From contig JAPETS010000032.1 of assembly GCA_026023565.1 (NCBI GenBank), positions 310,001-346,971 on the forward strand: 36,971 nucleotides of DNA, read 5' to 3'. The notes under the pieces are model-generated. The model was given only the letters and a program-made list of their open reading frames with translations. It searched no databases and had not been told where the DNA came from. Positions 1-36,971 of the stretch are shown piece by piece; positions within the stretch are counted from its first letter, which is position 1; each line of letters begins with the position of its first letter. Source of the DNA: Cirrosporium novae-zelandiae (taxonomy: Eukaryota). Both the position numbers and the translations under genes were made by a program.

Positions 1-2158
1 GAATGTATCTACCGGCTCGGACATTGTTGACTACCTTCGGGAAAAGAAGGGCGCTTCAAGCGTCAGCTATGCGGAACGGATAGGCCAAGATCTCGTGTCG
101 ACTGGCTTCCTTAGACTCGTTGGTAACGTCGGGCGGCTTTTTGCCAACAGTTCGAAGATGAATTACCAATGGCGAACAAAGGCATTCCTGATAACTGGCA
201 TCCCAGAGAAAAAGAAGGAACTTGACAGAGTATCATCTATTAGTTCCGCCGCCGAAAGCGTGGTCGATTCTCCTCTTGTTGGCTCCGTTGGAGAAATGCT
301 TGCAGGGTGGAATCCTCTTAACAATGCTCATCCGAATGAAACTCCAGCAGAGAAACTCAAGCGGGAAGCAAAGGAGGCAGATGATCGATATAAAGCTGGC
401 GTCAGAAAATTGGACCTTTTGCGGTGCAACCTCGAGGAGTCCATAGTGGATCATCTAAAATTCATGGAACGATGTGAGCTTGACCGGCTGAAAGCTATCA
501 AGGCTGTTATTCTTGATTTCTCTGGAGCTATCAGCAATGTTATCCCTAGCTTACAGAGTACTGTGGACAATATGATGTTATACCAAGAAACAGTACAACC
601 TCTTGGGGATTTAAGGTACTTGTTGGAGAATTACCGCACTGGAGCTTTCATCCCAAAAGTGCAGGTCTACGACAATTATTATAACTCTGTCGATGGTAAG
701 GTTACGCCAATGCATCAATCGGGAACCCTTGCTGACTAGGTGCAGAACAATCGTTTGGAGTTGACCTTGAAGCCCGAGCCCGTGCAGATCGCAAAAGAGT
801 ACCAATCATCATCACTACTATCCTTACCTTCCTCGATAACCGTAAGATTCACCAACGCTTCCAAACTCCCACAATCATCCTTCATTCGGCTGTGCTAACA
901 TCTTAGTCAGATTACCCCGACCTTGAAGGCGATGAAGCTCGTCGTAGTATATGGCTTGTCGAGGTTCCCTTAGCAGCAACCCATCATCTCCGCAATGTCA
1001 TCAACAATGGCAGTGCAGTACCCCGCGAAGTCTTGGAACGTTATGAGATACCCATTGTCGCCAGTGTTTTGAAATTATACTTGCTTGAACTTCCTGGTAT
1101 TATTTCTTTCCATCGCCTTGCATTTTCCATCTCTAACCTTTTGACGAATAGATTCCCTCGTTTCCAACCAAGTTTATGAGATCATCAAATCCATCTACTC
1201 AACTGCCGGCTCCCCTACCGCCGAAGAAGCCCGCATCACAGTCCTTCAAAACACTTTAGGCCAACTTCGCCTGGCCAACATCGCTACCCTTGATGCCATC
1301 GTCACACACTTCACCCGTTTGATCGAACTCACATCAGCAGACGAAGAATATATTTCCGCACTCGCCCACTCACTCTCGCCATGTATCCTAAGACCAAGGA
1401 CAGAGACAACGCTTACAATGCAGGAACGCCATGCGTATAGATTGTTGAGGGATCTATTTGCGCACAAAGATGCCATTTTCGGAGAGTTGAAACGACAATC
1501 TAGTCATTCTTCGCATCGACCTCGTGGCATGACTGATGAATCCTCCCGAAGAGCAGCCATGGAAGAGCGTCAGAGAGCAATCGCATCACGCTCAAGGGCT
1601 TCCAGTCCTGCTCCACCACGTCATCGACGTGATAGATCAGTAGGAAATCCCAGTGATACACGCTTCCCAATAAACCCAAGCGGCGCCGGCTCTCCATCAA
1701 CAGCCTCTAGTTCCACAAAGCGAAGCTCACTACGAAACTCACTCGATGTTCCAGGCGCTGTCACCATGTCCGCAACTTTATCCTCACCGCCTGCTGATGC
1801 CGTTGCTTTCCAAAACGGCACGGGAGCTGATCATACGCACACAGACTCGGATTCCACAACCACATCTGTCACCTCTCCCGTAACCACATCCACAACCGCA
1901 TCAAGCTTCCAAGAAAAGAGAAATTCGCTAGGAAGATCTGCAATAGTGGGACGAGGTGGACGAAGAGGAACCGCAAGCAGTATGGGCGGAAGTAGTCTAA
2001 AACGACAGAGTTTCCCGCAGGTAGAAGGAGCAGATGGAGTAGCTAATAGAGGAAGTGTGGATAGTCTGGAGCGGGTGGAGGAAACGTCACCGGCCGCAGC
2101 GGCACAGAGATCACGTGGAGCTGGAGTGCAATTAGTCGATAAACCTATGGATGATTGA
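1..2158 (+). CDS. rgd2: Rho GTPase-activating protein, Rgd2/Rga8 family (F-BAR/DEP + RhoGAP); 5' end lies outside the window
   Basis: GT-AG introns at 696-745, 842-910 and 1097-1151 join the ORFs in frame. The spliced product reads ...LEESIVDHLKFMERCELDRLKAIK...EQSFGVDLEARARADRKRVPIII...HYPDLEGDEARR...KLYLLELPDSLV...LAHSLSPCILRPR, which are RhoGAP motifs. A Ser-rich tail ends QLVDKPMDD at the 2158 stop. Confidence 0.85.
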
Positions 2159-3637
2159 TTGATTAAGGTTAGGACAGGACAGGACAGGAACAAATGAAAA
2201 ACGTTTAGGTCTAATTAGGAGATGATACGATTATTACTATAGGAAGGAGGGGTGGGATGGTAGGAAGGAAGGGATGGATGGATGGATGAAGGTGGTGTTA
2301 ATATTATTTAAATTTTTTTCTTCTCTTTTTCTTCTTCTTCTTCTTATTCATGCATTTTATATTTATATTTATATTTCGAAGACTCTTTTTTTGTTCCCTC
2401 TCAAGGTCTTTGTGTGTTTTTTGTGTATCGAGTGTATCCTCTGATTTTTTCGGTCGGTTGAGTGAGCGAAAAGGAATCATCTTTCCGTGTCTATATTTAT
2501 ATAGTAAGTCTATCCCATCCTATCCCATCCCATTCCATTCCGTCCTATCCATCCATCAATCCATTTATATATGGACATTGCGATAGAGGGAGAAAAAAAA
2601 TAGGAGGAAGGTGCTCGATGGATAATATGGTTTGGTCTGGTATGGGTATGGGTAATGGTATGGGAGAAGGAAAAAAAAGGAAAGGAAATGAGAATGAGAA
2701 TGAGTGGACGAATAAAGGAAATGTGCTGATTGATTTGAGACGGGAAAGAAGATGGGAGGAGAGGAGAATGTGTAGGAGGTGCAAGAGGAAAGCAAACAAA
2801 CAAGCAAGGAAGGAAGGGAAGGAAAGCGCACATACCCCTTAATGCGATGCGAGTAATGTATGCGATGCGATGTATGCGAATGTCTGCAGTTGTGATTATT
2901 ATCGAATTCAATTGAATATGCAATTTGCGTTGTATTATTTATATTCTCAGGTGCATTGTTTTTTATATTATATTTATATTGATATTATATTATATTACAT
3001 GCTGCGAGTATGCAAGTGTAAATCTAGATTTCGATCTTGATGTTTACCAATACATACCATCAACGTTGTATTTATAAATGTGGCTACTACTATAAACTTT
3101 ATTAGGGAGTGGGAAAATGCGTCTGACGTTTTTCTATAGGAGAGACGGGTTTTTTATGTGAAGGGAGGGTTTAGTTACGGCGTACAGTTTCTTTTATATC
3201 CCGCAGGACTGGACTACTTTCGTGAACGATTAGACGAATAATAGCTATTAGCGAATAAATATTTCCATCTTACAGATATATAGCGTAACTGAGTTGGTTT
3301 GGCTTGGTTCATTACTTTGGTTCTTATCATTTTTATACATCCTGTCTAAAATATACATGCTTCTCTTCCTAAACCCATGCTATGCCATCCGTAATCCAAG
3401 TCATCATGACTTCCGATAATTATAATTATGCGTATGGGGGGTATTCGCCAACGCTGTCTAACAAATCCAATCCATGGTATGCGTGAAGCCATTCAAACAC
3501 CTCGTGAATGCAATGCACCGGATATGACCTCCCTATGCAGCCACAGCCAAAGACAAAATCATGTTATGGCTTTAAACGAAAACTCCGCTCATGCGTGGGT
3601 ATTTGAACACGTAGAAAAAAACAGACCATTATCCTTA

Positions 3638-5708
3638 TCACCAGCTCTCTCCATCCTTTAATAATCCCATTAATAACTCCTTTCCCACCCCCTCTAAAGA
3701 CCCCATTATCTCCTTCTCAGTCACACAACTTGCAACTTTCCTTTCATCTTTGCTCACGCTCCCAAATAGATTTCCCCTTCTTACTCTCTTTGATGGAGTG
3801 CTGATCTTGAAGCTACCATTTTTTCCATCAACTTCGGAGATGAGTGACAAGGTCTCGAGACTAGAGATTACGTCACGGAACTCGGTAGATGTAAGAGGAT
3901 GGAGAGCGCTTGAAGTACGGCAGAGGGAGGTGTAAATGTTAAACAGTTGTTTTACTGTCGGGGCGGATTTGGAGAATTTGGAGGGTGTAAAGGGGTTTGC
4001 AATGCCGTTTGCCATAGAAACCCGCTGTTGTTTCTCGGAGGAGAGAAGAGAACATAGTGCGGCCTTTTGCTGGAGATTGAGTCCTTGTAAACGTTGTGCG
4101 GTCCCGTTACCAAATGTAGCTGAAGAGATGCGTGCAATGTGCCCGATAGTAGCACGTGGTGCAAGTTCAACAGTTAGCGATGCAAGAGATGAAGCCAATG
4201 TAGAGTATTGTAAAGGTCGAGTGGTTGGCTTCAACTTTCTAGAAGGACTAGAAGGAGATGACAAATTCATGTTCTCAAGCAACGGTGTTTTTGTAGGACT
4301 AGCTTCAAGAACTTGTTCGCTGATTCTTTCTTGATGTTTTTGCTTCGTTTCACTTTCGACAATGTCGATGGCTCTGCGAATGATGTCAAAAGCTTTGCGT
4401 AGATCACCGGTTTGAGACGCTACTTTCTTTGCGCAAAGTTGGATTGCTGCTGGATGGACAAATGGAACGAAATTCTTGTCTGTGGTCGTTTCAATGTCTA
4501 GCAGAGATCGAAGGCGAGTTGTTATAACAGAGGCGATCTGCGAAGCAGTGTATGGTAGAAATGGTAACAATTCTGGCTTGAGATTCCGAGCCTTTAATCG
4601 AGGAAGAAACCGGTCGGTGAGATCGAGAGCATTGGCGATACCAATAAGCTTAAGTCGTGACTTTGGCTGAAGGGACCATTCGAACAGAGAGTACATCATC
4701 TCCATGTCTGCTGTGAGAAGATGGTCGATTTCATCCAGTATGACGAGAAATTTATCTTTCGCGCCAGATCTCCTCGAAACAAATAGATTCTGGAGAACAT
4801 CCGTATTATCAAACTCTTCAATTTCAATATCTCCGCATAGATCTTCAACTAGTTTGGATGAAAGATCTCTGGAGGTCTTCATGCTCATACAGTTGATTGA
4901 TGTCATCTTGATGGATCCTCGCTCCTTCCATTCGGTGCAGACTTCCTCAACCAAAGCACTCTTACCGGTTCCAGGAGGTCCACTAATATAAAGGCAACCT
5001 CCTGGTGCTTTTGTTGAAAATTTTTGTATGAATTCATTGATGATCGCTCGCTCTTCGTCGCGACCAACTAATTTGCCTGAGCCGGTACTCCGTACAAATA
5101 ACTGACGAGCTAATCCATAGATAGTAGGAATAGAATTAGGAGTGCTCGGTGTTCGAGGTGTCTTGGTTCCAAAAGGGTTTCCGGTGACGGTAACACGGTG
5201 TCTTGGTGTAATTGGTACTCGTTTTGATACGGCATCCCGATGACGGGGAGTTTGGGGTGTTACGACCTGGATTGATTTTCGGCTGATATCTGCGTGGACT
5301 TGTAAGTATTTAATATTTTAACAAGAATTGACCAATCTTACCTGAGATGGCTTTTGTAACTTTAAGATGGGTATTTATTTTTGCTGGGGATAGTGATACG
5401 CCAGTCTTGCTAGCCTTTGGTTTTCTACCACGTTTTGAAGGAGTAACAGCAGGAGTAATAGCAGGTCCTCCGACCGAATCTATCACGATGGGATCGCTAG
5501 TAATAGTCTCATGTTGAGATGGTCGGCTGATAAAAGGATTCTCAAGCCCATCACTGTAAATGGGAATTTGAGCTCGACGTTTGGAGCGCGTAGTAATGGT
5601 GGAAGATCCTGAATCAGTGAGCTTTGTAATTTCCAAATTCAATTGAATGTACCTACCATCAATGTCGGAAGAAGCCCGAGTTCGTTTACCCAGGATGGTA
5701 GCTGCCAT
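3638..5708 (-). CDS. cdc6: Cdc6/Cdc18 AAA+ ATPase, pre-replication complex loader (~656 aa)
   Basis: ATG at 5708, introns 5656-5609 and 5341-5290. Walker A YISGPPGTGKS, Walker B ILDEID, and LIGIANALDLTDRFLPRL and GDLRKAFD motifs. The N-terminus has many S/T-P CDK sites and the C-terminus looks like a winged helix. Confidence 0.95.
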
Positions 5709-5831
5709 TGTTACGGGATTCTTGCTGCTCTTTCAGTCTTGGATGGGGGGATCAACAAAAATTGGAGGTAGGTGCAAACTGAAGTTTGGGGGGGGGGAGA
5801 AGAATAATTTATTACGGGAAACTAAGGAGAG

Positions 5832-5918
5832 TCGCGTTCGCGAACTTGAGTCGTGTAGCGCGTTTAATTACTGTCACGCTAGTAGGCTGAAGGTTTATGA
5901 AGATTACTAATGACGCGC
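5832..5918 (-). promoter_or_regulatory. Cluster of MCB/SCB-like (ACGCG, CGCGAA) G1/S elements upstream of cdc6
   Basis: Four CGCG cores within ~90 bp (gtcgcgttcgcgaac, gcgcgt, gacgcgc), ~125-210 bp upstream of the cdc6 ATG. MBF control of cdc6/cdc18 is established in yeasts. Confidence 0.6.
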
Positions 5919-6777
5919 CCCTCAGCCCCTTCTAACCCATTTTGTCCCAGCCACACGACAGAGATGGGGGACCTTCATAGTCGCTGTCAACAATATAAAC
6001 AATCCCGTCTTTCCAGCCTCTCAAGGACCACAAAACATTCTGCTGGTTGATCATCATTTTCTTTCTTGCTTATTTCCAAGTAATCTCATCCACTTTACTA
6101 CCACTCAGAAGTAAGCATGATGGTTAGGAAAGCACCCGCGTCTGATAGCACTATCCTGAGGAATCAATCAGGTTCAAGAGATAAAAGGGCACATGAAACC
6201 TTTATGCAGCCAATACCTCAAAACAACCAGACTCCGTTGCTTAGTACCATCACCAAAAAAGTGGTCAAAGGTGGTCAAATATAATTGGAAAGACATTTTT
6301 ATTATCGGACTATTCAATTAATCCCTGTAGGGCTGCAGATTACCAAACTAATAATCTTAACCGACCAACCTGTGACGTTGCAACCTTTAGACCCTTCCCC
6401 AACTTCCACTTCTACATCTTTACTTTAACACGTTCAAGATTCTTCGCACTACTTTTTCATCACAAACATCTACCATAATGGGCGAGGGATACTCTTCCTA
6501 AGTGATTAGCCCTGGCATTAAACCTCTGTGTTAACTGTTCCCTAGTTGAATGATATCCTCTACTCATCATTTTGCCCATAGATTCGCTTGCCGCCACTGG
6601 CCACTCAATTCCATCTATCCGTACCTCAAGGCAGTTGATAAATAATCTTTCGCTATTCGAGCTAGCCTCCGTCTATCTCTATCTTCAAAAAACCCTGATT
6701 AATTCTTAAACCTATTTTTACTCTACCTTATACAAATCTCTTGCTAGAAGACGTGACATTCCAATTCTCCGTCCATC

Positions 6778-8499
6778 ATGGATGATGACGCTCTTGCTCA
6801 GTTCACGAGCATCACAGGTTCATCTCCTGAGTTGGCTCAACAATATCTACACCTTACGGATGGCAACCTAGAACAAGCTGTACAACTATTCTTTGATAGT
6901 GGTGGGGTTGATATGGGAGGGTCTGTTGCACCAACCACACAACCATCTTCGCATGTCCCAAGCAATCCAAACCCGACAAACATTAATGACCCAATATCTA
7001 TTGATTCCGATAATGAAATTTCCGACGATAATGATCCAGAGATCATAGGTTATAATCCCAGAGCTGAGAGGCCAACAGTTAGAGCAAATCCTGGGTTCGA
7101 TACACCAACAAGTGGAGACCATACAAGCATGGAAGATGACGAGGCGATGGCAAGACGATTGCAGGAAGAAATGTATGGTGGGGGAGCTATGGATGGGACT
7201 AGTGCTGATGATGTGAGGGCACCTATTGCTCGAACAAGAGAAACGCTTGTTGGCCCTGGCGCGGACTACGGTGATGATAATATGCAAGCTGCCGTGTTTG
7301 AACAGATTGAGGCTCGACGACGTGCAAGGATGCAAACAGGTTTGTTGCTTACCATTGCTTGAAGGGCTTATTTCTAATGCTAAATAGCAGGGCGACCTGG
7401 AATCTTCAATCAACAAGCTGGCTCGTCTTCGATCTGGGAAGATGAACCTTCCAACTTGGGTAGCAGACGCCAGGATCTTGCTGAGGCAACTGGAGGGCAG
7501 TCGGAGAGCTCATCTAAGGCGAGTATGCTGGCTGAAATGTATCGACCTCCATTCGAAATCATGTCAAGGCTGGCCTGGGAAGATGCGCGGGATGAAGGGA
7601 AGTCAGAGGAAAAGTGGATCATTGTTAACATTCAAGATGCTTCCATTTTCGATTGTCAGATCTTGAATCGGGATATCTGGAAGCATCCGGGAGTCAGGGA
7701 TACTATCAAGGAGAATTTTATATTCATGCAGTATACCAAGGATGACCCAGGAGCACAACAGTACTGCCAATACTATTTTCAAGCCAAGGATAGCCAGGAT
7801 GCGTATCCACACATCGCAATTGTTGATCCAAGAACAGGTGAGCAAATGAAGGTCTGGTCAGGCCCTCCTGTGCCGAAACCGATGGATTTCTTGATGCAAC
7901 TCCACGAATTTCTAGATCGATATAGCCTCAACCCTCACGCTAAAAACCCTGTGGCTCGGCGAAAACCAGAAATGAAGAAGGAGACCCAGATCGACAGGAT
8001 GACCGAGGAAGAAATGTTGGAACTGGCTCTACAGAACAGCCTAGCAGCTAGTAAGGCAGCTGATGAGATGCAACGGGAAGAGGACCCAGATGCTTTAACC
8101 AAGAGCGTTTCCGACATGAGAAGTAAAGGGAAGGGGAGGGCAACAGATGCGCCTCCAGCAGCTGAGGTTTCTGGAATAAATGGCGGATCTACACAGGCAT
8201 CGGCGTCACCATTCTCCCGGATATCTTCCACGAACCCTCATATCGAACCCTCGGCAGATCCAGTGACAACTACGCGCATCCAATTCAGACACGCCGGTGG
8301 TAGGGTTATTCGACGATTCGGTTTAAATGAGCCAGTGAGACGGATATACGAATGGCTCAAATCCGCTCCTCTAGAGGGCAAAGCCGGAACAGAGTTTGGA
8401 CTAGTGTTTATGGGAAAGAACTTGCTGGAATCCCTTGACGAGACTATTGATCACGCTGGGCTCAAGAACGGAACGGTCATGCTTGAATTTATGGAATAA
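6778..8499 (+). CDS. ubx5: UBX-domain Cdc48/p97 adaptor (UBA-like + UAS + UIM + UBX; UBXN7/Ubx5 type, ~556 aa)
   Basis: Intron 7340-7390. UBA-like N-terminus (AQFTSITG...GNLEQAVQLFF), LAEMYRPPFEIM, UAS domain (FDCQILNRDIW, YPHIAIVDPRTGEQMK), UIM (TEEEMLELALQNSL) and C-terminal UBX (TTRIQFRH...AGLKNGTVMLEF). Confidence 0.9.
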
Positions 8500-8743
8500 T
8501 AAAGGACAGCAAACTAGCAAGCTGTCTCATGACGTGACGGGAACTCGTGGATGAATAGAAAAAGGCGACAACTTATGCAGCAGTACCTAAGAGTAGCTAC
8601 GAATCCACGATAGCATTAATGAAAAGTGTTGGAGCCGTAGTAGCTTCAAGCCTGACTTTGAAGTGGCTGATAACTATGAGGCTGTAGAGAGGGTAGTGTA
8701 AAGGGTAGTGTTGATCTGGTAGGATGACATGCCTAGTTAACGT

Positions 8744-8824
8744 TGGTTCCTCTGGTTCCTCTGGTTCCTTTGGTTCCTTTGGTTCCTTTGGTTCCTTTGG
8801 TTCCTTTGGTTCCTTTGGTTCCCT
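8744..8824. repeat. 9-bp tandem repeat (TGGTTCCTY) x9
   Basis: Read directly: TGGTTCCTC x2, TGGTTCCTT x6, TGGTTCCCT x1. It explains the spurious LVP/EPK/GTK ORFs in the track. Confidence 0.95.
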
Positions 8825-9497
8825 TCCCGAACTGCTTTGGGCACCTGGTGGTCTTTTCCCCTGAAATCCAAAGCCAGTTGGATCCAAAAAAGCGGGGATT
8901 ACCTGCATCTAAAAGCCGTACAAGCGTTAAAACGATTCGGCCGCCGACAACCAATCATTGCAAGATTTGGCATCTTCGACTGAACATTTACAGCTTCCCC
9001 TTACCGCAACCTCCTGTGCGTCACCGTCATATATTCACATAGTTTTCATGTACTATGTGCTTGGAAGACAATATTAACTCTCGTTCTACCTTTACAACTT
9101 TCGCTTGACTGTCATTATCTGACATTCCGAACAGAAAATGAGGTAAGGTTAATTCGGTAAGCAACACCTGTGCCAATCTTCGAACCAGCATTCCGTCTCT
9201 CCTCGTGTGCTGGCAGACCTCAACAGACGCTGACTTTGAAATTTGTTAATTAGAAGCGAACTTTTCGTATCGAAATGACCGATGAGCCCTAACGATTTAC
9301 GATTACTCGGTATTTAATTACGATTTTTACAACGACCGACCCAGACGTGACCACGGAACGCCCAAAGACCGAACTATTGTTTACCCATTCAACATCAGCT
9401 ATACAGCCTCCAGCTCCACCCTTTCCACTAATTTGAGCTCGAAATATATCCAGGCAATTTCGGTTCACCTAAACTATCATAAACATAACTGCACAAA

Positions 9498-11762
9498 ATG
9501 GCCAGCCGCTTTGCTGATGCAGGAAGTGGGCAGGTAGATCCTGCGACACTATATATGAAGCAGCAGCATATTGGTAAATTCATGTGGTGAATTATTTGTT
9601 AGCTGTAGCTGATGTTTAATTAGGTGGTGGGAGTTTTGGTAAAGTGTATAAGGGGTGAGTTTGGATTACCCTACATTTTTGACATATATACTTACTATTC
9701 GTTTAGAGTCGATAGAAGGACAGGACAAGCTGTCGCAATCAAGATCATTGATGTCGAATCTGCTGAAGATGAGGTTGAGGACATTATTCAAGAGATTGCA
9801 ATCCTTTCAGAGCTCCACTCGCCCTATGTCACACAATATCTCGGTTCATATCTGAGAGGTTCCGAGCTATGGATTATCATGGAGTTTTGTTCGGGCGGCA
9901 GCTGCTGTGATCTCATGAGACCTGGTCTTATACCTGAAGAGTACATTATGATCATTGTCCGAGAGCTTCTCATGGGATTAGAATATCTGCATGCCGACAA
10001 AAAATTGCATAGAGATATAAAAGGTTTGTTATCTATCAAACGGCTGAACCGGCGCCGCTAACCATTTATAGCCGCCAACGTTCTTCTTGCAGCCAATGGG
10101 CAAGTTAAACTTGCCGATTTTGGTGTTTCGGGCCAATTGTCGGCAACCATGACAAAGAAAAATACGTTTGTTGGCACTCCTTTCTGGATGGCGCCAGAAG
10201 TAATAAAACAGTCTGGATATGATCACAAAGCAGATATATGGTCTCTCGGCATTACAGCTATGGAGCTTGCGAAGGGGGAACCACCGTATGCAGATATTCA
10301 TCCCATGAAAGTATTATTTTTAATCCCTAAGAACCCACCTCCGCTATTAGAGGGCAACTTCTCTAAGGCATTCAAAGATTTCGTGGAGCTTTGTTTGAAA
10401 CGAGACCCTAGAGAACGGCCTTCGGCGAAGGAGCTCCTCAAGCACCCTTTTGTGCGCCGAGCCAAGAAGACGACATATCTTACGGAGCTCATTGAACGAC
10501 ATGAGAGATGGCTTGCAAAACAAGATAAAAAACCTGCGGATGATGAAGAAGATGACGAGCTTTCAGATAATGATGTCCCCTCAAGTGATGTTGATGAAGA
10601 CCTCTGGGATTTTGGTACTGTCAGACCTACTGGGGGTAGGAGTGCCGCCCCTCTATATCCTATCAGCAGTTCGGCTGCAAATGCAAGATCTAATGAAGAC
10701 CAAACAAATGGTACTAGACCAAAATCTAGCAAAAACAAGGTCGATGATGAATACAATGTCATGTCCACCGAGACAGTAAAAGCAACTCATGTACCTGGTC
10801 AAACCCGGCCTCCTTCTCCCCAAAAGAAATCATATCTCTTTGACCCAACTCCTGAGTCTCCCACTCGATCTAAGGCACAACTACCGGCTTCTCCGCTAAG
10901 AGGATATGGGGCATTAGGGTATCGGACGAGCGAAGACTCACTAACAACAGATTTGGGAAACATGGAACTTGGGCCATCTACGCCAATCCAAGCATCTTCA
11001 AGCTTGGCCAATGAGAATAAACCAGATTCTGGGCCACCATCGAGACCATCAAGTCAAGCCAGCTCATCAAGATCAGCATCACCTTTTACGGTTCAAGAGA
11101 TACCGCCTTTTAAAGGTTCGAAGAAGCCCTCGACGCCTCAATATTCTCCATCTCCATTGTCAAAGTCCGCCGTTGGTCTAGCCCAACAATCGAAACAACC
11201 TCTACAGTCGACATCAAATCAAGCCCAACCTAATTTCCTTTCTCAACAACCTCGGCCGATACAACAAACATCCCAATATCAATTACCTCCACCATCTGTA
11301 CAACAGTTGCCTCTCCCATCAGCTCCACCCTTTACCCCTCGAGACATGCAACCACCTAAGCGCAAGTCATCTGACTCAAGCAGCTCTTTCCCAATTGCTT
11401 CTCCCGATTCAGGAGATGATGTCACCGCTCTTACTGCCGTTGTCATTCCCGCACTCGAAGCTGCATTTGAACGTCGAACTTGGCATCTCAATGCTCTCAC
11501 AAAGAAGCATTCTCCCAATGAACCAGCAAGTCCTGCCACTCGCGAGATAAATCGACAACGTGTTGAGACACACGAGCGAGTAAAGAAACTAGTCATCAAA
11601 GCTGCAGGGGTGTTTAGTGAGATTGAAAGGTTCGACAATCAAGCACCTGTGGGGATGGGTGGGGGTGTCAAGGGATTTCTGGAGGGATTCTTGGAAGAAG
11701 TGTTGGTGAGAGTAGATGCGGAAGAATGTGATTCCGCCACTGCAAGTCCAAGAAGAAGATAA
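9498..11762 (+). CDS. mst-1: Ste20-like GCK-III Ser/Thr kinase (STK24/MST3 type; Neurospora MST-1-like, ~704 aa)
   Basis: ATG at 9498, introns 9574-9623, 9655-9706 and 10024-10071, with a 31-nt exon encoding [11 protein letters not shown]. Kinase motifs VAIK, HRDIKAAN, DFG and [28 protein letters not shown] segment and the DLWDFGTVR linker motif. Confidence 0.9.
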
Positions 11763-12702
11763 AAATAAGGTGATTTGATGTAGCACGGAGTTTGAAGATC
11801 AAGAAGTTTTTATCTAATTTCGTTTCGTCTTTGTTCGGTCATTCTCATATGGAAGGAATGGGGAGTCGGGGGTGTATGTATATACATTGCATCAAGGGAC
11901 ATTATCCCCATCGATCATCGACGTCTACTCGATATCGGCCGGCGTTCAGGTCAGAATCAGATGAAAATGAGATGCGACTAAGCTGGCAAGCAAAGTCACA
12001 GATTATAGATTATACTACCACACCTGTTTCCGTATGTCTTTTTTTTTTTTTCTATTCTTCTTGCTATCTTCTTCCATTCGGGGTTTAAAATCGAAAAGTC
12101 AAACCAGAAATCAAGGAGAGAAACGAAGGCAAGAGAAGAAATCTTGTTTTTTTATTTCAAATGGTACCATACCCCCCCTTTTTTTTTAGCGTTAGCGTTG
12201 TGTGGTAGATAAATCAATCAATCAATCAAATCAAATCAAATCAATCTGATGGTTAATAAAACGTCCCCTTCGTCGAGCGTGTCCAAAAATTTTCTCTCAG
12301 CTGTAGTTAACCAGTCAGTTAGTCAAGAACTACAAACAATACTAATCCAATTGTTAAATATTAAATAATGTTGGGATATCTATACTTATTAATACTTCCA
12401 TCTTCCATTATCTAAAACTATAGTTAAAGAAAGCTCCGCTAATCTCTCTCTATGTAATTACAGTAGTCTATAGTAATAGTCAGCATGCTGGATAACATAA
12501 TAGTAATGGTAATGGATAGTATTCTTGTTTTCTTTTTTTTGGAAAGGGAGGGGGGGGGGGTTCTTGGTTCCCTTGAAGGGGGGGATGTAGGGAGAGAGTG
12601 AGTGAGAAGTGAGAAGTGAGAAGTGGTTGTGTTGTGGGTATTGTGGGTATAGGTAGGTTATGTAGGAGAGAGGTTGGTTGCAATAGTTGGTGTAAGGTAT
12701 GG

Positions 12703-13184
12703 GGATATAGGATATGGGATATGGGTTATAGGATATGGGTTATAGGTTATAGGATATAAGTAGCAAGTTACAGGTTATAGGATATAGGATACAGGATACA
12801 GGATATAAGATATAAAGTACAGGTTATAAGTTATAGGATATAAGTTATAGGATATAAGTTATAGGATATAAGATATAAGTTACGAGTTACAAGTTATAAG
12901 TTACAGGTTATAAGGTACAGGTTATAGGATACAGGATACAGGATACAGGATACAGGATACAGGATACAGGTTACAGGTTACAGGATATAGGATACAGGTT
13001 ACAGGTTACAGGTTATAGGTTACAGGTTACAGGTTACAGGTTACAGGTTACAGGTTACAGGTTGCAGGTTGCAGGTTACAGGTTACAGGTCATAGGTTAC
13101 AGGATATAAGATATAAGATATAAGATATAAGATATGAGTTATAGGTTATAGGTTATAGGTTATAGGTTATGGGATATGGGCTAT
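12703..13184. repeat. Degenerate heptamer satellite, consensus RGWTAYA (~68 units)
   Basis: In-register 7-mers GGATATG, GGATATA, GGTTATA, GGATACA, AGATATA, AGTTATA, GGTTACA and GGTTGCA, arranged in homogeneous blocks. Confidence 0.95.
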
Positions 13185-13293
13185 TTGATATCACGGTTAT
13201 AATTTACTAGCAAATTCTTTTTCTTTTTCTTTTTCTTTTTTTTTTTGGTTTATTCATTCATTCATAAAAAGATAACATACCCCACCTACCTAC

Positions 13294-14449
13294 CTACCCC
13301 TCCACACACCCCCCACCCTTCCCATCCCCCCTCACACACCCAACCGGACAAACCCTCCCCTCTTTTCCCCCCTTCCACCACTGCCATCCAAAAAACGCAT
13401 CCGTCTCATTCCTCAGCACTCCCCCCAAAAGTCTCGTTCGTATCCCCCTCCTTTCCCCTCCGTCCCTTAAACCCAAATCCCCAGACCGCTTAAATATAAA
13501 TTTAGCTTCAATATCAATCTGCTTATGCCCGAAGGCGCGGAGGGTTGGGATCGAGGTCCCGTAAATACATTCGTGAAAGGAGGACCAGGAGATTGCGGAG
13601 GCGCACTATATTTATATTTATATTTGTAAAGTGAGTATGATGAGGGGGGAACGGGAATACGAACCATGGGACAGGGTTCGGCATTTGTGTAGAGAGAGAG
13701 GGTTTTTAGAGCTGAGAGGGCGGCGGGGGGGGTTAGGTTGTAGGGACCGTGTGGGGAGGTTAGGATTTTGGTGCAGTTTTTTATTGCGGAGATTTCGCCT
13801 GTAAAGGGGGGGGGGGGGGGTTAGTAGTGTTAGTGGTGGGGGTGGAGGAGAGGAAGGAGTAGGATACAAAGAAAGAAGTGGGTGGGGGGTTTTTTTTTTC
13901 TGGTACTTGTGTTGTATTTTGACTTTTTCTTTTATTTAGATAATTTTTTATTTTTATTTTTTCCTCCTAAAGGGATTCCATTCTTTCCAGAAGAAAAGGA
14001 GGATAACGTTACAGCGCAAGCCAAGCTCGTCGGAAAAAAGCAAAGCAAAACAAAAACATACCATGCAAAGTAGGATTTCCCTCCAACCCCACACTATTAA
14101 CCCCCAAGCAAATCTCCTCCCCCTCAATCTTCCCCGTATGATTCACAATCACGCTTGCAAACGGCGCTATCTGGCACGGAGAGGCTGTTGGGATCTCGTA
14201 GAGAGCGGCGATCGCGCGGCGCATCCAGAAGGCGCGGATGGAGAAGGGGATCGGGTCGGGGCCGGGGCCGGGGCCGGAGTCTGGGTCTGGGTTTGTTGAG
14301 AGGGGGATGGGGAGGGAGAGGAGGGGGGATTGGTCGCGTTGACGGTGGGGGTGTTGTTGGCGAGGTGCGCCAAGACCTAGGAAGGAAAAGAGGAGGAAGA
14401 TTAGGAATGGAAATATTCTGGAATTAATTATTAGGTAGTGTCGGAACAT
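13294..14449 (-). CDS. Zinc-dependent nucleobase/nucleoside deaminase (cytidine/dCMP-deaminase fold, GuaD/TadA-like) with a predicted N-terminal signal peptide or anchor (~277 aa)
   Basis: Exons 14449-14062, 13798-13665 and 13605-13294 total 834 nt with an open frame. Motifs: FWMRRAI, PFASVIV, NPTLHGEISAI (HxE) and LYTNAEPCPMCASAI (PCxxC), both zinc motifs interrupted by introns. Hydrophobic N-terminus IFPFLIFLLFSFLGLG. Confidence 0.88.
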
Positions 14450-14662
14450 CTTTCACTCTCGTTTTTTTTTCTTCCCGTTTTCTTCTTTTGATTTTTATTA
14501 TGGATGGAATAAGTATAAAAGTGATGATGCTACAGCAGAGGAGGTTGTTTTTACTTCAATTGAGGGGGGGGGGTTAGGCTTTATTTTTGGCTTCTTAGAG
14601 AGGAACTGTCATAATTCATAATTAATTAGCGGAGATTTGCAAATATCTGCATTATGAATTAT

Positions 14663-14885
14663 GCTGATAGCCGATGGCGGGGTAAACTTTGCTAATTATC
14701 TTATCGATAACTGTACGTTAACTGGCTGATTGGTTGGAGGACGGGGTTCCTCGCTGTAAATCTCGGCCGAGCCTTGGCTACCGAGATGGAGCTATGGATT
14801 CATTCCTTCATTCCAGGGATACAAAAGGAGAAAGGCGACGATAAGAGGGATGCCTCAGCTCGGCAGAAGGATCCGTTGATAAGGA
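14663..14885. promoter_or_regulatory. Bidirectional promoter of the deaminase and dioxygenase, with GATA sites and CGG-triplet palindromes
   Basis: TGATAG near 14664, TTATCTTATCGATAA near 14696-14710, GATAAG near 14840 and 14878, CGGGGTAA at 14678, and the inverted repeat TCTCGG-N14-CCGAGA at 14761-14786. Confidence 0.4.
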
Positions 14886-15046
14886 TATTAGATATTAGAG
14901 GAACAATAGCTACAGTCTCTGAATACCTAGTGTGGTCGAAATAATATATTGATTTCGGTTTATTTGATTCTCTGTTGCATTTCTTGTTGGTAGGGTAACT
15001 ATATTCCAATATTAAGGGCTCCTTATTGAAAGGAGAACTATCGAAC

Positions 15047-16431
15047 ATGTCTCCTGCAAGAACTCTTCCAGAATCATCATTCAAGGTCACGCTAGTTGAA
15101 AAGGGACCAAAAGAAAAATATAACGCATGTTGAACCTCCCATATAGTCGCAGGTTGTTCATTATTCCCTACCTCCGATTACTAATAGAATAAATAGTTTG
15201 GCGCAATTGTAACCGGGATAGATCTAAACGACATATCCGATGAAGATGTGGCCAAACTCAAAGAAGCCATCTGGAGGTACAAAGTGATAGTTGTAAAAGG
15301 CCAGGAGAACATGCAGCCGATAAAGCAATGGGAGCTAGTGACGAGATTGGACCCGGATGCACCAAAAGTGCATAGCCATGGGAATACCAAGGACTTTGAG
15401 AAAAGAGGGGGGTTGCTTTCGGTGAGTCCTTCACCTTAAAACCAGAGAGCTGTTGCGTGGATCCTGAAGATAAATAGAATGGTCGCGAGGTTGTTAGTAT
15501 CCCAGGGGCCCCAAACGTGCGTCTGATTGCAGCAGGATACCAAGGCGATATCTATGGAGTCAAAGACCTAACTGTCAAGGGTTTATCTCTCGATTTTCAC
15601 GCCTCTAAACCCTCTGATGAAGAATTTGAAAAAGGAAACACTCGCTTTCAGCGTTGGCATATCGATGCCCCAATGTATGAGCGTCATCCAGCTTGGTTCA
15701 CCACCCTCCGTTGCATCAAGCTACCAACCGGTCCTGATGTCACTATTAATTGGGATAATGAGACAGGGTACGCGATGAAGAGCAAGCCTGGAAGAACGGC
15801 ATTTTTCAGCAATTTCCAATTGTACGAGTTGCTGAACGATGAGGAGAAAAAAATGTGCGACAACAGTTGGGTGGAATATGCACCGCATCCGTATATGTGG
15901 ATTGAAAACTGCAAGGCCAACTCGAATGGGTTGGGATTGGTGACCCAAGGAAAAGAACATACCCTCGCAGAATTGCCAGAGATAGATCCTGCAAAGATTA
16001 AGAAGGTAGGATAACTCCATGATTAGTTCTGAAATATTTATCGGTGGAATTGGATCTGATATGTTCTATAGTACCCATTTGTCTGGATTAATCCCGTCAC
16101 AAGAGAGAAGGCTCTACAGGTTCACGGTATTATCGCGAGACGTCTTTTCATCAAGAAGACCCCTGATAGCGAAATGGAAATAATCGATGATATTATAAAG
16201 ATTCGAGAGCGGCTTGCTGACTTGCAGACAAGGATTTTGAAGCCAGAATATATTTTCCTAGCTCCAGTAGAAGAAGGTGATATTGGGATGTGGGATAACT
16301 TTGGGATGTTTCATACAGCAGTGCCATATCCAACATCATATGGACCACGAACAATGCATCAAGCTAATGTTGGGGCAAGTTCGTCGCCAAAAAGTGTAAG
16401 GCCAATGCCTGTTGAGGTTGCCGGGGCGTAG
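15047..16431 (+). CDS. TauD-family Fe(II)/2-oxoglutarate dioxygenase, XanA (xanthine dioxygenase)-like (~396 aa)
   Basis: Exons 15047-15124, 15197-15421, 15478-16005 and 16072-16431 total 1191 nt. Motifs NFGAIVTGIDL, TRFQRWHIDAP (HxD), GRTAF, VEYAPHPYMW, WINPVT, EEGDIGMWDNFGMFH (distal His) and RTMHQAN match my recollection of Aspergillus XanA blocks. It looks like a diverged paralogue. Confidence 0.88.
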
Positions 16432-16921
16432 GAGGATAGAACACAAAGCAAAATGCAGGCCTGTTATGCTGAGGGGCGAATTGCCCCGAACAACGAGATC
16501 AGATAACCGACATTCAAATGAAATTTCTCATTCAGGGATACCTGGACGTAAAGTAAATATAATCCGTCGTTCAATCAGGTTTGAGTGTCGTGGCTGAGGT
16601 GAGCCATAAGTCATGAGTCATTGTAAGGCCATCAAAGGAGATCATGTAGGTAAGCCACCATGCATTAGGGATGTTCCAAGACGTAAGGGATTGATAATCT
16701 GACCTGACCTGATTCAAGCCACAAAAAATAGGCAACGACAATGAATTCTTCTCCACCATACACAAGACACAAAAGAAAGGATTGCGGAGTTCCGTTCACT
16801 TTTCTACGGTGGGTCTTGGCATTGTTGGCTGGCGGGGCTGCACGTGGCTTGACATCAAATAAGAATATGTCGGGAAGCGGAACATACAAAATCCGATAGA
16901 GAATCCAAATTCAATCGATTA

Positions 16922-16963
16922 ACCCCCCGACTTGACCCCCCGACTTGACTCCTGATTGACTCC
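16922..16963. repeat. Short direct repeat ACCCCCCGACTTG x2 plus degenerate copies in the MFS upstream region
   Basis: Read directly: accccccgacttg accccccgacttg actcctgattg actcc. Confidence 0.8.
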
Positions 16964-17164
16964 AAATCAAATCTAGAAGTTTGCTGAAACCTTGCTGATT
17001 TGCTAATTAAGTATGCATTCTTCCCAGATCGGTTTCCGATAAAAACTCGGAAGTATAACTCTAAGCGACTTGTTTGGAAAAGCTAAACGAATATACGAGT
17101 AATCCTAATACAACTACAACGAATCATTCTGCCAATTGCGGGTTGCCCGTTACCAGCTGCAGGT

Positions 17165-17212
17165 CAGCAATTCAGCAATTCAGCAATTCAGCGATTCAGC
17201 GATTCAGCAATT
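17165..17212. repeat. 8-bp tandem repeat (CAGCRATT) x6
   Basis: CAGCAATT x3, CAGCGATT x2, CAGCAATT x1. Confidence 0.9.
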
Positions 17213-17889
17213 GATTTTTATTTCTTTAATTGGATTGGAAGACTTCTCTGGATGGTAGTATACTATAGTGATCCTTCATGGATACCATTTCTGTACTATG
17301 TGTTAATTAAATGAATCCAACAACCAATGTGTCAATATTGCCAGGAAGACATCTGCCACATTTCCTTAGGGCTGGACAAAAGCGGGCCCTATTCAGGTCC
17401 ATCTACCAAAGTATTCTCTAGATTCTGCCCTCCGGGGTAATGATTTCGTCCGACAGCACCAATCAAGACATGACATTTCCTTCCAGATTCAAAGGTAAGG
17501 TTAGCATTTGAGTTGACTTCACTCGGAGTTACTAGTAGGCGAATCCCCGATACTCCGACATTACATCAAAGAAAGTTGACGCCTGGATGTAATTCCGCCT
17601 GACGGAAGATCCCTCCCCTTTCATCACACATTCTCTTTCTCTAGATGATATTTTTTTTTCTTTTATAATCCCCGAGTTTCTCTTCATCATGGACTATTCC
17701 TCATCAAACTCCTTTCTTTTTTCAATCCTAATAGACCTGTGGTCGAGAAGAGGTCATCATATTACTACCCCGCCCTCCCCTATCCCTTGGGTATATCCCT
17801 AACTTTTTTTTTTAAAAACAAACTTGACATTAGTCGGTCTTTCCTTTAGACACCTCATTTAATTCATAAAACATTCATCTCCATCACCC

Positions 17890-19704
17890 ATGGGTTTTTT
17901 CAAGTCAAAGGATGCCAGCAATACGGCTGAGTCCAAGTCGGAGGTTTCTACTGCAGTTCCAAGCATCAACAATTCTGCAAGTGAAATGGACAAAGAAAAG
18001 GAGATTCACGACACCAGCTCGGTAGGGAATGGGGAGGTTGTAAATACTACCGATGAGAAGCCTAACACGCTTGAAACAACCGCGCTCGAAGAAGCTAAAG
18101 CGTTGGACAACTTAGAGGAAGAACCTGAATACCCTACTGGAGTGAAATTGGCCATTGTCACTTTGGCATTATGTCTTGCCGTCTTCTTGATGGCCTTGGA
18201 CAACACCATCATTGCCACAGCTATCCCCAAGATCACGGATCAATTCAAGGCGCTTGATGATGTCGGCTGGTACGTTATTCTGCATTTTATCCACCTGTAA
18301 ACACTAACACCTTCAAGGTACGCCTCCGCTTACCTCTTGACAACCTGTTCATTCCAACTTCTATTTGGCAAATTTTACACCTTTTTCAAGATCAAATACG
18401 TTTACCTCACTGCCATTTCCATCTTCGAATTAGGGTCTTTGGTCTGTGGTGTGGCACCAACTTCGACTGCACTGATTGTTGGACGAGCTATTGCCGGAGT
18501 GGGGTCGGCCGGTATCTTCTCTGGATCTCTAATCATCGTGGCTTATACAGTTCCTCTGCACAAGAGGCCAATTTACACCGGCCTTATTGGTGGTATGTAT
18601 GGTATCGCCTCGGTCGCTGGTCCTTTGATGGGAGGTGCTTTTACCGATCACGTTAGCTGGAGATGGTGCTTCTACATCAACTTGCCTATCGGAGCTGTTG
18701 CAATGCTCGTCATTATCTTTTTCTTCAAGTCACCCCCTCGAAAGGACGAAAGATCTGTTGGATTCTCTGAACGTGTCCAACAATTTGACCCCATTGGTAC
18801 TATTGTCTTCATCCCGGCAATAGTCTGCCTCTTGCTTGCCCTACAATGGGGTGGATCCAAGTATGCATGGAACAGCTGGCGTGTTATTTTCCTCTTTGTG
18901 GTTGCTGGGATTCTTCTGATCACCTTTGTTCTCGTCCAACTTTGGAAGGGAGAAACCGCAACAGTGCCACCTCGAATCCTTAACCAGCGAACCATGGCCT
19001 TTGCATCTTGGTTCTCTTTCTGCCTTGGCTCCGCATTTTTCTGCCTGGTTTACTATATCCCAATCTGGTTTCAGGCCATCAAGGGTGTATCTGCCACCAA
19101 ATCAGGAATCATGAATCTTCCGATGATTCTCGGCGTTGTCATCATGTCTATGATGGGAGGAGGACTTACAACCGCCATTGGCTATTACACTCCATTCTAC
19201 TACCTTTCTACAATCTTCATGGCTGTTGGTGCCGGTCTCTTAACCACTTTCGAGACCGACACTGGCCACGCGAAATGGATTGGTTATCAGTTCATCTTTG
19301 GTGGGGGTGTTGGTTTTGGAATGCAACAATCCATCATTGCTGCACAGACAGTCTTGGCTCTTAAAGATATCTCTATCGGCACTTCAGTTGTGATGTTTAT
19401 TCAAACCCTCGGAGGTGCTCTTGCGGCATCGATTGCCCAAAGCGTTTTTAGCAATCGACTTGTTTCTGGATTAGTGCGAGAAGTTCCTGGAATCAATCCA
19501 GCAATCATATTGGACGTCGGTGCTACCAAACTTCGCGATGTCATCGACCCAAGCAAGATTACTCAGGTTCTTTCGGCGTATAATGACGCTTTGACATCGA
19601 CCTGGTATGTCGCAGTTGCATTTGGTGCCCTATCGGCTCTGGGTGCTGCAGGAATTGAATGGAGGAGTGTCAAGGGAAAGAAGATTGAGATGGGCGCAGC
19701 TTAG
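17890..19704 (+). CDS. MFS transporter, DHA2 (14-TM drug/toxin efflux; AflT/GliA-like, ~588 aa)
   Basis: Intron 18270-18317. Motifs [68 protein letters not shown] and [11 protein letters not shown]. Confidence 0.95.
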
Positions 19705-20211
19705 AGGTTAAAGTCTACTCTTTTTTTTTGGATTTTGACTTATGAAGGGAGGAATAATAGACAGATACCCTACATGATGTACCATTAGCCCGGCGTTTTT
19801 GTTTTTCTGAGTATTGCATGTAAATACTCCACTCCACTCGTCTATAGCTCGGTCATGAAATTAGATAGAAGAAGAAAGGTTATTAATAATAATAATAATA
19901 ATTAGCAAACACGTCCTTTGCCATGTAGACGTACAGTACTTTGTCAAAGTTGAATAAAAGAAGAATTGGTAATAACAAGTCAAGCTTTATTGGTGTTATC
20001 GATTAAAACAGCTGGCCCCTGATATGTTTCCACTATAAATAAATTAGCTTCCGAAGCTGCGACACGTCAATCTGGGGAAATACAAGGACACGTTTAATCT
20101 CCTCTAGTTTCCTTACCAACGACTCAACTGCTTTTCTTGCCTTTGAACTTCATTCTTCAGCTTCTCTTGACCCCCATACAAGCTGAAATAAATATAAAGA
20201 AAGCATCCAAA

Positions 20212-21237
20212 ATGGCCACTCAAGCAGCTAGTGTTTATCCCCCACTGGAGGATCGACCTATCAAGAACACCATTTGTCTGTTTGATGTTGATGGTACTCT
20301 TACTCCTGCGAGACGTGTGAGTAAAGCAAATAAAAAATATCAATTGTTGCTAATATCAGTAGGACGTCTCCCCCGAAATGCTTCAGATTCTTTCTCAACT
20401 TCGTCACAAATGCGCCATTGGTTTTGTATGCCCCTCATTACCCCTCGTTTTGGTGTACACCGCAACTAATGAATGTTACCTGTAGGTCGGCGGCTCTGAT
20501 CTTGTAAAGCAACAAGAACAACTTGGAACATCAACTATTAATGTCACCTCCCTGTTCGATTTCTGCTGTCCAGAAAATGGACTTACTGCTTTTCGTCTCG
20601 GTGAACCCTTGGAGGGTAGCAGCTTCATCCAGTGGATTGGCGAGGACAAATATATGAAATTGGTGAATTTTTGCTTGGCATACATTGCAAACTTGGATAT
20701 ACCTAAGAAGAGAGGAACTTTCGTCGAGTTCAGGTATTTCTTTCTACTATCAGGGTCATTACAGAGTATAAGGTGCTAATGCTACTTGAAATGCAGAAAG
20801 GGAATGATCAACGTCAGTCCAATTGGAAGAAATGCTACAACGGAAGAAAGAAACGAATACGAAAAATACGACAAGGAGCATGGCGTCCGAACAAAGTTTG
20901 TTCAGGCGCTCAGGGAGAAGTTCGGAGATTTTGGCTTAACGTTCGTACCTTGCATCTGTTGGTGATCCACTTGACTGACCTGATTAGCTTCTCAATTGGT
21001 GGCCAGATCTCCTTTGACGTTTTCCCAGCTGGCTGGGACAAAACCTTTGCTTTGAGGCATGTAGAGAATGAAGAAAAGGTGTCTGGGGTAAAATATTCGA
21101 CGATCCATTTTTTCGGCGACAAGACTTTCAAGGGGGGTAATGACTACGAGATATACAGTGATCCTAGAACAACTGGTCATTCTGTGACGGGACCAGACGA
21201 TACGATGAAGCTCTTGAAGGAGCTTTTCAGCCTGTAG
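20212..21237 (+). CDS. pmm1: Phosphomannomutase (HAD family, Sec53/Pmm1, ~269 aa)
   Basis: Introns 20317-20362, 20426-20485, 20734-20796 and 20941-20987 give an 810-nt CDS. Motifs [48 protein letters not shown] and [15 protein letters not shown]. Confidence 0.97.
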
Positions 21238-21677
21238 TAACTTGGATGGCTTAGAATCCAACCACAACAAGATTATGATAGAGCCAAGAGATAGAAACCG
21301 GATGGATTCATCACCGGAAAATAAGGCGTTAACTCATATACTCACACTTAGAATGATATTCGAAGCATCAGTGCAAGCGCAAAGTATCTTGTTCATTATC
21401 CAGGGGAGTAATTTAACGTCCTACTATTTAATATTTAGGATTTTCCGATGAATAGTGTACGAACTACAGTAGACTCTATCGGCAAGCTGTAATTAATTAA
21501 GTAGCCATTCTGCATTCGGGCTAAAGTATTTTATCCCGAAGATCCCCCGGCTCCCGGCAGGAGGAATGGATCGGCGCCGAAGCACCGGGACCGCGCCAAG
21601 CATCATCGGGATCTCCGTAGCTTGACCTTGTTCATATGAAGAAAGGCTTCTGAGTTGTCGGATCATCATCAAACATC

Positions 21678-22804
21678 ATGGCACTCTCAACATCTACAGC
21701 AAACCTCCCCCGTTTTCTTGTTCCGGGGATCCTTTTGCGTCCAGCTTTACTAGACACATCTCCACACAAAGACATTACCATCCGCCGGAAAGATGGCCAT
21801 TATCAACAGCGGCGGGGCTTTGCATCCGCACCCGCATCTGCATTTCAGTCCCAAATCCAAGCCCAGATCCTCCGACAAAAAGCCTTCACGTTCCCTCCTC
21901 CTCCTCCTCCTCCTCCCCCCTCCTCATCTACCATACCCACCCACCACTACCCGAAGAAGCCCATCTCCGCCTTCGTGAGTACCCGACGTGCCTTCCACGC
22001 CACCCCAGCTCTCCCCCGAGACCACCATTTCGACACGTTGAAGTTCGTGCAGCGGTTGAAGAATGAAGGGTTTAGCGAGGAGCAGGCGGTGGCGATGATG
22101 AGGGTGCTGTCGGATGTGATTGAGGAAGCTATACAGAATCTTACGAGGACTATGGTCCTGAAAGAAGGTTGGTTTTGCTGAGTTTTTTTTCTTTGATCTT
22201 TTTCTATGAGAAGGGAGAGGAGAGAAACAAAAAAGATAGCCCGGCCCTCTCTCTCTCTATATGATACCCGTTTAAAAAAATGCAAAAAAATGCCCCAACA
22301 CTAACCCCACCCCCACCTTTACTTCTAGACGCCGAACGCAGCACCTACACTCAAAAAGTCGACTTCGCCAAACTCCGCTCCGAGCTCCTAACCGCCGACT
22401 CCTCCGAATCAAAGCTAACTCGCGACTCCCTCGAGCGCCTCACCGCCGATATCGCAAAACTGAACTCCCGCCTCCGCGACGATATCTCCCGTACCCAGGC
22501 TTCCGTCAGATTGGATCTGAATCTGGAAAAGGGGAGGATTCGGGAGGAGGCGAACGTGCAGGATATGAAGATTAAGGAGACGGAGACCAGGATCGAGCAG
22601 GAGGTTGCAGGGTTGAAGGAGAGGGTTGAGGGGGTTAAGTTTAGTACGCTGCAGTGGTTGATGTGAGTTTTTCCCCTCTTTTTGGTGTTTGGGATTGGGA
22701 TATTGTGAAAACGAACAAAACTAACATCTCTGTGTGTGTGATATAGGGGCGTCTGCACCGGCACATTCGCATTAATAATGGGTGCCTGGCGCCTATTAAC
22801 CTAA
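21678..22804 (+). CDS. fmp32: Mitochondrial CCDC90/MCUR1/Fmp32-family (DUF1640) coiled-coil protein (~293 aa)
   Basis: Introns 22168-22328 and 22663-22746. Basic presequence-like N-terminus ending RRAFHAT, then HFDTLKFVQRLKNEGFSEEQA, QKVDFAKLRSEL, RLDLNLEKGRIREE and a C-terminal TM segment TLQWLMGVCTGTFALIMGAWR. Confidence 0.92.
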
Positions 22805-23054
22805 CCTAACCTAACTCTAGTCTGCATAAATAAATAAAAATAATAAATAAATATATATATATCCTGATTCCAGTTTTTTGCAAGCAACCAATACGAAGTT
22901 TGCAGATTTTCATTACTAACCTAGGTTGGAGGAATACTATGTTCAGCTAAGTGCTAGGTTATTCTTATCCTACCAGCCCTATGTCTATGTTCCTGGATGT
23001 TATTCTGGATATCCTAATCCTAATCCCAGGAGTAGCTAACTGGTGATTGTGGGT

Positions 23055-23175
23055 GTAGTAGGGATAAGGATAGGGATAGTGAGTATAGGTATAGATAGGG
23101 ATAAGTATAGGTATAAATAGGGATAAGTATAGATAAGGATAAGTATAATAGAGATAGAGATAGTAGATATAGGAT
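23055..23175. repeat. Degenerate purine-rich hexamer tract (RGRTAR-like)
   Basis: gggataaggatagggatagtgagtataggtatagatagggataagtataggtataaatagg... It produces the Tyr-rich spurious ORF 22965-23192. Confidence 0.75.
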
Positions 23176-23866
23176 ACGTGTACCAAACGCATTAAATGTA
23201 TTAAGTGATGATGATTATTAGGTTAGTTCCTAACCCTCAGATTTAACCTTCTTGTAGATGAATAGGGGGATATGTTAGATACTATTTCAATATTACCATA
23301 TCTATATCTAGAGAACCTAGCATATCGAATATAAAATATAGGGATAAGAATAGAATGTGGAGAGTTTGGAGCTGGGATTATATATCTATATGTTTTTTTT
23401 TTGCACACACACACGTATAAGTATACTGCCATTGCCATAGATTACTACCACTACCACTACCACGGCAATCTGCTTGTCTGCTTTGTCTGCTTGCTTTTCC
23501 ACTTGGTTGTTTATCTTTCATCTCCCATCTTCCCATCTTCCATCTCATCTGTAATAGGATGGACAGAATGGATACATGTTCTTTCCCTCCTCCTTCTTCT
23601 TCTTCTTCTTCTTCTTCCTCCTCCTCCTTTAAAAAAGAAAGTAAGCTTGTTATATGTCAAGTCATACCACCTCAGACGGTATAAATGAAAGACGACAAAG
23701 CCAAACCAGGTCAGACCAACCCCAACCCAACCCATCGCTGGAAAAAAACGCCATTACCACCACAAGGATATCTGATAACATAACAATCCATCGCATAGCG
23801 TCACAAAAGAAACATGGTTTATTTATTTAGTTACCCATCTCCACATTCATACCCGTATTAATCATT

Positions 23867-25584
23867 TCATCTCCTGAATCCAGGGCTTTGCGGCGTCGGA
23901 CTCACAATCCGTTGTTGACCCTCCGTACTCACAGCCTGACCCGGTTGCGACTGAGACTGAGGCATGTAACTCGGACTCGTCAGTGGCGCACCATAAGATC
24001 CCGGAATTGGAACCGCCGCATACTGCTGCTCGCCTGGCGCAGCTGGTATATGTGTGATTTGGTCCTCGCGATCGTGTTCATATTCCTGTGGCGGTGGTGA
24101 CGGGGTGCTCGATGGTGTGGAAAATGTGGATTGAGACTGCGGGGCAGCGTTCTGGACACGTGCTGGAGGCGGTTGGAGCTGGAAGGGTCGTTCAGGGGAG
24201 CTGGTACCGCCGATTACAGGTGTCTGGGCGAACTGTGTTGGGTATTCGCCGCCAGATTTATTCATATCATCGTCATCCGGGTGAGAGTATGGGTCCGCGT
24301 GACCACCGTAGCCGGTGTAGGCTGTGCCCGGGGTGGTTAGACCATACCCAGGAGTGTTGGGTGCGGATTGGGAGCGAAGTTGAGCAAGATATAAATCTGA
24401 GCGAGCCTTATCACGTTGGTCCATGGTTTTGTGGAGCTTGTGTTTAGTGTAGAAGCGGTAGAAAACTATGGCGTATATTGTGATGGTGGCAAGCTCGATA
24501 ACAATTTCGATAATGGCGCAAACGAGAGACCAATCCTGTACTTGTTAGAATAGATAATTAAGAAAATAATGTGGGTTCACTTACTTGCATACGACAGATC
24601 AGTGCATAGTGAACGTCATCTTGAAACAATTCCTTTCGTTTATTTTCCTTACAACTCCATCCCCAGATGTCTGTGCCCCCGCTGTGATTTTTCGTCTCGT
24701 TTAGAATGCCTGCTCCAATCGCCCACATGACAATACTGAATACAAAGAATGCGACTGCAAACACTGTATAGTAAGCCTGAAGCTTCTGGGCCCTTTTGCT
24801 TCCCTTCATCCGAAGGTTACAGAACGATGCTAGGATGACAATGGAAAACAAAAGGGAAATGCAAGCAATCACGAGAAGAACAATCTGCGGCCATGGATTG
24901 GTACCCTCGGCCCATGCAGGGAGATCGTTTCGCGCTGGAAGACTCTTGGTACTGTTGAAGATCATAAAGGTTGTGGAAAGCATGGAGAGGACGATTAGAG
25001 AACAGGAGAAATTGACACCACGAAGTACGAGTTTGGCCATGCGCACACGCATTTTGGATTTCTAAGACATGTTAGAGATGAACCAGACAAAAAATGCGAT
25101 GCAAAAATACCAAATCTCTTTTTTGTTCCTTCTCTGTCACTTCTTCTTGCTTTTCCAACTCCTCCTCCTCTTTGAATGTTGGACTCAGTGGGTTCAACAG
25201 CCGTCCTGGAGTTCCTGGTGTCTTCAAGGCACTCTTCAATGGTGACCCTGGTGTTTGTGGGATATACTGTGAACTTCCAGCCTCCTCATCCATTCCTGGA
25301 TATGTTGAATGCTTGGTAGCATCATTTTCGGAAATATATCCAAAACCAACATCCGAAGGCGCTGGATCGGATTGTTTGAGGTTCTCCATGCTGGGTGGAT
25401 CGGCAAAGGGAGAACGGGTGTTATCGATGGGTGAAATAATAGATGTAGCTTCCGCAAAGCGGGTGACTCTTGGTGTTCTTAGTGATGGTGCTGTTGAAAC
25501 AGAAGAACCTGAGGGTGTCCTTGATCGAGCGACGGAGGAAATGTGAACGTTAGAGAGATCCTTTTCGTTAAACGATGAAGACAT
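23867..25584 (-). CDS. ham-8: HAM-8-like MARVEL-type four-TM protein (hyphal fusion, ~539 aa)
   Basis: ATG at 25584, introns 25110-25062 and 24584-24536. Motifs RFAEATS, SPLKSALKTPGTP, RVRMAKLVLRGVNFSCSLIVLSML, LPAWA...WPQ, DIWGWSC, CRMQDWSLVCAIIEI and RSDLYLAQLRSQSAPNTPG. The family was recognised from memory. Confidence 0.8.
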
Positions 25585-28062
25585 ATTTTTCGTAATGTCT
25601 TCAGCTTCCCCGCAAGGTCGATCGGTTTTGGATTTTCCTTCCCTATGTTGGTTTTGTTCTTGATTTGCTGACGTGAGATGCTGAGATAGGCTTAGCAAAT
25701 AGGATGATGTGGTAGTAGATACAATATTGGCGTATGGTCGACGACTTCTTCGAAGTCCAGCTCCAGGAAGACGACGATATAAAATGAAAACAGGATATAA
25801 ATTAGTATGGAGAGTCCGGCTGTCGAAAAAAGAAGAAGTAGGTAAAGGTTGGGTAGACGGGAGGAGTTTTGTCCCAAGAGCTTTAGACCAAGTCTTCTGA
25901 TTAATGGTGATAATGTCTAGGGTTCGGCAGTAGCATCAATGGATACCCTTGAAGTCTAGAGAAATTTGTTGGGTCAAAAGAGGTCGGATGGCTTGTTGGC
26001 GCAAAGGTCTGCACCTATGAGATGAGAGGGCGCGAAGAGGGGAGGTTGGATTGGAGCTTTGATAGGTGGAGGGGGGATGATGAGGGGTGATAGGGCGTCT
26101 AAATATAGCTGTATCTAGACAGTATGATTAGTAAATTTAGAAGTCTTTTTTTCATTTGAAATGCTTTGTCGCAGTATTTCAGACTCTCAACGTTGAAACA
26201 AATAAACCTCACCTTTACACGTTGACTAATTGATATTGATCAAGTTCCTATCATCCCGAAAGCATTACACATGAAGGTTGATTCACGTAGAATCATCCAA
26301 TTGTAAAAATCAAAAGGATGAAAGGTCCTCAGATAAAAAAGTAATAAGAGTAAAAAAATAATAAAATAAAAAAGGTAGGAAAGCGGTTAGGTGTTAAAGC
26401 TGGGCGCTTCAACTAGGTCTTTGTATGGATACAAAGATAGCGGGGAAAAGTGAACAGCTAAGAGTATAGTCAAGCATGTCAGCACTTTAGTCTGGGATAA
26501 ACGGCATGAAGGATGGCATCGATTCCCAATTATGGCTCCATGGATTTCAGCGCCAACGAAAGGTGGAAAAGGTGGAAAAGGTGGAAAAGGTGGTACGAAG
26601 GATGAGATGATTTGGTTTTTCAAGTGTGACGGGCTGCAGATGTCGAGGCAAAAGGATCCAATTAAAGCTTCAATTAAGCTGTTGCTCTCCATAATCTCTA
26701 ACTTTGTTTCCACTGGGCGCTTACACTGCCAACATTCACCAAACATCGTGATGATTGGTTTCTTGGATAATAGTAAATGAAACAATAGTTGATATTTGTT
26801 TTTCATCGAGATTCTTTGCTGTAAAAGTTGTCTTGAACCAACAGTTGGTATTGTGTATAAAGTCATAATTTAAAGTTATGAAAGTATAAAAGGGACAGTA
26901 GTGCAATCCTCACGGTAATACTAATTAGTGACATCATCATCACCACCACTACTGCCACCACCACCACCACCACCACCACATGGTAAGAAACAGCTGCACT
27001 GCCCTACCGCCAAAAAAAAAGCCAAAGTCATCTTTTCGAAGCAACACCTAAAATAAAATAAAAAAAATATAAAATATAATCAAAGCTAAATAACTTTCAT
27101 CCATCATTACCATTATATTATCATCATCACCAAATTACCTTCTAAAGACCAAAAAAAAAAAAAAAGTCTCGAATCTAACTTCAGAGCAAAATTGAATAGC
27201 GACAGCGACAGCTACAGCTACAACATCTCCTGCAATTAATTAGATATGTAGTGTAACATTCCAAAGTTAGCCCCTCCTCCGCATTATGCAAATAACCTTT
27301 CTTCCTTCATCCTTCATCATCATCATTATCGTCGTCGTCGTCACTCGACCTAACTACAGCTCAGCCCAGCTCAGCCCTCCCAAATAAATTCGCCCCAAAT
27401 GCAAGTACTTGGCCCTTACTTATGCATAAAAGAACATCCATCTGTAAACAGAATGACATACGTATCCTCGGAGTTCCAAAATAAAACAAAGGGATTACTT
27501 TTTCTTATATTTTTATCATCTATTATGCGACACCTTAATATCGACATGTGCCCTTGGTTCATGCTTCCCAATCAAAATATCAGCTGATTTATAAATACAG
27601 TACATGCCATATTAATTCCATTTTGAAACATAATAATCATAGCAGCCTCATCTATAGATGTTTGATATAATCGAACTTCCTAAATAAGCTTAGCATGTCA
27701 AGGGCTGTGTCTCGGTGGCCAAACTCCGCTACTTTCAGATGCAATTTCAACCAACGCCTATGTCCTATAAGTTATAATGGAAGTGTACTATAAGTCTTCA
27801 ACCCCAAGACTAGTGGAATATGGAGGACTATACTTGGGCAAGGCTCGTGTAACCCGATTCCCCAGGCGTCTAAATGGCGTGCGCCACGTATCAGGCAGGA
27901 CAACCCTTCAAACAGCCTTGCTTTTAGCTTTTCATTAAGTACATATAACTTTAGGTAGTCGAAAAGAGCCTGGTGATATCAATGTCTTAGTGTTGCGATT
28001 CTTCTATTTAGATACTTGATTACTCTCCGTCTCCCCATAGTGAACGATTGCTGTTTCCACGA

Positions 28063-31000
28063 ATGGCGGCAGTTTCATTGGCTCCGAGTCAGCAAAAGTA
28101 AGGACGTGTGCTCTGTCTCATGTGTTTCTCGACTCACTGGAAGTAGTTCAGTTCAAAGACAAGCTATAGAAAAGGCTCGGTTGACCTTTTCACGTCTACC
28201 GAATGGAGACGCAATATTTAGGCAGTGCGTTGATCACTCCGAGACGGTCGTTGATGTGTTCGAAGAGGTTACTCGGAGACATCGCTCTCATCAAAGTAGA
28301 ACGTCTACGAGATTGCTTCAGCGGTTTGGAAACCTTACATATTGGCTGCAAAGCATTTCTAGAGCGGTTGACGTTGCAGTACAAACGCAAGCTGGAATAG
28401 GATGTCCACTCTGGGCACCTATTAAATTCGTTCTCATGGTAAAATCCCATATTCTATTAAGGTTGATCGGACGTGCTGAAGACATTATGAGGTCTCAGAT
28501 AGCCATACACAGGCTGCGCAGTACATCCTCAACTTGATAGAGACTATATCGGATAATCTCCCCCGCCTCAAGCTCTATGAGGAAATGAAATCGGATAACA
28601 TTTTACAAACGGCTCTTTTAAACGTGTTCACAGACATTGTCGAATTCTCCGTAAAAGCAGTGCAATACTTTGGTCGAGGAACCCTAGGTCTGTATTCTAT
28701 TTATCGATTAACTATGGTGGCTGACGATAGCTGGCATGCAAGTACGTTTAAGTAGACTTATTTTGCATCCAACCAAAGAGGAGTTTAGAGATATCACGGA
28801 ACGCATTGTGAGACACGCCAAAATTGTAGACCACGTGGCTGTTGCGACTGAGCTTATAAAAGCTGATAAATCCCGGAAAGGTACACTTTTCATGTCCGTA
28901 TGTAGCTTTCAGTAAAGCTGATGGTTGCCCAGAAACTCGACTAAGACAGGAGCAAAATCTGCAGCTGCAGTGTGAAGGATGGCTGAGACCATCAAACGCT
29001 CGAGTGATCCAGCAAGATCAAGCTCAGAAAAGGCTTTCCGGGACCTGTGAATGGATTTGGACCAACAGAATGTTCATGGATTGGTATACTGCGCCGTCCT
29101 TATCAGCTTCAGACAAGCTTATGTGCATCTGCGGGACTCACGGTTGTGGCAAAAGCGTTCTAGCCTCCTTCATTATCGATCGCCTGTGGAAAAACCAATT
29201 GCACGCTTTATTCTTCGCATTCTCTGGCACGAATGCTAATCAGCAGAATTTGGATGGATTGATTCGTTCACTTCTATGGCAGTTACTGCAAACCACCGCT
29301 AGCGAGAAAAGTGTCGGCATACTCCATAGCTTGATGTTGAGGGGCCGACCTCTAACTTCTGAGCTGTGGGAGGTCTTTAACAAGATGGCCGTATTCGTCA
29401 CGGAGCCAGTTTACTGCGTGGTCGATGGGGTTGATGAGTGCAAGGACGCAATCCAGGAACTGATCCGGAACATTTTCAACTTCCTCAATGCTCATTCCAA
29501 TTTTCGCTTCATCTTGCTCGGCCGTCCACACGCATTTCAAGCGGTGGATTCCATCCGCCATACACTTGAGATATGTCCTGCTTTGACTGAAGGGGATATT
29601 GATACAGTTATTGAGACCAGAATAGTTAAGTCTAAAATCCTTAGTCTGCCAAAATTGCGGGATACCATCTTCAAAACTCTTCGGGAGCAGTCGGATGGGA
29701 ATTTTCTTTGGATTAAGCTCATGCTTGGGCAACTAAATAGGTCGCTTACACTGGCTGAAGTGTCGATGAGACTGCATAATTTGCCACATGACCTTGAAGC
29801 GGCATATGAAGATTTTATTTTAGAGCTCGTCGAGAGGCTAGATCCCTCGGAATTAGACCTTGCTCGGAAAGTTTTAGCGTTCATAACTGTCTCCCAACGT
29901 CCGTTAAGTCTGAACGAGTTCCAGCATTTACACGCTGCGGATGCCATGTCCATTTGTCCACATGAAAATGATTCATTTCAGGACCATCTCCTTCTGGAGC
30001 CACGCAGAATCTTAGACGTCTGTGGTGATCTTATCAACATCACGGACGGTCGTTTGCGGCTAGTACACTTCTCCGTCAAGGAGTTTCTAGTCAGACCCGA
30101 AACTCAATGGCTACAGGGCAATAGTCGCAAAATAATGCGCTTTCGGGTACCTTTAGAAGACACGCATCGTTCGTTTGGTGCTGCGTGCGCGGAGTACCTT
30201 AAAACGAGTGACTATGGTTCTCTATTAAATGACTCGGACACCTCTCCGAGACTCGAGAAATACTATCCCTTCCTGGATTATTCGTCTAGGTATATGATTA
30301 CCCATCTAAACCAATCTGGCCCACCTTCAGCACCTATACTTGAGAAAATTGACAGATTTCTAAGCTCAGATAGATTTATATCTTGGCTAGAACTCTTTGT
30401 TATGAATATAGTTGAAGATGAATCTCTCCATTCTCAAGCCGATGAGTTTCAGATGTTTGGGGATTGGCTGGACAATGACTGGCGTCCGGAAAAACTTTCT
30501 GTCAGCAAGGTTTCAGCCCGTCTAGAGGGTGAACTTACGAAGCGAACACAACAATATGGGCAAAATGATTCGCGCGCTGAGCAACTACGACTATTCCTTG
30601 GCATTTTAAAAGACACCAACACATTGCCCAACAGTCGAGGCAGTCAAGCTGCAGGTACTTGTGCAGCTGAGAGTTTAGGAGGATCAACGGACATTTCACC
30701 GATACTGCACATACTTCGCAACGAGGTTCCGCTCCCGCTACAGTTAAAGGTTAATCTACTTCTCAGACTACAGTACTATCTCCAAAAAGTCCAAGTACTT
30801 ACCGACCCCTTGAAAATCTTATTCCGCCTCATACTACAGAAGGCGTCGGTCATCCCAGTCTATGCACTTCTTCTTATTGGTGATTTCTACCGGAAAGTCA
30901 ATAAGTTTGAACAGGCTCTTGACATTTACTCTGCGGCCCTTACGAAGATGAACACTCAGGAGACGCCAACGAAATTTCTTGTACTTCACTTAACTGGCCG

Positions 31001-32305
31001 CACCTACTCCGATCTCAGTCAGCATGATGAAGCTTTAGAGTATTTTAACAAAGCCCTAACAGGACGAAAAAAAATACTAGAGCCAGAACATAGAGATATT
31101 CTAGCCACAATATATTGGATAGGCATTACTCATTATAAGTTCGGTCAACTTAACAAAGCTTTGGAATATTTGGGAAAATCTCTAATAGGAAGAGAGAAAG
31201 TACTAGGGCCAAAACACGAAAGTACACTATCTTCAGTACATTGGATAGGCAGTATTTATTTCGAGCTCGGTCAATATAATAAAGCTTTGGAATATTTCGA
31301 AAAAGCCTTGGCAGGAGAAGAAAAAGTGCTAGGGCCAGAACATAAAGACACACTGTCTTCAATATCTTGGATAGGTTCGACCTATTATGAACTCGGTCAA
31401 TTTAACAAAGCTTTGGAATATTTCGAAAAATTCCTAATAGGAAGAGAGGAAGTACTGGGGTCAGAATACAAGAGCATACTATGGTCAGTATGTCGGGCAG
31501 GCAGTACTTATTATGAGCTCGGTCAGTATAACAAAGCTTTAGAATATTTCGAAAGAGCTTTGGTAGAACAAGAAAAGGTGCCAGGGTTAGAACACGAAGA
31601 TATACTGCCTTTAGTATATTGGACGGGTATTACTTACTATAGGCTTAACCAAAATAATAAAGCTTTAGAGTATATGAAAAAATTTCTAGCAGGATATGAA
31701 AAACTATTTGGGCAAGAGAATGAAAAGACTCTGTGGACAGTATACCAGATAGGAATTGTCTACGACCATCTCGAACAGTATGACGAAGCTTTAGAATACT
31801 ATCAAAAAGCTCTAGCAGGAAGAGAGAAGGTGCTAGGACCAGAACACGAGGATACTTTGGAGGTAGCTGCTGATTTAAGGGAGCTTCAAGAGAAACTATC
31901 CGATATGGAATCATCTATGTAAGTTCTCTCCCAGTAATGGTTAGGTTCGATAATTACCAGGAAACAACTGACGGAGTTATAGGGAGCTCCAGGGGGAACT
32001 ATCCGATATGGAACCGTCTATGTATATTTTCCTACAAAAAAATAACCAAGTTCTAGAATTATGAAAAATATATCTAACGGAACTATAGGGAGTGTCAAGA
32101 GACGCTGTCTGACACGGAATCGTTTGGGTATGTTTTTTCTGTAGAGACGGACCATATTTGAGAATTACCGGCAAACAACTAACGGGATCATAGGAGGCTT
32201 CAAGAGACGCTATCTAACGCGGAACCGTCTGGGTGAGTTTTCCTCCAAAGACAACCACCTCCTACAATCATCACCACAGCGATTTAACGAAGTTATAGCG
32301 ATTAA
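28063..32305 (+). CDS. Fungal NLR-like STAND protein: helical N-terminal domain + NACHT NTPase + TPR repeats, with a microexon-encoded C-terminal tail
   Basis: ATG at 28063; introns about 28098-28146, 28439-28491, 28688-28730 (or 28742) and 28881-28932. Motifs LWAPIKFVL, GTCEWI, Walker A GTHGCGKS, Walker B VVDGVDEC, SDGNFLW, LHNLPHDL and LVHFSVKEFL, followed by 42-aa TPRs. The unspliced ORF stops at 31922; four further introns extend it to a TAA at 32303-32305. Confidence 0.88.
31030..31870 (+). repeat. 126-bp coding tandem repeat (TPR units, about 7 copies)
   Basis: The anchor AAGCTT recurs at 31030, 31156, 31282, 31408, 31534, 31660 and 31786, an exact 126-nt spacing. Confidence 0.95.
31880..32298 (+). 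repeat. Four tandem ~105-bp units, each a 39-nt exon segment plus a 64-67-nt intron
   Basis: Units begin at 31880, 31983, 32089 and 32194. Each has a donor (GTAAGT, GTATAT, GTATGT, GTGAGT), a branch site (CTGAC, CTAAC, CTAAC, TTAAC) and an ATAG acceptor. Confidence 0.85.
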
Positions 32306-33959
32306 AGGCAGCCGCCTATCCCCCGCCTAGAAGAGGTATAGTTTTCCATTTTAGGCCCCGAAACCCACCATCACCACCATCACCACCACCATGATACTAT
32401 CCATCATAATAGCCAGGAGAACAATGACGGTTGGGTCATGCGCAAGGGACCAGTCTTCAAGTCAGAACTGCGGAAAGATGGGATAGGGAGAAACGGAAGT
32501 CAATGGATCTAATTAACAGCGAAAGGCCAAAAGCTGAAAGGATTGATCGATGAAGGGGAATGGAAGTCCACGAAAGTTCACGGAGTTCACGGGGTTCATC
32601 ATGGTTATTAGATAGTTGGATTTGGTTTGATTGGTTGGTTTGGATTTGTCTGGTTTTGTTTGGTTCCATTTGGTTTTGTTCCATTTGCCGCATTGCATCA
32701 ATACTTGCTTATATATAATATAATATAATGTAATGCAATCACCTTCACCTTTTACATCCAATTCCAACCCCAACTCCAACCATTAAAAAAAAACAACATA
32801 GAAAGGAAGGACCCTTTGGAGCTAAGAAGGCAGTGTTGTAAAAGATCCAGGGAAAAACCAAGACAGCTAGAGAAAGAAAAAAAAATACAAGCAAACATTA
32901 CACACACACACACACACACCTCAGAGAGCTTTCTTAATTAACTCAAACAAGAGCCCAAGTCCAAATCAAATCAAGGTTTTTCAAATAATATAAAATTCTT
33001 TTTTTTTTTTTTTTTTTTTTCCTTTCCTTGACTTATAAACCAAATAACTTTAAAACTTTCACTATAACTTATGTATATAGTAAGTTGGTATATTTCTCTC
33101 TCTGCTCCTAAACAACTTAAAAAAAAGGATAATAATACTATGCCATGCTCATACTTTCAAAACTAATACCTATATAAAAAAAAATAAAAAAAAAAATAAC
33201 ATAAGACTAAATTTGCATATACATACATACATACATACATATACATACATATATATATATATGCACAAAAAAAAAAAAGGTATAAAGGTTCTTATGAATT
33301 CCGAGAATATATGTTTGGACTTTCTTTCTTTCTGTAGAGAAGATATATGATAATAAAAAAAGGAAAAATGAATATCCCTTAAAAAAACACCTTTCCATGC
33401 TCCTTGCTCCTTGTCCCTTATCCTTTGCCCTTATCCTTGGGGGTAATAACGGGAAAAAAAAAAGAAAAAAAAGAAAGAAAAAAAAAATGATGGAAAAAAA
33501 AAAAAATAACTTGGAGACTCCAACACACTCCTTTTCACCAAAATGTAGTAAGTTAGTTATTCCCCCATCCCCCGCCTTTGGTGTAATCCATACCCATATG
33601 CCTTAATCGTATCCCATGATGATTCCATTTTAAAAACGTGTGTGTGTTTGTGGCAAGTTGCAGTGCAGTGCAAGTGAAAATAGTGAAAAGAAAAAAAAAA
33701 CCCCCAGTTTGCAGGTGTTGGTACAGTTTGCCTTCCCAAACTCCTCCTCCCCCCTCCTTTCCTTTCTCCCTTGGAAATCAAATTCCCATATGTTAATTCT
33801 GCCAATTTGGTTATTCCCCCCAAAACGCCATTGCGCAAATAACGATGGAAACGGTCAATAGCAAAAAATGATTTTCGGTCTCTTTTTTCGTCTCATTTCG
33901 TCACAATGTATACATCCGCTCCCTTTCCTTTCTTCCTGCTCCGCTGTTTCGCGTGCTTG

Positions 33960-35993
33960 CTACCGCGGACCTTGACTACTCAATGCTGCAATTTGGGCCT
34001 GTTGCTGCGTTACCATACCACCCAGACGTCCAACTTCATTTTGCAACGTCAATATCTTTTCCTCCAAGCCCCTGATATAGCTCCATAGTCCCTCATTCCC
34101 TGGTTGCACGCTAAACATGTTTGGCTGGAGATTTGGATTAATATTTGGGTTAGCGTTTTGCTGCGTGCTTTGAGGATTCGATATCGACGAGATGGTTGAA
34201 GCTGTATCACCACTTCCATGAGATTGGGGAGGTGGACGAGCGACGGTGCCATGGCTGGATGTGCTATTATTGGTAGAAGGGGGATATGAATTTGTGATGA
34301 TGGAGCTGGGTTGTGGTGGGTGGGAAGATGGTAGCGATTGTTGGCTATGTAACGTATATCTCGGATCCGAGCTGGTAAGACTAGGGAGAGACGGTAACTG
34401 TGGAGCTGTACTCATTGATGGCAGACCGACCGGAGGAGGAGGAGTACGGTTGCTAGCACGACGACCCATCTGTTGTTGATGAAATTGTTGGGTGAAGCTT
34501 GGAGAACGGTTGCGGTTGATATTGTTATCATGAGGCTGCGGAGGAGGGGCATGCCCTGCAGCTGGTGAAAGAGGTTTAGGACTTTCAGTCATACCACCTT
34601 GAGCAAAAACAGGCGGTGCACCAGGTTGATGATATTGAGTTGGACCGCTAGGAGCTGGTGGGAAAGGTATGGTGCTGGATTGAGATCCGGGAGACGTTGA
34701 TGCGCTGGACATGCCGGTTGGAGGAGGATAAAGACTTCCTGTGGCTTGCCGAACAGGAGGATAGGTACTAGGCGACCGTTGGTAATGCATATGTCCAGGA
34801 GGTGCTTGAATCTGAGGATCGGCTGGATGCCGTTTAATGGTCGGTAGACTTTTTCTTCGATCATTGTCATCCATCTCCTTTGGGTCTGTAGTATATACCA
34901 ATCCTTCCATCTCATCATGTTGGTCATGTTCTGGCTCTGCATATTTCTCCTCGGTCCCAAAACCACCCATGCTCGATCTTCTTCCCGCACAACCTCCGGC
35001 TCCTTTATTATGTCTTGCGAGAGCATCACCCCTGGCAAAGCTTCGACCACATTTCCCGCAGACGTGAGGTCTCTCTCCGGTATGCAATTTGGTGTGCCGT
35101 TTGAGGTCATGCAGACGTCGGAACCTCTGATCACATTGCTGGCAAACATACGGCTTCTCTTGACTATGAGTAAGCAGATGGCTCTTGAGATTATGATGAC
35201 GCGTAAACTCTGTTGAACAATATGGACATTTATGTTTTTTGGTCGATGGTGACCTGGGACTGGTTTGTCTCGTAACCGAATGCGGAAGACTCATACCTCG
35301 ACGTGGATCGTTTCCCATTTGAGCACTCAGCAGAGGGCCTGGGTACGAAAATGCTTTGTTGTCGTGGGAAGGTTCTGCTCCTGACGTCTGGACATTGTGG
35401 TCGAGGTCTGTAATTTGTCCGGGGCTTGCGACGGTGACATTTGCCGTCACCGTTACTCCCGTCGCGCTATCCAATGTACCCGTGGTGTCAAAACTTGAGA
35501 GACTGACCGGACTGGTCTGGGAAGTATTATCTCCGTGTGCATCCTCAGGAATGTGTAAAGACTTGGCTACATCGGTCATGGGTTCGCTCAGGGTTTTGGC
35601 TGGATTCGGCGCCTCGTCTGGATTGCTCATGGGAGCCTCTCGCACCTCCATTAATGCTGTCAGGGCCTGATGTCGTGGATTGGGACTTGTCTTTTGAGAT
35701 TCGAGTTTCCGCTGCTCATCCTGCCTTCGTCGCTCATCAGCCATCGCAGCTGCTGCCGTCATGGATGGCGCTGTAAATGATCCAGTCTTTGGGATTTTTG
35801 TCAGGCTCGGTCCTGGAGATTTCCTTAACCCTGCACTCGCAATGTCACTCAGATTCGGGGACGCGGGTCGTTTGCGAGGGGTCTTGGGACTTGGCTTGAG
35901 AAATTGCGTCGAGTCGGAGGTGGACTGGATGGGAGATGATGCGATCGAGGCAGGAGTTGTTGCTGGTGCTGTTGTTGGTATCGCCTCTGCCAT
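33960..35993 (-). CDS. C2H2 zinc-finger transcription factor (three fingers, C-terminal coiled coil)
   Basis: Single long ORF with its first ATG at 35993. Fingers: HKCPYCSTEFTRHHNLKSHLLTH-SQEKP-YVCQQCDQRFRRLHDLKRHTKLH-TGERP-HVCGKCGRSFARGDALARH. P/Q/S-rich region and an LWSYIRGLEEKILTLQNEV coiled coil. Confidence 0.92.
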   Translation of the reverse strand: MAEAIPTTAPATTPASIASSPIQSTSDSTQFLKPSPKTPRKRPASPNLSDIASAGLRKSPGPSLTKIPKTGSFTAPSMTAAAAMADERRRQDEQRKLESQKTSPNPRHQALTALMEVREAPMSNPDEAPNPAKTLSEPMTDVAKSLHIPEDAHGDNTSQTSPVSLSSFDTTGTLDSATGVTVTANVTVASPGQITDLDHNVQTSGAEPSHDNKAFSYPGPLLSAQMGNDPRRGMSLPHSVTRQTSPRSPSTKKHKCPYCSTEFTRHHNLKSHLLTHSQEKPYVCQQCDQRFRRLHDLKRHTKLHTGERPHVCGKCGRSFARGDALARHNKGAGGCAGRRSSMGGFGTEEKYAEPEHDQHDEMEGLVYTTDPKEMDDNDRRKSLPTIKRHPADPQIQAPPGHMHYQRSPSTYPPVRQATGSLYPPPTGMSSASTSPGSQSSTIPFPPAPSGPTQYHQPGAPPVFAQGGMTESPKPLSPAAGHAPPPQPHDNNINRNRSPSFTQQFHQQQMGRRASNRTPPPPVGLPSMSTAPQLPSLPSLTSSDPRYTLHSQQSLPSSHPPQPSSIITNSYPPSTNNSTSSHGTVARPPPQSHGSGDTASTISSISNPQSTQQNANPNINPNLQPNMFSVQPGNEGLWSYIRGLEEKILTLQNEVGRLGGMVTQQQAQIAALSSQGPR

Positions 35994-36930
35994 AGGCAAT
36001 TAGGTCAAGGCATTCAATTTTTTAACGTATGATGTGGCAATCTAAGGGACTGGAAAATGGTGTCAACCTATGAAACTGGTTAGCTTTTCGACAGCGATAA
36101 TAATCAAAAACAAGCGCCGTTTGGGTTCAAGTCAGTCTAATGTTGTGGATGATTTGGACGTTGTAGATGCATATCGCGAGAGGCAGCTCCATATCATGCC
36201 GAATGATGTTGTGGCGCAAGGATTGCCCTTAGTGACGTCCACCTCTCACAGGACGGCTGACCAATTGCGCGCAAAGGTCAATTTCCAGATATAGTGGATT
36301 CCGGGCGCAAAATACTAAGGATAAAGTGCAAATGAAGAGGAAGCTTTGCATACTCTTGTTGTTTCTTGAATGTGGCTCACCGAAGGATGTGGCGCGACAA
36401 CGTTGGATGTGTGGATGCCAGGCACAGGATACAACGCAGTACCGACCCAATCCGAGAATAATGATTGATTCCAAGACTTTTTTTTTTTTCCTAAGAAGAC
36501 GTAGGTGTTGAACCAAAGGAAGAATATAGATAGTTGATAGATATGTTGTTTATTATTTCATGTCAAAGTCCAAAGTATTTTTGTGTTGTTTGGAAAATGA
36601 ACGATTCGGATGGTTCGAGGTCGCGAGGGAAGTATAGGGTGGAATAGGTGGAAGCTCGACCGAAGCGTGTACGGGGCCGAGCAAAAGTCTTGATCGGAAT
36701 GAAGCAGACAAGTAATGTTTCCGAAGAAATCAGTCCAAAAAAAGACTGAAGGGTTTGCGCATGAGGCGATGAGGTTGAATTAGGACAGCTGAGATAATCT
36801 TGGAGCAATTGTCAGCGTCGACAAGCTTTTGCGCTGGAGAAGGAGTGGAAGAGATGCGATGATGGCGGCTCTGCATTTGCGCGGGTGATGACTTTGCGAA
36901 GTAACGGAAGTTACTTAGGTGCGATTGGAT

Positions 36931-36932
<2 letters not shown>

Positions 36933-36969
<37 letters not shown>
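36933..36969. repeat. Poly-G homopolymer (37 nt)
   Basis: Read directly at the end of the window. Confidence 0.95.
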
Positions 36970-36970
<1 letters not shown>

Positions 36971-36971
36971 G

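Follow-up and report, generated by a model that had tools for sequence, protein, structure and literature searches.

Where does the protein encoded by a fungal gene end if the stop codon of its long open reading frame (ORF) is itself part of a splice donor? This question is raised by an NLR gene of Cirrosporium novae-zelandiae, a fungus that taxonomy assigns to the Xylobotryomycetes, order Xylobotryales, and that is mentioned alongside Xylobotryum in PMC6712537. In the stretch of 36,971 nt analysed here (hereafter the window), the ORF of this gene closes with ATG TAA at 31917-31922, and these letters overlap the donor AT|GTAAGT. An initial annotation, made from the letters of the DNA, had placed four short introns behind this point, each with a GT donor, a branch-like site and an ATAG end, separated by three stop-free mini-exons of 39 nt in phase 2-2. 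Direct reading of positions 31500-32700 and alignment of the repeated units matched this layout base for base, for the stop, the introns and the mini-exons alike (Table 1), and the translation of the spliced tail was reproduced. The mini-exons had further been described as diverged copies of the last 39 nt of the large exon, and mini-exons 1, 2 and 3 are indeed 85%, 69% and 67% identical to it.

The host gene

According to Pfam, the 972-codon ORF that ends at the TAA of 31920-31922 combines an NTPase domain (NPHP3_N/NACHT) with six to seven repeats of TPR_10/TPR_12, the architecture of the fungal NLRs surveyed in PMC4986451. Two of the parts by which a fungal NLR is recognized were found, the NTPase domain (NPHP3_N, E = 9.7e-31; NACHT, 28.0 bits against a cutoff of 26.7) and the C-terminal repeats (TPR_12, E = 9.3e-70; TPR_10, E = 3.8e-51). 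Judged by these domains, the array-bearing gene is a fungal NLR of the NACHT + TPR type. At the DNA level, the TPR-coding part at 31030-31688 also forms a tandem array (period 126/252 nt, 71-78% matches), an instance of the strong conservation among internal repeats that is described for fungal NLRs (PMC4986451).

A protein search retrieved a 100%-identical record of 1119 residues, entitled 'MAG: hypothetical protein M1834_005521 [Cirrosporium novae-zelandiae]' and referred to below as P0001. Mapped onto the window, this public model has exons at 28585-28687 and 28731-28880, followed by the large exon, mini-exons 1 and 2 (Table 1) and a last exon at 32194-32236. It starts at the ATG at 28585. 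Its frame stays open for 35 codons further upstream, and an ORF of 173-186 codons, ending at 28537, lies in another frame just upstream of the model; the NLR may lack part of its N-terminus in this annotation. With regard to an N-terminal effector domain, the upstream ORFs at 28016-28537 and 27977-28537 gave no Pfam match of any kind.

The other genes of the window are ordinary fungal ones and encode a DEP/RhoGAP protein, a Cdc6/ORC-like protein, a UBX protein, a kinase, an MFS transporter, a phosphomannomutase and a C2H2 zinc-finger protein. The zinc-finger gene (33960-35999) is convergent to the NLR gene, and simple repeats are found between the two, at 32365-32391 (CCACCATCA x2.7) and at 32563-32687 (GTTCACGG- and TTTGGTTT-type runs).

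Layout of the array

The region 31880-32298 consists of four head-to-tail units of ~105 nt, numbered 0 to 3 (31880-31982, 31983-32088, 32089-32193 and 32194-32298). Each unit is made up of 39 nt in the frame of the upstream ORF and an intron part of 64, 67, 66 or 66 nt, respectively.

Table 1. Features of the 3' part of the NLR gene, in window coordinates
Feature	Position	Strand	Basis or remark
Large NLR exon (Pfam NACHT/NPHP3_N + TPR_10/TPR_12)	28933..31918	+	Limits from mapping P0001 onto the window
Unit 0, last 39 nt of large exon	31880-31918	+	Unit alignment
Intron 1, 64 nt, GTAAGT ... CTGAC ... ATAG	31919..31982	+	Reading, alignment, P0001 mapping
Mini-exon 1, 39 nt, phase 2-2, P0001 residues ~1080-1093	31983..32021	+	Alignment, P0001 mapping
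Intron 2, 67 nt, GTATAT ... CTAAC ... ATAG	32022..32088	+	Alignment, P0001 mapping
Mini-exon 2, 39 nt, phase 2-2	32089..32127	+	Alignment, P0001 mapping
Intron 3, 66 nt, GTATGT ... CTAAC ... ATAG	32128..32193	+	Alignment, P0001 mapping
Mini-exon 3, 39 nt	32194..32232	+	Public model continues the exon to TGA at 32234-32236
Putative intron 4, 66 nt, GTGAGT ... TTAAC ... ATAG	32233..32298	+	Unused in public model
Seven coding nt (C GAT TAA), frame end if intron 4 is removed	32299..32305	+	Reading and spliced translation

A blastn comparison with the whole window gave self-matches of the array, shifted by ~104 nt (E = 4e-15) and by ~209 nt (E = 5e-8), and the alignments obtained, at offsets of ~104, 209 and 315 nt, were whole-unit alignments alone. 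By these statistics, the repeat exceeds chance. The units have what characterizes tandem exon + intron cassettes, that is, significant head-to-tail copies, each with a coding and an intron part. No further copy of the array or of its introns was found by blastn elsewhere in the window. Tandem Repeats Finder did not report the array even at a score of 30, which is expected because the copies are just 60-70% alike.

The array had been called hidden. This applies to an ORF track only, as P0001 already carries the spliced tail through the third mini-exon: the public model splices introns 1-3 exactly as proposed, leaves intron 4 unused and ends at a TGA inside the fourth donor (GG|GTGAGT). The protein would end in ...SGD if intron 4 is spliced and in ...SG if it is not, the final Asp being the sole difference. 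P0001 was not counted as independent proof of splicing because its source states no basis for the model, which a gene finder may have derived from these very splice signals. A search of sequencing runs found the stretch in one DNA run (X1, probably the source sample) and in no RNA run; it is absent from runs X2 and X3 of the same study.

Conservation of splice signals

To evaluate the intron parts, nine signal columns had been fixed beforehand from general knowledge, comprising the GT of the donor, the C, T, A and C of CTRAC, and the YAG of the acceptor. Eight of these nine columns are invariant across the four units, compared with 14 of the 61 other intron columns, in agreement with the original claim that the introns keep their splice signals. 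The hypergeometric P value of this enrichment is 2.7e-4, or 1.1e-3 with the R column counted; leaving out the varying column gives an eight-column version with P = 3.8e-5, next to which 2.7e-4 is the more conservative figure. The lone varying column is a C to T change in the branch site of unit 3. The branch-like sites of units 0 to 3 (CTGACGG, CTAACGG, CTAACGG and TTAACGA) lie ~10 nt before the intron end, and the variation among the donors stays inside the fungal consensus, the weakest of the four being that of intron 2, with an A at +5. All four units thus display the make-up of a short U2-type fungal intron of some tens of nucleotides, with a 5' GT and a CTRAY-type branch site ~10-20 nt before a YAG.

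The same holds for each unit singly: 8/8 core signals are kept, while the remaining intron columns match those of the other units at 0.57-0.68. For unit 3, which carries the putative intron 4, the eight core signal columns match the other units as against 0.57 elsewhere in the intron (P = 0.011), and this retention mildly favours a working fourth intron.

In the window, both strands included, 10 occurrences of the pattern GTRNRT..YTRAC..6-16 nt..YAG (length 45-90 nt) were counted, of which four are the array introns; random Markov sequences contain 7.8 +/- 3.4 occurrences. Just 4% of the GTRNRT sites in the window continue into the full pattern.

An internal standard is provided by the phosphomannomutase (PMM) gene, three exon pieces of which match positions 17-96, 99-144 and 146-220 of the Pfam PMM profile. 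Continuity of the profile fixes two of its introns, at 20734-20796 (63 nt, GTATTT..GCTAAT..CAG) and 20941-20987 (47 nt, GTTCGT..CTGACC..TAG). As a whole, this gene (20212-21234) is interrupted by four introns, 43-63 nt long, whose donors (GTGAGT, GTATGC, GTATTT and GTTCGT) are rather degenerate. By comparison of motifs, the array introns fit the intron style of the genome and are closer to consensus than the PMM introns. Taking these signals together, we regard splicing of the array introns as probable.

Constraint on the coding parts

Alignment gaps are confined to the intron parts, and all exon parts are exactly 39 nt long. Invariant columns account for 18 of the 39 exon columns and for 14 of the 61 non-signal intron columns (Fisher p = 0.027). 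Nei-Gojobori pN/pS ranges from 0.26 to 0.53 in five of the six unit pairs and amounts to 2.47 for units 2 and 3. The initial annotation held that the introns have diverged more than the exons; this is weakly so for the mean pairwise identity (~0.60 against ~0.70), and the order is reversed for units 1 and 3. In our reading of the alignment, the peptide is weakly constrained and the splice signals are more strongly so; four units of one ancestor are few data, however, and gene conversion could mimic conservation.

These data also bear on the explanation that rivals splicing most closely, namely that the protein does end at the TAA of 31920-31922 and that the array is a non-coding tandem repeat, located in the 3' UTR or intergenic, which arose when the end of the gene was duplicated along with the DNA behind it; its intron look would be inherited from a single unit and be without meaning for the mRNA. 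As would suit such a repeat, the variable exon columns are distributed 7/7/7 over codon positions 1, 2 and 3, without third-position excess, and in simulations of three copies the frame stays open by chance in ~24% of cases (P ~0.24). Moreover, the close homologs P0002-P0008 stop shortly behind the last of their TPRs and have no such tail, and the tail is without a homolog in the word-based and HMMER searches described below. On the other hand, a non-coding repeat leaves unexplained why 8/9 signal columns are invariant when 77% of the other intron columns vary, why indels avoid the 39-nt parts, and why pN/pS is below 1 in 5/6 pairs; the rarity with which a GTRNRT site of the window leads into a full intron pattern likewise speaks against it. 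All in all, a non-coding repeat appears rather unlikely.

The predicted tail

An AlphaFold2 (AF2) model of P0001 was built with 39 homologs and has a mean pLDDT of 80.5. Its repeat region consists of helical repeats, with pLDDT values mostly of 69-96. The last helix (residues 1057-1086) takes in unit 0 as well as the beginning of mini-exon 1 and is followed by a segment of low pLDDT (residues 1085-1119, <50; ~31 from residue 1091 on) without notable contacts. The added 39 residues are accordingly predicted by the model to be disordered. The last 45 residues of P0001 include 12 Asp/Glu and 1 Lys/Arg. An acidic tail of this kind might perhaps act as a pseudo-ligand for the kinesin-light-chain-like TPR groove; docking of the tail on this groove is not seen in the AF2 model, where the tail is unstructured, and the idea receives no support from this model.

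A word-based search with residues 1060-1119 of P0001 among 26 candidates of 615-1959 residues returned the self match only. Likewise, an HMMER search with the last 63 residues against 1.84 billion cluster representatives, where another protein may stand for the cluster of the query itself, gave 0 matches at E <= 0.001. For the entire protein, the best relative among the matches listed is 53-54% identical, and at this distance a shared array was not expected. Among 120 proteins from the matches listed, 27, P0001 included, have a net acidic charge of at least 10 in their last 45 residues (further examples are P0076, P0090, P0097 and P0115), and several acidic tails of the family hold short repeats, that of P0090 having a period of ~10 residues with 85% self-match. 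Most of the acidic-tailed relatives are distant (35-37% identity) and come from metagenomes, and the closest relatives inspected (P0002, P0003 and P0006-P0008) have no acidic tail. Because acidic tails recur in the family while these closest relatives are without one, the tail is, by this sequence comparison, an independent invention of something that the family tolerates or uses.

Proposed regulated splicing and a possible assembly artefact

The initial annotation went further and saw in the cassettes a means of regulated splicing, by which NLR isoforms with 0-3 extra 13-residue units or with a truncated end would be made. Its arithmetic is sound: the symmetric mini-exons can be skipped in frame, all 10 donor-acceptor pairings (10/10) keep the frame, and retention of intron 1 or intron 4 leads to an immediate stop, with the ends ...SSM* and ...SG*, respectively. 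Retention of intron 2 would add 13 residues, that of intron 3 would add 11. The recurrence of acidic C-terminal tails among the matches listed also means that tails may matter in the family. Nevertheless, short introns with strong signals favour constitutive removal, and the tail, predicted to be disordered, docks nowhere in the AF2 model. Across 23 fungi, in addition, intron retention is described as accounting for 61% of alternative-splicing events, against 3% for skipped exons, and intron definition is considered to prevail (PMC3925392). Regulated splicing of the cassettes is in our view very unlikely; if isoforms exist, truncation by retention would be the likelier kind. We give similarly little credence to the idea of a length dial, in which the joining of any donor with any later acceptor, together with retention, would tune the acidic tail of the NLR.

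An assembly artefact is more improbable still and was rejected, since, although the locus comes from a metagenome-assembled genome (MAG), the units diverge from one another by 15-41% in the exon parts and by more in the introns, which collapsed or duplicated reads would not, and a 5,908-nt Logan contig (run X1), separately built but probably from the same sample and hence not an independent assembly check, covers 31400-32800 with 0 differences and 0 gaps.

The explanation that best accounts for the locus as a whole is therefore, with reasonable though not high confidence, that exon-end + intron cassettes were copied in tandem and that their introns are spliced out. The introns would then be removed and the mini-exons included constitutively, and the tail would be an extension under weak constraint rather than a device for regulation.

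Origin of the array

Under tandem copying of spliced cassettes, the last 39 nt of the large exon and the short intron following them would have been duplicated head to tail through unequal crossing-over or replication slippage, yielding four units. The spliceosome would remove each intron of 64-67 nt separately (intron definition), so that the mRNA would gain three extra 39-nt exons and the protein 3 x 13 acidic, serine-rich, disordered residues behind the last TPR capping helix.

An origin by local tandem duplication, as originally put forward, is well supported by the four aligned units and by their highly significant self-match. The accompanying term 'intron gain' is appropriate insofar as the copy number of the exon + intron unit rose; a newly made intron is not demonstrated by the array. 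The succession of events was probably not a simple one. The exons pair as units 0 and 1 (85% identity) and units 2 and 3 (77%), and the introns pair as units 0 and 2 in their 3' halves (77%) and units 1 and 3 in their 5' halves (69%). No simple duplication tree fits both the exon and the intron pairings of the four short units, and the mosaic similarity, as it appears in the alignment, calls for at least two duplications and for exchange among the units.

As to the first intron, it may conceivably have arisen from a stop codon and 3' UTR, when a duplication across the stop codon made a functional donor of G|TAAGT. Any phase-2 GTRAGT donor brings an in-frame stop with it, so that this stop speaks neither for nor against such a birth of intron 1. 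That unit 3 has kept its signals is slightly in favour of a terminal intron that predates the duplication.

The differences among the units comprise 18 transition and 3 transversion columns in the exons and 27 and 8, respectively, in the introns. This transition excess presumably fits either ordinary bias or a RIP-like process. The exon part of unit 0 has a GC content of 38%, those of the other three units 54-56%.

Comparison with known systems

Tandem exon duplication is familiar from animal genes, with the 54-bp exons of collagen, the PEVK exons of titin and the exon arrays of Dscam as examples. The present array resembles these in its head-to-tail exon + intron copies and symmetric exons, whereas the animal arrays belong to another lineage and scale, depend on exon definition and are often alternatively spliced. 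Introns from tandem arrays are also said to have been treated by Zhuo et al. in 2007. In the Rogers model, reportedly, duplicated exon sequence supplies the new intron, and the old mRNA is recovered by splicing. As in that model, the new introns of the array would stem from local tandem duplication. Unlike in the model, the duplicated unit already holds an intron-like part dissimilar to the exon part, and splicing would extend the protein: 39-40 residues would be added and the old end would not be restored. In the self-blastn comparison whole units alone aligned with one another, so that the intron part does not represent copied exon sequence.

Intron gain by tandem genomic duplication has been described for an RdRp gene of potato (PMC4974935), and gain by tandem duplication for cases in Drosophila (PMC2891723). 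In an article on fungal introns, tandem genomic duplication is called the only intron-gain mechanism demonstrated in vivo (PMC8469720).

The initial annotation knew of no description of such an arrangement. For the principle this does not hold, as internal tandem repeats at exon-intron boundaries are known in human genes, where they are described as giving rise to new introns and to alternative transcripts (De Grassi & Ciccarelli 2009; PMC2812944). In both systems the units carry splice sites, and expansion adds introns and lengthens an amino-acid repeat. The human boundary repeats described there occur in primate genes, have transcript support and frequently undergo alternative splicing, whereas the present array belongs to a filamentous ascomycete, has four diverged units with introns of 64-67 nt and is known from DNA alone.

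Within fungi, the repeat domains of NLRs are described as highly conserved and evolving concertedly (Dyrka et al. 2014; PMC4986451). The gene studied here belongs to the same NACHT + TPR family, and its C-terminal part likewise appears to grow and reshuffle by tandem repeats. The repeats of that survey are structural WD/ANK/TPR units, whereas here a 13-residue unit, predicted to be disordered, is interrupted by introns; the word 'intron' has 0 occurrences in the survey text. In titles and the openings of abstracts, no fungal or NLR case of such cassettes was found, which does not prove its absence in print.

Implications

Copying the end of an exon together with its intron is a known way for genes to grow. 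If spliced, the array would be a clean and still-legible case, in a filamentous fungus, of several introns and exons gained at once, being young enough that the homology of both exons and introns between the copies stays readable. To our knowledge, such examples are scarce outside animals and plants. Cases of this kind help to calibrate how far intron number can rise without transposon-like introners. For the biology of NLRs, just a disordered acidic tail would be added. For annotation, an ORF-level stop inside GTAAGT may not be the true end of a fungal gene.
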